A stretch of DNA of 64,000 bases from Candidatus Forterrea multitransposorum CG_2015-17_Forterrea_25_41 (lineage in GTDB: Archaea; Iainarchaeota; Iainarchaeia; Iainarchaeales; CSSED10-239), in assembly GCA_009392915.1 (NCBI GenBank), contig CP045477.1, positions 1 through 64,000 on the forward strand, read 5' to 3'. A program made the translations under genes and the position numbers. How positions within the stretch are numbered: the stretch's first letter is position 1; every line of letters starts with the position of its first letter. Positions 1 through 64,000 of this stretch are shown here, piece after piece. A model generated the notes under the pieces. The model worked only from the letters and a program-made list of their open reading frames with translations. It was not told where the DNA came from and ran no database searches.

Positions 1-1092
1 ATGCCAATTTCAAAAAAAAACATATTTTCAAATGTTAAAAACATAGAAGAGTCTATCTTTAAAGATGAACAAGTCTTTTATCCAGACTTTACTCCAGAAA
101 ACATTTTTTCAAGAGATTCACAAATTAAAGAACTTTCTTTTTCTTTAAAACCATTAATTTCAAATAAAAAAGCAAATAATTTTTTAATATATGGACCTCC
201 AGGAACAGGTAAAACTTTAACTTCAAGATTTGTTTTAGAAGAACTTATAAATTATTCTTTAAAAGTTAAATATCTATATGTTAATTGTATACAAGATAAT
301 ACAAGATTTTCTGTATTTTCAAGAATAGTTTCTTTCTTTGGAGGAATAATGCCAAGAAGAGGTCTTGCAGTTGATGAAATTTGGCAAAGAATTAAAGAAC
401 TTTTTTCAAAATCTTCTTTTTCACCAGTAATTATTTTAGATGAAATTGATAAACTTAAAAAAGAAGATCTTTCTGTACTTTTATATGATCTTTCAAGATT
501 TTCTTCAAATAATAAATATTTTACATTAATCTTAATTACAAACAATAAATCTTTTATTTTAGACTTAGATTCAAGAACCCAAAGCTCTTTATTTTTAAAA
601 GATTTAGAATTTAAAAAATATTCTTCTCAAGACCTAAAACTAATCTTAAAAGAAAGAGTTAATTATGGGCTTATTGAGAATGCAATTTCAGAAGATTTAA
701 TAGGGTATATTGCAGGATATGCAGCAATAAGAGATGGAGATGCAAGAATTGCTATTGATCTACTATATAAAGCTGCAAAGCAATCTGAAAGAGAGGGTAA
801 TTTGATGATCTCTAAAGAGGTTTTATTGTCTGTTTCAAACTTAATAGATTCTATTAAACTTAATGAAAAGATAGCTTCTCTTTCAAAAGAAGAATTTATG
901 TTTTTAAAATCTCTAAAAGAAGATCAAACAACAACAGAAGCATATTCTTCTTTAAAAGAAATTGCTCAAAGAACAAAAAGTAGATATCTTTTAAAATTTG
1001 AAAAATTAGGTTTTATTTCTTTTTCTCCAGTAAAAGAAGGAAAAGGTAATGTTAGAATAATATCTTTAAATTTTAATAAAGAATTATTATAA
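1..1092 (+). CDS. orc1: Orc1/Cdc6 family replication initiator (AAA+ ATPase with winged helix)
   Basis: Walker A GPPGTGKT, Walker B IILDEID, C-terminal winged-helix-like region. The ORF begins at the window edge, so upstream sequence and any origin are not visible. Confidence 0.9.
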   Translation: MPISKKNIFSNVKNIEESIFKDEQVFYPDFTPENIFSRDSQIKELSFSLKPLISNKKANNFLIYGPPGTGKTLTSRFVLEELINYSLKVKYLYVNCIQDNTRFSVFSRIVSFFGGIMPRRGLAVDEIWQRIKELFSKSSFSPVIILDEIDKLKKEDLSVLLYDLSRFSSNNKYFTLILITNNKSFILDLDSRTQSSLFLKDLEFKKYSSQDLKLILKERVNYGLIENAISEDLIGYIAGYAAIRDGDARIAIDLLYKAAKQSEREGNLMISKEVLLSVSNLIDSIKLNEKIASLSKEEFMFLKSLKEDQTTTEAYSSLKEIAQRTKSRYLLKFEKLGFISFSPVKEGKGNVRIISLNFNKELL

Positions 1093-1111
1093 AAAAACAG
1101 GTGATTAAATC

Positions 1112-1366
1112 ATGGGCTTTTTAAAAACTGATAAAAAAAAAGTAGAAGTTAAAGATGGAGATAAAGTAATTAAAGCTGCAGAAAAATTAGGTGTGCCTTT
1201 TAGTTGTAGAGAAGGTATTTGTGGTACTTGTAAAGTAAAGGTTGTAGATGGTTATGATAATTTAGCTGAAAAAACAAGTAATGAAGAATTTATGGATTTA
1301 AAAAAAAATGAAAGATTAATGTGTCAATGTAAACTTAAGTCAGGAGAAGTAAAAATTAAATTTTAA
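1112..1366 (+). CDS. small plant-type [2Fe-2S] ferredoxin-like protein
   Basis: Cys pattern CREGICGTCKV...CQC (C-x4-C-x2-C...C) in 84 aa. GGTGA Shine-Dalgarno-like site upstream. The 3' end overlaps the convergent OFOR beta gene. Confidence 0.7.
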   Translation: MGFLKTDKKKVEVKDGDKVIKAAEKLGVPFSCREGICGTCKVKVVDGYDNLAEKTSNEEFMDLKKNERLMCQCKLKSGEVKIKF

Positions 1367-2207
1367 TTATTTTTTTTAGTTTCTCTAAATTTCTTTTTCT
1401 TTTAAAAAGAGGATTTTTATTTTTTTGATAAACATTTTGCATTTCTTCAAAGGTTTTTTTCTTTTTAGAAATATAAATTATTCCTAAAGGCATTTTTTCA
1501 GTTTCTAAAGCTTTTAAAATTGCATTTTCTTTATTTTCTGGATTATAATCTTTTTCTAAATAATATGTGTTTTCTTTAAACCATTCAAAAGTATTTATTT
1601 TATTAAAAGTTACACATGGTTGAAGAATATCTACAATTGATAAGCCTTTATGATAAATTGCTTTTTGTAAGATTTCTTTTGTTTCTTTCAAGTCCCCTAT
1701 GTTTGCTCTAGCAACAAAAGATGCATCTAAAGAAATAGCTAGAGAAATTGGGTTTAAGGGCTCTAAAATAACCCCTGTTGTCTGAACTATAGTTTTCATT
1801 CCTTTTTTACTTGTAGGAGATGCTTGTCCTTTTGTTAAACCATAAATCATATTGTTGTGCACAATTATTGTAATATCTGGATTTCTTCTAATAGCATGTA
1901 AAAAATGATTTCCACCTTCTCCATACATATCTCCATCTCCACTTGTAACAATTACTTTTAAATCAGGATTAACAGCTTTAATAGCGGTTGCAGGAGGAAG
2001 TGATCTTCCGTGAAGTCCATTAAAAAAATTTGTATTAATATATTGTGGTGTTTTTGCCGCTTGTCCTATTCCTGAAACTAAAACTATATTTTCTGGTTTT
2101 AGTTTGGTTTCTTCTAGTACTTTTTTTAAAACTAAGTGTATTCCAAAATTTCCACATCCAGGGCACCATGCAATTTCTGTTTGGTTTGAAAAATCTATTT
2201 TGTTCAT
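1356..2207 (-). CDS. 2-oxoacid:ferredoxin oxidoreductase beta subunit (TPP-binding)
   Basis: N-terminal CPGCGNFG cluster motif and SGDGD TPP/Mg motif. Lies immediately downstream of the alpha/gamma-containing ORF. Confidence 0.9.
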   Translation of the reverse strand: MNKIDFSNQTEIAWCPGCGNFGIHLVLKKVLEETKLKPENIVLVSGIGQAAKTPQYINTNFFNGLHGRSLPPATAIKAVNPDLKVIVTSGDGDMYGEGGNHFLHAIRRNPDITIIVHNNMIYGLTKGQASPTSKKGMKTIVQTTGVILEPLNPISLAISLDASFVARANIGDLKETKEILQKAIYHKGLSIVDILQPCVTFNKINTFEWFKENTYYLEKDYNPENKENAILKALETEKMPLGIIYISKKKKTFEEMQNVYQKNKNPLFKRKRNLEKLKKIIKI

Positions 2208-2210
2208 ATT

Positions 2211-5093
2211 TTAATCTAACCTCTCTGTTATTTCTTGCATGACCTCTTCTACAAAGAATTGCAATCCATTATATTTTAATATTTTAATAACTTCTTTATT
2301 TGTTTCTTTTTTAATAAGTTCTGCAAATTGCCCTGTTGCATTTCCTTCAATAACTATTATTTTTTTTGCAGATTTAAGTAAGTCTTTTGTTCCAGGATAA
2401 ATTGGATATAATTGTTCATAATGAAGATATTTTATTTTTTTATTATCTATTTTTTCAACAGCTTCTTTAATTGTTTCAAAAGTACTTCCCCATCCAATAA
2501 TAATTATTTCATTACCTTTTCCAATAATTGTTGGCTTTAAACTTTCAAAAGTTATATCTTCTATTCTTTTTAATCTTTTTTTAACCATTTTAATTCTTAA
2601 AGAAAAATCTTCTGTAATATGTCCTGTTTGGTCATGTTCGTCACTATCCACACAAACTAAACCTTTTCCAAAGCCAGGGATTGCTCTAGGGGAAATTCCA
2701 CTTTCTGTAAAAGCATATCTTTGATAATCTTTTTTACTTTCTATAATATATTTTTCTTTATCTTCTTTTATTTCTATTTTTTCAAAAGGATAAAGATTTT
2801 CCATAAAATATTGATCTGTTAATATAAAAACAGGAATTTGGTATTTTTGAGAATCAATAAAAGCTTTGTTTGTAATCTCTACAGCACTTTTTAAATTTTT
2901 AGGAGCATATACAATTCTTGCAAATTCTCCATGTCCAGCGTGCATAACTAAATTTAAATCTTCTTGAGCTGTTCTTGTTGGAAGTCCAGTTGCAGGTCCT
3001 GGTCTTTGAGCTACATGTATGACTAATGGAGTTTCTATCATTCCTGCAAGGCTTACACCTTCACACATAAGTGCAAATCCTCCACCAGATGTGTTTGTAA
3101 GTGATCTTGCACCTGCAAAAGATGCTCCTAAACACATGTTTATTGCTGAAATTTCATCTTCTGCTTGTTCTACAATAATATCAAAATTTTCTCTTAATTT
3201 TGCTAGATTTTGTAAAACACCTGTTGATGGTGACATTGGGTATGCTGATATAAAATCACACCCTCCAGCAATTGCTCCGTATGCTATTGCTTGAGCACCT
3301 GTAAATAAATTATTTAATTTTATTTGTTTATTTTTTTTAATTTTTGGTAAATTTTTAACTATTTTTAAAATTTCTTTTCCTTTTAAAATACCTTTTTCTG
3401 CTGCTTGAATATTTTTTAAAACAATTTCTTTTCCTTTTTTTGAAAAACTTTCTTTTAGTTGTTTTATAAAATATTTTTTATTAATATTTAGTATTCCTAA
3501 AAGAGTTCCTGTTGCAACAGTGTTTGCAAAAACTTTATTTCCTATTTTTTCTGCAATTTCTTTAAAGGAAACATCAATTGTTTTATTTTTAAGCCCTAAT
3601 TTTCTAACTTCTTCTTTATTTCCAATAATAATTGTATTTTCATCAATTCTTTCTTTTAAATGTTCTATAGTATTTTTATCTAAAGCAAGTAAAATATCTA
3701 TTTTTTTTAAATTTCCTCTTCTTTCTTTTTCTGTAAGTCTAATAGATATGGTGTTAACTCCTCCTCTAACTCTTGACATATATTCAGAGTTTGAAGAAAA
3801 GTAAAAACCTTCTTCTTTAAGTATTTTAAGTAAAACATTTTGAACAGATACAAGACCTTGGCCTGCTTCTCCAGAAAGTACAATTGATAATTCTTTTTCA
3901 TCTATTTTTTTATTTTTAATTTCTTTTTTAAAAAGTTCTTTTGTTTTTTCAGTAATTATCTTTGAAAATTCATTTAATTTTTTAAAGTTTTCTTTTTTAG
4001 GAATTCCTGTTGAAATTTCTCCTAAAATAACTTCTGCTTCAAAATTATTTGTAATATTTTCAAATTCTTTAAAGGCTTCCCCACCCCATTCTTTAGATCC
4101 AATAAATCCAATAATTTTTGTTTTTGGTTTTAATTTATTTAAAGTACTAACTGTTGTTGAAACAATAGGGTGAAGCCCACCTAAAAAAGTAGGAGATGCT
4201 ATAATTAAAGTTGACGCATCTACCATTTCAATTGCAAGTTGTCCTATCTCTGTAGTTGTAAGATTATATTCTTTAACTTTATTGCCTTGGTTAATAAGTT
4301 TAGAAGTTAAATATTCAACCATTTTTTTTGTACTTCCGTGCATAGAAGTATACCCAATAATTATTTTTGGTTTGGTTTCTTTTTTTGACCAATTATAGTA
4401 TTTATCAATTATCCAATCAACATCTTGGTATATTTTTCCATGACTTGGAGCTATTATTTTTGGATTATATTCTTTTATTTTTTCTAAGTTTTTAAGAATA
4501 TAATTTCTAAAAGGCATCATTATTTCTGCATAATATCTTTTAGCAGGTAATTCTATTTCTTTTGTATCTTTAACAAATAATTCGCTTGTTGCAAGATGTG
4601 CTCCAAAAAAATCACAAGAAAACAAAATTTTATCTTCTTTTAAAAAAGTAGACATAGTTTCTGGCCAATGAACCCAAGGAGTATAAATAAATTTTAAGGT
4701 TTTATCTCCTAAGCTAATTTCTTCTAAGTCTTTAATAACTTGTATTCTTTTTTCCTCAATTACCATTTCATCTAAAAGTATTTTTTTACAAAGAGGATTA
4801 CAAATTAATTTTGCTTTTGGAAATTTATTTAAAATTATAGGTATTGATCCAGAGTGATCTTGTTCTGCATGATTAGATATAATATAATCTATATTTTTAA
4901 TATTTAATTTTTCTAAGTTTAAAATAAGTTCTTCTGTTTTTGTAATGTCAACAGTGTCTATTAAAGCTGTTTTTTTAGATCCAATTATTAAGTATGAATT
5001 GTAGCTAGTTCCATCTGGAAGATAGATTAGTTCATCAAAAAGCTTTCTATCCCAATCAATGGCTCCAACTGAATATATGTTTTTCTTAATCAT
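2211..5093 (-). CDS. fusion protein: flavodiiron protein (metallo-beta-lactamase diiron + flavodoxin) joined to OFOR gamma and alpha modules
   Basis: aa 1-240 carry FDP diiron ligands HAEQDH, VHWPE, CDFFGAH, PSHG. aa ~243-390 are flavodoxin-like (GYTSMHGSTKKM). From aa ~401, SGEAGQG marks the OFOR gamma module. From aa ~595, TGAQAIAYGAIAGGCDFISAYPMSPST marks the alpha module. Confidence 0.8.
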   Translation of the reverse strand: MIKKNIYSVGAIDWDRKLFDELIYLPDGTSYNSYLIIGSKKTALIDTVDITKTEELILNLEKLNIKNIDYIISNHAEQDHSGSIPIILNKFPKAKLICNPLCKKILLDEMVIEEKRIQVIKDLEEISLGDKTLKFIYTPWVHWPETMSTFLKEDKILFSCDFFGAHLATSELFVKDTKEIELPAKRYYAEIMMPFRNYILKNLEKIKEYNPKIIAPSHGKIYQDVDWIIDKYYNWSKKETKPKIIIGYTSMHGSTKKMVEYLTSKLINQGNKVKEYNLTTTEIGQLAIEMVDASTLIIASPTFLGGLHPIVSTTVSTLNKLKPKTKIIGFIGSKEWGGEAFKEFENITNNFEAEVILGEISTGIPKKENFKKLNEFSKIITEKTKELFKKEIKNKKIDEKELSIVLSGEAGQGLVSVQNVLLKILKEEGFYFSSNSEYMSRVRGGVNTISIRLTEKERRGNLKKIDILLALDKNTIEHLKERIDENTIIIGNKEEVRKLGLKNKTIDVSFKEIAEKIGNKVFANTVATGTLLGILNINKKYFIKQLKESFSKKGKEIVLKNIQAAEKGILKGKEILKIVKNLPKIKKNKQIKLNNLFTGAQAIAYGAIAGGCDFISAYPMSPSTGVLQNLAKLRENFDIIVEQAEDEISAINMCLGASFAGARSLTNTSGGGFALMCEGVSLAGMIETPLVIHVAQRPGPATGLPTRTAQEDLNLVMHAGHGEFARIVYAPKNLKSAVEITNKAFIDSQKYQIPVFILTDQYFMENLYPFEKIEIKEDKEKYIIESKKDYQRYAFTESGISPRAIPGFGKGLVCVDSDEHDQTGHITEDFSLRIKMVKKRLKRIEDITFESLKPTIIGKGNEIIIIGWGSTFETIKEAVEKIDNKKIKYLHYEQLYPIYPGTKDLLKSAKKIIVIEGNATGQFAELIKKETNKEVIKILKYNGLQFFVEEVMQEITERLD

Positions 5094-5159
5094 TCTAGAG
5101 TCTATATATAAAACACCTCATAATAAAAAAAAGAAAAATAGTTTTTTTAAAATAAAAAA

Positions 5160-5912
5160 CTATTCTTGGTCAACTCTTGGTGCTAAGAAATATCTAATAG
5201 CAGAAGAGCCGATTGTGTAATTAATTTCAAGTGGCATATCGTCTTTAAGTTTTAAAGTGATTATGCTTTTTGCATTCTTAATCATATTTTGTAAATAGTC
5301 TAAAGTATACATTGCTTTTGCTTTGCTTCCTGAAATTAAAAGATTATTATCATTTGCTTCAATCTCTTGTTTGAATTTCCCTTTACTACTTTGTGTTTCT
5401 AAATAAAATTTATTATTTTCAACTTTTAAAGTGATATGGGAGCTAAAAAGACTTGCATCTTTTAAACCTGCAAGTAATTGATCAGAAGAGATTTGAACTG
5501 TTACATCAAATTGTATTTTAGGAAGAGGTTGTTCTTGTTCTGATACATCTATTAAAGGGATATGGAAGCTTCTTTTTGATTTTCCAATAAGTTCTATTAA
5601 GATAAATGATTTATCATCTTTAATTTCTAAACTTAATTTATCGTCACTTGATGAGTGGTTTAAGATTTGTAAGAAATTATTTATATTTATTCCAAAAGCA
5701 ATATTTTTTTCATCATCTTTAATATCTACTAAAAATTCTTCAAATGAATCTTTTGGCATTACAAAATCAACTAAACTTATTTGTCCAGGATCTGTTGCTC
5801 TTAAAAACATTTTTTCACTATCGATTGTAAATAAACCTTCGTTTATTAATACTCCAATAGCATCCATACTTTTTTGGAATTCTTTTACATCTTTTATTAT
5901 TAATTTAATCAT
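5160..5912 (-). CDS. pcn: DNA polymerase sliding clamp PCNA
   Basis: 250 aa. The N-terminus MIKLIIKDVKEFQKSMDAIGVLINEG...LRATDPGQISLVDF...FEEF matches the archaeal PCNA pattern. Confidence 0.9.
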   Translation of the reverse strand: MIKLIIKDVKEFQKSMDAIGVLINEGLFTIDSEKMFLRATDPGQISLVDFVMPKDSFEEFLVDIKDDEKNIAFGININNFLQILNHSSSDDKLSLEIKDDKSFILIELIGKSKRSFHIPLIDVSEQEQPLPKIQFDVTVQISSDQLLAGLKDASLFSSHITLKVENNKFYLETQSSKGKFKQEIEANDNNLLISGSKAKAMYTLDYLQNMIKNAKSIITLKLKDDMPLEINYTIGSSAIRYFLAPRVDQE

Positions 5913-5976
5913 CTTTAAATCTCCCCCTTAGCTAATATATTATATAAGCGATAATATTAAAATACTAATCATTTGT

Positions 5977-6495
5977 TTATAAAACTAATAATACATAAAC
6001 CCAACCTAATATTAAAACTACTCTTATTAAAAAAGATTGATCTAATACTTTAAATAACCAAGAAAGTATTAAAATTAGAATAGTTAAAGGAAGTAGTAAT
6101 ATCTTATAAAACCACTTAAACAAAGATTGTTTCAATCTGTAGCTTTTTTTTACAGAATCAAAAATGTTATTTGCATCTTGTCTTGAAGGTATTGAAAAGA
6201 AAAGCGCTGATATTGAAACCCATATAATTAATAATTTATAAATTAAAATCATTTCTTTTTTTAAAAGCAAAATTCCTATTATGGCTATTGCAATATTAAA
6301 AAAGAACGGAAATATAGAAATTATTATATTTTTATAAGATCTAGATTCATCATGAACTACATAACCATCTGAAAAACTAAATAATTTAATTTTTCTAATC
6401 CTTACTCCTAAAATAATACATGCAAATGCATGTGCAAGTTCATGGATAGTAATTCCAATAAATAATATTTTGGAAATAAAAACATTAAGGTTCAT
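5977..6495 (-). CDS. polytopic membrane protein with HExxH motif (putative zinc metalloprotease, DUF3267-like)
   Basis: HELAH motif in the first TM helix and several hydrophobic segments. No closer family call is possible by eye. Confidence 0.4.
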   Translation of the reverse strand: MNLNVFISKILFIGITIHELAHAFACIILGVRIRKIKLFSFSDGYVVHDESRSYKNIIISIFPFFFNIAIAIIGILLLKKEMILIYKLLIIWVSISALFFSIPSRQDANNIFDSVKKSYRLKQSLFKWFYKILLLPLTILILILSWLFKVLDQSFLIRVVLILGWVYVLLVL

Positions 6496-6497
6496 AA

Positions 6498-6887
6498 TTA
6501 TTTTTTCTCAATATATATTTTTTTATTTTCTTTTCTAAAGAGGATTGTTTCTTTTTTAATTTCTCTAAAATCTACTTTAATTTCAATATTACTTTCTAAA
6601 AAATATTCTTTTTCTTCATTTGATATTTTATATTTTGAATCTATTTTTTCAATAGTCCATGTCTTTTTAGGTAATGCTTGAATCTCTTCAGAATAATTTT
6701 CTAATATTTCAGAAATATCTATATTTCCTTGTAATTTTTCAGAAAAACTTTTAATCTCTCTATTATCTATTATTTGCATATTTTTAGAATAAAGAGAGGT
6801 TGCTTGAATAATAATTAAGGAAAGCACAACTACAATAGAAAGCGATATTAAGATATACTCTAAACTAACTTGTGCTTTTTCATTCAC
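6498..6887 (-). CDS. class III signal peptide (type IV pilin-like) protein
   Basis: N-terminus MNEKAQVSLEYILISLSIVVVL: short charged leader, Q at the putative +1 position, then a hydrophobic helix. Confidence 0.5.
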   Translation of the reverse strand: MNEKAQVSLEYILISLSIVVVLSLIIIQATSLYSKNMQIIDNREIKSFSEKLQGNIDISEILENYSEEIQALPKKTWTIEKIDSKYKISNEEKEYFLESNIEIKVDFREIKKETILFRKENKKIYIEKK

Positions 6888-6901
6888 AGTTAATTTTTCC
6901 T

Positions 6902-7093
6902 TTAGTCTATTTTTTCTATTTGTTTAAACACATCATCTGCTTTGTCATCAACAGTTTTATTTGCTTTAGTTGTTGTTTTTTGTAACTGTGTTACAACTAC
7001 TAAAACTATAGCGATTATTGCAGCTATTAAAATTATCATTTCAGCAGAAATTTGTGCTTTTTGATCTTTAAATAAATATTTTAATTTATTCAT
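6902..7093 (-). CDS. small class III signal peptide pilin-like protein
   Basis: KDQKAQISAEMIILIAAIIAIVLVV, the same KAQ-x-S-x-E motif as the neighbouring gene; 63 aa. Confidence 0.5.
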   Translation of the reverse strand: MNKLKYLFKDQKAQISAEMIILIAAIIAIVLVVVTQLQKTTTKANKTVDDKADDVFKQIEKID

Positions 7094-7169
7094 AATTCTT
7101 CAAATAATTTATTGGTTATAAGATTATTTAAACCTTTTGTTCTTTATTTTTATTAAATATAATTAATAA

Positions 7170-7919
7170 ATGATTATCATGCAAAGATTAATAATTGTAA
7201 CTGGTGCAACTGGTGATTTAGGTAAAGAATATGTGAAAGTTTATTCCAAATTATCAGAAAATAAAGTTTATGCTATTTCAAGGCGAAAAGAAGACTTTCC
7301 AATAGAAGGTGTAATTTATCTTAATTGTGATTTAGAAAATAAAGATATAACTTTAAATGAAATTAATAAAATTTCTTTAGAGCACACCACTGAAATAGTA
7401 TTTATTCATCCTGTTGGAAAATTTAAGTTTGAAGAAAATGGAGACTTAATAAATAGTATTGATCAAGAAATATTTAAATCTAATTTAGATAGTTTTCATA
7501 ATGTTTTAAACCCTTTATTATTATTAAGAAAAGATAAAAATATTTTAATTAAATTAATTGCTTTTGGATCTTTAAGTGATTCTTTTAATGTACCTTGGTG
7601 GATTTCTTATAGTAAATCAAAACTTGCACTGAGAGCTGATATGAAGTCAATTTCTTTTTCTAAAAAAAATATTTGTTCTCTTTTTTTAAATTTAAGTAGT
7701 GTGAAAACTTTTAATGAACATAAAACAAGACCTTTTGCAGAAACTTCTTTTTGGCTTTCAGTTGATGAAATTGTAAAGAGATCTTTATCTATAATTGATT
7801 CTTTAAAAGAAAAATATACTGAAATTAATTTATATAATAATTCTCCTGAATATTATGAAGGTTATTACAAAGATTTTAATTTTTTAAAAGAAAAATGGTT
7901 AAAAGAAATGAAGGGCTAG
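7170..7919 (+). CDS. short-chain dehydrogenase/reductase family protein
   Basis: TGATGDLG nucleotide-binding motif and YSKSK (YxxxK) catalytic motif. Confidence 0.65.
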   Translation: MIIMQRLIIVTGATGDLGKEYVKVYSKLSENKVYAISRRKEDFPIEGVIYLNCDLENKDITLNEINKISLEHTTEIVFIHPVGKFKFEENGDLINSIDQEIFKSNLDSFHNVLNPLLLLRKDKNILIKLIAFGSLSDSFNVPWWISYSKSKLALRADMKSISFSKKNICSLFLNLSSVKTFNEHKTRPFAETSFWLSVDEIVKRSLSIIDSLKEKYTEINLYNNSPEYYEGYYKDFNFLKEKWLKEMKG

Positions 7920-7961
7920 AAGTCTTCTTTTTATTTGTTTTTATCTATAATATATATATTT

Positions 7962-10253
7962 ATGATTAAATCAATATATCTTGAAAATTGGAAAACCCAC
8001 CTTGATTCTAAGCTTTCCTTTCAAAAAGGAACAAACATACTCTTAGGTGTAATTGGTTCTGGAAAATCAAGTGTTGTTGATGCTATTTGTTATGCTTTAT
8101 ATGGTACATTTCCAACACTTTCAAACAGGAAAATAACTTTAGATGAAACTATAATGTTTAAACCTGTACAAAAAGAAAGTTTTAAGGTTATTTTAGAGCT
8201 TGTTCAAGAAAATAAATTATATTTAATAGAAAGAGAAGTATTTTCTGGAAATAAATCAAACTCTGCAAAAGTATATCTTGAAGGAAAGTTATTGGCTGGT
8301 CCTAAAAAAAGTGATGTTGATGAATTTATTTCAAAACTTTTAGGTATTGATTATAATCTTTTTATAAAAGTTGTATATTCTCAACAAAATGAAATTGATT
8401 ATTTTTTAAAAATAGCTCCTTCTAAAAGAAAAGAACAGTTTGATGATCTTTTTGGTATATCTCATTTTGAAAATATTAAAGTTTCAACAAGAGAAATTGA
8501 TAGACTTTTAAATCATGAAATTGATAAAAATGAACTTTTATTAAAACAAATAACTACTCAAATTTCAAATTATAATATAGAAGAACTTTTAGAAAAAGAA
8601 AAAGAAATAGCTGAAAAAATAACTTCTCTTGAAAAAGAAATTTTAGAAAAAGAAGTAAAAACTTTTTCTTTAAGTAAAGTAATTTCTGAAAAGAAGCTAG
8701 TTAAAGAAAAGCATGAATCCTTAACTTCTCAAATATCTTTATTTTCGTCCAGGCTTGAAGACTTTAATAAAGAATATACCTCTCTTTTAGAAAAAACTAA
8801 TCTTTCTTCTAAAGAAGAACTTGATCTCTTTGAAAAAGAGGTTTTTAAGAAAGAAAAATTCTTTAAAGAAAAACAAAATAAAAACAAAGAAACTGAGATT
8901 TTAAAAAAATCTTTAGATAACAAAATTTCTTTTTATGAAAATAATATTTTTCAAAACCAAGAAAGGATAAAAGAGCTTCTTTTAAAAATAGAAAAAGAAG
9001 AATTAACTATTCCTTTAATAGAGGAAAAGAAAAAATATCTTTTAGAAGAAATTGATTCTCTTAATATTTTAAAAATATCTTTACTTTCAAAACAAAAAGA
9101 TTTAGAAAAATCTTTTTATGAAATTTCTAAAGGCTTTTCAAACTGTCCTGTCTGTCAAACCCCTTTTACTGCAGATAAATTAACTGAAACTAAAGAGCAT
9201 ATAGATAAAGAGCTTTCAAGTCTATCTTTAAACCTAAAGGATTATTTAGAAAAAATAAAAGAAAAAGAAGATTTATTAAATCTGTTAAAAATAAAAGAAA
9301 AAACTTTAGAAAGAAATTTCTTAATTGAAAAACAAATTGAACAATTAAACAAAATAATTCTAGAAAATACTTATTTAAAAGAAAATGCCTTAACTGAAAT
9401 TAATTCTTTAGAAAAAATAGATGACTTGTCTGCTTTAGAAAAAGAAATTTTAAAAATAAAAGAGAGTCTTTCTCTTAAAAAAGAACTTTTAAAAATATCT
9501 GAAAAAATAAAAGAATACACCGAAAAAACAAAATTACAAAAAGAAGAGCTTTCAAAAATAAATTTTTCTCAAGAAGAATATCTAAATCTTTTAACAGATT
9601 ATAAAGGCTTAGAAAATAATTTCCTGCAAATAAAAGAATCCTTAACAAACTATAAATCCTTAAAAGAAAATTTAAAAAAACAATTAGAAAACCTAACCTC
9701 TCTTTCAAAACAAAAAGAAGAAGTAAGCCTTTCTTTTACAAAAATAAATAATAAAAAACAAGATCTTTCTTATTTTTTAAAAGCAATTGATAATAGCCAA
9801 CTACAGTTAAGAAAAGTTTTAATAGATAACATAAATCAAGCTCTTTCAATCATCTGGCCAAAAGTATATCCTTACAAAGATTATTTATCAGCAAGATTAA
9901 ATGCAGATAATGATTATATCTTAGAGGTCTTAACTTTAAAAAATAACTGGATAAGGGTTGAAGGTTTATTAAGTGGAGGAGAGAGGGCTTGTGCTTCACT
10001 TTCCATAAGGATTGCAATTTCTTTGATTCTTACAAAGAAATTAGGCCTTTTAATTCTTGATGAACCAACACATAATTTAGATGAAAAATCAATAGAGGCT
10101 TTATCAAATGTCTTAGAGGAAGAGCTTCCTGATCTTGTTGAGCAAATATTTATTGTGACTCATGATAATAAGCTTCTTGAAACAGTAAATGCAACTAAGT
10201 TTATAATAGAGAGAGATAAAGAAAACGATTCTGCTTCAAGAGTTAATTTTTAA
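7962..10253 (+). CDS. rad50: DNA double-strand break repair ATPase Rad50
   Basis: Walker A GVIGSGKSS, long coiled coils, zinc hook CPVCQ, signature LSGGE, Walker B LLILDEPT, H-loop VTHD. The ATG at 7962 is preferred over the upstream TTG of the ORF track. Confidence 0.9.
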   Translation: MIKSIYLENWKTHLDSKLSFQKGTNILLGVIGSGKSSVVDAICYALYGTFPTLSNRKITLDETIMFKPVQKESFKVILELVQENKLYLIEREVFSGNKSNSAKVYLEGKLLAGPKKSDVDEFISKLLGIDYNLFIKVVYSQQNEIDYFLKIAPSKRKEQFDDLFGISHFENIKVSTREIDRLLNHEIDKNELLLKQITTQISNYNIEELLEKEKEIAEKITSLEKEILEKEVKTFSLSKVISEKKLVKEKHESLTSQISLFSSRLEDFNKEYTSLLEKTNLSSKEELDLFEKEVFKKEKFFKEKQNKNKETEILKKSLDNKISFYENNIFQNQERIKELLLKIEKEELTIPLIEEKKKYLLEEIDSLNILKISLLSKQKDLEKSFYEISKGFSNCPVCQTPFTADKLTETKEHIDKELSSLSLNLKDYLEKIKEKEDLLNLLKIKEKTLERNFLIEKQIEQLNKIILENTYLKENALTEINSLEKIDDLSALEKEILKIKESLSLKKELLKISEKIKEYTEKTKLQKEELSKINFSQEEYLNLLTDYKGLENNFLQIKESLTNYKSLKENLKKQLENLTSLSKQKEEVSLSFTKINNKKQDLSYFLKAIDNSQLQLRKVLIDNINQALSIIWPKVYPYKDYLSARLNADNDYILEVLTLKNNWIRVEGLLSGGERACASLSIRIAISLILTKKLGLLILDEPTHNLDEKSIEALSNVLEEELPDLVEQIFIVTHDNKLLETVNATKFIIERDKENDSASRVNF

Positions 10254-10306
10254 ACTTTTTATTAAAAATAACCTTGTTTTTAAACATTTTTATCTATATA
10301 TTATTT

Positions 10307-11557
10307 ATGTCTTATATCCCTGATTTTCATAAGATTAAATACTTTACAGAAAAGTTTAAAGAATACTATCAAAATAATTATATCTCTTGTATATTGGATG
10401 TTTCAAAAAGAGAGTTTGGAATTGGTACTATACAATCTAAAATAAGTCAAAGACATTTATCTTTTGTATCTTTAGAAGATTTTAATAATTATTTAAGAAT
10501 TACTCCTCCTTTTTATGTTTCTTATTCAACAAGTTATTTTAAATATCCAGATAGAAGACCAATGGATAATAAAATATGGGAAGGTTCAGACATTGTTTAT
10601 GAGTTTGATTCAGATGATTATGATCTACCATGCCATGATAGACATAATACTTGGCAATGTACAAGTGAAGAATGTAATGAATGGGGTTATGGAAATTTAA
10701 CAGAATGCCCTAAATGTTTTTCAAAAACAAAGATTACAGAATGGACTTGTGATGAATGTTTAGGAAAAGCAAAAGAAGATACCTTAAGATTAGTTGATTT
10801 TTTAGAAAAAGAATTTAAATTAAATCCAGCAAGCTTTATTATTAGTTTTTCAGGTGCTAAAGGGTATCATGTAAGAATAACTGATAGAACAATAATTTCT
10901 TTATCTAAACCTGCAAGACTACAGATGATGAACTATATTTTAGCAAATGATTTAGAGCTTGAAAAATTAGGTTTTATAAAACAGAAAAAACTTTGGAAAA
11001 TACCACCTATAAAAGAAGCAGCTGGATGGTCTAAAAAGATTTTACATGGAATAATTGATATTTTTTCTTATGATGAAAAAAAGCTTATTAATTTATTTGG
11101 ACTTTCTCCAAAAAAAGCAAAACTTTTAAAGGATACAAAAGAAGATATTTTAAATAAGATGTATCATAATAATATATTAGTTGCTGATTTTTCTTCAAGT
11201 GATAAATTCTTTGAAGATGTTATAAATCATGTAATAAACAAGACTAGACTTAAAATAGACCCTCAATCATCTTCAGATATTTTTAAGATAATGAGGGTTC
11301 CAGATACTATTCATGGTGGTACTGGTTTTTTATCAACATATATTAAGACAAAAGAAGATTTAATTAATTTTGATCCTTTCAAAGATCCTGTTGTTTTAGG
11401 TACTATGGATCTAAAAAAAATAAAATTATTAAAACCAACACCTAAATTTAGAATAATTGACCAATATTATGGTCCTTATAATAAAGATGAGGTTTTAAAA
11501 CTTCCAGAAAAAGTATCAATGTTTTTAGTTCTTAAAGGGGTGGCAAATTTTGAGTGA
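10307..11557 (+). CDS. priS: DNA primase small (catalytic) subunit PriS
   Basis: Catalytic EFDSDD, GAKGYHVRI and RVPDTIHGGTG motifs, plus a Cys/His-rich zinc region. The ATG at 10307 is preferred. Confidence 0.85.
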   Translation: MSYIPDFHKIKYFTEKFKEYYQNNYISCILDVSKREFGIGTIQSKISQRHLSFVSLEDFNNYLRITPPFYVSYSTSYFKYPDRRPMDNKIWEGSDIVYEFDSDDYDLPCHDRHNTWQCTSEECNEWGYGNLTECPKCFSKTKITEWTCDECLGKAKEDTLRLVDFLEKEFKLNPASFIISFSGAKGYHVRITDRTIISLSKPARLQMMNYILANDLELEKLGFIKQKKLWKIPPIKEAAGWSKKILHGIIDIFSYDEKKLINLFGLSPKKAKLLKDTKEDILNKMYHNNILVADFSSSDKFFEDVINHVINKTRLKIDPQSSSDIFKIMRVPDTIHGGTGFLSTYIKTKEDLINFDPFKDPVVLGTMDLKKIKLLKPTPKFRIIDQYYGPYNKDEVLKLPEKVSMFLVLKGVANFE

Positions 11558-12116
11558 AGATTATAGTTTAGATTACGATGAATTAAGAAAAATTTATAGA
11601 CTTGAAACAAAGTCTCCCAAACTTACAAAATTAAATACTGATTTTTATAAGGAACTTAAAAAATTTCTTTCAGATGAAAGAAAAAAATATACTTCAGAGA
11701 TTGAAGAGTCTTTTTCTCATGCCACTATAAAAAAGTTTGAAACTTTAAAAAAAATGGTTGAAAAAATAAGAGAAATAAGAATGAAAAAATGTCTTAACCT
11801 TTGTTTAATGTATAGTAGAACAAATGATTTTGAAGAAGAAGGTTTAATTGATTTTGAAATTGATTTTGCAAAAGGTGTGATTAAATTAATTGATAAACAA
11901 ACAGAATTTTCACAAAATGTTTTTGGACTTTCTAAAAAAGCTAAAAAAATTGAAAATCAAAATCTTTGTAAAGTAAAATTTTTAGAGGAAGTTCCAACAT
12001 TTATTGGTGCTGATTTAAAGGAGTATGGTCCTTTTGAAAAAGAACAGGTTTGTGAGATTCCTGAAGATATGATTAAAATATTAGAATCAAAAAATCTTAT
12101 TAAAAAAATAGATTAA
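11550..12116 (+). CDS. probable GINS subunit (Gins51/Sld5-like)
   Basis: N-terminal pattern YDELRKIYRLE...LTKLNTDFYKELKKFL. Overlaps the priS stop codon, and priS-gins linkage is common in archaea. TTG start. Confidence 0.5.
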   Translation: MSEDYSLDYDELRKIYRLETKSPKLTKLNTDFYKELKKFLSDERKKYTSEIEESFSHATIKKFETLKKMVEKIREIRMKKCLNLCLMYSRTNDFEEEGLIDFEIDFAKGVIKLIDKQTEFSQNVFGLSKKAKKIENQNLCKVKFLEEVPTFIGADLKEYGPFEKEQVCEIPEDMIKILESKNLIKKID

Positions 12117-12132
12117 AAAGAGTTGATAATTA

Positions 12133-12897
12133 ATGGTTGATTTTCCAAATATAAACGATGTGGTAATTTGTAAAGTTACAAAAATAGCTGATTTTGGTGT
12201 TTTTGCAGAGCTTTTAGAGTATGATAATATGGAAGGGTTTGTGCATATTTCACAAATATCTTCTACATGGATAAAAAATATTCATAACCATGTAAAACAA
12301 AATCAAATAAGAGCTGCAAAAGTTTTAAAAGTTGATGAAGAAAAAAAACATATTGATATTTCTTTTAGTAGGATCACAGCTGCAGATGAAAAAAGAAAAA
12401 TTTCTGAATATAGATTATTTTTAAGATCTCAAAGTCTTTTGGGTGTAATTGCTCAAGAAATTGGTGAGTCTCAAGAAAAAATTTGGGAAGAAGTTGCAGA
12501 TCCAATTATTGAAGAAGAAAATTCTCTTTATAAAGGATTTTTAAATATCTTAAAACATGGTGGAGATTATTATTCTCAAATTGATCCTAAATATCATAAA
12601 GTTTTATTTGAAATTTTAGATAAAAATATTACTTTGAAAGATAAAGATATTTTAGGAATTATGACAATTACTTCAAGTAATTCAAATGGTTTTGAAAATA
12701 TTAAAAAAGTACTTTCTGAAGTTACTGAAAAATATCCTGACTGTAGAATAATTTATTTAGGTCCTGGAAAATATGAACTTAAAGTAACTTCTAAAGAATT
12801 TAAAACTTCTGCAAAAAAATTTGATTTAATTGTAGATGAAATTTCTAAAGGATTAAAGAAACATGCTTCTTTTGAAGTTGTTAAAAAAGATTCTTAA
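12133..12897 (+). CDS. eif2a: translation initiation factor aIF2 alpha subunit
   Basis: N-terminal S1 domain VICKVTKIADFGVFAELLEY...EGFVHISQIS; size 254 aa. Confidence 0.85.
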   Translation: MVDFPNINDVVICKVTKIADFGVFAELLEYDNMEGFVHISQISSTWIKNIHNHVKQNQIRAAKVLKVDEEKKHIDISFSRITAADEKRKISEYRLFLRSQSLLGVIAQEIGESQEKIWEEVADPIIEEENSLYKGFLNILKHGGDYYSQIDPKYHKVLFEILDKNITLKDKDILGIMTITSSNSNGFENIKKVLSEVTEKYPDCRIIYLGPGKYELKVTSKEFKTSAKKFDLIVDEISKGLKKHASFEVVKKDS

Positions 12898-12923
12898 ATA
12901 TTTATATAAAGGTGAGTTGTAAT

Positions 12924-13730
12924 ATGGTTACAGAAATAAAATTAATTAAAAACATAAAAACTTTAAAAAACCCAGTTCTTTTTGTAGGACTTCCTGGAAT
13001 TGGTTTAGTTGGAAAAATATCTGTTGATTATTTAATTAAAGAATTATCTCCAAAACCAACATTGATTGGAAAAATATTTTCTGATTCATTTCCTCCTGCA
13101 GTTCACGAAAAGAATTCTGTTTTAGAGCTTATTTATGATGAAATTTATTTATATAAAACAAAAACAAAAGATTTTTTATTTATAGCAGGCCCTGTACAAC
13201 CTCCTTTAACAAACACAATTAATAGTGATCAACATTATGAATTTTCAGAAAAAATTGCTTTATTTGCAAAAAAACATAAAATTAAGGAAATATATACTTT
13301 TGCAGGTCTTAATATAGGTGATAAAAGAATAACTTCTAAACCAAAAGTAATTTGTGTTTCTACAGACTTAAAAACTAAAGAAAATATTTTAAAAAAGAAA
13401 ATATCAAATCTTCATTTTCAAGATAAAGGACAAGATGCTTTAATCTCTGGAGTTGCAGGTTTACTTTTAGGTATTTCTTTTGAATCTTATAAAATCCCAG
13501 GTGCTTGTTTAATGGGTGAGACAAATAGTAAATTAACTTATGGAGATCCTTCTTCTGCAAAACAACTTTTAGAAGTAGTTGATTCTTTATTTAAATTAAA
13601 AATTAATTTGAAAAAAATAGATGAGAGTGCAAAAAAGATTGAAAAATCATTTAGTGAAATTTCAAAAAATTTAGAACAAATTTCTCAAAAACAAGAAGGT
13701 CCTTCAACTCAATCTAATTATATAAGATAA
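12924..13730 (+). CDS. PAC2-family proteasome assembly chaperone-like protein
   Basis: FVGLPGIGLVGKISVDYLI motif typical of archaeal PAC2 family proteins. Confidence 0.65.
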   Translation: MVTEIKLIKNIKTLKNPVLFVGLPGIGLVGKISVDYLIKELSPKPTLIGKIFSDSFPPAVHEKNSVLELIYDEIYLYKTKTKDFLFIAGPVQPPLTNTINSDQHYEFSEKIALFAKKHKIKEIYTFAGLNIGDKRITSKPKVICVSTDLKTKENILKKKISNLHFQDKGQDALISGVAGLLLGISFESYKIPGACLMGETNSKLTYGDPSSAKQLLEVVDSLFKLKINLKKIDESAKKIEKSFSEISKNLEQISQKQEGPSTQSNYIR

Positions 13731-13751
13731 TTTTTTTGGTGAAAAATAAAT

Positions 13752-15299
13752 ATGGTCTTTAAAGAAAATGAACTTGGAATTGTTGTTTCAACAATGGATT
13801 CACCTTCAACTTCAAAGATCACTTTTGTTTGTACCAAAAAAGTTTATAAAGGACAGTATGTTCAAATAGAATACTCTCAAGGTAGTTTAATTGGGCTTGT
13901 AACAGATGTATCTTCTCAGAATAGATATTTTGAAAATAATGAATCTGTAAAAGAATTTGAAAGTTCTGATTATAATATCAATGATCAATTTCCAACTAGT
14001 GATTGGGAATTTTTAATTGCAAATATAAAGCCTTTAGGGGTTCTTTCAAAAGAAAATTTTTTTGTAAGATCTACTCTTCCAGTATCTCCTGGTTCAAAAG
14101 TTTTAATTTGTGAAAAAGAAGTTTTATTTAAATTTCTTCATTTAAAAAAGAATGGACTTAATCTTGGACAAATTGAATTTCCTACTCTTCCTGTTACTTT
14201 TTGTATGGATAGACTTTTACAAAAACATTTAGCAATTTTAGCACAGTCTGGGGCAGGAAAAAGTTATTTAACCTCTGTTGTTTTAGAAGAACTTTTAGAC
14301 AGAACTAAAGAAGAAGGGCAAGTTGCAATTTTATTATTTGATGTTCATGGAGAGTATTCTCATTTTTCACACCCTATAAAAGATTCTTCTCAACATAAAG
14401 ATTATTCTTCAAAGACAATAAAGATTAATTCTTTTGAAATAAAGATTGGAGTTTCTACTCTTTCTTTAAATTTCTTTTCATCTCTTTTACCTTCTTTAAG
14501 TTCTGCACAAAAACGTGAACTTGGAAGTGTTTTAAAAAAATTAAATGAAGATAAAAAAAATGGTTTAGGTCCTTTTGATCTAAAAGACATTATTAAAGAA
14601 ATTGAAAGACAAGAAGTTAAAGAAAATGTTTCAAAACCTTTAATTAATGCTTTAGGTGAACTTTTAGATTATCATCTTTTTGCAAAAATAGATTCACCTT
14701 CAATTTTTGATATTGTAAAACCTGGAAAATTAACCATTATTGATTTATCTAGAGAGATAAATCTTAAAAAGAAACAATTAATACTTTATTATTTTGCACA
14801 TAAACTTTTTTACTCAAGAACAAATCCTTCTTTAAATGTACCTCCATTCCTTTTAGTTGTTGAAGAAGCCCATCAATTTGCTCCAGAAAGTGCAAGTAAA
14901 GATAGAGCTATGGCAAAATCAATTTTAGAAACTATTGCAAGAGAAGGTAGAAAGTTTGGATCTTGTCTTTGTTTAATTTCTCAAAGACCTGTAAAATTAT
15001 CTACCACTGTGCTTTCACAGGCAAACACACATATAATTTTAAGAATAACTAATCCTTATGACTTAAAACATATAGGAGAATCATCTGAAGGACTTGATTC
15101 TAAATCAGTAGAAATGATAACTTCTTTAAGAGTTGGAGAGGCTTTAGTTGTTGGTGAAGCTTCATCTTATCCTGTGTTTTTTAAAGTTAGAAAAAAATAT
15201 TCTCAAGATTCTCATTTAGATGTTTCTCTTTCAGGGCTTGCTAAAAATTATTTAAAAAATACTTCTAATCAAGAGAAAGATATTGAAGGCTTTTTATAG
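13752..15299 (+). CDS. herA: HerA-like (DUF87) hexameric ATPase/helicase
   Basis: Walker A AQSGAGKSY, Walker B LLVVEEAHQF, ISQRP motif, N-terminal barrel-like region. Confidence 0.8.
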   Translation: MVFKENELGIVVSTMDSPSTSKITFVCTKKVYKGQYVQIEYSQGSLIGLVTDVSSQNRYFENNESVKEFESSDYNINDQFPTSDWEFLIANIKPLGVLSKENFFVRSTLPVSPGSKVLICEKEVLFKFLHLKKNGLNLGQIEFPTLPVTFCMDRLLQKHLAILAQSGAGKSYLTSVVLEELLDRTKEEGQVAILLFDVHGEYSHFSHPIKDSSQHKDYSSKTIKINSFEIKIGVSTLSLNFFSSLLPSLSSAQKRELGSVLKKLNEDKKNGLGPFDLKDIIKEIERQEVKENVSKPLINALGELLDYHLFAKIDSPSIFDIVKPGKLTIIDLSREINLKKKQLILYYFAHKLFYSRTNPSLNVPPFLLVVEEAHQFAPESASKDRAMAKSILETIAREGRKFGSCLCLISQRPVKLSTTVLSQANTHIILRITNPYDLKHIGESSEGLDSKSVEMITSLRVGEALVVGEASSYPVFFKVRKKYSQDSHLDVSLSGLAKNYLKNTSNQEKDIEGFL

Positions 15300-15307
15300 C
15301 AAAGATG

Positions 15308-15319
15308 TTTTTATATATC
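15308..15319 (+). promoter_or_regulatory. TATA-box-like element upstream of a probably leaderless gene
   Basis: TTTTTATATATC is centred about 29 bp upstream of the ATG at 15342, with no SD-like sequence between them. Confidence 0.3.
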
Positions 15320-15341
15320 TTATGATATAATATTATATAGT

Positions 15342-15809
15342 ATGTACAAAGTATCGTGGACAGAGTTTGAAAGTCTAGCAATTGATCTTACTAAAAAGAT
15401 TAAATCTTCAAATAAAAACTTTTCATTTATAGTTGGGGTTAGTAGAGGTGGTCTTTTACTTTCAAGATTATTATCTTCAACTTTAGATTTACCTATGGGT
15501 GTAATTGCAGCAAAACATGTAGATGGAATTTATCATGTTGATAATTATATATCAACAATATATGATGTTGAAGGGGATATTCTTTTAGTTGATGATGTTA
15601 TGGATCAAGCTTCTGTTAATGTAATTTCAAAAATAAATAAAAATTATAAAAATATAAATTCTATAACTTCAGCATGTGTTTTTTATAAAGGTACAGAAAA
15701 AAGTTTTAAACCTGATTTTTATACAAGTAAAGTTGATGATTTTATAACCATTGTTTTTCCTTATCAAGAAAAATCAATTTTGAAAAATTTAGAAAACTGT
15801 GAGGATTAA
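15342..15809 (+). CDS. phosphoribosyltransferase family protein (purine PRTase-like)
   Basis: PRPP-binding-like ILLVDDVMDQAS; 155 aa. Confidence 0.6.
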   Translation: MYKVSWTEFESLAIDLTKKIKSSNKNFSFIVGVSRGGLLLSRLLSSTLDLPMGVIAAKHVDGIYHVDNYISTIYDVEGDILLVDDVMDQASVNVISKINKNYKNINSITSACVFYKGTEKSFKPDFYTSKVDDFITIVFPYQEKSILKNLENCED

Positions 15810-15817
15810 GATTAATT

Positions 15818-16279
15818 ATGAAAAAAAAAATGTCTAATAAACAAAATTTAATAATAGCTTTATTAATTATTTTAATAATTTTAGTAATATTTTTTATTGT
15901 TATATTTTCTGCAAATATTTTATATAGTAATATAAAAGAAAATAATTTAGATAATATAGATTATAATTTAACAATTTCAAAAGTAGATTTTAATTCTGAT
16001 AGGTTAGTAAATGTAGAAAATGATGTGAATTTGTCAGAATTAAATGAATTTACTTTACCAGAAAGTAAGCTTATTAATGAATATTTAATCACAAGTATAA
16101 ATATTTCTGATTTAAGAAATAAATATTCTTTTTTATTTGATGAAGCCTTAGTTTCTTCTTATGGTTATCTTCAAACAGAAAAAGGAGATTATATTTTAGA
16201 ATATAAAGATTATATTTTAGTTTTTAATAAAGATGAAAATCAAACAAAAAGTATCTGGATGATTGAATATTTAGAATAA
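15818..16279 (+). CDS. N-terminally membrane-anchored hypothetical protein
   Basis: One TM helix (LIIALLIILIILVIFFIVIF). No recognisable motifs. Confidence 0.4.
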   Translation: MKKKMSNKQNLIIALLIILIILVIFFIVIFSANILYSNIKENNLDNIDYNLTISKVDFNSDRLVNVENDVNLSELNEFTLPESKLINEYLITSINISDLRNKYSFLFDEALVSSYGYLQTEKGDYILEYKDYILVFNKDENQTKSIWMIEYLE

Positions 16280-16306
16280 TTTTAAATTTTAAAAAATGTG
16301 TTTTTT

Positions 16307-18844
16307 ATGGATGATGCAAATTTAATGCTTTTAAAAAAGAAAGTAAAAGCTATAAAACAATATAAAGGCCAAGGTACTCAACTTATAAGTCTTTATCTTC
16401 CACCTGATGCAGATAGAAGTTCTGCAACAAAACAATTAACTGATGAAATGAGTCAATCTTCAAATATTAAGAGTGCTCAGACTAGAAAAAATGTACAAGC
16501 AGCTTTAAAAAGAATTATTAATTATTTAAAACAAATTGATTTTAAACTTCCTGAAACAGGTTTAGTTTTATTTTCTGGAGATGTTTCAACTAATCCTTCT
16601 AAATCAGATGTAATTTTACTTGCAATTGCACCTCCTGTAAGACTTACAACTAAGCTTTATTGGTGTGATTCAACATTTCACATAGCTCCTTTAGAAGATA
16701 TGGCACAAACAGATGATGTTTATGGTTTAGTTGTTCTTGACAAACGAGAAGCAACAGTTGCTATTTTAAGAGGAAAATCTAAAGAAATTCTTTTTTCAGA
16801 AACCTCAAATGTTCCTGGTAAAACAAAAGCCGGGGGGCAATGTTTAAAAGATGCTTTTGTATCTTTATCTGATGGGAATTTAATAGATGTTAGTGAAATT
16901 TCTAAAAAGGATATTCTTTCTTCTATGAATTTTAAACAAAATAAATTAATTAATTCTAAGGTTTTAGATAATTGGTCAGTTTCTAAAAATAAAACATATA
17001 TTATTAAAACAAAAGCTCCTGGTACAGAAATAAAAGCTAGTGAAGATCATATATTTTTTGTTTTAACTCCAGATGGTGTTGTTGAAAAAGCTTCAAAAGA
17101 TTTAACTTTAAATGATTATTTGTTATTTCCAGAAAAATTATCTTATAAAAATAAAATTTGGTCTTTTGATACTAAAAAATATATTTCTAAATTAAATAAA
17201 CCTTCTATAAAGATACCTATAAAACTTAATAATGTATTTGCTAAATTTTTAGGTTATTTATTAGGTGATGGTTCTATTGAAACTGATAGATTAACTTTTT
17301 ATGAATCTAGAAAAGATGTTATTTTAGAATATAAAAAGTTATTTGATAAATATTTTAATGTAAATTCTTCTTTAACTTTTAGAGATTCTAAAAATTATTA
17401 TCAATTAAGAGTTAATTCAACTGCTCTTGTAAGATTAATTAAAGAAGAATTTAAGGAAATTAAAAAAGCAAGAGATTCTTTAATACCTTCTAAAATATTA
17501 ACTTCTTCTAATAAAATATTAGCTAATTTTTTAAAAGGATTTTATGATGCTGAAGGTTATATTAATACTTCTAGAAAATCAATAGATATTGGAATAAATA
17601 ATAAAAAAATTGCACAACAACTTCAATTATCATTATTAAGATTTTCAATTATTGGATCTTTACAAGAATATGATAATAAACAAAATCCTTATACAAATAA
17701 CCATAGGTTTGTGATTTCAATTTCTGATAAAGAGTCAATAGATTCTTTTGAAAAAAATATTAATTTTACTTCTTTTGAAAAGCAAAAAAAAATAAAAAAA
17801 ATTCAAAAATTAAAAACAAACATGAGTTTCTCAAGAACACTTCCTGTATATGGTAGTCAGGTTAGATCTGTTGTTACAAAACATGGTTATAATTTAGAAC
17901 TTTTCCCAAAAGTGAGTAGTTTTTTCAATAATAATAGAATGCTTAGTAAATGCTTTTTTAAAAGTTCTGTTTTAGATTATGTTAAAGATAAATCTCTTTT
18001 AAAAGATTTAATTAAATTTTATAATATGCCATTTTTTGCTGCAAAGATAAATTCTATATTTATTGAAAAAAAGAAAACAATTATGACAGACATTTCTGTT
18101 GCTAATAAATCTTTTATTGCAAATGGATTAATTGTTCATAATTCAGCACATAGATTCGAAAGACTAAGAGATAAATATGAAGAAGAGTTTTATAAGAGAG
18201 TAGGTTCTAAAGTAAATACTGCTTTTGTAGATCTTGATAATTTTAAAGGAATGATTGTTGGTGGTCCTGGACTTACTAAAAATGAATTTTTAGAAATTGG
18301 TGATTTAGACCACAGAATAAAAGATAAAGTTTTAGGAACTGTAGATACTTCTTATACAGATGAGTCAGGTATAAAAGAAGTTTTAGATAAATCTGAAGAT
18401 ATTTTAAAAGAAACTGGTTTAGTTCATGAAAGAAAATTAATTAATAAGTTTTTTGAAGACTTAGCAAAAACAGGCCTTGCAAATTATGGTTTTCAAGATG
18501 TAATTGATGCCTTAAATATTGGTAAAGCTTCAACTGTTTTAGTGTCTGAAGGTTTAGAATGGACTGTTTTAATTTTTAAATGTTTATCAGACAAATCTAG
18601 ATTTATAAAAATTGTTAAAGATAAACATGAAGTTTCTGATACTATCTCAAAATTTGAAAATTCTCCAACAGATTGTCCAGAAGGTAAAGCAGAACTTGTT
18701 GAAGAAGTTGATATATATGATTATTTTATAGATATTTCTAAAAATACAAGTGCAAAAGTTGAACTTATTTCTATTGAAACTTTAGAAGGTAAACAATTTT
18801 TTGAAACTTTTGGAGGGCTTGCAGCTTTCTTAAGATATAGGTAA
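16307..18844 (+). CDS. prf1: peptide chain release factor aRF1, interrupted by an intein
   Basis: The exteins join to ...VPGKTKAGGQ|SAHRFERLRDKY..., the canonical aRF1 GGQSxxRF region. NIKS-like SNIKSAQTR in the N-domain. Confidence 0.9.
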   Translation: MDDANLMLLKKKVKAIKQYKGQGTQLISLYLPPDADRSSATKQLTDEMSQSSNIKSAQTRKNVQAALKRIINYLKQIDFKLPETGLVLFSGDVSTNPSKSDVILLAIAPPVRLTTKLYWCDSTFHIAPLEDMAQTDDVYGLVVLDKREATVAILRGKSKEILFSETSNVPGKTKAGGQCLKDAFVSLSDGNLIDVSEISKKDILSSMNFKQNKLINSKVLDNWSVSKNKTYIIKTKAPGTEIKASEDHIFFVLTPDGVVEKASKDLTLNDYLLFPEKLSYKNKIWSFDTKKYISKLNKPSIKIPIKLNNVFAKFLGYLLGDGSIETDRLTFYESRKDVILEYKKLFDKYFNVNSSLTFRDSKNYYQLRVNSTALVRLIKEEFKEIKKARDSLIPSKILTSSNKILANFLKGFYDAEGYINTSRKSIDIGINNKKIAQQLQLSLLRFSIIGSLQEYDNKQNPYTNNHRFVISISDKESIDSFEKNINFTSFEKQKKIKKIQKLKTNMSFSRTLPVYGSQVRSVVTKHGYNLELFPKVSSFFNNNRMLSKCFFKSSVLDYVKDKSLLKDLIKFYNMPFFAAKINSIFIEKKKTIMTDISVANKSFIANGLIVHNSAHRFERLRDKYEEEFYKRVGSKVNTAFVDLDNFKGMIVGGPGLTKNEFLEIGDLDHRIKDKVLGTVDTSYTDESGIKEVLDKSEDILKETGLVHERKLINKFFEDLAKTGLANYGFQDVIDALNIGKASTVLVSEGLEWTVLIFKCLSDKSRFIKIVKDKHEVSDTISKFENSPTDCPEGKAELVEEVDIYDYFIDISKNTSAKVELISIETLEGKQFFETFGGLAAFLRYR
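16841..18142 (+). mobile_element. intein (434 aa) with LAGLIDADG homing endonuclease, inserted after the GGQ motif of aRF1
   Basis: Starts with Cys (CLKDAFVSLSDG, block A) and ends ...GLIVHN followed by Ser. LAGLIDADG blocks LGYLLGDGS and LKGFYDAEGY. In frame with the aRF1 exteins. Confidence 0.85.
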
Positions 18845-18856
18845 GGTGTTATTTTT

Positions 18857-19363
18857 TTGATAAAGACATTTAAAGCAAGAAAGATTACAAAAACTAATAT
18901 TGGTTCTAAATGTGGAATCGTAGATATTCGTAAAAGAATTCTAGAAAATAAAACTTATTCTATTTCCTATACTATAAAAGGTAAGTCTTTAGAACTTAAT
19001 TTTTTAAAACGATATCGAAAATCTAATCTTAGTGATTTTAAAAATATTTATTCTGATCTTTTAAATATTGCAAAAGAAAAAAAAGTTAAAAAAATATATA
19101 CTAGTTCTTGGGTATTTTCAGAAACTAAAGGTTTATCTGAAAGATTAGGTTTTAAACTTGTTAAGGGTACTGATAAAAAATTAAATCTAATTAAAGAAAA
19201 ATATCCTGATTATAAAATTATAGGTATTGAACAAAGATTTTCTACAGATTCAATAAATTATGGTGTAATTCCTTGTTTAGTTTTAGAAAATAAATCTTTA
19301 AAAAAAGAAGTTATAATAAATATGGATAAAAATATGCTCCCAATATATGTAAAGGAACTTTAA
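18857..19363 (+). CDS. hypothetical protein
   Basis: 168-aa ORF with a TTG start and no recognisable motifs. Confidence 0.3.
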   Translation: MIKTFKARKITKTNIGSKCGIVDIRKRILENKTYSISYTIKGKSLELNFLKRYRKSNLSDFKNIYSDLLNIAKEKKVKKIYTSSWVFSETKGLSERLGFKLVKGTDKKLNLIKEKYPDYKIIGIEQRFSTDSINYGVIPCLVLENKSLKKEVIINMDKNMLPIYVKEL

Positions 19364-19366
19364 ATT

Positions 19367-20638
19367 ATGGATTATAGATATGTTACAGATACAAAAGGTT
19401 TAGGTGGAAGAATAAAACAACTTCCACAAGATTTCATTGTTGAGGAAATTGGTTTAGATTATGAAACTTCTGTAAAATACTTGCCTGATAAAAAAATAGA
19501 AACTATTGATTGGGAAAAAATATTTGAAAATAAAGAAGAAGGAAAAGATCATTTAATTTTAGATTTAGAAAAACATAATCTTTCTACTATGCAGGCAATT
19601 TCTCAAATGTCAAGATTTTTAAGACTTTCAAAATCAAGATTTGGTTATGCTGGATTAAAAGATAAAAGATCTATTTCTTCTCAAAAAATTTCTCTTTATA
19701 ATCCTGAATTGGAAAGACTTTCAAAATTTTATTTTAAAGACATTAAAACATATAACCCTTTTTGGTCTTCTAAAAAAATAGATATTGGTGATTTAAAAGA
19801 AAATAGATTTATTATAACTATTAGACAAATAGAAGGATTATCAAAAGAAGAAATAAAAGAAATTATTGAAACAAATTTTCTTAAAATAAATCAAAAAGGA
19901 TTAATTAATTATTTTGGTGAACAAAGGTTTGGAGGAGCAAGGGAAGTTACTGCTAAAGTTGGAAAACATTTAATATTAAAAGAATATAAAAAAGCAATTA
20001 TGCTATACTTAACCTCTCCTTCTCCTTATGAAGATCAAGATTTAAAAAATGCAAGAGAAGATATTTTAAAAACAAATGATTTTAAAAAATGGGCTTCTTC
20101 TTTTCCATCTAAATCTGGTTTTGAAGTTCCTATTTTAAATCATTTAGCAATTAATCCTGAAGATTATTTAGGAGCTTTTAAATCTCTTTCAAAATCTATG
20201 CAATATTTATTTATTCATGCTTATCAATCTTATTTGTTTAATGAAATTATTAATTATAGAATTGATAAAGGTTTATTTTTAAAACCATTAGATGCTGATA
20301 ACGTTATAAATGGTGTTTTACATTTACCTTTATTTGGTTATGATTCTAAATTTTTAGATGGTAGGGCAGGAGAAATTGAAAAAGAAATTTTTAAAAGAGA
20401 AGGAATTGATTTTAGACATTTTTTTAATAAAGATTATTCTGTTCTTTCTTGTAGAGGAGACTTAAGGCCAGTTATTACTTTTCCAAAAGAATTAAAGTTA
20501 ATTTCTATAGAGGAAGATGATTTAAATCAAGAAGAAATTCCAGGATCAAAAAAAGCAACAATTTCTTTTATTTTAGATAAAGGGCAATACGCCACTGTCT
20601 TGATTAGAGAGATTATTAAAAAAGAAAATATTGGTTAA
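19367..20638 (+). CDS. truD: tRNA pseudouridine synthase TruD/Pus7 family
   Basis: GYAGLKDKRS catalytic motif and FGEQRFG motif. Confidence 0.85.
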   Translation: MDYRYVTDTKGLGGRIKQLPQDFIVEEIGLDYETSVKYLPDKKIETIDWEKIFENKEEGKDHLILDLEKHNLSTMQAISQMSRFLRLSKSRFGYAGLKDKRSISSQKISLYNPELERLSKFYFKDIKTYNPFWSSKKIDIGDLKENRFIITIRQIEGLSKEEIKEIIETNFLKINQKGLINYFGEQRFGGAREVTAKVGKHLILKEYKKAIMLYLTSPSPYEDQDLKNAREDILKTNDFKKWASSFPSKSGFEVPILNHLAINPEDYLGAFKSLSKSMQYLFIHAYQSYLFNEIINYRIDKGLFLKPLDADNVINGVLHLPLFGYDSKFLDGRAGEIEKEIFKREGIDFRHFFNKDYSVLSCRGDLRPVITFPKELKLISIEEDDLNQEEIPGSKKATISFILDKGQYATVLIREIIKKENIG

Positions 20639-20803
20639 AATAAATATATTTGTTTTTTAGTGGAAAAATAATTTATGGTCCAAAAGGAATTCAGTGGATT
20701 TATAAACCTCCATTATATCTAAAGGACATAAAAAAAAGTACTTTGGAGATTTAACTTAAAATCTAAATAATATAATAAATTGAATTGATATAAATAAAAA
20801 GGA

Positions 20804-21088
20804 GTGATGAAAAATATGAAAAAAGAAGTTTTAGAAAAACTAAATATATTATTAACTAGTGCTTTTGGTTTAGTTGCTGCTCTTGCATGGAATGATGCTA
20901 TTAAAGCTTTGTTCGTTGCTATTTTTGGACAAGCTGGAACAATAATTGCAATGTTTTTATATGCTATAGTGGTTACAATAATAGTTGTTTGGGTTACAAT
21001 GAGACTTTCTATTTTTTCTGAAAAAACTGGTGACTTAGCAAATAAAGTTGTAAGTACTGCTAAAAAACCTTTAAAGAAAAAGAAGTAA
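20804..21088 (+). CDS. small two-TM membrane protein (DUF5654-like)
   Basis: LTSAFGLVAALAWNDAIKALF pattern, lysine-rich tail. Confidence 0.45.
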   Translation: MMKNMKKEVLEKLNILLTSAFGLVAALAWNDAIKALFVAIFGQAGTIIAMFLYAIVVTIIVVWVTMRLSIFSEKTGDLANKVVSTAKKPLKKKK

Positions 21089-21126
21089 CTTATTTTTTAA
21101 AAAAAGTGAAAAAGTAAAGAAAAATT

Positions 21127-23268
21127 TTATTCTTTCTTTATTTTTTCATTTATTGTTTTTTCTTGATATTCAATTTTTAATTCTTTTAAAGTATCAAGTC
21201 CAAATTTTCCAACTAAATTAATAAATTTGTCAGTATTATTTTTAATATCGTTAGCGCTCTTTATACCATTATTAAAAAGTCTTCTAGCTCTTACTCTTCC
21301 AATATTTCTAAGTTCAACTAATGGAACAAGTTCTTGTTTAATACCATACTTAATCCTAGAAAGAAGATTTGAATATTCTTTTATAGTTATAATACTTGAT
21401 TTAGTGTGTTTTAAAAGTTCAATTGTAGAGTGACAGATCCATTCTGCTCTTGATATTAAATCTCTTATTTGTCCTGGTGTGGTATTATACTCATCAATAA
21501 TGTAGTTTTCTTCTTTTTCTTCAATCCAGTCAGCTATAAGTTTTGTTAAATATATTTTTTGTAAAAGATAAATATCTTCATAATCAAAGAAAATATTAGG
21601 TCTAATTTCTTCAAAGATTGTAAATATATTATTTTCTTTTTCTTGTTTATATTTTAAATATGGATACATTTCAGATGTGTTTGAAATAGTAAATATTTTT
21701 TCCATAATTTTAGTATCTTTATTTTTTTTAATCTCAAGATCTTTTAAAATATTATTTGCAGATAATGGATCAATGTATAAATAACATACTTTTTTACCAA
21801 GAGAAGTTATTAAAAAATCATTTTCATTTTTCTCTAAAAAACCATATTCATAGAATTCATAGACAATATCTTGTATATTTTTTCTAATTTCATGATTATC
21901 TCCATATGTGAAATAGTAAAATGTTTTTGATAAATAATTAATAAGTTCTTCTATACTTTTTAGTTCATTAACTAAAATCATAGAAAGCAAATGTCCTCTA
22001 AGAATATTTATTTTAGAAAGTTGAGAATCTATATTGGAAGGACCAGAAATAATATATGTGTTGTATATCTTTGGAATATCACTTTCTTTATTTACAACAC
22101 AAATAGCTTCTCCTTTTTTATCATATTTAGGTCTTCCTGCTCTTCCTGCCATTTGTTGAAATTCATTAACCGGTATTGGAACCATTGATCCTTCTGAAAA
22201 TCTAAACACACTATTAATAACAACTCTATATGCAGGTAAATTAATTCCTGCTGCAAGAGTTGGTGTTGCAAAAATTGCTTTAATATTTCCTTTTTTAAAA
22301 TTATTTTCAACAATTTCTCTTTGTTTATAAACAAGTCCTGCATGATGGAAAGCAGACCCCATTAAAAGAGAAAGAGAAAGTTCTTCACATTGTTTTGTAG
22401 GATTTTCTAAGGCTTCAAGAGCTTCTTTTGAAATTTGTCTTAGTTTTTTATATTCTTCTGGATTTATATGGGTTGATATTATTTTTCCATATTTTTTAGC
22501 AAACGACATTGCATTTTTTCTAGATGCACAAAAAACAATAATTTGTTTTTCTTTTTTTAAAGTGTCTCTAATGATTGATCCTAAATTAATGTTTTTAACT
22601 GCAAGAGAAGTTAAATCTTCTTTTCTATCTTCAAAATAAATAGAGTCGTTATAAAAAACCCCAGTCTCTAAAGGAACTGGCCTATAATTACTTAAAACTA
22701 GTTTTGCAGAAAGCCAATCAGATATTTCTTTTGAATTTTTAATAGTTGCAGATAAACCTAAAAGAGTAATTTCCTTGTAGTTATGTTTTAGTTGTGTTAT
22801 TATTACTTCTAAGGTAGATCCTCTGTTTGATCCAAGTTCATGTATCTCATCAATGGTTAAAAGTCCAACTTGTTTAAGCCAGGATGGCTCATGTCTTATG
22901 ATTGAATCAAATTTTTCGTATGTTAAAAATAAAACATCATAACTTTCAAGATATTTATTACTTGAATCAAGATCTCCTGTTGAGAGTGCTATTTTTACAT
23001 CAAGTTCTTTTGCAAACTTTCTTTTAGTTTCAAGATAATGTTCTGTAGTTAATGCTTTTAAAGGAGATATATATATTACTTTTTTTTTCTTATTTAAAAG
23101 ACAATCAAGCATATACATTTCAAAGACTGTTGTTTTACCTGAAGCAGTAGGTGTTGTTATGAGTGTATTTTCTCCTATGTTTTCTTTTGCTAAGATTTGC
23201 ATAGGGTTAAGTTTATCATAACCGTTAATCTTTAAGATTTTTTGAATAATTTCTTCTTTTGAATGCAT
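21127..23268 (-). CDS. hel308: Ski2-like DNA helicase Hel308
   Basis: Motifs TPTASGKT, DEIH, SAT and QMAGRAGR, with C-terminal HhH-like domains; 713 aa. Confidence 0.85.
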   Translation of the reverse strand: MHSKEEIIQKILKINGYDKLNPMQILAKENIGENTLITTPTASGKTTVFEMYMLDCLLNKKKKVIYISPLKALTTEHYLETKRKFAKELDVKIALSTGDLDSSNKYLESYDVLFLTYEKFDSIIRHEPSWLKQVGLLTIDEIHELGSNRGSTLEVIITQLKHNYKEITLLGLSATIKNSKEISDWLSAKLVLSNYRPVPLETGVFYNDSIYFEDRKEDLTSLAVKNINLGSIIRDTLKKEKQIIVFCASRKNAMSFAKKYGKIISTHINPEEYKKLRQISKEALEALENPTKQCEELSLSLLMGSAFHHAGLVYKQREIVENNFKKGNIKAIFATPTLAAGINLPAYRVVINSVFRFSEGSMVPIPVNEFQQMAGRAGRPKYDKKGEAICVVNKESDIPKIYNTYIISGPSNIDSQLSKINILRGHLLSMILVNELKSIEELINYLSKTFYYFTYGDNHEIRKNIQDIVYEFYEYGFLEKNENDFLITSLGKKVCYLYIDPLSANNILKDLEIKKNKDTKIMEKIFTISNTSEMYPYLKYKQEKENNIFTIFEEIRPNIFFDYEDIYLLQKIYLTKLIADWIEEKEENYIIDEYNTTPGQIRDLISRAEWICHSTIELLKHTKSSIITIKEYSNLLSRIKYGIKQELVPLVELRNIGRVRARRLFNNGIKSANDIKNNTDKFINLVGKFGLDTLKELKIEYQEKTINEKIKKE

Positions 23269-23405
23269 ATTTATTTTTTTAAAAAATTTATTTTTCTGTT
23301 TATATATTATTTTTTTCTTTCTATATATTATTATAAAGAAGATAATATAATACCTCTTTTTATTAATTAATTACTTTTAAAAAGATTATTATAAATAATA
23401 TATTT

Positions 23406-23609
23406 ATGGATATAAATAATAAATTATCTAAAAATCTAAAGTTAGCTTTTAAAGCATATGAAACAAGAAGTATTTCTTTATCAGAGGCAGCAGACATCGC
23501 TGGTATTTCATATAAGGATTTTTTAGATAAAATGGCTGTAAATAATGTTAAGTTTGATTTTTCAAGTATTGGAAAAGATGTGAACTATTTTGTTAAGAAA
23601 ACTAAGTAG
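23406..23609 (+). CDS. UPF0175-like small HTH protein (putative orphan antitoxin)
   Basis: SISLSEAADIAGISYKDFLDKM matches the UPF0175 pattern. No PIN/DUF3368 partner follows; the IS element starts 17 bp downstream. Confidence 0.4.
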   Translation: MDINNKLSKNLKLAFKAYETRSISLSEAADIAGISYKDFLDKMAVNNVKFDFSSIGKDVNYFVKKTK

Positions 23610-23653
23610 TTTAATCTTTTTTTATAATTGTGTTGCATAACTCTTTTTAAAAG

Positions 23654-23699
23654 TATTGTCTAACCTATTTTATTACTAGATAAAGGAGGTTAGACAATA
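23654..23699 (+). promoter_or_regulatory. 13-bp perfect stem-loop occluding the transposase SD and start codon
   Basis: TATTGTCTAACCT (23654-23666) pairs with AGGTTAGACAATA (23687-23699). The right arm covers part of GGAGG and the A of the ATG. Confidence 0.5.
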
Positions 23700-24661
23700 T
23701 GAATATTAAGAACGAAAAGATTAATAAAAGGAACTGGTCAAAGATAAATTATGGAAAAACAAGACAAATCTTGTTTTTACTAGATAAAAACATTATTTTT
23801 AGTGAAAATGAAAGACTAGTTTCCCAAAATAAAAACAAACCAGGAAGACAATTTATATATAGTGATAGAATAATAGAACTATTAATTGATCTTAAAAATT
23901 ATTTTAAATTTGATTATCGTAAACTACAGGCATTCTGCCTGTTGTTTAATAATGTTATAAAAATAAAAACACCTGACTTTACAACTATTTGTAGAAGAAT
24001 GCACAAATTAGAATTATTTCTAAAAAATATAAAAACAAAAAAAGAACCAACCTTTATAGCTATAGATGGTTCTGGACTTCAAACTACTAATCGAGGAGAA
24101 TGGCTTAGATTAATACACAAAAAAGGAAAAATAAACTTAAGAAATGGATTTGTAAAATTAGTGATTGCAACAGATGTTGCATCTGGAGAAATAACTGGAG
24201 TGTATATTTCAGATGATTCTGATTTTGAAAATAAAAGCTTATCAGATTTATTATACCAAACAATAAATAATCAAAACCAAGAAGTCAAAGGACTTCTTGG
24301 AGATGGGGCATACGATTCTTATGATAACTTTGATATGCTTGATGATATGGGAATAAAACCAATTATCAAAATCAGAAAGAATGCAATTACAACAGAACCT
24401 AATGACGATTATTTAAAAAGAAGAAGAAAACTTGGAAAAAAGAAAAAAATAAAAAGAATTGAAGTTGCAAAAAAGCAACTTAAAAATGTAGATGACTGGA
24501 AACAAAAAAATGAGTATAATAAAAGGTGGGTTGTTGAATACACGTTTAGTGTATTCAAAAGACTATTCGGACATAGTGTGTACTCTAAAAGAAAGAAATA
24601 TGTCAAAAATGAAGTAATTTCTAAAGTAAATTTGTATAATAAATTATTAAATATCAATTAA
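23699..24661 (+). CDS. DDE transposase, IS4/IS5 superfamily
   Basis: D (IAIDGSG), D (LLGDGAYDS) and an exact Y-x2-R-x3-E-x6-K signature (YNKRWVVEYTFSVFK). Confidence 0.85.
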   Translation: MNIKNEKINKRNWSKINYGKTRQILFLLDKNIIFSENERLVSQNKNKPGRQFIYSDRIIELLIDLKNYFKFDYRKLQAFCLLFNNVIKIKTPDFTTICRRMHKLELFLKNIKTKKEPTFIAIDGSGLQTTNRGEWLRLIHKKGKINLRNGFVKLVIATDVASGEITGVYISDDSDFENKSLSDLLYQTINNQNQEVKGLLGDGAYDSYDNFDMLDDMGIKPIIKIRKNAITTEPNDDYLKRRRKLGKKKKIKRIEVAKKQLKNVDDWKQKNEYNKRWVVEYTFSVFKRLFGHSVYSKRKKYVKNEVISKVNLYNKLLNIN

Positions 24662-24791
24662 GAAAAAAATAAAATGAATTAAAAAAAGAAATAAGCTAAA
24701 AATATTGTGTAAAACACAATATTTGTGCAACACAATTTTTTTTATCTTTTTTAGTTACATTTATAAATATAATCTTCTTTAATATTAGTAC

Positions 24792-24804
24792 CTTATATAT
24801 ATTA
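24792..24804 (+). promoter_or_regulatory. TATA-box-like element upstream of the DGR target gene
   Basis: CTTATATATATTA lies 15-27 bp upstream of the ATG at 24819, between the IS right end and the gene. Confidence 0.3.
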
Positions 24805-24818
24805 TACTCAGATCATTT

Positions 24819-26192
24819 ATGGCTATAGACAAAAGATTTTTTTTAGGGATAACTATTAGTAAAAAAAGAAAAGCAATTTCTCCTTTAATTGCCACTATTC
24901 TTTTAATAGTTGTTGCCGTTGCAATTATAGCTATTATTGTTTCCTGGGGAAAAGGATTTACCAATGATTCTTTAAGCAAAGCCTCTGGTCTTGAAATTTA
25001 CACTGAATCAGAAACTTCTTTTTACTTGCAAGTAAAAAATTCAATAAACGGAAGAACTGTTGTTCAATATAATCCTCCTTATAATTCTCCTCACACCTCT
25101 TTAACCATAACAGGTTATAGCCTACATGGTAACACGAATATTAATCCCATAGATCCACCAATTACAATAACTGCAAACCAAACTGCAGTTATTGATCATG
25201 GTATTTTATTTCCAGAATTAAATTTAGTTTTATATTTGGATAATGATCGAATGATTATTAAAACTGATCTTTTACAAACTATTAAATCTCCTCTTTCTTG
25301 TCCAGAAGGTTATGTTTCTGTTCCAGGAAACCACTTATATGGAACTATGAATGAAAGTGGGGGTTTTTGTGTTTCAAAATATGAGATGAAAATGGATAGA
25401 ACAGGAGATGGAATAGGAAATCTTGTAGCTGATTATCCTGATTGTAACACCGGTTCTTTAACATATAATACTTATAGTTATGAATTATGCCCTACACCAG
25501 GCACTTTAGTTTCTACTCCAGAAGGTTCTCCCATAGCAAGAATCACACAAACTGAAAGCATATCAGCCTGTGAAGCTATTGGTGGTCATTTAATAACAAA
25601 TAACGAATGGATGACCATTGTACGAAACATAGAACAAGTTCCATCTAATTGGTCAGGTGGAGCAGTTGGTGATGGCTACCTTCCAAGAGGGAATTCATCT
25701 TCTTCAGGAGCTATGGAAGGCTTTGATCAACTTTCAGGAACTACCAAAAGAACCTTGACCTTAACAAACGGAGAGGTAATTTGGGATTTAGCAGGAAATG
25801 TAAGACAATGGACCAGTGACACTATTCAAAGAAAGGACCAGCCTGATGGTTTTAATAATGTAGATGATAGTAATAATACTTCTGGTTTTAATTGGTTTGA
25901 TTATTTTAAGGGCGGTGGAGTAGATCAATATATTTATTCTGATAATTTAGGTAACACCACCTTAAAGTATAAAGATTTATTTTTATTAACTAGTAATACT
26001 TATAATGCAACAGATAATGGTGTTGGAAGGATTTATACTTATAGTGATTTTAGTGATACTAGTACAACTGAGTACGCGTTTTTGCGCGGTGGTCACTGGG
26101 GCAATGGCACTAATGCCGGGGTCTTGCACCTGGTCTTGAACAAGACTCCTGGGTCCCGGAGCATCCTCATCGGCCTGCGCTGTGTCAAGTAG
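24819..26192 (+). CDS. DGR target protein: archaeal pilin-type class III signal peptide, linker, FGE/C-type-lectin-fold domain with C-terminal variable region
   Basis: N-terminus KKRKAISPLIATILLIVVAVAIIAIIV (DUF1628-like). FGE-sulfatase-like motifs SKYEM, GGHLITNNEW, WDLAGNVRQW, RGGHW and IGLRCVK. The last ~39 codons are the VR matching the TR downstream. Confidence 0.9.
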   Translation: MAIDKRFFLGITISKKRKAISPLIATILLIVVAVAIIAIIVSWGKGFTNDSLSKASGLEIYTESETSFYLQVKNSINGRTVVQYNPPYNSPHTSLTITGYSLHGNTNINPIDPPITITANQTAVIDHGILFPELNLVLYLDNDRMIIKTDLLQTIKSPLSCPEGYVSVPGNHLYGTMNESGGFCVSKYEMKMDRTGDGIGNLVADYPDCNTGSLTYNTYSYELCPTPGTLVSTPEGSPIARITQTESISACEAIGGHLITNNEWMTIVRNIEQVPSNWSGGAVGDGYLPRGNSSSSGAMEGFDQLSGTTKRTLTLTNGEVIWDLAGNVRQWTSDTIQRKDQPDGFNNVDDSNNTSGFNWFDYFKGGGVDQYIYSDNLGNTTLKYKDLFLLTSNTYNATDNGVGRIYTYSDFSDTSTTEYAFLRGGHWGNGTNAGVLHLVLNKTPGSRSILIGLRCVK

Positions 26193-26195
26193 TTT
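26075..26195 (+). repeat. DGR variable repeat (VR)
   Basis: 121 bp aligns without gaps to 27300-27420. There are 13 mismatches, 12 of them at TR adenines. GC-rich compared with its surroundings. Confidence 0.9.
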
Positions 26196-26232
26196 TTAGA
26201 AAAAATATATTTCATCCCCAAACCATGTATTT

Positions 26233-26263
26233 AGACGGGTGAGACGGCAAGACGGCCAGACGG
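26233..26263 (+). repeat. four tandem AGACGG motifs in a GC-rich patch downstream of the VR
   Basis: AGACGGgtgAGACGGcaAGACGGccAGACGG with 9/8/8-bp spacing. No ORF covers it. Confidence 0.6.
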
Positions 26264-26362
26264 AAGAAGCCATGGCAACCTAAACGTTTCAAGATTGTTT
26301 TTGCAAAAAAATGAAAAAACGTATTTGTGAAGTTTTAAAAAAAAGAAATGAGTGTGATTTTT

Positions 26363-26396
26363 GCAAATTTTTTTGATTTTTTTCAAAAAAATTTGC
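26363..26396. other. perfect 13-bp inverted repeat (AT-rich hairpin)
   Basis: GCAAATTTTTTTG, an 8-nt loop, then CAAAAAAATTTGC, between the DGR target gene and the first Avd-like gene. Confidence 0.5.
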
Positions 26397-26498
26397 TAGC
26401 CGTTAAACCAAATGGTTTTTTAATGTAAAAATAATTTTTATAATAATTAAGTTTTAAAGAAAAAATACTTTATATCTTGGACAAACAATGTGATTTAA

Positions 26499-26885
26499 AT
26501 GAGTTTAGTTGGAAATGAAAAAGGAATTCTAAATTTTGGTGTTTACAAGGAGCTTTTCCCAATCGTTATTGAAACTTATAATTTTTTAGAAAATAATAAA
26601 TCTTTATTTAAAGTAGATTTTGTTTATACAGATACTGTTAAAAATTTAATAGATATTCTTTCTTTTCTTTCCAAAGGGTATAATAAATTTCATTCTAATG
26701 AAAAATCTTTACTTTACTCTTATTCAAGAGATTGTGTTTCTACAACCCAATCTAATCTTTTAATATTATCTGAACTTAATAAAGATCTCTCAAAAGAAAA
26801 AACCTTATATTTTTATAATCAATTTGAGGATAAAATAAAGTATTTTAATGGTTTAATAAAAAAGATTGAAGAAAATAAAAACTAG
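26499..26885 (+). CDS. divergent four-helix-bundle (Avd-like) protein
   Basis: 128 aa with predicted helical repeats that loosely parallel Avd (VYKELFPIVIETYNFL..., LLILSELNKDL..., YFNGLIKKIE). Positioned directly upstream of avd. Confidence 0.4.
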   Translation: MSLVGNEKGILNFGVYKELFPIVIETYNFLENNKSLFKVDFVYTDTVKNLIDILSFLSKGYNKFHSNEKSLLYSYSRDCVSTTQSNLLILSELNKDLSKEKTLYFYNQFEDKIKYFNGLIKKIEENKN

Positions 26886-26896
26886 GGTATATTATT

Positions 26897-27226
26897 ATGT
26901 TATTTGACTTAAAGTTATATAAAGAAACTTATAACTTTTTACTTTATATTTATCCTGAAATAAATAAATTCCCTAAATCAGATAAATATTCTTTAGGAGA
27001 GGATATTAAAAAAACAACTATTTCTTTAATGTCAAATATTGTTCTTTTTTCAAAGCATAATGAAAATACTTTAAAAGAAGCAGATAAAAACTTAGAATTA
27101 CTAAGAATATATATTAGGCTTTCTTTTGATTTAAAAATAATCTCTTTTAAAAAATATGAGGTTATTTCAAGGCAATTAAATGATATTGGTAATTTATTAG
27201 GTGGTCTTTTAAAACAAAAGATTTAA
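26897..27226 (+). CDS. avd: DGR accessory variability determinant (Avd; four-helix-bundle / 23S rRNA-IVS protein family)
   Basis: LYKETYNFLLYIYPEINKFPKSDKYSLGEDIKKTTISLMSNI matches the family pattern. 109 aa, located between the target gene and the TR. Confidence 0.8.
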   Translation: MLFDLKLYKETYNFLLYIYPEINKFPKSDKYSLGEDIKKTTISLMSNIVLFSKHNENTLKEADKNLELLRIYIRLSFDLKIISFKKYEVISRQLNDIGNLLGGLLKQKI

Positions 27227-27299
27227 ATATTTTTTCAACTAATAGTTATGTTGTTCTTTTAAATAAAAAGAATAGGGCTTTTACAGAAAAAAACAGGTG

Positions 27300-27420
27300 C
27301 GCGTTTTTGCGCGGTGGTAACTGGAACAATGGCACTAATGCCGGGGTCTTGAACCTGAACTTGAACAATACTCCTGGGAACCGGAACAACAACATCGGCC
27401 TGCGCTGTGTCAAGTAGTTT
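27300..27420 (+). repeat. DGR template repeat (TR)
   Basis: Non-coding copy of the VR, rich in AAC/AAT triplets in the VR frame (G N W N N G T N A G V L N L N L N N T P G N R N N N I G L R C V K). Lies 258 bp upstream of the RT gene. Confidence 0.9.
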
Positions 27421-27422
27421 CT

Positions 27423-27445
27423 CCTTATTATTTTTAATAATAAGG
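27423..27445 (+). other. perfect 10-bp stem-loop immediately 3' of the TR
   Basis: CCTTATTATT, loop TTT, then AATAATAAGG, followed by a T-run. Confidence 0.55.
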
Positions 27446-27678
27446 TTTTATCAGAGTTTGTATGTTTATTTTTTTATCTAAAAAAACATATAAAGCGAAT
27501 ATTTTAAAAAACTACATCTGTAAAATGTTTCCTGATTGCACATAATGTGTGCCATAAGAACTATTTTGTTTTTATGTTAAAAAATCAAATATAAAGATAA
27601 GTTATTACATTTAGTATTTTTATAGTCTGTAAAAAGAAATCTGTAATAACTCTTAACTTTAAATAAGGCTTTTTAAAA

Positions 27679-28695
27679 ATGAAATCATACAATAACCTTT
27701 GGCAAGAATTCACTTCTTTTAAAAATATTTTTAATGCCTATAAAAAAGCAAGAAAGTCCACACCAAACAAAAAGTATATCTTGCAATTTACCACAAATTT
27801 AGAAAAGGAGTTATTCTTATTACAAGATCAATTAATTTCAGAAAATTTTCAATTTTCTCCTTACAGAAGTTTTAAAGTTTATGAACCTAAAGAAAGAACA
27901 ATAAGTGCACCTATTTTCAGGGATGTTGTTGTTCAGCATGCCATAATAAACATTATTGAACCTATTTTTGATAAAACCTTTATAGATAACTCTTTTGCTT
28001 GTAGAAAAGGAAAAGGCACACATAAAGGGCTTTTTGAAATTAAAAAAGTAATTCAAACCCCAAATCATCCAAAATACTATTTAAAACAAGATGTAAAGAA
28101 ATACTTTCCTTCAGTTCATAAACCTACCTTAAAAGAAATAATTTTTAAAAGAATTAAGGATGCAAGATTACTTTCTCTAATATATAAAATAATTGATAGT
28201 TATTCTTTTGATTTAAATCAAATTCAAAAAGGTATCCCTATAGGTAATTTAACCTCTCAGTTGTTTGCAAATATTTATTTAAACCATTTAGATCAGTATG
28301 TTAAGCATTCTTTAAAAATTAAACATTATTATAGATATGTAGATGATTTTTTAATATTTTCAAACAATAAAAGAAAATTACATGTTTTTAGAAGAAAAAT
28401 AAAATTATTTTTAAGTAAAGAACTATTATTAGATGTTCCAAAAAATAAAACTTATATAAACTTAGTAAGTAAAGGAGTTGATTTTTTAGGTTATAAGGTA
28501 TTTCCTTCAAACATAAGATTAAGAAAATCAAATCTTAAAAGATTTCTTCTAAGACAAAATAAAAATAACTTTCTTCTAAAAAAAAATCAAATTTCTAAAC
28601 TTAACTATAATTTTTCTCTTTTTTCTTTTTTAGGTTATGCAAAGCATGCAAACTCTTATAATCTCTTAAGTACTTTAAATATTAATGAGTTATAG
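27679..28695 (+). CDS. DGR-type reverse transcriptase
   Basis: RT motifs SAPIFRDVVVQHAI, IPIGNLTSQLFANIYL (DGR-typical [I/L]GxxxSQ) and YVDDFLIF. 338 aa, adjacent to the TR. Confidence 0.9.
   Translation: MKSYNNLWQEFTSFKNIFNAYKKARKSTPNKKYILQFTTNLEKELFLLQDQLISENFQFSPYRSFKVYEPKERTISAPIFRDVVVQHAIINIIEPIFDKTFIDNSFACRKGKGTHKGLFEIKKVIQTPNHPKYYLKQDVKKYFPSVHKPTLKEIIFKRIKDARLLSLIYKIIDSYSFDLNQIQKGIPIGNLTSQLFANIYLNHLDQYVKHSLKIKHYYRYVDDFLIFSNNKRKLHVFRRKIKLFLSKELLLDVPKNKTYINLVSKGVDFLGYKVFPSNIRLRKSNLKRFLLRQNKNNFLLKKNQISKLNYNFSLFSFLGYAKHANSYNLLSTLNINEL
28589..28687 (+). repeat. 99-bp direct repeat, copy 1 (3' end of the RT gene)
   Basis: Identical base for base to 30138-30236. Confidence 0.9.
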
Positions 28696-28838
28696 TTTAT
28701 TTTTATTATGGGCACTTGAGCGTCTATTTTAAACTTAAATTATAATCTTTTACTAACGCACTATACCTTAATTATAATCTTCTATCAAAAGACTATATTT
28801 AAAAATGTTTTTATTATATATTATATTAGTGATAAAAT

Positions 28839-30104
28839 ATGGATAAAGCTTTTTTAAGAAACGTTGTTTCTGACCAGTATGAAGATTTAAAAGATGTTTC
28901 AAAAACAATACAAAGATATGATTCAAAAGAAATAGCGCGCTTTGTAAATAATCCTGCTATATCTATAATTTCAGGAGTAAGGCGTTGTGGTAAGTCCACT
29001 TTTTTAGAGCAGATAATAAATTTATATTATAAAAATAACTTTTATTATTTTGATTTTTCTGATGAAAGAATTGCAAAATTTGAAACTGCTGACTTTCAAA
29101 CATTATATGAGGTGTTTTTAGAAAAATTTGGAAAAAGACAGGCTTTTTTCTTTGATGAAATACAAGGAGTTCCAGAATGGAATAAATTTGTTAATAGAAT
29201 GAAAAAGATTGGGCATAAATGTTTTGTAACCGGTTCAAATTCAAATTTGTTAAGTCAAGAAATATCTACTTATCTAACAGGAAGACATATTGATAAAATC
29301 TTATTCCCTTTTTCCTTTAAAGAATATTTAACGTATAAAAATATTAATGTAGATTTAGATTCTACAAAATCAAGAACCTTAATTATTAAAGAGTTTAAAA
29401 ATTACTTTAAAATAGGTGGTTTTCCAGAGGTTGTTTTAACAAACGATACTTCAATTTTATTAAATATTTATTCTGACATAATTTCTAAAGATATAATTGA
29501 AAGATTTAGGATTAATGATGTTTCTTTATTTAAAGAATTTTGTAATTATGTAATTTCTTTATCTACGAATGAATTTACTTTTAAATCATTAAAAGATAAT
29601 TTTAATATTCAGAATATTACTACTGTTTCAAACTATCTTGATTATCTTAAATTAACTTACCTTGTTTATGAAGTTAAAAGATTTTCTTCTTCATTACAAA
29701 AATTAAATAAATATCCAAAAAAATATTATTGTATAGATAATGGTTTATTAAATAAAGTGGGTTTTGGATATTCAATAGAGGAAACTAGATTTTTAGAAAA
29801 TCAAGTTTTTATTGAACTTTGGAGAAATAATCCGCAATCTGAAATTTATTATTATAGAGATAAGGATAATAAAGAATGTGATTTTTTATTGTTAAATGAT
29901 AGAAAAGTAGTTAAGGCTATTCAAGTGTGTTTTGCTTTTAAAAAGATAGATACTAGAAAAAGAGAAATAGAAGGTTTACTATCTGCTTTAAAAGAGTTTA
30001 ATCTAAATTATGGCGAAATTATTACTTTTGAGCATAAAGAAAAATTAAAGATAGATGGAAAAGTAATAGAGATGATTCCTGTATATGAGTGGTTATTAAA
30101 ATAA
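28839..30104 (+). CDS. AAA-family ATPase (AAA_14 + DUF4143 type)
   Basis: Walker A SGVRRCGKST, Walker B FFFDEIQ; 421 aa. Sits between the two 99-bp repeat copies. Confidence 0.75.
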   Translation: MDKAFLRNVVSDQYEDLKDVSKTIQRYDSKEIARFVNNPAISIISGVRRCGKSTFLEQIINLYYKNNFYYFDFSDERIAKFETADFQTLYEVFLEKFGKRQAFFFDEIQGVPEWNKFVNRMKKIGHKCFVTGSNSNLLSQEISTYLTGRHIDKILFPFSFKEYLTYKNINVDLDSTKSRTLIIKEFKNYFKIGGFPEVVLTNDTSILLNIYSDIISKDIIERFRINDVSLFKEFCNYVISLSTNEFTFKSLKDNFNIQNITTVSNYLDYLKLTYLVYEVKRFSSSLQKLNKYPKKYYCIDNGLLNKVGFGYSIEETRFLENQVFIELWRNNPQSEIYYYRDKDNKECDFLLLNDRKVVKAIQVCFAFKKIDTRKREIEGLLSALKEFNLNYGEIITFEHKEKLKIDGKVIEMIPVYEWLLK

Positions 30105-30137
30105 TTTTTTTTAATTTTAAAAAAGGCTTTACCTTTA

Positions 30138-30236
30138 AAATTTCTAAACTTAACTATAATTTTTCTCTTTTTTCTTTTTTAGGTTATGCAAAGCATGCAA
30201 ACTCTTATAATCTCTTAAGTACTTTAAATATTAATG
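30138..30236 (+). repeat. 99-bp direct repeat, copy 2 (orphan duplicate of the RT 3' end)
   Basis: Identical to 28589-28687. It is no longer attached to an RT ORF. Confidence 0.9.
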
Positions 30237-30336
30237 GTTTTATAGTGTAGATTCTCTTTGCATTAAAAATATTGTTTTTGAAAAAAACAAAGCTTTAAAT
30301 TTTGTTTATTTATATAATATATTAGGTGAAAGCAAT

Positions 30337-30549
30337 ATGAAATATAGAGTTTTAATAGAACAAGACGAAGATGGTATCTTTGTTGCTGAATGCCCTAGTC
30401 TTCCAGGTGCAATTTCTCAAGGAAAAACAAGAGAAGAAGCAATAATAAATATTAAAGAAGCCATAAAAGGTTATCTTGAAAGTTTAAAGATAGCTAATGA
30501 ACCAATTCCTTCTCCAATATCTGAAGAAATAATTGATATTTATGGATAA
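30337..30549 (+). CDS. hicB: HicB-family antitoxin (UPF0150)
   Basis: YRVLIEQDEDGIFVAECPSLPGAISQGKTREEAIINIKEAI matches the HicB/UPF0150 pattern. Confidence 0.8.
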   Translation: MKYRVLIEQDEDGIFVAECPSLPGAISQGKTREEAIINIKEAIKGYLESLKIANEPIPSPISEEIIDIYG

Positions 30550-30766
30550 ACTGCCTATTATATCTGGTCAAGATTTAATCAAATTACTTCTAAAATTAGA
30601 TTATCAAGTTCATCATCAAACTGGATCACATATTATCTTAAGACAAAATAAAGAACCTTTTAGAAGATTAACAATTCCAAACCATAAAGAAATTTCAATA
30701 GGGACTTTAAGAGCAATTATAAGGCAAGTTGGAATAACAAGAGAAGAATTTGTTAAATTATTCTAA
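30542..30766 (+). CDS. hicA: HicA-family mRNA interferase toxin
   Basis: SGQDLIKLLLKLDY...QTGSHIILRQ...LTIPNHKEISIGTLRAIIRQ. The ATG overlaps the hicB stop (ATGGATAA). Confidence 0.85.
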   Translation: MDKLPIISGQDLIKLLLKLDYQVHHQTGSHIILRQNKEPFRRLTIPNHKEISIGTLRAIIRQVGITREEFVKLF

Positions 30767-31041
30767 ATTAAATTGTTCTTTTAATTATTATTTTTAATTT
30801 TTTTAAAGTAAAATAAATAATTTTTAACCTAATTTAAATGTTTTTAAGTAATTTATAATATTTTTTTAATTTACTACATAAAAACAAATCTTTTTAAGCA
30901 ATTCGGTCTATAATTATATTATATAAAAAATCTACTTTTATAAATATCCTATTTTTTGCGGCTGTTTTAATTATTAAAAACAGTAGTAGATAGGTTATTG
31001 ATTTTTAGTTTCTATGATTAGAAGACAAGAGGTTAATTAAC

Positions 31042-31719
31042 ATGATAAAAACAAAAGATATTATTGAAATTGATCTAATTTTAAAAGATGTAAATACTAA
31101 TGAAATTTTAGATACTACAAAAAAAGAAATTGCGAAAGAAAATAATTTAAATTTAAAAAATGAATATAAACCTTTAAATTATGTTTTTGGTACTGGAGAA
31201 CTTTTAAAAGGTATTGAAGATAATATTTCTGATTTAGAAGTTTCTAAAACAAAAACATTTGTTTTAAAAAAAGAACAAGCTTTCAAAGATAAAGACCCTA
31301 AAAAAATAGAATTAGTTTCTTTAAATGAATTTAAAAAAGAAAATGTAAGACCAGAAGTTGGTTTATTTGTAAATATTGGAAATAGATCTGGAAAAATAAT
31401 TTCTGTTTCTGGTGGAAGAGTTAAAGTTGATTTTAATCCTATTTATGCAGGAAGAGATTTAGAATATACTGTAACAATAAATAAAGTTATTTCTAAAGAT
31501 TCTGATAAACTTCCTTTACTTTTAGAAAAGGCATTTTATTTTATGCCAAAAGAACAAATTAATTTAATTTCTAAAGAAGATGAAATTGAAGTTGAAATGC
31601 CTTTAGGTGTTCCTCAAGAAATTGATTATTTTAAACAATTTTTTGCAAAACTAGTTTTTGATTCAACTAATTATGAAAATGTTAAGTTTGTTCAAAAATT
31701 AACTAAGAAAAAAGGGTGA
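31042..31719 (+). CDS. FKBP-type peptidyl-prolyl cis-trans isomerase (long archaeal type)
   Basis: YVFGTGELLKGIEDNI and VDFNPIYAGRDLEYTVTI motifs. Confidence 0.75.
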   Translation: MIKTKDIIEIDLILKDVNTNEILDTTKKEIAKENNLNLKNEYKPLNYVFGTGELLKGIEDNISDLEVSKTKTFVLKKEQAFKDKDPKKIELVSLNEFKKENVRPEVGLFVNIGNRSGKIISVSGGRVKVDFNPIYAGRDLEYTVTINKVISKDSDKLPLLLEKAFYFMPKEQINLISKEDEIEVEMPLGVPQEIDYFKQFFAKLVFDSTNYENVKFVQKLTKKKG

Positions 31720-31725
31720 ATTATT

Positions 31726-32331
31726 TTGAATGATAAAACATTAAAAACAGGTACAACAACAGTTGGAATTGTTGCAAAAGATGGTATTGTTTTAGCAGCT
31801 GATATGCAAGCTACAATGGGTAATTTAGCAGTTAATAATAATACTACTAAAATATACAAAATTAATGATTCTATTGCAATGACAATTGCAGGTTCTGTAG
31901 GGGATGCTATGGTTTTAATTAGATATCTTCAAAATCATGCAAATCTTTATGAACTTGAACATAAGAGGGCTTTAAGTACAAAATCATGTGTAACTCTTTT
32001 GTCAAATATTTTAAATTCTAGTAAAATGCTTCCGTTCTATTCTCAATTAATTCTTGCAGGAGCAGATCAAGAACTTTATTCTCTAGATATGCTTGGAGGA
32101 TTTTCAAAAGAAGATAATTTTTCATTTTCAGGTTCAGGTTCAGAACTTGCTTTAAGTGCACTTGATAAAGGTTATAAATCTAATATTTCTATTAAGGATA
32201 CTATTGAACTTGCAAAAGAAGCTATTACTTCTGCTAAGAAAAGAGATGTTTTTACTGGCGGAGATGGAATAAAAGTTGTAATTATTAAAAAAGATGGTAT
32301 TGAAGAACTACCTATTGAAAAATACAAATAG
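31726..32331 (+). CDS. psmB: proteasome beta subunit
   Basis: Propeptide followed by TGTTTVGIVAKDGIVLAAD (active-site Thr). Confidence 0.9.
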   Translation: MNDKTLKTGTTTVGIVAKDGIVLAADMQATMGNLAVNNNTTKIYKINDSIAMTIAGSVGDAMVLIRYLQNHANLYELEHKRALSTKSCVTLLSNILNSSKMLPFYSQLILAGADQELYSLDMLGGFSKEDNFSFSGSGSELALSALDKGYKSNISIKDTIELAKEAITSAKKRDVFTGGDGIKVVIIKKDGIEELPIEKYK

Positions 32332-32483
32332 TTCTTTTTTTATTTTTTTTTAAAAATTACTTTTAAATTTTTTATACTTTATAATCTTTATATTTATTTT
32401 AAATAAATTATAAAGAAAATTAATCTAAATTATACAATTAAATATATGATATTTATACTTTTTTAAAAATAATGTGAACAAAT

Positions 32484-34376
32484 ATGGACTTATTCGATAA
32501 TATTAAAAAACAAATTTCTTCTCTCTTAAATGAGAAAAAAATGTCGTTTTCAAAGATAGAACCTGAAGCTTCAGAGATTGCTATCTATACAAATGACCCT
32601 TATTCTTTTTTCAGTAATAAAACAATTGTTGGTGAAATTGCTGATAAATTTAAAAAAAGAATTAACATTAGAACTGAAAAATCATCTCTTATGGATTCAG
32701 CTGAAGCCTATAATAAAATAAAAGAAATAATTCCAGAAGATGCTGGTATTAAATCAATTGCTTTTGATGGAGTTTTTTCAGAAGTTGTAATTGAAGCAGA
32801 TAAGCCTGGTGTAGTTATTGGAAAACAAGGAGATGTTTCAAAATCAATTATAAAAGAAACAAAATGGATTCCAAAAATATTAAGAGCACCACTTGAACCT
32901 TCTGAAATAATTAAAAAAATAAGAGGGTATGCAATTAAAAATAATACTGAAAGAAGACAATTTCTAAAAGAAGTTGCAAAAAAAATATATTCTCCTCCTG
33001 TTAGTAATAAAGAATGGGTTAGAATGACAGCTCTTGGTGGTTTTAGAGAAGTTGGAAGAAGTGCTATACTTTTAGAAACTCCTGATACAAAAATACTTTT
33101 AGATTGTGGAATTAATCCTGCAGATAAAAATGAAGAAGCACCTTTCTTTGGTGTTATAAGATTTCCTTTAGATGAACTTGATGCTGTAGTAATTACACAC
33201 GCTCACATAGATCACGTAGGATTTTTACCATATCTTTTTAGAGCAGGTTATAGAGGTCCTGTATATTGTACAGAACCTACAAAAGATATTATGGCTCTTT
33301 TACTTTTAGATGCAATTTCAGTTTCTGAAAAAACAGGTAGAGAAGCTCTTTATGGAGAAGAAGATGTTAAGGAAGTTATAAAACACTGTATAACTAAAAA
33401 CTTTAGAGAAGTTACAGATATCGCTCCTGGAATAAGACTTACTTTCCATAATTCAGCACATATTTTAGGTTCTGCTTCTGCACACTTACATATAGGTGAT
33501 GGAAAACATAACTTAGTTTATTCTGCAGATATTAAATATGGTTTTACAAGATTATATAACAATATGGATGCAAATTATCCTAGAGTAGATACTTTAATTT
33601 TAGAAAGTACTTATGGTGGTAAACCATTAAATCCTTCTAGAAATAAATCAGAAGATCGTTTAATAGAAGTTTTAAATGAAACACATGATAAAGGAGGAAT
33701 TACTTTAATTCCTGTTTTTTCTGTAGGTCGTGCTCAAGAAGTTATGATTGTTTTAGAAGAATATTTTAGACGTGGAAAATTAAAAGCAGAAAATGTTTTT
33801 ATAGATGGTATGACAAGAGAAGCTTCTTTAATACATACTGTTTATCCTGAATATTTAAAAATGAATATTAAAACTAGAGTTTTACAAAATAATTCTCCAT
33901 TTTCTTCAAAACTTTTTAGATCAGTTGATTATGAAGAAAATTCTAGAGAAAATGTTTTAAATTCTCCTGGTTCAATTATTATAGCATCATCAGGTATGCT
34001 TACAGGTGGACCTTCAGTTGCATATTTTAATGAACTTGCAGATAACCCTAATAATTCTTTAGTTTTTGTTGGTTATCAAGCAAGAAATAGTTTAGGACAA
34101 AAGGTGCAAAAAGGTTTAAAATCAATGATTATTAATGATTCTAAAGGAAAAACAAAAACATTAAATGTTAATCTTAGAATTGAAACTATTGATGCCTTTT
34201 CAGGTCACGCTTATCGTCAAGAGTTACTAAATTATGTTACAAGTTTAAATCCTAAACCAAAAACAATTTTAGTAAATCACGGTGATTCTTGTCCTGAATT
34301 TGCAAGATTTGTTGCAAAGAAATTCCATATTAATACACTTTCAATTCAAAATTTAGAGAGTGTTAGATTAAGGTAA
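32484..34376 (+). CDS. beta-CASP ribonuclease aCPSF1 (KH domains + metallo-beta-lactamase)
   Basis: N-terminal KH-like region, HAHIDHVG, and beta-CASP motifs; 630 aa. Confidence 0.9.
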   Translation: MDLFDNIKKQISSLLNEKKMSFSKIEPEASEIAIYTNDPYSFFSNKTIVGEIADKFKKRINIRTEKSSLMDSAEAYNKIKEIIPEDAGIKSIAFDGVFSEVVIEADKPGVVIGKQGDVSKSIIKETKWIPKILRAPLEPSEIIKKIRGYAIKNNTERRQFLKEVAKKIYSPPVSNKEWVRMTALGGFREVGRSAILLETPDTKILLDCGINPADKNEEAPFFGVIRFPLDELDAVVITHAHIDHVGFLPYLFRAGYRGPVYCTEPTKDIMALLLLDAISVSEKTGREALYGEEDVKEVIKHCITKNFREVTDIAPGIRLTFHNSAHILGSASAHLHIGDGKHNLVYSADIKYGFTRLYNNMDANYPRVDTLILESTYGGKPLNPSRNKSEDRLIEVLNETHDKGGITLIPVFSVGRAQEVMIVLEEYFRRGKLKAENVFIDGMTREASLIHTVYPEYLKMNIKTRVLQNNSPFSSKLFRSVDYEENSRENVLNSPGSIIIASSGMLTGGPSVAYFNELADNPNNSLVFVGYQARNSLGQKVQKGLKSMIINDSKGKTKTLNVNLRIETIDAFSGHAYRQELLNYVTSLNPKPKTILVNHGDSCPEFARFVAKKFHINTLSIQNLESVRLR

Positions 34377-34382
34377 GGTATT

Positions 34383-34877
34383 ATGTATTTTGTAATAACA
34401 GGTTCTGTTGCAAGCGGTAAAACTACGCTTGCACAAGAAGTTAAAAAAAAATTTCCTTTTCAAAAGTTTTTAGTTGTTAATGATAAAGATTTTTCTAAAG
34501 AAAATAATATTGCTATCTTAAATGAAGAAACAAAAGAATATGAAATAGATACTTCACTTCTTTCAAAAAAATGTTTAGAACTTTTAAAAAAGAAAAAAAA
34601 TATTATTTTTGAAGGACATTTGTTTTGTGAAGTTTCTAAACTTTTTTTAAAAAAAATGGATTTTGTTTTTTTATTATTATCTTCTGAAAAATTATTAAGA
34701 GATAGAATGTCTGAGAGAAATTATTCTGTTTTAAAAATTGAAGAAAATATTCTTTGTCATAAGACAAGTTATTTTCAAGAAAAATTAAATTCTAAAAAAA
34801 TAGATTATATTCCTATAGAGGTTTCAAAAGACCTTAAATTAAATTTAAAAAAAATAAATAAATATTTAAAATTATAA
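34383..34877 (+). CDS. P-loop NTPase (Fap7/adenylate-kinase-like)
   Basis: MYFVITGSVASGKTT P-loop at the extreme N-terminus; 164 aa. Confidence 0.45.
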   Translation: MYFVITGSVASGKTTLAQEVKKKFPFQKFLVVNDKDFSKENNIAILNEETKEYEIDTSLLSKKCLELLKKKKNIIFEGHLFCEVSKLFLKKMDFVFLLLSSEKLLRDRMSERNYSVLKIEENILCHKTSYFQEKLNSKKIDYIPIEVSKDLKLNLKKINKYLKL

Positions 34878-34890
34878 AATGTGATAAAAA

Positions 34891-35724
34891 ATGGTTCAAG
34901 CATTAGTTTCTGCAAAAACACAAACTGTTAAAGAAATTAAAAAGAAATCTTCTATTAAAAGAAGAAATAAATTAATTGTTAAATTGATTTTAATAACTAT
35001 TGTTGCAATATTAATTGCATTGATATTAAGCAAAATAGTTGTTGAAACAAGAACTTCTTTTACAAATAATGATATTGACTTTAAATCAGTAAACTTTCAT
35101 ATACATGAAGGTTTTGAAATATTTGGAACTGATAAAAATTATTTATTAGTTTTTAATTACTATTACCAAGATACAAATTATTTATCTTCAGTAATTGATG
35201 GCCTTGTATTTTCTCAATCCATGCTTTCTGCTAAAAATAAAAATACAATTCTTTTAATTTCTGTAATTGATAATGAAAATAATCTTCTTTATTGTCAATC
35301 AAATAATGGAAATGTTTTAGAAAATATTGAACTTACAAGTGAAGAATGTTTATCTCTTTTAGATACTAATCATTCTGTAATTATGGTTAATTATCCTTTT
35401 GGAGATGTTGAAAAATCAGAAGTTGTTTTAAATTTAAATGAAAAATTATTATTAATTAATCCTAAATCAAAAGAATTTGTTTATGACTCTTTATATGTTT
35501 CTTTTAATCAAATGTATAAAGATGCTAAAATGATTGAAGATTCTTTAACAGATATTCAAAATAAATTAAGCACTTCTAAAGAAAAGTCTTTGGTTGATAA
35601 AAATATTATTGATGAAAATATTGTTGATGAAAACTTTTATGATCAAAATATTTTAATTGATGAAAATTTTTCTGATGATAATTCTTTAAACGATGATAAC
35701 TTTTCACAAGATATTAATAATTAA
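34891..35724 (+). CDS. membrane-anchored hypothetical protein with acidic D/E/N-rich C-terminal pseudo-repeats
   Basis: One TM helix (LIVKLILITIVAILIALIL). C-terminus DKNIIDENIVDENFYDQNILIDENFSDDNSLNDDNF. Confidence 0.4.
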   Translation: MVQALVSAKTQTVKEIKKKSSIKRRNKLIVKLILITIVAILIALILSKIVVETRTSFTNNDIDFKSVNFHIHEGFEIFGTDKNYLLVFNYYYQDTNYLSSVIDGLVFSQSMLSAKNKNTILLISVIDNENNLLYCQSNNGNVLENIELTSEECLSLLDTNHSVIMVNYPFGDVEKSEVVLNLNEKLLLINPKSKEFVYDSLYVSFNQMYKDAKMIEDSLTDIQNKLSTSKEKSLVDKNIIDENIVDENFYDQNILIDENFSDDNSLNDDNFSQDINN

Positions 35725-35786
35725 ATATTTTTTTAAAAATAACTTTATAAAACAATTTATATTGTTTATGTTCTATAATTATAATT

Positions 35787-37157
35787 ATGTCTTCAATAAA
35801 TCTTGATAAATCAAAAGTATCAATTTATAGAGATACTAGAAAGAAATTACTTTCTCAAATCAAACCTAGTACTTCTCAAAATATAAAAGAAAAAAGATTT
35901 ATTGATAATGTTATTAAAAAAATAGAAAAGATGCCAGGACCACATTTATCTGCTGTTTGTGCAGGTTCTTTTGGAAAAGGTACTAATTTAAAAGATACAA
36001 AAGATTTTGATGTTTTTGTAATTTATCCTCCTTCTCTTGAAAAAACAAAATTTATTGAAGAAGGTTTAATGTTAGGTCAAAAAGCTTTTAAAGGATATTT
36101 TTGGGAAAAAGCATATTCTCAACATCCTTATATAAGAGGTGTAATTGACGGACATAAAGTTGAAGTTGTGCCTGCATATAAAATAGAACCTAATGAACCT
36201 ATAATTTCTGCAGTTGATAGAACTGTTTTACATTTAATGTTTGTTTTAAAAAATATGTCTGAAACACAAAAAGATGAAACTAGACTTTTAAAATATTTTT
36301 TAAAACAAATAGGGTCTTATGGTGCAGATACTTCTGTATCTGGATTTTCTGGTTATTTATGTGAACTTTTAATTCTATTTTATGGAGATTTTATAACTGT
36401 TTTAGAGAATGCTTCAAATTGGCAATATCCTATAAAATTTACTTTACTTAAAGAACAACATGTTAACTTAGCAAGATTTTCTGAAAGCTTAGTTGTAATT
36501 GATCCTATTGATGATACTAGAAATGTAGCATCTGCTGTAAGTTTAAAACAATTAAGTTTATTTATAGCTTCTTCAAGAAAATTTTTAGAAAATCCTTCTA
36601 TTGATTTCTTTAATACTAAAGTTATTCCAAAAGTTACATATCATCAATTAATAGGGAAACTTGAAAATTTTTCACTAGTAATTGTAAGTTTTGAAGTAAA
36701 AGATATGTTAAAAGAAATTATTTGGTCTAAAGTTAAAAGTAATACTTCAAAGTTAATTACTCATTTAGAATTTTCTGATTTTGATATTTTAAAATATGAA
36801 GTTTATCATAAAGAAGGTCAAGATAGATGTTATCTTGTATTATTATTAAATACTTTAGAACTTCCTAAATTTAAAAAAATTAATGGACCTTTAGTTTCTG
36901 ATTTTAAAAGTTCTCAAAATTATTTAACTAATAATCGTTCTGTACTTGGTCCATATATTAAAGAAGATAGATGGTATGTTGTAAGAAAAAGAGATAAAAC
37001 TTCTGCAAAGGCAATAATTTTAGATTTCTCACAAGTCTTTAATTTAAAATCTAAGATTTATTCTGGAACAGAGATCAATGATTTATTTTTAGAAGATGAT
37101 GACTTATCTGAATATTTAACTGATTTTTTTATTACTAAAGAGAAATTTTTAATTTAA
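35787..37157 (+). CDS. cca: archaeal class I CCA-adding tRNA nucleotidyltransferase
   Basis: GSFGKGTNLKDTKDFDVFV nucleotidyltransferase motif; 456 aa. Confidence 0.85.
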   Translation: MSSINLDKSKVSIYRDTRKKLLSQIKPSTSQNIKEKRFIDNVIKKIEKMPGPHLSAVCAGSFGKGTNLKDTKDFDVFVIYPPSLEKTKFIEEGLMLGQKAFKGYFWEKAYSQHPYIRGVIDGHKVEVVPAYKIEPNEPIISAVDRTVLHLMFVLKNMSETQKDETRLLKYFLKQIGSYGADTSVSGFSGYLCELLILFYGDFITVLENASNWQYPIKFTLLKEQHVNLARFSESLVVIDPIDDTRNVASAVSLKQLSLFIASSRKFLENPSIDFFNTKVIPKVTYHQLIGKLENFSLVIVSFEVKDMLKEIIWSKVKSNTSKLITHLEFSDFDILKYEVYHKEGQDRCYLVLLLNTLELPKFKKINGPLVSDFKSSQNYLTNNRSVLGPYIKEDRWYVVRKRDKTSAKAIILDFSQVFNLKSKIYSGTEINDLFLEDDDLSEYLTDFFITKEKFLI

Positions 37158-37320
37158 TTTTTTTAGTTATATATAAGTTAATTATTTAATATTAATATCT
37201 TATTTTTTCCTTTTTTATCCTAAGTAATTATAATCTGGTATGTTATTTTAGATTAAGGTGTTTTTTTTTGTACACTTATTTAGGGTTAATATATATATAT
37301 TACACAAATTATAGTTATAT

Positions 37321-37497
37321 TGGATTTGAGACCTTGGAGACAAGTAGTTTCCTAAAGAATGATTTTCAGGTGAGTTTTTTCATCTAGGAGGTGGTGATAA
37401 AGTAATATGACGATAAACGACTCGAACGATAGTTAGGGAAGCAAACCCAAACCAGGTTTATATGGTAAACTGATGTGATTTGAAGGCTTCCCTATCT
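37321..37497 (+). ncRNA. candidate structured non-coding RNA of unknown class
   Basis: Locally GC-enriched sequence inside a 460-bp ORF-free gap. A perfect 9-bp pairing TAGGGAAGC/GCTTCCCTA encloses the inner hairpin GTTTA-TATGG-TAAAC. The strand is not established. Confidence 0.3.
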
Positions 37498-37617
37498 TTA
37501 ACAAATATTTTTTCTATTTCTCTAATTTTATTTAAATTCTATAAGCTTTATATATCTTTTCTATATATATTATATATATAGTACCTTTTTTTTATCAAAG
37601 ACTATATGGTAAAAAAT

Positions 37618-37699
37618 GCAGAGGTGGCGGAGTGGTCAAACGCGCCAGCCTTGAGAGCTGGAGCCTTGCGCTACACGAGTTCGAATCTCGTCCTCTGCG
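37618..37699 (+). tRNA. tRNA-Ser (anticodon UGA)
   Basis: Acceptor GCAGAGG/CCTCTGC. Anticodon stem CCAGC/GCTGG with loop CTTGAGA. Long variable arm and T-loop TTCGAAT. Confidence 0.9.
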
Positions 37700-37730
37700 C
37701 TTTATCTTTTAAAATATAGGAATTTTTATT

Positions 37731-38063
37731 ATGATTAAAGAAAACATTTCTTTTCAAGATTTTTTAAAACTTGATATAAGAATTGGAACAATTGTTGAGG
37801 CTGAAGCTGTTGAGGGTTCTGATAAATTAATAAAATTAATAATTGATTTTAAAGATTTTAAAAGACAGATTTTAGCTGGTATTAAAACAAAATATCAACC
37901 AACTGATTTATTAAACAAACAAATTCCTGTTATTGTAAATTTAGAACCTAGAAAAATGATGGGTTTTGAAAGTCAAGGAATGATCTTAGCTGTTGGAGAT
38001 AAAACTTTAGATGCTTTACTTTTACCATCTGAGCCTGTATCGGAAGGCTCGATTGTACACTAA
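37731..38063 (+). CDS. tRNA-binding domain protein (Trbp111/CsaA/EMAP-like)
   Basis: FLKLDIRIGTIVEAEAVEGSDKLIKLIIDF...GFESQGMILA matches the OB-fold tRNA-binding domain pattern. Confidence 0.8.
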   Translation: MIKENISFQDFLKLDIRIGTIVEAEAVEGSDKLIKLIIDFKDFKRQILAGIKTKYQPTDLLNKQIPVIVNLEPRKMMGFESQGMILAVGDKTLDALLLPSEPVSEGSIVH

Positions 38064-38084
38064 TTTTTTTTTAAAACTAAAAAT

Positions 38085-38166
38085 GCAGAGGTGGCGGAGT
38101 GGTCAAACGCGCAAGCCTGGAAAGCTTGAGCCTCGTGCTACGCGAGTTCGAATCTCGTCCTCTGCG
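38085..38166 (+). tRNA. tRNA-Ser (anticodon GGA)
   Basis: Acceptor, D and T arms are the same as in the first tRNA-Ser. Anticodon stem CAAGC/GCTTG with loop CTGGAAA. Confidence 0.9.
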
Positions 38167-38197
38167 CTTTTTTCTTTTTTAATTTAATATTTATTTT

Positions 38198-38286
38198 GCA
38201 GAGATGGCGGAGTGGTCAAACGCACAAGTTTCGAAAACTTGATTAAGGTTTTTTCCTTTACATGAGTTCAAATCTCATTCTCTGCG
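38198..38286 (+). tRNA. tRNA-Ser (anticodon CGA)
   Basis: Acceptor GCAGAGA/TCTCTGC. Anticodon stem CAAGT/ACTTG with loop TTCGAAA. Long variable arm AAGG-TTTTTT-CCTT and T-loop TTCAAAT. Confidence 0.85.
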
Positions 38287-38462
38287 TAGCTGGTTTCGGT
38301 CAGCTAGCACCCAATGATTTTGCGTTTGTTAACGCTTATTTAAACTTTCTTTTTAAAAGAAGTGATTTTCCCCCAAAACTTTTTTTCTTTAAAAATTGTG
38401 TTTTAAAAATTTTTAATCTATTTTATATCTATTTAAAATACTTTTGCCTCTCTTTAATATTT

Positions 38463-39584
38463 ATGACTGAAAAAATGATTGTAAATCCATACCAAGTAGA
38501 AGGAGAAGTTGATTACCAAAGACTTGTAAAAGAATTTGGTCTTCAAGAAATAACTCCTGAAATTTTAGAAAAAATAAAACAAATAACTAAAGGTCTTCAT
38601 CCAATGTTAAAGAGAAAAATCTTTTTTGCACATAGAGACCTTAACTGGGTGTTAGATGAATATCTAAAAGGAAATAAATTTTTTCTATATACAGGTTGTG
38701 GTCCATCAGGTCCAATCCATCTAGGGCATGCATTAGTATGGTATTTTACAAAATACTTACAAGATACTTTTGATGTTGAATTATATTTTCAGTTTACAGA
38801 TGATGAAAAATTTTTATACAAAGATAAACCTTATGAAGAAATACAAAAATGGGTCTATGAAAACATGCTTGATGTTATAGCTATAGGTTTTGACCCTAAA
38901 AAAACATTTTTCATAGTAGACACAAAGCATGCTGGTCTTCTTTACCCAGAGGCAATAAAGGTTGCAAAGAAATTAACTTTTTCAACAGTTAAATCTTCTT
39001 TTGGTTTTACAGATAGCAATAATGTTGGATCTATTTTTTATACCTCTATGCAAGCAGTTCCTTCTTTTTTGCCATCAGTTTTAAAAAAGAAAAACATTCC
39101 TTGCCTTATTCCTCATGCAATAGATCAAGATAATCATTTTAGAATAACAAGAGATATTTTACCAAAGCTTGGTTTTTATAAACCTGCAAGCATACAATGT
39201 TCTTTTCTTCCTCCATTAACAGGAGCTTTTGGAAAAATGAGTAGTACTGGAGAAGCTAAAGGAATATTCATGACAGACTCTCCAAAAGAGATTAAAGATA
39301 AAATAAATAAATATGCCTTCTCTGGAGGACAACCAACTTTAGAAGAACATAGAGAAAAAGGTGGAAACACAGAGATTGACATTCCTTTCCAATATTTAAA
39401 ATATCTTTTCGAAGAGGATGATGAAAAATTAGCAGAGATTGAAAAAGATTATTCTTCTGGAAAGATGTTAACTGGAGAGATTAAAAAATATTTAATTGAT
39501 AAAATAACTGCTTTCCTTTTAGCTCATCAAGAAAGAAGAAAAGATGCTCACAAGAAAATAGATGATTTTCTTTTAAAGGTTTAA
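38463..39584 (+). CDS. trpS: tryptophan--tRNA ligase (archaeal/eukaryotic type)
   Basis: VNPYQVEGEVDYQRLVKEFG N-terminus, GPSGPIHLGH (HIGH) and KMSST (KMSKS). The ATG at 38463 is used because the longer ORF-track start overlaps tRNA-Ser(CGA). Confidence 0.85.
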   Translation: MTEKMIVNPYQVEGEVDYQRLVKEFGLQEITPEILEKIKQITKGLHPMLKRKIFFAHRDLNWVLDEYLKGNKFFLYTGCGPSGPIHLGHALVWYFTKYLQDTFDVELYFQFTDDEKFLYKDKPYEEIQKWVYENMLDVIAIGFDPKKTFFIVDTKHAGLLYPEAIKVAKKLTFSTVKSSFGFTDSNNVGSIFYTSMQAVPSFLPSVLKKKNIPCLIPHAIDQDNHFRITRDILPKLGFYKPASIQCSFLPPLTGAFGKMSSTGEAKGIFMTDSPKEIKDKINKYAFSGGQPTLEEHREKGGNTEIDIPFQYLKYLFEEDDEKLAEIEKDYSSGKMLTGEIKKYLIDKITAFLLAHQERRKDAHKKIDDFLLKV

Positions 39585-39596
39585 ATTAGGTGTTTT

Positions 39597-40364
39597 ATGA
39601 ATTTATTATTTTTAGGATTAGGTAATACAGGTATTTCTATTGCCGATAGATTATCTAAAAATAATAATATATTCTATTATGATGTAGTTAAAAAAAATGT
39701 AGCTTATAAGTATTTACCTTTAACAAAGTTAAAAAAATCTAATTTTGATTATATAATAGTTACACTTTCTTCAATTTCGATATTAAACCGACTTAAATTA
39801 TGCTCTAAATATAATACTACTTATGATTTAAGAAAATATGAGTTGGTTAAAAATAAAAATAGTTTGAAAAAAATTATAAATTACCTCCCTAATTCTAAGG
39901 TAATTGTAGTTTCTAATCCTGTGGATGATATTGTTACTTTTTTATCAAAAAATACTAATTTAGATGTAATTGGTTTTGGGATTTCTTTAGATGCTTTAAG
40001 ATATTCTAATTATTTTAAACAAAAAATTAATTGTATTGGTTTACATGGTTTTTCAGTTCCTTTAAAGGTATTAAAAAGTAAAACTCATTTTTTAAAAAGT
40101 TATTCGGCGGTTGATCTAAAATTATTTAACTCTTTTAAAGTTAATGGTATTAATTATGATCTAGTATCAAAAGAATTTGAATTATTTTTTAATAAACTTA
40201 ATTCAGATAAACAAAATACATTATATTTATCTAAATATATTTCAAAAGACATTCTAGGATTAGAAAATATATCTTTATCTCTCCCTTATTTTGTAAAAAA
40301 AGGAAAAGTAGTTGGTCTTAAACAAATAAAACTAACTAGTCTTGAAAAAAATCTATTAAAATAA
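39597..40364 (+). CDS. short lactate/malate dehydrogenase-like protein
   Basis: GLGNTG Rossmann motif, VVSNPVDD, LDALRY and GLHG (catalytic His region). At 255 aa it is shorter than typical LDH/MDH. Confidence 0.45.
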   Translation: MNLLFLGLGNTGISIADRLSKNNNIFYYDVVKKNVAYKYLPLTKLKKSNFDYIIVTLSSISILNRLKLCSKYNTTYDLRKYELVKNKNSLKKIINYLPNSKVIVVSNPVDDIVTFLSKNTNLDVIGFGISLDALRYSNYFKQKINCIGLHGFSVPLKVLKSKTHFLKSYSAVDLKLFNSFKVNGINYDLVSKEFELFFNKLNSDKQNTLYLSKYISKDILGLENISLSLPYFVKKGKVVGLKQIKLTSLEKNLLK

Positions 40365-40366
40365 AA

Positions 40367-40879
40367 TTATTTTCCTAATTTTCCAGGTCTTTCAAAGACA
40401 ATTGATTTATGAGCAGAAAATCTAGTTAAGTTCATTATTAAATCTGCAAGAAGTTTTGCATATATAGGTGGAAAGTTTAAAAATTCAACAAAACCAATAA
40501 CCATTATAAAAATAACAATTACTGCAGAAAAGTTAATTACATAATATCTTCCAAAAGCAAAAAGGTTTTTCTTAGAAAAAGCTTTTACATCATTTTTAAA
40601 AACAAATTTTTTATGAAGATTAAAATTTGTAAATGTTTTTACAAAATCAGAAATAAATGTAACCCATAAGTAATTATAAGCAAGTATATTATGTAAACCA
40701 AAAATCATTAATATATCTATTATTGTTCCTGCAAGACCTAAGACTGCATATTTTAAAAATCTCTTCATTCTATACATTAAAGGAAAAGAAATTAACCAAT
40801 AATATATTTGATATACAAAATTACTTTTTTTAATAGTAATTAATGAATGTGTGAATTTATCATTTTTATCTAAAGCCAT
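40367..40879 (-). CDS. GtrA-family membrane protein
   Basis: Four TM segments; FLKYAVLGLAGTIIDI and a C-terminal HKSIVF pattern. Confidence 0.65.
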   Translation of the reverse strand: MALDKNDKFTHSLITIKKSNFVYQIYYWLISFPLMYRMKRFLKYAVLGLAGTIIDILMIFGLHNILAYNYLWVTFISDFVKTFTNFNLHKKFVFKNDVKAFSKKNLFAFGRYYVINFSAVIVIFIMVIGFVEFLNFPPIYAKLLADLIMNLTRFSAHKSIVFERPGKLGK

Positions 40880-41013
40880 ATTTTAAAAACTCTAATTAAC
40901 TATATTATATATTATTTATAACCCTTAAGTTTTAAAAAGAATAACTATTTATATCTTTTACATATATAATATATTGTTATGATTTTTTAATAACTATTAA
41001 ACTTTGATAAAAT

Positions 41014-44000
41014 ATGTCCGTAGAGAAATATAAAGCAACAAATGATAAAGATTTATTTGATGAAGTAGAATCTTCTAATAGAAAGTATGTTAATGAAGAT
41101 ACTATTAAAGATATTGAAGATAAATTAAAAAAATCAAGAGAAGAACATCCTTTAGAAGATGTTGAAAATTTTTCTGAAATTGATGATTCTGAAGATGATG
41201 ATTCTGAAGATGATGATAACTTAGATGAAGTTGATTTAGAAGAAAACTCTGAAGATGAAAATTCAGAAGATAATAATTCAGAAGATAATAATTCAGAAGA
41301 TAATAATTCAGAAGATAATAATTCAGAAGATAATAATTCAGAAGATAATAATTCAGAAGATAATAATTCTGAAGATAATGATATAGATGAAGCTGATTTA
41401 GAAGAAGACTCTGAAGATAATAATTTAGAAGAAGATAATGTTGAAAAAGACCTAAATGAAATTGATTCTAAAGAATCAGATTTAAAAGAAGATTTTACTA
41501 AAAACTCAAATATATCAAAAGAGATTACTAAAGATAAAGATATACCTGCTAAAAGTTCAGAAATTATAATTAAACCAGCACTTAAATTCTTAGAAGATTT
41601 ACAAGACCCTAATGTAGTTTATTTAGGTAGAAAAAAATCTGTTTTAAAACAATATGGAAAGATAGCTACAGCATATATAGGAAAAGTTGCTGAAAATCAA
41701 CAAGAAGGCAAACAAGTTAACATAGATGGTCTAAATCCACACGTTATTTTCTTAGATGGTGCTAGAGGAACAGGTAAGAGTTATCTTTTAGGGGTAATAG
41801 CAGAAGAGCTTGCAAGAACAAACCCATATATAGGGCAAATAGTAATTGATCCTGTAGGTGTTTTCTGGTCAATGAAATTTCCAAACAGAGATTCAAAAGA
41901 ATTAAAAATTTTAGAAGAATGGGGTTTAAAGGCAGAAGGTCTTAAAAACTTAAAAGTCTTTGTTCCAGAAGGTATAGTTTCTCAAGTTTCAAAAGATACT
42001 TATGATGACACTTTTTCAATGTTTCCTTCTCTTTTAACTCCAGAAGATTGGTGTTTAACTTTTGGTATTGAAAGATTTTCTCCATCAGGCTTACTTTTAG
42101 AAAAAACTTTAGAGTCTGTAAAGAAAGGATATGTTACAGGTGGAACAAAAGATGTTCCTGATGTTAAAAAAATATCAGCAAAAGGAAATCATTTTACTTT
42201 AGAAGATATTATTAACTGTCTTCAAAACAATTCTGAATTTCAATCTTCTCAAAAAGGTTATAAACCAGATTCTATAAGAGCTTTAGTTTCAAGATTTGAA
42301 GCTGCAAGATCTTGGGGTATATTTTCAGATTCTGGAACTCCTCTTTCAAAACTTTCAAGAGAAAATCAATTAACTGTGCTTGATACTTCTTTTTTAGATG
42401 AAAATATTACTGCTTTAGTTATTGGTATTTTAGCTAGAAGAATTCTTTCTGCAAGAAAACTTCTTGCAAGACAAGAAGCTGTTAAAAAATATGGTGATTC
42501 AACACAAAAAGCAGAAGAACTTTTAGAAATTGAAATTCCTCCAACATGGATGTATATTGATGAAGCACACACTTTAATTCCTTCTGGAAATTCTCAAACA
42601 CCAGCAACTGCAGGAATTATAGAGTATGTTAAGCAAGGAAGAAGACCTGGTTGTTCTTTAGTTTTTGCAACACAACAGCCTTCTGCAATAAACACTAAAG
42701 TTTTATCACAAGTTGATATATTAATCTCAAATAAATTAGTTTTTAATGATGATATTTCTGCAATTCAAAAAAGAATGCCTGCAATAATACCAAAGCAATA
42801 TAAAGAACCAAATTTTATAAAGACTTTGCCTTTTGCAACTGCTCTTGTAGGAGATAGATCAGAAGAAACTTCTAGAGCTTTTATTTTAAGAGCAGCACCA
42901 AGAAGATCTCAACATGAAGGTCGTGATGCAGAAACAATTAGAGAGATTCCTAAAAAAAATAAATCTGAAGTTTTAGAAATTGCTTTTAAAATGGTTTATG
43001 AAAAATTAGAAAAAACAAAAGAAATTAAAGTGTCTTTTGCAAAAGATATTTTAGATGTTATTAATATTAAATATAGAGGAACTGTTGAATATGATGAACT
43101 TTTAGAAAAACTTTTAGAAAAAAATGTTTTACTTAAAGAAGATCTTCTATATCTTAATGAAAATTTTTTCAAAGAATATAATCAAGAAGAAAAATTAGTT
43201 TCTAATGATTCCGAAAATACTGATGAAATAAATTCTTTAGATGAAAATGAGCTTGAAAATATTGAAGAAAATTTAGAACATGTTAAAAGTAGTGTTTCAA
43301 AAGTAAAAGTAAGAAATACTATTGCAGAAAGAATTTCAAAAGCAAATATTGAAGAAATTGCAAATCAAAATATTAAAAAATCTTTATTATTTAAACCAAA
43401 AGAAGAAATTTTAAATATTGTTTTAAAATATAGAACAATTTATAAAATAAGTTATAATGTTTATGATTCACAAGATTCTTTTAAGACAAATACTTGTTTT
43501 GTGGATTCTGTAACTGGTGAGTTTATACATTTTTTAAATGGAGAGTTTAAGATTTCTTCTGGTTTAAATGTTTTAGATAAAATTAATGAAGATTATTTAG
43601 AGATTCTTTATCTTTTAAATAAACAACATACTTTGTTTTCTTTAAATCAAGAAACAGATATTGAAGAAAAAGATTTAATTGAAATGATTGATTCTTTTAA
43701 AGAATTAAATTTAATTACTGTTAAAAATAATTCTGGTATAGATGTTTATAAAATAGATTCAAAAGCTTTTGATATTCCTTTTAACCCGACTATTAAAGTT
43801 CTTTCATCTTTAGATGTTTTACCTTTAAAAAAACAAGATGTTGAGTTTTTAGAATCAATAAACTATTCTTTAAATGTTATTCAAGATAATTTAAAGAAAT
43901 TATGGGGTGAAATTGAATTTACTTCTCTTCAAGAAATCTATTGGCCAATTTGGCAAATTACTTATAATAATAAAGAAGGAAATAGAGTTTTAAAAGTAGA

Positions 44001-44025
44001 TGCTGTAACAGGCAAAAAAATGTGA
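41014..44025 (+). CDS. large HerA/FtsK-like P-loop ATPase with acidic repeat N-terminus and uncharacterised C-terminal half
   Basis: Walker A LDGARGTGKSY, Walker B WMYIDEAHTL, ATQQPSAI. N-terminal (SEDNN)n low-complexity tract; 1003 aa. Confidence 0.65.
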   Translation: MSVEKYKATNDKDLFDEVESSNRKYVNEDTIKDIEDKLKKSREEHPLEDVENFSEIDDSEDDDSEDDDNLDEVDLEENSEDENSEDNNSEDNNSEDNNSEDNNSEDNNSEDNNSEDNNSEDNDIDEADLEEDSEDNNLEEDNVEKDLNEIDSKESDLKEDFTKNSNISKEITKDKDIPAKSSEIIIKPALKFLEDLQDPNVVYLGRKKSVLKQYGKIATAYIGKVAENQQEGKQVNIDGLNPHVIFLDGARGTGKSYLLGVIAEELARTNPYIGQIVIDPVGVFWSMKFPNRDSKELKILEEWGLKAEGLKNLKVFVPEGIVSQVSKDTYDDTFSMFPSLLTPEDWCLTFGIERFSPSGLLLEKTLESVKKGYVTGGTKDVPDVKKISAKGNHFTLEDIINCLQNNSEFQSSQKGYKPDSIRALVSRFEAARSWGIFSDSGTPLSKLSRENQLTVLDTSFLDENITALVIGILARRILSARKLLARQEAVKKYGDSTQKAEELLEIEIPPTWMYIDEAHTLIPSGNSQTPATAGIIEYVKQGRRPGCSLVFATQQPSAINTKVLSQVDILISNKLVFNDDISAIQKRMPAIIPKQYKEPNFIKTLPFATALVGDRSEETSRAFILRAAPRRSQHEGRDAETIREIPKKNKSEVLEIAFKMVYEKLEKTKEIKVSFAKDILDVINIKYRGTVEYDELLEKLLEKNVLLKEDLLYLNENFFKEYNQEEKLVSNDSENTDEINSLDENELENIEENLEHVKSSVSKVKVRNTIAERISKANIEEIANQNIKKSLLFKPKEEILNIVLKYRTIYKISYNVYDSQDSFKTNTCFVDSVTGEFIHFLNGEFKISSGLNVLDKINEDYLEILYLLNKQHTLFSLNQETDIEEKDLIEMIDSFKELNLITVKNNSGIDVYKIDSKAFDIPFNPTIKVLSSLDVLPLKKQDVEFLESINYSLNVIQDNLKKLWGEIEFTSLQEIYWPIWQITYNNKEGNRVLKVDAVTGKKM
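41251..41370 (+). repeat. 15-bp coding tandem repeat (GAAGATAATAATTCA), about 8 units
   Basis: Six consecutive perfect units at 41266-41355, flanked by one-mismatch units. Encodes (EDNNS)n. Confidence 0.9.
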
Positions 44026-44031
44026 TAAAGT

Positions 44032-44328
44032 ATGGTTTTAACTGAAAAAGATTTTATACAAGATACATGTAAAGCAACACCAGGATTTGAATATTATCCA
44101 AAGAAGTTCTTAGAATTAAATGTTTCAAAATTACTCCCTATATTAAAAGAAAATGATTTTTATATATCTAAAGATAATTCTCCTTTTTATCTGCATGTAA
44201 AAAAAAAAGAATTAGAAGCATCTATTTTTTCATCAGCTAAGATAATTATTAAGAATACTACTGTTGAAGAAGATGCTAGTTTATTTTTACTTGATATTTT
44301 AGTTTGTTTAAATAAAGTTATGGAATAA
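44032..44328 (+). CDS. hypothetical protein
   Basis: 98-aa ORF starting 6 bp after the large ATPase gene. No motifs recognised. Confidence 0.3.
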   Translation: MVLTEKDFIQDTCKATPGFEYYPKKFLELNVSKLLPILKENDFYISKDNSPFYLHVKKKELEASIFSSAKIIIKNTTVEEDASLFLLDILVCLNKVME

Positions 44329-45328
44329 TTTTTTTTAAAATTTTTTCCATTCTTTCAATAACTTCTCTTTTTTCTTTTTTTTCAATATATTTTTTATGTC
44401 TTTTAATTATTTCTTTTCTAGCAGCTTCTTTAATTTTCTCTTCATTTATAATTGAGCTTTTAACTGTATTTATGCCCATATCTGTAGGAGATTTATACTC
44501 GTGCATTTTATTTTTTTTTGAAATAATTTTGTTAATTATTTTTTTTAAAATTTTAAAATTTTCAATATCTCTATTATAGTTAATAGCTGTAATTCCATAT
44601 GCTTTTTTATGATAAGGGTCAATAATATTTTTATCTCCAATATCTGCTGTTGCAGCTTCATATGCAAGATTAATAGGATGATTTAAAGGAAGATTAAATA
44701 CTGGGAAAGTTTCAGATTTAAAATATCCTGAATTAATTTTATTTTTTGAATCTAAAAATATTTGTGCTAAACAAATCCCCATTTTTCCTGAATTTGCAAC
44801 TGCACCAATTACAACATTTATTTTTTTATTTGTTTGGATATATGGTTGTTCAATAAATCCTTTTTGTCCTAATATTTCATCTAAATCATTTGGATAGTCT
44901 TTAATTGTTTTTGAGAAATAAACTTTTATGTTTTTCTTTTTCATTTCTTTTTCTAAAACTTTTCCTGAATTTTCATTTTTATATCTTGTTATTACTATAT
45001 CAATTTTTTCAAATTTTTTATGCAATTTTTCAATTTCTTCTAATACTAATTTTCTAAATTCTAGATTACTATTATAATCTCTTCCATTTTCTAGATGTTT
45101 TGAATAAATACAATATATTATTCCTACATCTTTTTTTATTTTTTCAAGAATCTTTACTTTTGTATCTTTTTTATAATCTATTAATACTCTATTTGCATGA
45201 TAGTCTCTTAAAAGATGTCCTCCAAACTCAATATAGACTTTATCAAAGTTTTTAATTCTTTTTTTAATTTCATTTACTTGTAATTGAATATATTTATCTT
45301 CATCAAATGCTATTTTCTTTGTAATCAT
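44318..45328 (-). CDS. DUF1846 (UPF0371)-like protein
   Basis: N-terminus FDEDKYIQLQVNEIKKRI...EFGGHLLRDYHANRVL resembles UPF0371. It is shorter than typical family members. Confidence 0.4.
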   Translation of the reverse strand: MITKKIAFDEDKYIQLQVNEIKKRIKNFDKVYIEFGGHLLRDYHANRVLIDYKKDTKVKILEKIKKDVGIIYCIYSKHLENGRDYNSNLEFRKLVLEEIEKLHKKFEKIDIVITRYKNENSGKVLEKEMKKKNIKVYFSKTIKDYPNDLDEILGQKGFIEQPYIQTNKKINVVIGAVANSGKMGICLAQIFLDSKNKINSGYFKSETFPVFNLPLNHPINLAYEAATADIGDKNIIDPYHKKAYGITAINYNRDIENFKILKKIINKIISKKNKMHEYKSPTDMGINTVKSSIINEEKIKEAARKEIIKRHKKYIEKKEKREVIERMEKILKKIIP

Positions 45329-45422
45329 AATTATTTTTTCCTATATCTTTAATATACGATATTACTATCAAAGAGATTATAAATATTTATCTTTATAAAT
45401 GTTTTGGTTTTCTTTTTTATAT

Positions 45423-47465
45423 ATGTATCTTAATAAAAATGCTATTTCTCCATTAATAGCAAGCATTTTAATTATTGTTGTAGTTGTTGCAGTTATTGGT
45501 GTGATTCTATTATGGGGTAAAAACTTTACAAATGAAAGTTTAACTTCCACTTATACTTTTTCACAAGATAAAACTGTTTCTGATTTTGTTTGGCAAGATG
45601 ATATTACTGGTAAAAATCTTTTTATAAAAAACACACATATATCATTAAGTAAAACTATTATTGGTTATAAAATAAACAGTTCCTTAGATTATGCTTATCT
45701 TAATAAATATCATTATCTTGATGAATCTTTTTTATTATCTAAAAATTCCATTGCTCAATTAACTTTAGGTTGTGTTCCAGAAAAGAATTTTTCAATTGAA
45801 CTTTTAACAGACTCTAATGAATATATTTCTTTTCCTGTCACTTCTAAGTTTTTTGATCCTTCAGAATGTACTTTTTCTTTTTCAATAACTTCTCCTTTGG
45901 AAAATTCAATCAATGCTTTAAATTCTAGTATTTCATTTACTTCTGAAATTTTAAATTCTTCAGGTACTCCTTCTTGTACTTGGATTTCTTCAATTGATGG
46001 TACTTTTTCAACATCTTGTGATGCAACTTATTCTTCTTTATCTTCTGGTTCTCATGATATTAATTTAGTTGTTGAAGATTCTGGTGATATTTTAACACAA
46101 TCAACTTCAATTATTGTAAAAGATTCTTTAGAAAGTATTATTTCTACTCCTTCAAATTCATCAAATCATTTATTTAGTGATACAATTTCATTTAGTGGTA
46201 CTGCAGATAATAATTTTGGTTCTCACACTTGTTCTTGGACTTCTTCTTTAGATGGTTCTCTTTCAAGTGATTGTAGTTTTAGTTCTAGTTTATCTCCAGG
46301 CACACATACTATTACTTTACAAGTAACTGATTCTCTTGAAACAGCATCTTCAAATATTTCTATAGATGTTTATGCTTTATTAGTTGCTTCTGTTTCTCTT
46401 CCTGCTAATAATTCTACAAAATCTTTAGGAAGTCCTATCTCTTTTTCATCAAGCATTTCTGGAGGCGATGGATCTTATTCTTGTAGTTGGACAGATAATG
46501 GTTCTCCTTTAAGTTCTAGTTGTTCATTTAGTCATACTTATCCACAAGGAAGTTGGTCTGAATATCAAGATATGCCTCAAGGTAGAGATTATCATGATTG
46601 TGTAGGTGTTGGTGATAAACTATATTGTTTTGGAGGAGATGATTCTACTTATAATGTAGAAAGAACTACTCAAATTTATAATTCTACAACAAATACTTGG
46701 TCTTTAGGTGCAAATATGCCTGCAGATAGAGAGCTTCCAGCATGTAGTTATTATAATGGAATAATTTATTGTATAGGAGGATTTAATAGTTCTTGGGATT
46801 ATGTTAATTCAAATTATGCTTATAATATTTCTACAAATTCTTGGTCTAGTAAAACTTCTATGCCAACAGTAAGAGCTGAACATGATTGTACTGCCTTAGA
46901 TGGAAAAATTTATTGTTTTGGTGGAAATAAAGATGGTGGAGGTGCAAGTAATCTTCTTGAAATATATAATATTTCAACAAATTCTTGGTCAACAGGTACA
47001 AGTTCACCTTCAGGAAAAGCAAATCATAATTGTGAGGGTTTAAATAATAAGGTTTATTGTATTGGTGGTACAACTACTACTTTAATATATGATGTTTTAT
47101 CTGATTCATGGTCTACAGGTACAACTATCTCAACATCAAAATCATCTGGAGCTTCTGATTTATATGGTACTAAAATTTATTATGGAGGAGGTTCTTCTGC
47201 TGCACTTTTAGTTTACGATACTGTTTTAAATAGTTGGTCAACTCTTGCTAGTTTACCTTATTCTAACAGATCTTATATAGGTTGTGGAATTGCAGATAAT
47301 ACTTTTTATTGTGCAGGAGGAGATTCAAGTCAAGGTAGAGAAACATACATGGATAAATTACATGGATATTCTATAGGTGCTACAGGAACACATGAAATTG
47401 AATTAAATGTAAGTGATGGTTATGGTCAAACTGCTTCTAATACAATAAATATTAATGTTCAATAG
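45423..47465 (+). CDS. pilin-signal surface protein with PKD-like repeats and a Kelch beta-propeller
   Basis: N-terminus NAISPLIASILIIVVVVAVIGVILLWGKNFTNESL. Repeats of the form C-x-W...DG...C...G-x-H-x-I-x-L-x-V-x-D. Five to six Kelch-like blades (YCFGG/YCIGG...W). Confidence 0.7.
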   Translation: MYLNKNAISPLIASILIIVVVVAVIGVILLWGKNFTNESLTSTYTFSQDKTVSDFVWQDDITGKNLFIKNTHISLSKTIIGYKINSSLDYAYLNKYHYLDESFLLSKNSIAQLTLGCVPEKNFSIELLTDSNEYISFPVTSKFFDPSECTFSFSITSPLENSINALNSSISFTSEILNSSGTPSCTWISSIDGTFSTSCDATYSSLSSGSHDINLVVEDSGDILTQSTSIIVKDSLESIISTPSNSSNHLFSDTISFSGTADNNFGSHTCSWTSSLDGSLSSDCSFSSSLSPGTHTITLQVTDSLETASSNISIDVYALLVASVSLPANNSTKSLGSPISFSSSISGGDGSYSCSWTDNGSPLSSSCSFSHTYPQGSWSEYQDMPQGRDYHDCVGVGDKLYCFGGDDSTYNVERTTQIYNSTTNTWSLGANMPADRELPACSYYNGIIYCIGGFNSSWDYVNSNYAYNISTNSWSSKTSMPTVRAEHDCTALDGKIYCFGGNKDGGGASNLLEIYNISTNSWSTGTSSPSGKANHNCEGLNNKVYCIGGTTTTLIYDVLSDSWSTGTTISTSKSSGASDLYGTKIYYGGGSSAALLVYDTVLNSWSTLASLPYSNRSYIGCGIADNTFYCAGGDSSQGRETYMDKLHGYSIGATGTHEIELNVSDGYGQTASNTININVQ

Positions 47466-47517
47466 ACTTTATATAAAATAAATATGTTTTTAAACATTAA
47501 CTCTATATAATTATATA

Positions 47518-48375
47518 ATGAACTATAAAATTATATTTTTATTTTTAACATTAATTATATTAACTCCAGGGATTTTTTCTCATGTTAATTTATCAGTAGA
47601 TCCTTCTGTTTCAAATAATACTGTTTATTTATCAAAAAATATTTCAAAAGATGTTTTATTTAATTATACTTCAAATTATTCTTCAACAATTAATAATACT
47701 TATAGAGCTGAATATGATTTAAAAATATATTCTCAAGAACTAAAAGAAATAGATTTATCTTTATCAAAAACAGAAGAATATTTTGTTTCAGATGTCTTTT
47801 CATCTTTTGCTTTAAATATAAGAAGTTTAAATTATATTGATCAAACAATTAATTTAAGAATAAAAGTTTCAGTCTATGATTCTTTAAATAATTTGGTTGA
47901 TAGTGATTATTTATTTTTAAAAATAATTTCAAATAATTCTGAATATGAATTTTCAGAGTCTCCAATAAATAAAGTTCCAGAATATAAAGGTTATTCTTTA
48001 TCTAGAGATAAGATGATACTTTTAAATTATTTAGATAAAGATAAGATTTCAATTAAAAATCATGTAGATTATTCTTTTGTATATGATGTTAATTGTACTT
48101 CAAATAGTAAAGATCTTTCTTTAGATTTAAGATATGATGGAGATAATAAACATATTTTAGAAGTTTCAATAGCTAATAATTCTGTTCAAGAAGATTTATT
48201 TTATATATCTTGTTATGCTTTTAATAAAGATGATATTAAAGACATTAGAACAATTACTGTTAATTATTTAAATCAAGATATTAATGTTAGTGATGAAACT
48301 ATTATTGAAGAAGAAGTTATAGAAGATAACAAAATTAAAACTTTTTTTAAAAATATTTTTGAAAAATTAAAATAA
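47518..48375 (+). CDS. secreted/anchored hypothetical protein
   Basis: N-terminal signal-like helix (IIFLFLTLIILTPGIFS). Asn/Ser-rich with many N-x-S/T sequons. Confidence 0.4.
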   Translation: MNYKIIFLFLTLIILTPGIFSHVNLSVDPSVSNNTVYLSKNISKDVLFNYTSNYSSTINNTYRAEYDLKIYSQELKEIDLSLSKTEEYFVSDVFSSFALNIRSLNYIDQTINLRIKVSVYDSLNNLVDSDYLFLKIISNNSEYEFSESPINKVPEYKGYSLSRDKMILLNYLDKDKISIKNHVDYSFVYDVNCTSNSKDLSLDLRYDGDNKHILEVSIANNSVQEDLFYISCYAFNKDDIKDIRTITVNYLNQDINVSDETIIEEEVIEDNKIKTFFKNIFEKLK

Positions 48376-48383
48376 GTTTATTT

Positions 48384-48812
48384 CTAAAAACTATCTGCAA
48401 GTAAGTGTACTACAACTCCTAAAAAACCTGCAAAGAAATAAACTGGATCTAAAAAAAGTAAAGGACTTGCTGTTAATATTCCAAAAGTAAAAGAATGAAG
48501 TGGCCCTCTATGTTTAATGACAGTTAAAATAATTTCTAATAATAAAAGTATCCCTGCAATAATTAAAGCTGTTTGATCATTATTAATAATACTTATTCCT
48601 GTAAAAAATATTAATAAAAGAATAATTATTTTATCTAATTGTTTTCTTATCCATGAATTATTTTTATCAATATCTGGAAGAAGTGTGTATACTATGAATA
48701 TAAAGTATGCAATTAATATTTTTTCAATCTCAAGTTCCATTAAGTTTGAGATTACAACATATACAAAAGTAAATATAAATGTTGCAAATAGAACATGCCC
48801 TAATTTATTCAT
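48384..48812 (-). CDS. membrane-bound metal-dependent hydrolase (DUF457/YdjM-like)
   Basis: LLPDIDK and GPLHS motifs in a four-TM protein. Confidence 0.5.
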   Translation of the reverse strand: MNKLGHVLFATFIFTFVYVVISNLMELEIEKILIAYFIFIVYTLLPDIDKNNSWIRKQLDKIIILLLIFFTGISIINNDQTALIIAGILLLLEIILTVIKHRGPLHSFTFGILTASPLLFLDPVYFFAGFLGVVVHLLADSF

Positions 48813-48915
48813 TTCTAAAAAATCCTTTTTTTCTTATAATATATATACTATAGATTTATTTATAAATTCTTATCTTCTTTAATATATATTAAATATATTT
48901 TAAAATAGACTAAAA

Positions 48916-49746
48916 ATGAATGAAATAATAAGTTATATAATAATTGGTATTTTACAAGGGGTAGTTGAATGGCTTCCTATAAGTTCTCAAGGAAACTTAA
49001 TGGTTTATTTATCAAATGTTTTAAATTTATCTTCTCAATTAAGTTTAAATTATTCTATTCTTTTACACATAGGTACTCTTTTAGCAGCTATTGTTTATTT
49101 TTATAAAGAAATTAAATCTCTTTTAACTGTTAAAAATATTTCTTTACTTTTTAAATATAATTTTAAATTATTAAAAATTAAAGAAAGTAATTTAGATAAA
49201 GATTTTTCTTACTTAAGATTTATTTTTATAACAGTTATTGTAACTCTTTTAATTTCAGGTCCAATTTATTTTTTAATAAGTGATGGAATAAATAATTTCA
49301 ATATACTTTTAATAAATTTAATTATTGGTCTATTATTATTTATTACTGGTTTTTTAATATTCTTTTCAAGAAAAATATTTTCAAAAAAACCTGTTCTTTC
49401 AATAAAAAATTCTTTTCTTTTAGGTTTATTTCAAGGTTTTTCAATACTTCCAGGGTTAAGTAGAAGTGGGCTTACAACTTCTTTACTTCTTTTTAGAGGT
49501 TTTAGTCCAGAGAAAGCTTTCAGAATTAGTTTTTTAGTTTCAATTCCAACTATTTTTATTGGAGAAATAGCACTTTTAGTTTTTAATGGTTTATTTTTCT
49601 CTCCATATATTTTAATTTCAATAGTTGTTTCTTTTATTGTTGGTTATTTTACAATTGATCTTTTGATTAAATTTGCAAAGAAAATTAATTTTTCATATTT
49701 TTGTTTTATTTTAGGATTTATATATATTCTAACTTATTTTATTTAA
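48916..49746 (+). CDS. uppP: undecaprenyl-diphosphatase (UppP/BacA)
   Basis: EWLPISSQGN and PGLSRSGLT motifs; polytopic. Confidence 0.85.
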   Translation: MNEIISYIIIGILQGVVEWLPISSQGNLMVYLSNVLNLSSQLSLNYSILLHIGTLLAAIVYFYKEIKSLLTVKNISLLFKYNFKLLKIKESNLDKDFSYLRFIFITVIVTLLISGPIYFLISDGINNFNILLINLIIGLLLFITGFLIFFSRKIFSKKPVLSIKNSFLLGLFQGFSILPGLSRSGLTTSLLLFRGFSPEKAFRISFLVSIPTIFIGEIALLVFNGLFFSPYILISIVVSFIVGYFTIDLLIKFAKKINFSYFCFILGFIYILTYFI

Positions 49747-50320
49747 ATTCTAATAATATTCCTTTAATTCTTTCATATGTGATTTTAGGATCATTCAATC
49801 TTATTAGTAATTCATTTATGTGATTTTTATTATTTTTTAATTTTTTAATCAAAACATTTGTTATATTTTCTTTTTTAATTTTAGGTATTTTTTTTAAGAA
49901 TTTCGCAAAATTAATTATTATTTCTCTTGCTTCTTTTGAATTATAATTAAGAGAAACTAATGATATTATTTCTTTTGCTTTCTTAGAAGAAACTTCTTTA
50001 TTGATTAAAAACTTTAAATATATTTTTTTTTGTGCTGTAGTTAGTTTCTCTTCTTCGACAACTTTTCTTTTACTAACTTTTTTTAAGATTTCTTCTTCTT
50101 TTTTTAAACTGTTAAAAAACTGTTTTACACTAAACTTATTTTCTTCAATAGATTTTTTTATTCTTTCATAAATAATAGGATCTTTTTTAATGGTTTTTGT
50201 TAAAAGATTAATTTCGTTTATAGTTAAGTCTAGCCTATAAAGTTCAGGATATTTTTTATCCATTTTAACTAAAACTTCTTTTGTTCTTTTTAATGCTCTA
50301 TTATTTATATTTCTTGGCAT
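49739..50320 (-). CDS. lysine-rich hypothetical protein
   Basis: 193-aa ORF with no recognisable motifs. Confidence 0.3.
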   Translation of the reverse strand: MPRNINNRALKRTKEVLVKMDKKYPELYRLDLTINEINLLTKTIKKDPIIYERIKKSIEENKFSVKQFFNSLKKEEEILKKVSKRKVVEEEKLTTAQKKIYLKFLINKEVSSKKAKEIISLVSLNYNSKEAREIIINFAKFLKKIPKIKKENITNVLIKKLKNNKNHINELLIRLNDPKITYERIKGILLEFK

Positions 50321-50425
50321 GTTTAATCTTTCTTTTATTTATATTTATTTAGAAGATGTATATTCTTTTAAATGTATTCTATAATATATATATTATATAA
50401 AAATATTTCAAGGAGTGAATTAAAT

Positions 50426-50743
50426 ATGTCAGAAAATGTAACTGAATTAAATGATACTAATTTTAAAGAAACAATTACTGGAAAAGAAATTGTAGTTGTT
50501 GATTTTTGGGCTGCATGGTGTGGACCTTGTCAGATGTTTGCTTCAATTTTTGAAAATTTTGCAAAAGAAAATACTAATGTTTTTTGTGTAAAAGTTAATG
50601 TTGATGATTCTCCAAATATTTCTAAAGAATATCAAGTAATGTCAATTCCTACAATACTTTTTATAAAAAATGGAGAAGTTGTTAAAAAACAAGTAGGTGT
50701 ACTTTCTAAAGAAATTATTAAGCAAATTGTTAATGAATTATAA
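50426..50743 (+). CDS. trxA: thioredoxin
   Basis: WAAWCGPCQM active site. The ATG at 50426 is preceded by AGGAGTG. Confidence 0.9.
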   Translation: MSENVTELNDTNFKETITGKEIVVVDFWAAWCGPCQMFASIFENFAKENTNVFCVKVNVDDSPNISKEYQVMSIPTILFIKNGEVVKKQVGVLSKEIIKQIVNEL

Positions 50744-50782
50744 AATTATTTTTTTTAAAAATTTAAAAGGAGTTTATCAAAA

Positions 50783-52288
50783 ATGAAACTAGAATTAAAA
50801 ATAAAAATATTAGATATTTATGCAAATTATCCAATAGTTATTATGCATCCAAGATCATCATTAAGTTTAGGTGCACAAAATTTAGATAGATTAGAAGTTA
50901 AAAATGAAAAAATTGATACAGCTTTTGTTTTAGACACTTCAAATTCTTATGTTACAGAAAATGAATTAGGTATTTTTAAAGATACAGCAAAAGATCTAAG
51001 TTTAAACAACGGAGATAAAGTAGTTGTAAAATTACAAACACCTCCTCTTGCAACTAAATATATAATGGATAAAATAAAAAATAAAACTTTAGAAAAAGAA
51101 GAAATTGATGAAATTGTAAAATCTATAGAAAACAATTCTTTATCAGAAGTTGAATTATCTGCTTTTGTAACTGGAGTTTTCATAAATGGTCTTAATTTAG
51201 AAGAAACTAAATTTTTATGTAATTCTTTAGTTGATATTGGAGATAGAATTGATTTTGGAGAAAACATTATTTTAGATAAACATTCTATTGGTGGAATTAA
51301 TGGTAGAGTTTCAATGATATTAACTCCAATTATTGCATCTTTAGGTTATAAAATTCCAAAAACAGCGTCTAGATCAATAACTTCTGCAGCAGGTACTGCT
51401 GATGCCATGGAAGTTTTAGCTCCTGTAAGCTTTGATGTTGAAGAAATTAAAGAAATTATAAATAAAGCAGGTGGAGTTGTTGCATGGGAAGGTAAATTTG
51501 ATCTTTGTCCTGTAGATAATAAATTAATTGATATTGAACATGCTTTAGGAATTAATCCAGAAGGAATAATGATTGCATCTATTCTTTCAAAGAAAAAAAG
51601 TATAGGTTCAACTCATCTTGTAATTGATATTCCTGTTGGAAGAGATGTTAAAGTTAAAAATAAAGAAGATGGAGAACGTCTTGCAAAGAAATTTATAACT
51701 ATTAGTGAATCTTTAGGTATTAAATCTAAGGTTGTTTTAACTGATGGTGATAAACCTTGTGGGGATTTCTTTGGTCCAGCTCTTGAAGCTAAAAATGTTT
51801 TAGAACTTTTAGAAGGTAAATATCAAGACTCTGTTTTAGAGAAAGCATGTCTTCTTGCAGGTGAACTTTTAGAGCTTGTTGGAAAATCAAAAAATGGAGA
51901 AGGTTATCTTCTTGCAAAAGAAATTGTAACTTCTGGAAAAGCTTTAGATAAATTTATTGAAATTATTAAAATTCAAGGTGGAAGTATTTTAAGATCAGAA
52001 GATGTTCCAAAAGCTAAGTTTATACAAAAGATTTATTCTTCACAAGCAGGGGATGTAAATAATTTTGATGTTTCAAAAATAACTCATTTAGCAAAACTTT
52101 TAGGTGCTCCAAAAGATATTGAAGCAGGTGTTGTTTTATTCTGTCAAGTAGGAGATTCTGTACAAGTAAATGATGCTATATTAGAGTTCCATGCAAATAC
52201 AGAAGAAAAAATATCAAGAGCTATTGAGTATTTAAAAGATAATAATCCTGTTATCTTTGATAAAATGGTTTTAGAAGAGTTTGAATAA
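50783..52288 (+). CDS. AMP phosphorylase (archaeal thymidine-phosphorylase-family enzyme)
   Basis: N-terminal extra domain (LKIKILDI...PIVIMHP), DKHSIGG and SAAGTADAME motifs; 501 aa. Confidence 0.75.
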   Translation: MKLELKIKILDIYANYPIVIMHPRSSLSLGAQNLDRLEVKNEKIDTAFVLDTSNSYVTENELGIFKDTAKDLSLNNGDKVVVKLQTPPLATKYIMDKIKNKTLEKEEIDEIVKSIENNSLSEVELSAFVTGVFINGLNLEETKFLCNSLVDIGDRIDFGENIILDKHSIGGINGRVSMILTPIIASLGYKIPKTASRSITSAAGTADAMEVLAPVSFDVEEIKEIINKAGGVVAWEGKFDLCPVDNKLIDIEHALGINPEGIMIASILSKKKSIGSTHLVIDIPVGRDVKVKNKEDGERLAKKFITISESLGIKSKVVLTDGDKPCGDFFGPALEAKNVLELLEGKYQDSVLEKACLLAGELLELVGKSKNGEGYLLAKEIVTSGKALDKFIEIIKIQGGSILRSEDVPKAKFIQKIYSSQAGDVNNFDVSKITHLAKLLGAPKDIEAGVVLFCQVGDSVQVNDAILEFHANTEEKISRAIEYLKDNNPVIFDKMVLEEFE

Positions 52289-52304
52289 AACTCTTTTTCT
52301 TTTT

Positions 52305-53102
52305 TTATTTTTTAATTAAATTATATATTTTTTCAAATTCCTTTACAGATATTTGTTTTACTTTTTTAGTCTGTAATTTTTCTGGAATAAGTTTTATTTT
52401 ATCTAAAGAAATTATTTCTTTATTTTCAGAATTAGAATGTTTAAAGCTATTAACTATATCTTTATTTGGATATCTAAAAATATTTTTAATAAACTGATTA
52501 TAATTATCATCTACTTTTGTGTTCTTTTTTGGAATTATTGAAACTATTGAAGAATCAACTTTTGGTTTTGGAAAAAAAGATGCTTTTCTAATGTTTCTAA
52601 TATTTTTTATATCACTATGTGATTGTAAAAGTACACTGATTGAAACATAATTTGCAAAACCTTCATATGCAACTAATTTTTCTGCAAATTCTTTTTGTAC
52701 AACTAGACATGCTGGTTTAGTTGCTATTATCTTATCAATTATTTTTAAAGATATTGAATAAGGAATAAATCCAACAATTTTATCAAATTTAAGTTTAGAT
52801 AGATCTACTTCTAAAAAATCAGAATGGATTATTTCTAGATTTTTATCTGGATATTCTTTTTTTAAGATTTCAACCATTATTGGATCTTTTTCAATAGCAA
52901 TTACTTTTTTAAAAACTTTTAAAAGTTCTTTTGTTACAAATCCAAGTCCAGGCCCAATTTCTAGAACTGTTTCTTCTTTATTAGGTTTAATTGTTTCAAT
53001 TACTTTAGAAATAGAGTTTTTATCTATTATAAAATTTTGATCTAATTTATGGTTAGGTTTAAATCCATGAATAAGCATTAATCTATATATTTCTTTTTGC
53101 AT
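52305..53102 (-). CDS. rsmA: 16S rRNA dimethyladenosine transferase (KsgA/RsmA/Dim1)
   Basis: QNFIIDKN and VLEIGPGLGFVT SAM motifs. Confidence 0.9.
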   Translation of the reverse strand: MQKEIYRLMLIHGFKPNHKLDQNFIIDKNSISKVIETIKPNKEETVLEIGPGLGFVTKELLKVFKKVIAIEKDPIMVEILKKEYPDKNLEIIHSDFLEVDLSKLKFDKIVGFIPYSISLKIIDKIIATKPACLVVQKEFAEKLVAYEGFANYVSISVLLQSHSDIKNIRNIRKASFFPKPKVDSSIVSIIPKKNTKVDDNYNQFIKNIFRYPNKDIVNSFKHSNSENKEIISLDKIKLIPEKLQTKKVKQISVKEFEKIYNLIKK

Positions 53103-53116
53103 AATAATTAATTTTT

Positions 53117-53638
53117 TTATTTTTTAATAAGATATGGCATTGTAAATAAATTATATTTAATTTCTTCGCCACCGATGATTTCATCAATAACCCTATTTAC
53201 AACAACCTTTACAGGATCTGGCATCATTTCTATTTCTCTAATGTCATCAAAAGAAGTGAATTTACCTTTTTTCTTAATATGTTCAATGATTGCCATTCTA
53301 TGTTTTACACCTATCATTGGTAAAAGATCAAGTTGATGTCTTCTAAGACCAATTGGTTTTGCATTATTGAAAAAATTTACAAATTTATCTGAGTGTTCAG
53401 TTACAATTGTTTCAATTGCTTTGTCAAGTTCTTTTTTTCCAACATTTGATAATCTATTATAATTTATTCTTCTTACAATTAAATTTTCTGTGGAAATTTT
53501 TTCTTGAATCTTATGATTTTCTGAAGTAACAATTTCAAGTAAAGAAAAGTTAGAGCTACCAATACAGTGAATAACATCTGTTTGTTTAAATTTAATATCT
53601 TTCTTTAGTCTATCTAAAACTATTGCTTCTTTCATCAT
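53117..53638 (-). CDS. DUF655 nucleic-acid-binding protein
   Basis: RRHQLDLLPMIGVKHRMAIIEHI...FTSFDDI (HhH) pattern. Canonical position between rpoF and ksgA. Confidence 0.75.
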   Translation of the reverse strand: MMKEAIVLDRLKKDIKFKQTDVIHCIGSSNFSLLEIVTSENHKIQEKISTENLIVRRINYNRLSNVGKKELDKAIETIVTEHSDKFVNFFNNAKPIGLRRHQLDLLPMIGVKHRMAIIEHIKKKGKFTSFDDIREIEMMPDPVKVVVNRVIDEIIGGEEIKYNLFTMPYLIKK

Positions 53639-53647
53639 AAAATTTAA

Positions 53648-53971
53648 TCACTCTTTTTTGTATTTCTTTAAAATTTCTATGATTTTTTCTTTTTTATCAT
53701 CATCAATATCTTTTTCTTTTTCTAATATTAAGTTTAATTCTGTAACATTAGGCAAGATATCAGTTATTTTTGTTGCAAGTTCATCAGATAATTCTATTTC
53801 AATTAAAGCTGATTTTAACTTTTCTGCTGTTGCAGGAGTTAAACTTGCAAATAACTTTGCATGCTCGTGTGCATGTTTTTGTTCGAAATTTAATTCTTTT
53901 TCTTTTGCTTTTTCAGTTAATACTTTCTTAACTTCATTTAATGTTACGTCTTCAACATATTTATAATTCAT
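53648..53971 (-). CDS. rpoF: RNA polymerase subunit F (Rpo4/RpoF)
   Basis: Size and conserved archaeal gene order L21e-RpoF-DUF655-KsgA. Helical acidic protein. Confidence 0.6.
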   Translation of the reverse strand: MNYKYVEDVTLNEVKKVLTEKAKEKELNFEQKHAHEHAKLFASLTPATAEKLKSALIEIELSDELATKITDILPNVTELNLILEKEKDIDDDKKEKIIEILKKYKKE

Positions 53972-54288
53972 TTTTTCACCTTTTTAACTTTAGGTATTTG
54001 TTTTATAGGTTTTAAATGAACTCTTTCAGTTATAACTTTCTTTTTTAAATTTCCATCATAAATTTCCATAACTGGGGCTTTTCCTTGGAAAGAAACTAAT
54101 TTACCTGTTTTTCCTTGCATTCTTTTATGAGGAAGTCCTTGATGTTTAGAACTGTTAATGTTTATTTGGTATGTTCCACCAATTTCAACTGGTTTTAGTA
54201 CTTCATTAACTGTTGTTTTTGCTCTAACATTTCTTTTCATTAAACTTCTTGTTTTTGCTCTTTTTCCGTGTGCTTTTTTTCCTGACAT
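53968..54288 (-). CDS. rpl21e: 50S ribosomal protein L21e
   Basis: MSGKKAHGKRAKTRSLMKR... and HKRMQGKTG motifs. Confidence 0.9.
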   Translation of the reverse strand: MSGKKAHGKRAKTRSLMKRNVRAKTTVNEVLKPVEIGGTYQININSSKHQGLPHKRMQGKTGKLVSFQGKAPVMEIYDGNLKKKVITERVHLKPIKQIPKVKKVKK

Positions 54289-54527
54289 ATTTAATTACCT
54301 TTTTTTATATTTTTTAAGACTTTGAAAAATTAAGTCACTAGACTAATAAATATCAAAATCTATTAATTATTCAATATATATTAATAGAATAGATATGTTT
54401 TAAAAGAGATTCTTAGGGGAAGAGGGTTTTGAAAATTCATTTTATTTATATTCCTTTAAATACCCCTTTATAAATATTTTGCTTTATAATATATCTAAAG
54501 TGCATATATAAAAATAGGTGATTTCTT

Positions 54528-55136
54528 ATGTCTTATAAAATACAAAATTTAGTTGCATCTTCTAATCTTGAAACTACATTAGATCTTTATAATCTTGCAG
54601 CTGCAATACCTGATGTTGAATACGAACCAGAACAATTTCCAGGAGCTATATTTAAACTTAAAGAACCAAAAGTAACTTTACTTTTATTTAAGAATGGAAA
54701 ATTAATAATCTCTGGAGCTTCAAATGAAGATGATATTGTTGCAGGAATTAAAAAAGCAACAAAGTTAATTAATGAAATTCAAAAAGAAGTTAAAATTAAA
54801 AAATCAGTAAATTATACCATTGTTAATTTAGTTGCAACTTCAAATCTTAATAAACCAGTTGATTTATTCCAAGCTGCAGTAACTTTAGATGATATTGAAT
54901 ATGAACCAGAACAATTTCCTGGTGCAATAATTAGAATTCATAATCCAAAAATTACAATTCTTTTATTTAAGAATGGTAAAATGATTTGTGCTGGTGCAAA
55001 ATCAGAAGCAGATATTAAGAAAAGTATTACTGTTGTAAAGAAATTATTAAAAGACAACAATTCTGAAGGTGAAGAAAAGTTATCTTTTAAACCAGAAAAG
55101 AAAGCAATTGCAAAGAAATCAGTTAAAAAGAAATGA
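54528..55136 (+). CDS. tbp: TATA-box binding protein
   Basis: Two direct repeats, IQNLVASSNL...YEPEQFPGAIFK and IVNLVATSNL...YEPEQFPGAIIR. Lysine-rich C-terminal tail. Confidence 0.95.
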   Translation: MSYKIQNLVASSNLETTLDLYNLAAAIPDVEYEPEQFPGAIFKLKEPKVTLLLFKNGKLIISGASNEDDIVAGIKKATKLINEIQKEVKIKKSVNYTIVNLVATSNLNKPVDLFQAAVTLDDIEYEPEQFPGAIIRIHNPKITILLFKNGKMICAGAKSEADIKKSITVVKKLLKDNNSEGEEKLSFKPEKKAIAKKSVKKK

Positions 55137-55210
55137 TTTCTTTTTTTCTTATTTTTTAATAAAATATTTAAAAAGAATCTATTTATAAACTTTGTGGTTC
55201 TTATTATTTA

Positions 55211-55328
55211 TGTTAGCGGCCATAGGGATGGAGAAACACCTGGACCCTTTCCGAACCCAGAAGTTAAGTCTATTGCCGTTTTAGTTCGCTGTTAGTTCAT
55301 GCTAGTAGCGTCTTTAAAGCTGCTAACA
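55211..55328 (+). rRNA. rrf: 5S ribosomal RNA (orphan, not linked to 16S/23S)
   Basis: GCGGCCATAGG...CCGAACCCAGAAGTTAAG core. Terminal helix TGTTAGCGGC/GCTGCTAACA. Confidence 0.85.
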
Positions 55329-55537
55329 TTTAATATTTTCTATTTTATAAAAAAGAATTATTAAAAGCTATTTTTTTTAAAAATAATTTTTCTACAAGCA
55401 AAACTTATTTTTTTATAAATAATTTAGTTCTTGTTTAGATAAACTTAAATTAAATCTATTTTTTAAAATTAAATATCTTTTAATATATTTCCCTACACAT
55501 TTATTTATTATAATTATTTATTTAAGGGGAAAAATAT

Positions 55538-57490
55538 ATGATAGATACAAAAACAGAATCAAATGCATTTAATACTTTTTTTACAAAACATAAAAAAATT
55601 ATATTTATATTACTTATTTTTTTAATGGCTTTTGCTGTTAGGGGACATCTTTTAAAATATGACAATATGTTTGAATTTGATACATATTGGCACTTAAGAA
55701 TGACAGGTTATGTTCTTCAAGGAGATTTACCTGATTATGATCCATTAGGTTTCTATGCAGAAGGAGGAACTCCACTTTCAGATAGACCCTCTTTTGTATG
55801 GTATTTAACTTCATTTTTATATATTTTATTTACTCTCGGAGCTCCCTACAATAAAGCTTTACTTATGGAGTTTGCAAGGTTTTTGCCAGCAATCTTTGGT
55901 GCTTTAATCTCAGTTGCAATGTATTTTTTAGGTAAAGAAATTTATAATCGTAAAGCTGGATTTATAATGGCAATAGTTACAGCTACAATTCCTGCATTTG
56001 TTTATAGAACCATGGCTGGTTTTTATGAAGAAGATGCTTTAGGATTTTTATGGATGATTTTAGGTTTTATTTTCCTTGTTAAAGCAATAAAAAATATGCA
56101 TTCAAGAAAACAAAATATAAGATACTCTTTATTATCTGGTTTGTTTTTTGGACTTATGGCTTTTACTTGGTCTGCATTTATTTTGATACCTTTAATTATA
56201 GTTTCATTTTTAATTGCAAATTTAATATACATGGCTTATAAGAATTATTCAAATAAAGATATTGCTTTATTTTTAAAAACCATTGTAATTTCTTTTGTAA
56301 TTTTTGCAGCTTTAGCTTCAATTGCTCAACCTGGTTGGGTAAAGACTACAGGTAATTATGTAATTGATAATATACCTTTAAATAAAGAAAACATAGATAA
56401 ACTTTCAAATAATGTAACTTCAGAAACTGATGTTGTAAAAGCATCTGTTGGTGAGGAAAATACAGGAAAGCAATTTTTCTTATATAAGTATAGTTTCCTT
56501 TTATGGATTCCGTTTGTTGTACTTTTAATAATGCCACTTAATTTATTATTTTCAAAAAAGAAAGATAATTTAACTTTATTACTTTTCTTTTGGATTTTAA
56601 TAACTTTATTGATGGCTTGGTCAAAATTAAAGTTTACATTTTATTTTGGAATACCGATAGCTGTATCTGCTGGATTTTTAATTTATTTTATAAATGAATG
56701 GATTAATAAAAATTCTACAGTTTTAAGAAAAAGAGTGTTTGCAATATTTATTGGTTTAATATTATTAACATCTATTGCTGCAGGTACACATGAAGTTTAT
56801 TCTAAAGTTCCACATATTGTTGAAAAAACAGATTGGAGGGAATCAATCTTTTGGATTGCAGAAAATACGTCTCCTGATGCAAAAATATTTAACTGGTGGG
56901 ATTATGGTCACTGGATAACTTATTTTTCAGAAAGAAAGGCCAGTACTGATAATACTAATTCCAATATATCAGGTACTAGTGACTTTGGATTATTTATTTT
57001 AAGTCAAGATTTAAATTATACAGCAAATCTTATGAAAAAATATGATGCTGATTATTTTATAGCAGATAATGGTTATTTTAATAGATATGCTTCATTTGGA
57101 TCTTACGGTTTTATTACTACAAATTATCAAGACCCAAGAATTAAAAGTTATGTTTCATTTTCTTTAGATTGTTATCCTGGCTCTGTAGGTGATGGTAAAC
57201 TTGCATACAAATGTGGAGAAAATATATTTACAGAAGAAGAATTTAATTCATTTCCAACAGTCTGGAATGATAAACCAAAAGATGTAATGAATGGAGTTCC
57301 AATCTTTATGTATCGTTTAGAAGATAACTCTAAATTATTTATTTTAAATACATCTTCAAATAATTCTACATTTGCAAAAATATGGTTTAATGAAAATATT
57401 CATTCTCAATTATTTTCTTTAGCTTATGAAAATGGGGCTGTAAGAATCTATGAAGTTAATAAAGAAAAAGTGAACGAGTATGCAGAATAG
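55538..57490 (+). CDS. aglB: archaeal oligosaccharyltransferase AglB (STT3 family)
   Basis: Polytopic N-terminal domain and WWDYGHW motif. Confidence 0.9.
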   Translation: MIDTKTESNAFNTFFTKHKKIIFILLIFLMAFAVRGHLLKYDNMFEFDTYWHLRMTGYVLQGDLPDYDPLGFYAEGGTPLSDRPSFVWYLTSFLYILFTLGAPYNKALLMEFARFLPAIFGALISVAMYFLGKEIYNRKAGFIMAIVTATIPAFVYRTMAGFYEEDALGFLWMILGFIFLVKAIKNMHSRKQNIRYSLLSGLFFGLMAFTWSAFILIPLIIVSFLIANLIYMAYKNYSNKDIALFLKTIVISFVIFAALASIAQPGWVKTTGNYVIDNIPLNKENIDKLSNNVTSETDVVKASVGEENTGKQFFLYKYSFLLWIPFVVLLIMPLNLLFSKKKDNLTLLLFFWILITLLMAWSKLKFTFYFGIPIAVSAGFLIYFINEWINKNSTVLRKRVFAIFIGLILLTSIAAGTHEVYSKVPHIVEKTDWRESIFWIAENTSPDAKIFNWWDYGHWITYFSERKASTDNTNSNISGTSDFGLFILSQDLNYTANLMKKYDADYFIADNGYFNRYASFGSYGFITTNYQDPRIKSYVSFSLDCYPGSVGDGKLAYKCGENIFTEEEFNSFPTVWNDKPKDVMNGVPIFMYRLEDNSKLFILNTSSNNSTFAKIWFNENIHSQLFSLAYENGAVRIYEVNKEKVNEYAE

Positions 57491-58508
57491 TGTTTTATTC
57501 TTTATATTTTTAGGTTTTTCTTTTTTCTTTTCTTTATTTTTATCTTTATTTTTAGTTCCAATGTTTATTAAAATTATTTCTAAGACTTCATATTTAGGAA
57601 AAGATATGAATAAATACAATAAAAATTTAGTTTGTGAACTTGGAGGAGTTCCAGTTTTTTTAAGTTTTATTTTTTCAATTTTTTTAATAATGTTATTAAA
57701 TTTTGTTTTAATTTCAATTTTTAGTTTTAATTTTTCAGTAATTGATTTCATTCAGTTTAGTTTAATTATTATTGCTTTATTTTCAATCTTTTTTGTAGGA
57801 TTTATTGATGATATTTTAGGTTGGAAAAAAGGAATTAGTCAAATTCAACATTTTATATATCCTTTAGTATTTTCAATTCCTTTAATCATATATGCTTTAA
57901 TTTATGAAATTACAACTCTTTATGTTCCTTTACTAGGTGTTTTTAATGTTGGCTTACTTTATGCATTTATTCTAGTTCCAATTGCATTTACTGCAACTAC
58001 AAATCTTTTAAATTTACTTGCTGGATTTAATGGTCTTGAAGCTGGTATGGGAATTATAGTTTTTTTAACAATTTCAATTTTTTCTATTTTTCAAGGAAAC
58101 ATTACTCTTGTAATTATTTTATTTGCATGGATTGGTGCACTTTTAGGTTTTTTAAAATTTAATAAATTTCCATCTAAAATGTTTCCAGGAGATATTATTA
58201 CTTTAATTAATGGATCTTTAGTTGGAATTTCTGCAATTGTTTTAGGTTTAGAATTATTAATTGCTTTTTTAATTGTTCTTTTTATAATTGAATTTATAAT
58301 TAAAGCAAAACACAAGTTTAAAACAGAATGTTTTGGATTAATTTCAAAATCTGGAATTATAAAACCAAATCCTAAGGGTGGTTCTTTAACTCATGTAGTT
58401 TTAAGCAAAGGAAGGTTTACTGAAAAGAAATTAGTTAATGTTTTTTATATTTTACAAGGAGTAATTTCTGCAATTTCATTAATTCTTTTCTTTATTGTGT
58501 ATATTTGA
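57480..58508 (+). CDS. glycosyltransferase family 4 (polyprenol-phosphate HexNAc-1-P transferase, AglH/WecA/MraY-like)
   Basis: GFIDDILG and NLLAGFNGLEAG motifs. Overlaps the aglB stop. Confidence 0.85.
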   Translation: MQNSVLFFIFLGFSFFFSLFLSLFLVPMFIKIISKTSYLGKDMNKYNKNLVCELGGVPVFLSFIFSIFLIMLLNFVLISIFSFNFSVIDFIQFSLIIIALFSIFFVGFIDDILGWKKGISQIQHFIYPLVFSIPLIIYALIYEITTLYVPLLGVFNVGLLYAFILVPIAFTATTNLLNLLAGFNGLEAGMGIIVFLTISIFSIFQGNITLVIILFAWIGALLGFLKFNKFPSKMFPGDIITLINGSLVGISAIVLGLELLIAFLIVLFIIEFIIKAKHKFKTECFGLISKSGIIKPNPKGGSLTHVVLSKGRFTEKKLVNVFYILQGVISAISLILFFIVYI

Positions 58509-58514
58509 TGTATT

Positions 58515-59348
58515 ATGAGGTTAATTTCTTTTAATAAATTTTTAATAATTTCAAGGCCTATTCTTTTCCCACTTATTTTTATTTGTTTATTGGTTGCTTT
58601 TTTTTATACTTTTAAATCTTTTAAATTTTTAAATTTAATTGATTTAATATTTATTTTATTATTAACTTTTTTAGTTCCTTTTTTTACATTTTCAATAAAT
58701 GACCTTGGAGATTATTATTCTGATAAAAAAAATGTTAGGAAAAAAAATATTCTTTTTGGTAAATTTCAAAAAGATTTATTATTTTTTAAAGATTCAATTT
58801 ATTTATACAATTTTTTAATATTTTTAATTTTATTTATTTATTCTTTAATATTTTATAATTTAGAAACAGTAATTATTTTGTTATTACTTTTATTTTTTAT
58901 TTATTTTTATTCTGCAAAACCAATTAGATTTAAAGAAATTTTTATTTTAGATTTTTTATCAAACGGAATAATTACATTGCTTTGTTTTGCTTTAATTTAT
59001 TCTTTTAAATATTCTTTTTTTGATTTACCATTAGGAATTTATTTAATTTCTTTGGCAATTTCTTCCTATCATTTAATTGCTGCTCAATTAGATTATTCTC
59101 CAGATAAACTTGCAAATCAAAAGACAACTATAATATTAATAAATAATAGACATATAATTTATTCATTAACTTTATTACTAAATGTACCTTTATTTTTAAT
59201 TTCTTTTAATTCTATTTTTAGATATTTAGTTTATTTAAATATAATAATAATCTTAACTTTATGGTTTTTTCCAAAGATAAATAAAAAAATAGTTTTTTGT
59301 GTATTTATTATTTTTTGGACTTTTATTTGTATTTTTTATTTTATTTAA
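58515..59348 (+). CDS. UbiA-family prenyltransferase
   Basis: NDLGDYYSD (NDxxDxxxD) and a second DYSPD Asp-rich motif; polytopic. Confidence 0.7.
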   Translation: MRLISFNKFLIISRPILFPLIFICLLVAFFYTFKSFKFLNLIDLIFILLLTFLVPFFTFSINDLGDYYSDKKNVRKKNILFGKFQKDLLFFKDSIYLYNFLIFLILFIYSLIFYNLETVIILLLLLFFIYFYSAKPIRFKEIFILDFLSNGIITLLCFALIYSFKYSFFDLPLGIYLISLAISSYHLIAAQLDYSPDKLANQKTTIILINNRHIIYSLTLLLNVPLFLISFNSIFRYLVYLNIIIILTLWFFPKINKKIVFCVFIIFWTFICIFYFI

Positions 59349-60412
59349 AAATCAAATATTCTTTTTTGAAATTTCAATCCTTTTAAAATTTCTGATTTTT
59401 GCAAAATCCATTTAAGATTTAAATTTTCTTTAATATATTCAATTACTTGATTTAAATCTTCAAAAACAATTTCTTCTTTTTCTAAAGATTCTTTTATTGC
59501 TTCTCTTATAACCCAAACTCCTTTAGAATTATATTTTTCATCAATATCTCTAAGGACAATAACGCTTGCTTTTTTATTTATTTTTTTTAAATATTCTAAA
59601 ACAACTTCTCTTGCTGCATAGTATGCACCAGTTATTTGATTTGCATATTCTTTTTTAGGTGAATTTATTTCATAGTCCTGAGCAATTAAATTTCCATTAA
59701 CATACTCAAACATTTCAAAACTCCAAGAATACGGCATAAATATAACATAAAATGTGTTGTTATAAAAACTATATTTATGCATCTTAAATCTATCAATTGT
59801 TTGATTGTTTTCAACATCTTTAAAAAATTCTTTTCCTAAAATATCATCAATTGATGTTATTGACCATCTAGTAGGTACAAAAATCCTATTTTTTTTAAGA
59901 CCTAAAAGACCAATAGATAATAGTTGTTCAATCTTATATACATCATTTGTTTTATTATAATATTCAACAATTGCATCTTTTGCTTTTATTTGAGTATCTC
60001 CTGTAATTTTATCTACAGTTCTTGAAACTTTAATATTGTCTACTATTTTTATTTTTTCAAGTTCTAAAGCTTTATTATTTATTCCTGTTATTTTTTCATT
60101 AATGTTTATTTTTTTAATATTGTAATTAATTTCAACTTCAGTTTCTTTATCTGATTTTATTAAATTTTGAATTTCAATAATTTCATTTTTATTTTTAACA
60201 GCATCTATTTTAGAATAATTTTTAACTGCAAAAACTTGTTTTTGTCTATTTTTTTCAACTTCAGATATTTCACTTTTGATCCATTTTTCAGGAGTATTTG
60301 AAAAAGCTTCTTTTTTATCATTAAATATTCCTGGACCTATCATTAAGTTAGGATAATTGTTTTCATAAACTATGTTATATGGCTTTGAATAGGCTTGTTT
60401 TTTAATACTCAT
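59345..60412 (-). CDS. Nre-family (DUF650/DUF651) putative DNA repair protein
   Basis: VPTRWSITSIDD and GAYYAAREVVLEYL patterns recalled from archaeal Nre proteins. Confidence 0.5.
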   Translation of the reverse strand: MSIKKQAYSKPYNIVYENNYPNLMIGPGIFNDKKEAFSNTPEKWIKSEISEVEKNRQKQVFAVKNYSKIDAVKNKNEIIEIQNLIKSDKETEVEINYNIKKININEKITGINNKALELEKIKIVDNIKVSRTVDKITGDTQIKAKDAIVEYYNKTNDVYKIEQLLSIGLLGLKKNRIFVPTRWSITSIDDILGKEFFKDVENNQTIDRFKMHKYSFYNNTFYVIFMPYSWSFEMFEYVNGNLIAQDYEINSPKKEYANQITGAYYAAREVVLEYLKKINKKASVIVLRDIDEKYNSKGVWVIREAIKESLEKEEIVFEDLNQVIEYIKENLNLKWILQKSEILKGLKFQKRIFDF

Positions 60413-60573
60413 ACTATTTTTCTATTTTCTCTTCTTTTAACTATATATTATTTTAAGATAGGTTTATAAATTATTTTATAGATAATTAATATATTATATT
60501 TATCGTTTCGCCATAGAAACAAAATTATAAAGGATTTTATAAGACCTTTAAAAAAAAGGATAGTGATTAGTGT

Positions 60574-61053
60574 ATGTTTAAATTTTTAAGTTTATTTATT
60601 GATAAAAGCAAATCTCCTAAAATGTCAAGGAGAAATAATATTGCAATTTTTGTAGATGGTCCTAATATTTTAAGAAAAGAATTTAATGTTGATTTATCAA
60701 AAATAAGAAGATATTTACAAAAAGAAGGTGTTTTAAAAGTTGCAAGAGTATATCTTAATCAATATGCAACTGATAAGCTTATGGAAGCAGTTGTTAATTT
60801 AGGTTTTGAAACAATAATTACAGTTGGAGATGTTGATGTTGCAATGGCAGTTGATGCAACAGATATTGTTCACAATAAAGAAATAGATACTATTGTTTTT
60901 GTAACTAGAGATTCAGATTATCTTCCTGCAATTTTAAAAGCTAAAAAGCATGGAAAGAATACAATGGTTTTCTTAGTTGAAGAAGGTTCTGCAACAGCTC
61001 TTAAAAACACAGTTGATAAAGTTGTTTTCATGGACAAATTAAAATATGAATAG
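60574..61053 (+). CDS. NYN-domain (LabA-like) protein
   Basis: IAIFVDGPNI and VTRDSDYLPAI motifs. Confidence 0.75.
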   Translation: MFKFLSLFIDKSKSPKMSRRNNIAIFVDGPNILRKEFNVDLSKIRRYLQKEGVLKVARVYLNQYATDKLMEAVVNLGFETIITVGDVDVAMAVDATDIVHNKEIDTIVFVTRDSDYLPAILKAKKHGKNTMVFLVEEGSATALKNTVDKVVFMDKLKYE

Positions 61054-61056
61054 ATT

Positions 61057-61551
61057 ATGAATTTACCAATATCAAAACCAATAGTTGAAAATGTTTTCTT
61101 AGATGTAATAGATCCAGTTAAATTGTTATCTGATCTTAATCAAAAGCAATTTACTGGCTTTATTTATCTTACTATTCATTCTTTGAATAATTTTGAAGAA
61201 AATATTTTATTGTTTTTAAAAGGTAATATTTCTGGTTCTATTTATTTAAATAATACTTATAATGTTGAAATTTTTGGAAAAGAAGCATTTGATTTTTCAA
61301 TTAATAATTTAGGTTATAATGATGGGACAATAAATATTTATGAATTGTCTGCAGAACAATTAAAATTAATATTAATTTTTAATGATAAAATAAAATATGA
61401 AACAAAAATTGATGAAAAATCACTCTCTAAATTAAGTTTTAAATACAATGAAGATTTATTTAGAGAAAGATTGAAAAATAAGATTTTAAATGTTAAATTA
61501 AGAGAAGAATTATTTGACAAATTTAAAATTAATGAGTTATTAAGGTTATAA
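61057..61551 (+). CDS. hypothetical protein (first gene of a minD-linked trio)
   Basis: 164-aa ORF tightly coupled to its neighbours (gaps of 3 bp upstream and downstream). No motifs recognised. Confidence 0.3.
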   Translation: MNLPISKPIVENVFLDVIDPVKLLSDLNQKQFTGFIYLTIHSLNNFEENILLFLKGNISGSIYLNNTYNVEIFGKEAFDFSINNLGYNDGTINIYELSAEQLKLILIFNDKIKYETKIDEKSLSKLSFKYNEDLFRERLKNKILNVKLREELFDKFKINELLRL

Positions 61552-61554
61552 TTT

Positions 61555-61995
61555 ATGAAAAAAATATTATCTAGATTTCTAACAAGATTATCTACAAAAA
61601 TGTTAAATATTGATGATTTAAAAACTCCTAAAGAGTTAGAACCATTATTAGAGTATAGGCCAGTTAATTTATGTTCAAAAAACTTAGATGATTTTTTATT
61701 AAAATTAAGACATAAACATCTTGTAAATCATATAATTGTAACTGATCTTGAAGGAATAGTAATTGGTAGTACAGAAAAAGACTTAAGAGAGGGTTTTAAA
61801 AGTGCTGCAATGTATAATTATATTAATACAGAAATTAAAGAATTATCAATCATCTTAATTGAATCAAAAGGATGGAACATAATATTTAAATATAGTGACA
61901 ATGTATATTTTATTAAAGCAAATGATAGTCTTAGTAGAATAGAAGTAATGGCTATTGTAAATGATTTAGAAAATTATTTAAAAGTTATAAAGTGA
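61555..61995 (+). CDS. possible Roadblock/LC7-like small protein
   Basis: The pattern IIVTDLEGIVIGST...AAMYNYI...IILIESKGWNIIF...VYFIKAN loosely resembles Roadblock/LC7. This is a weak call. Confidence 0.3.
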   Translation: MKKILSRFLTRLSTKMLNIDDLKTPKELEPLLEYRPVNLCSKNLDDFLLKLRHKHLVNHIIVTDLEGIVIGSTEKDLREGFKSAAMYNYINTEIKELSIILIESKGWNIIFKYSDNVYFIKANDSLSRIEVMAIVNDLENYLKVIK

Positions 61996-62002
61996 AATTT
62001 AT

Positions 62003-62791
62003 ATGGGTGAAATATTAACAATTGCATCAGGAAAAGGCGGTGTTGGAAAAACAACACTAACAGCTAATTTAGGGATTGCTTTAAGTGATTTAGGTTTTAA
62101 AGTATTATTGATAGATGCAGATATTGCAATGTCAAATCTTAGTCTATTAATTGGTCTTGAAAATCCACCAATTACTTTACATGATATTTTATTAGGTTCT
62201 TCTTCAGCTCAAGATGCAGTTTATGATGGACCTAATGGAATTAAGATTATCCCTTCTGGACTTTCAATTTCTAATTATCAAAGAGTAGATGCTGAAAGAT
62301 TAATTTCTGTTGCAAAAAGTTTAATTTCAGATTTTGATTATATTTTAATTGATGCTCCTGCTGGTATTGATAAAAATGTTTTATCAGCAATTTCAGCTTC
62401 AACACAAGTTTTATTAATAACTGAACCAACATCTCCTTCTGTAGCAGATGTTTTTAAAGTTAAAATTGTTTGTGAAAGATTAAATCAAAAAGTTTTAGGA
62501 ATTGTTGTAAATAAAGTAAGTAGTACTAAGGGTGAAATTTCTGAAAAAGAAATTATGAAAATGCTTGAACTTCCAAGTTATGGAACTATACCTTACAGTG
62601 CAGACATTAGAGAGTCTTTCTTACTTAAAAAAATAAAACCTATCTTAATACATAATCCTAATAGTCCTTCTGCAAATTCTTTTAGATATATTGCAATAAG
62701 ATTATCAGGAAGAGAAGTTAAAGTTAAAGACGAAAAAAAGAAAAGTGGCTTTTTTAGTTTTTTAAAAAGATTATTTTCAAAAAAAAAATAA
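62003..62791 (+). CDS. minD: archaeal MinD/ParA-family ATPase
   Basis: Deviant Walker A SGKGGVGKTT, LLIDAD and DAPAG motifs, basic C-terminal tail. Confidence 0.85.
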   Translation: MGEILTIASGKGGVGKTTLTANLGIALSDLGFKVLLIDADIAMSNLSLLIGLENPPITLHDILLGSSSAQDAVYDGPNGIKIIPSGLSISNYQRVDAERLISVAKSLISDFDYILIDAPAGIDKNVLSAISASTQVLLITEPTSPSVADVFKVKIVCERLNQKVLGIVVNKVSSTKGEISEKEIMKMLELPSYGTIPYSADIRESFLLKKIKPILIHNPNSPSANSFRYIAIRLSGREVKVKDEKKKSGFFSFLKRLFSKKK

Positions 62792-62802
62792 GGTGATTTA
62801 AA

Positions 62803-63033
62803 ATGAGTGATTCAAAAATAACAAGACCATTTGACATGTTAAATAATGCAATAAATAAGCAAGTTTTAATACAGTTAAAAGAAAATGTTCAAGTTAGAGG
62901 TAAATTAAAAGCATTTGATGTACATATGAATATAGTTATTGAAGATGCTGAAGAAATAATTGATGGAAAGATGAAAACTAAATATGTTGAAACTTTAGTT
63001 AGAGGAGATAATATAGTTTGGATAACTGTTTAA
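62803..63033 (+). CDS. Sm-like archaeal protein (LSm/SmAP)
   Basis: Sm1/Sm2 motifs: VLIQLKENVQVRGKLKAFDVHMNIVIEDAEE and LVRGDNIVWI. Confidence 0.85.
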   Translation: MSDSKITRPFDMLNNAINKQVLIQLKENVQVRGKLKAFDVHMNIVIEDAEEIIDGKMKTKYVETLVRGDNIVWITV

Positions 63034-63054
63034 AATTTAATTTTAAAATAAGAT

Positions 63055-63999
63055 GTGTGTTATATGATATTGGCTATATTTACTAAATTTATTGAAAATT
63101 TTAATAATAATGTTAAAGATAGCCTTTATGATATAATTCCTCTTAACTATATTTTTATTTTTGTAATTATAATATTTGTTTTAGTTGCAATTTTAGTTTT
63201 CTCAACACTAATTTTACCGTTATTTAAAAAGTCTTCAAAAAGACTTTATAAAAGATATCTTTTTTTAAGAGATGAAATGAAAAGAGTAGATACTCTTTAT
63301 TCTCAAAAAAAAATTATATTTGATGAATATGTATCTTTACAGTTTCAGAATGCACAAGAATATTATCAAATTGTAAAAATATTATCTTCAGATCCAAAAT
63401 TTAAATCTAAACTTCAAAGTTACACTCTTCAGGATAATTTATCAAACCCAAAACCTCCTTCAAGAAAACCTTTAACAAAAGAAGAAAAAGATTTACAACA
63501 AATTGAAAAATTAACTTCTGTTTTAAAACCAAGAGCTAGTGATTTTACAAAAGAAGATATATATAGTGTTTTGCTTTATGAAGGTTTTGAAGAAAATATT
63601 ATTCAAAGTGTATTAAAAGCTTTAGTCTCTCAGAATGTGACCTTTTCAAAAATATCTTCTACTGAAAATAAAAAAGATTTATCTTCTTTCTTAGATAATT
63701 TAATTAAAGGAAAAGAATCTGATCTTAAAAATCAAGGTGAAACTTCTCAATCAATTTCATTTGATAAAAATAAAGAGAATGATTTCTTTAAAGAAGATTT
63801 TAAAAGAAAAGAACTTAATTTTGATAATATTAAAGATGTTGATTATACTTTTAAGGTTGAACCTGAAAAGAAAGAAAAAGTTGGTTTCTTTAAAAGACTA
63901 TTTGGAAAAAAGAAAAAACCACCTGTTAAAGCATCTATAACAGAAGTTGACAGTATCTTAAAGAATATTGAAAATGAATTAAAGACTAAAGAAATTTAA
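63055..63999 (+). CDS. membrane-anchored lysine/glutamate-rich hypothetical protein
   Basis: One TM helix (IFIFVIIIFVLVAILVFSTLILPLF). The rest is low complexity. Confidence 0.35.
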   Translation: MCYMILAIFTKFIENFNNNVKDSLYDIIPLNYIFIFVIIIFVLVAILVFSTLILPLFKKSSKRLYKRYLFLRDEMKRVDTLYSQKKIIFDEYVSLQFQNAQEYYQIVKILSSDPKFKSKLQSYTLQDNLSNPKPPSRKPLTKEEKDLQQIEKLTSVLKPRASDFTKEDIYSVLLYEGFEENIIQSVLKALVSQNVTFSKISSTENKKDLSSFLDNLIKGKESDLKNQGETSQSISFDKNKENDFFKEDFKRKELNFDNIKDVDYTFKVEPEKKEKVGFFKRLFGKKKKPPVKASITEVDSILKNIENELKTKEI

Positions 64000-64000
64000 T

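Follow-up and report, generated by a model that had tools for sequence, protein, structure and literature searches.

A perfect 99-bp repeat around a candidate defence gene and the displaced 3′ end of a diversity-generating reverse transcriptase in a DPANN-like archaeon

How did the final 33 codons of a reverse transcriptase (RT) gene come to stand twice, base for base, on either side of a gene unrelated to RT function? The window analysed here, a stretch of 64,000 nucleotides from a 24%-GC DPANN-like archaeon, carries one copy of these codons at 28589–28687, in the native RT coding context indicated by self-comparison and by the C-termini of homologues, and another at 30138–30236, which is now non-coding; both lie on the forward strand, as do the other parts of this locus. 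Judging from the comparisons that follow, homology-dependent integration at the RT 3′ end appears to be the preferable explanation, and an integrase-mediated duplication of att sites the weaker rival. What the event left behind is a genuine recombination scar, though one of a fairly common kind.

The two copies match at 99 of 99 positions, and a 36-mer taken from the repeat occurs at only two sites within the window, with 0 expected by chance. They are separated by 1,450 bp, in which the sole ORF encodes a 421-aa protein with AAA_14 and DUF4143 domains (28839–30104), so that the initial annotation of a perfect repeat around a single ATPase gene in about 1.45 kb was accurate in each of these respects. 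Beyond the 99 bp, the copies stay alike for about 13 nt more, with three mismatches and one gap, before falling to about 50% identity, and some 16 nt following copy 1 retain a resemblance to the ancestral RT-downstream sequence; because of this persisting similarity, the duplication is taken to have been about 112–126 nt long at its origin, with edges that have since decayed. An assembly artefact, whether from a repeat collapsed or expanded by the assembler or from a chimeric join, would agree with the contig breaks seen at the repeat (L008 and L009 begin 3 nt into copy 1, and L029 ends within copy 2) and with 99 being a common k-mer size, but contig breaks are expected at any true repeat. Moreover, both copies were found in contigs of at least 13 separate JGI and ENA assemblies, produced by different pipelines and reaching 441 kb; a diverged strain has the same junctions; and in one contig (L033) the SNP G46T is private to copy 1 and missing from copy 2. 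The artefact that had been proposed as a refutation is thus itself effectively refuted, and the duplication can be taken as real DNA.

The gene that received the insertion is part of an active diversity-generating retroelement (DGR), composed of a target gene with its variable repeat (VR), Avd, a template repeat (TR) and the RT. The target gene (24819–26192) encodes 457 aa with an FGE-sulfatase/C-type-lectin-like C-terminus, matched by Pfam FGE-sulfatase, and contains the VR at 26072–26195. It is followed by an ORF of 128 aa that precedes Avd (26499–26885), by the Avd accessory protein (26897–27226; Pfam bAvd, E = 2.2e-21; gene order kept in the related contig L018), by the TR (27297–27420), recognized by its pairing with the VR over 124 nt at 89% identity, and by the 338-aa RT (27679–28695), which matches Pfam RVT_1. 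Adenine-specific mismatches complete this assignment, 12 of the 14 differences between TR and VR falling at TR adenines. The VR also varies among near-identical contigs that all carry the insertion, and 14 of its 18 variable sites are TR adenines; this variation shows that the RT still works after the insertion. RT homologues have the C-terminal motif SLFSFLGYAKHAN in common, and this motif is encoded by the 99-bp repeat. Copy 1 supplies 33 codons near the end, and the duplicated segment then continues as a diverged tail (28688–28712), which provides the last two codons and the stop; in this tail, E-L-stop is followed by DNA resembling the ancestral RT-downstream sequence in alignments to copy 2, L018 and L034. 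Translation confirmed that the RT ends in NINEL-stop and that read-through of copy 2 would give NINGFIV-stop. A reading of the repeat as a second TR/VR-like pair was rejected for its perfect identity and its lack of adenine-specific mismatches. The closest transposase, of the IS5 family (23699–24661), belongs to a separate element 4 kb away.

The polarity of the event was revealed by two syntenic relatives, L018 (RT 76% identical) and L034 (RT region 88% identical at the DNA level), in which the RT is followed directly by an FKBP gene and a proteasome gene, with no intact ATPase and no HicBA. The window sequence from 30136 to 30277 aligns to the RT end of both relatives and to about 40 nt past its stop, and the alignment of copy 1 ends at 28705. 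This stretch comprises copy 2 and, at 30237–30277, the terminal codons GFIV-stop of the ancestral RT with its native downstream DNA, recognized in BLAST and MAFFT alignments and including TTAAAAATATTGTTT, which is common to the window and L018 and is matched by L034 except for its final base. Because the RT of the relatives directly precedes FKBP, and because copy 2 with its 3′ flank matches them, these alignments show copy 2 as the displaced tail of the ancestral RT and the ATPase cassette as the insert. An apparent resemblance between L018 RT codons and the sequence to the left of copy 2 was set aside as chance, being out of register with the true alignment. Searches of larger collections returned the empty-site DNA pattern in none of the metagenome contigs, and a control 38-mer known from the JGI contigs of this organism was also found zero times, the collection being one without these samples, so that neither zero carries weight; a scan of a viral collection likewise gave 0 matches, and the exact empty-site RT protein (ending in NINGFIV, in two strain backgrounds) was absent among 15 billion proteins, which is a weak negative. 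Neither a structured RNA nor a fold of the attC kind was supported for copy 2: Rfam gave no matches in the region, and folding was no better than that of shuffles (z = +0.50 for the 99 nt, single strand, and z = +0.68 in a 201-nt context).

The cassette-specific DNA begins at about 28713 and comprises approximately 1.42 kb. Its single gene (28839–30104; Pfam, PADLOC) couples an AAA_14 ATPase to DUF4143, a domain listed with COG1373 in a survey of the PD-(D/E)XK superfamily (PMC3424549), and it matches the PADLOC candidate defence family PDC-S01 over its full length (PDLC04787, E = 1.5e-102, residues 22–421), so that it is regarded here as a candidate anti-virus defence gene. Between its stop and copy 2 lies an A/T-rich spacer of 33 nt (30105–30137), the right end of the inserted DNA, 79% identical in the diverged strain L028 with the same junction. 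Upstream of the gene, the two imperfect direct repeats of about 32 nt described in the initial annotation are real (28730–28761 and 28762–28793, 72% identity; family D8 in the self-comparison) and contain palindromic cores of the CTTTTA..TAAAAG type. These repeats and the CTTAA-TATAAT core do not serve as recombination sites. In L019, L023, L024 and L028, the repeats are likewise found ahead of the orthologous ATPase gene, irrespective of its surroundings; they therefore resemble an operator placed before the TATA box of the ATPase and count as promoter or operator elements of that gene, not as insertion machinery. The shared CTTAAnTATAAT motif within the 99 bp is RT coding sequence that L034 does not conserve, and it is treated as a probable coincidence. 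Retro-insertion of an ATPase mRNA driven by the RT was ruled out, given that the insert has its own operator and promoter and a junction without an A-tail.

The spacer between RT and FKBP seems to have been entered more than once. HicB antitoxin (30337–30549) and HicA toxin (30533–30766) genes, identified by Pfam at 30337–30766, follow copy 2 and are missing between RT and FKBP in L018 and L034; this HicBA pair is a second accessory insertion. The spacer therefore holds nothing in L018, the ATPase and HicBA in the window and, in L034, what is left of another ATPase paralogue, a decayed C-terminal piece about 190 nt after the RT (40% amino-acid identity, E = 4e-15). This spacer, just downstream of an active DGR, is a small insertion hot spot.

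The perfect identity of the copies had been taken to imply a recent event, an expectation that was not borne out by a contig of a diverged strain, L028. Its cassette is 94.5% identical to that of the window (5.5% diverged; ATPase 96.4% identical, non-coding cassette DNA 79–84%), and it has the same left and right junctions. Since a diverged strain shares these junctions and the edges of the duplication have decayed, the insertion is not demonstrably recent; it is apparently older than the perfect identity suggests and common to strains about 5% apart. Divergence is uneven along the repeat, with 0 differences over the 99-nt core and three mismatches and one gap over the next 13 nt. Similarly, positions 1–59 of copy 2 are 100% identical between the window and L028, flanking non-coding DNA differing by 16–21%, and 0.82^59 is about 8e-6. 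The absence of drift in the non-coding copy 2 points to gene conversion from the RT copy, which is under selection, as the most likely cause; this reading is drawn from a single diverged strain, L028, whose contig covers only half of each copy (it starts at repeat position 43 and ends at 59). Constraint on copy 2 from some function would yield the same pattern. If L028 is a k = 31 unitig, as was assumed for Logan assemblies, the exact repeat there would span positions 30–72 only; this was not used as evidence.

These observations are compatible with a course of events in which incoming DNA, bearing a single-gene cassette of about 1.42 kb with a PDC-S01-type ATPase/nuclease under its own operator and promoter, would have recombined with the 3′ region of the DGR RT gene. 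The RT would have retained its conserved C-terminal motif and acquired a new two-codon tip (EL-stop), and its old tail, of about 112–126 nt with GFIV-stop and native downstream DNA, would have been pushed beyond the cassette as the dead fragment now seen as copy 2. The joining may have been a Campbell-type single crossover of a circle with an RT-like arm or, alternatively, an anchor followed by illegitimate joining of a linear fragment; later, the edges would have decayed and the 99-nt core been kept identical by repeated conversion of copy 2 from the selected copy 1. Slightly better than even confidence attaches to this reading of the 99-bp repeat, as a scar that a homology-dependent insertion left in displacing the 3′ end of a working gene. 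C-terminal displacement is what the two ends display, the RT reading NINEL-stop and the orphan NINGFIV-stop, with the orphan and its flank matching the RT ends of relatives. With diverged arms, a simple single crossover would give rise to differences in each of the copies; an extra step, either gene conversion or an already identical arm, must therefore be assumed. No other lineage was found in which this cassette directly follows a homologous RT, as a donor would require; what was seen is the remnant of the other paralogue about 190 nt past the RT in L034 and, in L019, an orthologue of 83% identity 4.7 kb past a DGR RT.

The initial annotation had offered both att integration and recombination-mediated insertion. 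Its view that a cassette entered the 3′ end of the RT and that RT sequence was duplicated in the process stands; of the two mechanisms, homology is favoured over att. A small integrase-less element, whose attP carries RT 3′ sequence and which is mobilised in trans, would make the two copies attL and attR. This is rather unlikely, although direct repeats do flank the insert, L018 and L034 are unoccupied at the syntenic site, and an intact gene at the left junction with an orphan fragment at the right is what tRNA-targeting elements and e14 present. Moreover, orthologues of the ATPase (82–85% identical) lie in arrays of a kind typical where elements have integrated one after another at a tRNA gene. 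The order in L023 is an intact tRNA-Thr, an ATPase, a tRNA 3′ fragment of 25–34 nt, a pair of small ORFs, a repeat of that fragment and another ATPase; the cassettes of L019, L024, L030 and L032 each terminate in TTTTCACTWWAG and a tRNA-like core. That homologous cassettes elsewhere look site-specifically integrated favours this rival over joining by homology, for which it is a further drawback that no circular form and no empty site from the same population was seen. At this locus, however, no recombinase was found in the cassette, among the 29 other ORFs of the window that were checked or in gene tables covering ±10 kb, as the initial annotation had said of integrases, and an nhmmer profile built from 14 cassette-end elements of L019, L023, L024, L025, L030 and L032 had no match at either cassette border (28680–28720 and 30100–30150), even at E ≤ 100. 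The 99 bp are RT coding sequence and not tRNA-like, and an identity block of 99–126 nt that matches the RT of its own lineage exactly (77–89% to relatives) is unlike portable attP cargo. There is also no sign of a maintained recombination site, as the cassette end adjoining copy 2 is just 79% conserved in L028. An element of the TTTTCACTTTAG plus TTCAATTCC type, picked out by eye at the cassette 3′ end (GGCTTTACCTTTA|AAATTTCT), was dropped, because nhmmer missed it and the best matches in the window had E > 1 and lay elsewhere. Among reference genomes, only two relatives of the ATPase were found, neither with flanking perfect repeats. It is doubtful, but conceivable, that the DPANN PDC-S01-type ATPase/nuclease is the cargo or engine of an undescribed cassette-mobility system with a conserved end element of about 40 nt (TTTTCACTWWAG and the tRNA-like core), arrays at tRNA genes and downstream of DGRs, no linked integrase and, now and then, use of a secondary site like the 3′ end of the RT; on that reading, the 99-bp repeat would be an att-like product, identical because it is still recombinationally active.

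Explanations that dispense with a foreign arm or an att site fare less well than homology-dependent integration. A tandem duplication of this region does exist in L034 (a 6,351-bp unit), and an ATPase remnant lies downstream of its RT, as would suit an ancestral unit of RT, spacer and ATPase that was doubled and whose second ATPase was later lost or replaced by HicBA. This is improbable, as it requires several extra steps, the remnant in L034 being a different paralogue (40% amino-acid identity) that lies beyond the ancestral downstream sequence and not ahead of it, and no trace of ATPase or operator sequence following copy 2. A long target-site duplication, with staggered cuts about 100–125 nt apart, made for example by the ATPase/PD-(D/E)XK nuclease of the cassette and then filled in, would explain exact identity at insertion without an RT-like donor arm, and the cassette does code for a predicted nuclease-family domain. 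To our knowledge, however, no element makes duplications of about 100–125 nt, and the initial annotation had rightly remarked that the duplication, here 99–126 nt, far exceeds those of transposases (2–15 bp). The terminal inverted repeats are also unconvincing (best pair 76% complementary, A/T-rich and offset from the ends), orthologous cassettes have no long flanking duplications of arbitrary target DNA, and later homogenisation would still be needed, given the decayed edges and the same insertion in L028. This last explanation is very improbable.

Displacement of a gene end by an insert has precedents. In E. coli, the e14 element lies between icd on one side and the C-terminal pseudogene icdC on the other (PMC13626634); e14 and phage 21 insert within the 3′ end of a protein gene, element-side sequence restores that gene, and the original C-terminal fragment remains as a direct-repeat pseudogene on the far side. 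However, e14 is a 15-kb prophage that has its own integrase and excises on SOS induction, whereas the insert here amounts to one gene of 1.4 kb, lacks a recombinase and showed no excision product; the core of the repeat, moreover, is perfectly identical here, and the gene tips differ (EL-stop versus GFIV-stop). C-terminal displacement that leaves orphaned 3′ fragments is known from Rhs and T6SS loci and has been proposed to proceed by homology-facilitated illegitimate recombination (PMC5361080). There, and in CDI loci, a module anchors on the conserved part of a resident gene and brings a new 3′ tip together with a downstream gene, the old 3′ end being displaced downstream as an orphan that retains some conserved sequence (PMC5361080). 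What is exchanged there are toxin tips and immunity genes, and the orphans build up into long arrays; in the window, the displaced gene is a DGR RT and a single orphan is left.

The L023 cassettes, bracketed by tRNA 3′ fragments beside an intact tRNA, resemble tRNA-targeted elements and their integrase-less, cis-mobilisable derivatives, and the orthologous DPANN cassettes have no integrase on the available contigs, like the latter; in the window, by contrast, the repeat is RT coding sequence, three to four times longer, and lacks the conserved cassette-end element. Insertion of an integron cassette produces no target duplication of about 100 nt. The related contigs do share with integrons, including archaeal integrons (PMC9668308), single-gene units that sometimes form arrays with short recurrent sequences between them, but the window has no IntI integrase, no attC-like palindrome (fold z = +0.5) and no GTTRRRY at the cassette borders, and the cassette has its own promoter.

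For the reading of genomes, this locus is a caution against taking a perfect repeat for a young one, since an old duplicate can be kept identical through gene conversion from a copy under selection. A lead of greater interest is found beyond the window, in the single-gene cassette arrays with a shared end element on related archaeal contigs. For the organism itself, the small hot spot downstream of an active DGR is a route by which a streamlined DPANN archaeon acquires accessory defence-type genes, and entry does not destroy the retroelement, as its reverse transcriptase merely acquires a different tip. Moreover, recombination between the two 99-bp copies could delete the cassette, so that the presence or absence of the defence gene would be reversible within the population.

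The perfect 99-bp duplication proposed around a lone ATPase gene was borne out by sequence comparison, with positions 28589-28687 (copy 1) and 30138-30236 (copy 2) identical at 99 of 99 nt. A 36-mer from the repeat occurred only in these two copies within the 64-kb window, where none was expected by chance, and the 1,450-nt interval separating the copies held a single ORF (28839-30104), coding for a 421-aa ATPase with AAA_14 and DUF4143 domains. Copy 1 comprises the final 33 full codons of the reverse transcriptase (RT) gene (27679-28695; 338 aa), and within the repeat lies the coding sequence for SLFSFLGYAKHAN, a C-terminal motif common to RT homologues. Translation also confirmed both predicted tips, ...NINEL-stop in copy 1 and ...NINGFIV-stop when copy 2 is read through. 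In the public assembly collection, 65 indexed blocks contained the exact ATPase protein and 63 the exact RT protein, and the order RT, copy 1, ATPase, copy 2, HicB, HicA was found in all fetched contigs, which reached 441 kb. Over 9.5 kb, contig L033 departed from the window at just two positions; one is a G-to-T substitution at position 46 of the repeat, present in copy 1 only, which indicates that the copies are separate loci. The breaks at the repeat in three contigs (L008, L009 and L029) are those expected of a true repeat. An assembly artefact was excluded by this private change together with the presence of both copies in 13 or more separate assemblies from JGI and ENA.

The RT belongs to a diversity-generating retroelement (DGR), ordered as target gene (24819-26192, with an FGE-sulfatase-like C-terminus and a 124-nt variable repeat, VR, at 26072-26195), a 128-aa ORF, the accessory Avd gene (26897-27226), the template repeat (TR, 27297-27420) and RT. 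TR-to-VR differences fell at TR adenines in 12 of 14 cases. Among same-population contigs (L001-L016) the VR had 18 variable sites, 14 of which corresponded to TR adenines, and the TR was constant; three VR versions were distributed across near-identical contigs, every one carrying the insertion. Mutagenic retrohoming therefore goes on with the ...NINEL enzyme: the RT survived the insertion, and the sampled population has an active DGR.

The flanking archaeal housekeeping genes (Orc1/Cdc6, PCNA, primase, TBP, proteasome, a CPSF-type nuclease and an intein-bearing eRF1) and a GC content of about 24% fit a DPANN-type archaeon, and protein neighbours were labelled archaeon, ainarchaeum, Pacearchaeota and similar. 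The eRF1 counterpart is an 848-aa ORF (16298-18844); in the syntenic relatives L018 and L034, eRF1 is interrupted by an intein that has a LAGLIDADG endonuclease domain, according to the Pfam lists of their gene tables. An IS5-family transposase gene (23699-24661), missing from the syntenic site in both relatives, immediately precedes the DGR target gene; many public contigs of the organism stop there, which suggests a multi-copy element. A cluster of three tRNA-Ser genes (TGA, GGA, CGA) was found at 37618-38287, the first two sharing exact repeats of about 34 and 28 nt and the third overlapping the longest ORF of the next gene, a tRNA-synthetase whose start varies by assembly (369, 373 or 440 aa).

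The polarity of the duplication was established with the same relatives. In L018 (GCA_015657875.1; RT 76% identical) the order is helicase, target, accessory ORF, Avd, RT, FKBP, proteasome and CPSF, with an empty RT-FKBP gap; L034/L036 (GCA_964526055.1; RT region 88% identical in DNA) carried neither an intact ATPase nor HicBA at the syntenic site. Copy 2 with some 40 nt beyond it (30136-30277) aligned with the RT end and following non-coding DNA of L018 and L034, including the block TTAAAAATATTGTT common to both; the alignment of copy 1 stopped at 28705. Copy 2 and its 3′ flank are therefore the displaced ancestral RT tail, and the inserted DNA extends from about 28713 to 30137. The empty-site DNA pattern gave 0 matches in metagenome contigs, as did a control 38-mer known from JGI contigs, so that for this organism, whose samples that collection lacks, the negative is uninformative. 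The predicted empty-site RT protein was absent from the protein collection. The DGR itself (8300-11450, and again 6,351 bp later) is dead in L034/L035: a single fused copy stands for VR and TR, and Avd and accessory genes are gone, the outcome that VR x TR recombination would give; the RT is broken into 71- and 142-aa ORFs, and the helicase-to-FKBP block is tandemly duplicated in full.

The claim that perfect identity implies a recent event was not supported. Similarity between the copies extends some 13 nt beyond the 99 nt, with 3 mismatches and 1 gap, and the following 16 nt or so of copy 1 (TTTATTTTTATTA) are still recognisably like the sequence after the RT in the relatives; the segment first duplicated thus measured about 112-126 nt, with edges since decayed. 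Both copies share derived bases absent from the relatives (AATG, then a 6-7-nt insertion before ATAGT), which places the origin of both tails in this lineage. Both junctions also recur in L028, a Logan contig of a different strain whose ATPase is 96.4% identical to that of the window and whose non-coding cassette DNA is 79-84% identical, so the insertion predates the split between the two. Given this divergence, finding 0 differences in 99 nt from one copy to the other is anomalous. Equally anomalous is the lack of any difference from the window across the 59 nt of copy 2 assembled in L028: the chance is 0.82^59, or about 8e-6, if the non-coding rate applies, and about 0.12 under the coding rate. 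Copy 2 thus behaves as constrained sequence despite being non-coding. The simplest reading is repeated gene conversion, in which selection on the RT would hold copy 1, and copy 1 would repeatedly convert copy 2. Constraint on copy 2 for some function of its own could also produce this pattern; copy 2 gave no Rfam match and no fold signal.

The ATPase matched, over its whole length, the PADLOC candidate single-gene defence family PDC-S01 (E = 1.5e-102), and DUF4143/COG1373 is included in a survey of the PD-(D/E)XK nuclease superfamily (PMC3424549). Two repeats of about 32 nt (28730-28793) and a TATA-like region were kept upstream of orthologues (82-96% identical) in differing contexts and form the gene's own control region. 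These orthologues lay in tandem ATPase arrays (L024, L032), beside RadA/NYN genes (L019, at a distance of 4.7 kb downstream from another DGR) and next to a tRNA-Thr (L023). The RT-FKBP spacer, empty in L018, held in L034 a decayed C-terminal remnant of a different ATPase paralogue (40% amino-acid identity, E = 4e-15) and in the window the present ATPase plus a HicB/HicA toxin-antitoxin pair (30337-30766, between the displaced tail and the FKBP gene), which marks it as a small hot spot for accessory genes. HicBA, missing in both relatives, represents a second, independent insertion at this spot; no repeat was detected in its flanks.

To the left of the insertion the gene is intact and has a new tip; to the right lies an orphan fragment that retains the old one. 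Homology-dependent insertion at the RT 3′ end, followed by gene conversion, is the mechanism we favour, with slightly better than even confidence. The initial annotation had preferred att-site duplication or cassette recombination; insertion at the RT 3′ end stood, and the att reading is now the less favoured alternative. Site-specific integration draws indirect support from L023, where an intact tRNA-Thr is followed by an ATPase, a 25-34-nt tRNA 3′ fragment, two small ORFs, the same fragment once more and a second ATPase, and from L019, L024, L030 and L032, whose cassettes terminate in TTTTCACTWWAG plus a tRNA-like core. However, a profile of these end elements had no match at the window's cassette borders; the window ORFs examined included no recombinase, in keeping with the reported absence of an integrase; the cassette end adjoining copy 2 is poorly conserved in L028; and the block of identity consists of RT coding sequence specific to this lineage. 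Two further readings, a long target-site duplication and a tandem duplication with later replacement, are possible at the cost of more assumptions. The feature is real, its polarity is resolved and its insert is of defence type (candidate family); it adds one more example to a known class of recombination scars and involves no new mechanism.

Arrays of single-gene cassettes, comprising AAA_14-DUF4143 ATPases, a GNAT gene and small ORFs, were observed in related DPANN contigs (L023 5017-7160; L019 9480-11940; L030 5850-5900 and 7268-7310; intergenic regions of L024 and L032). Each array cassette was followed by an element of about 40 nt, composed of TTTTCACT(W)(W)AG and a tRNA T-arm/acceptor-like core, and no integrase was present on these short contigs. 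A further array lies directly downstream of a different DGR (L019 5328-7440), where the 23-mer AGTTTTGCGTGGCCAGCACCCCC occurs three times, from 7 nt past the RT stop, and a 29-mer promoter-like sequence twice; between them the two sequences enclose one cassette with a DUF1016/YhcG nuclease and one with ORF6N. The most promising lead is offered by those arrays in related contigs whose cassettes share an end element.
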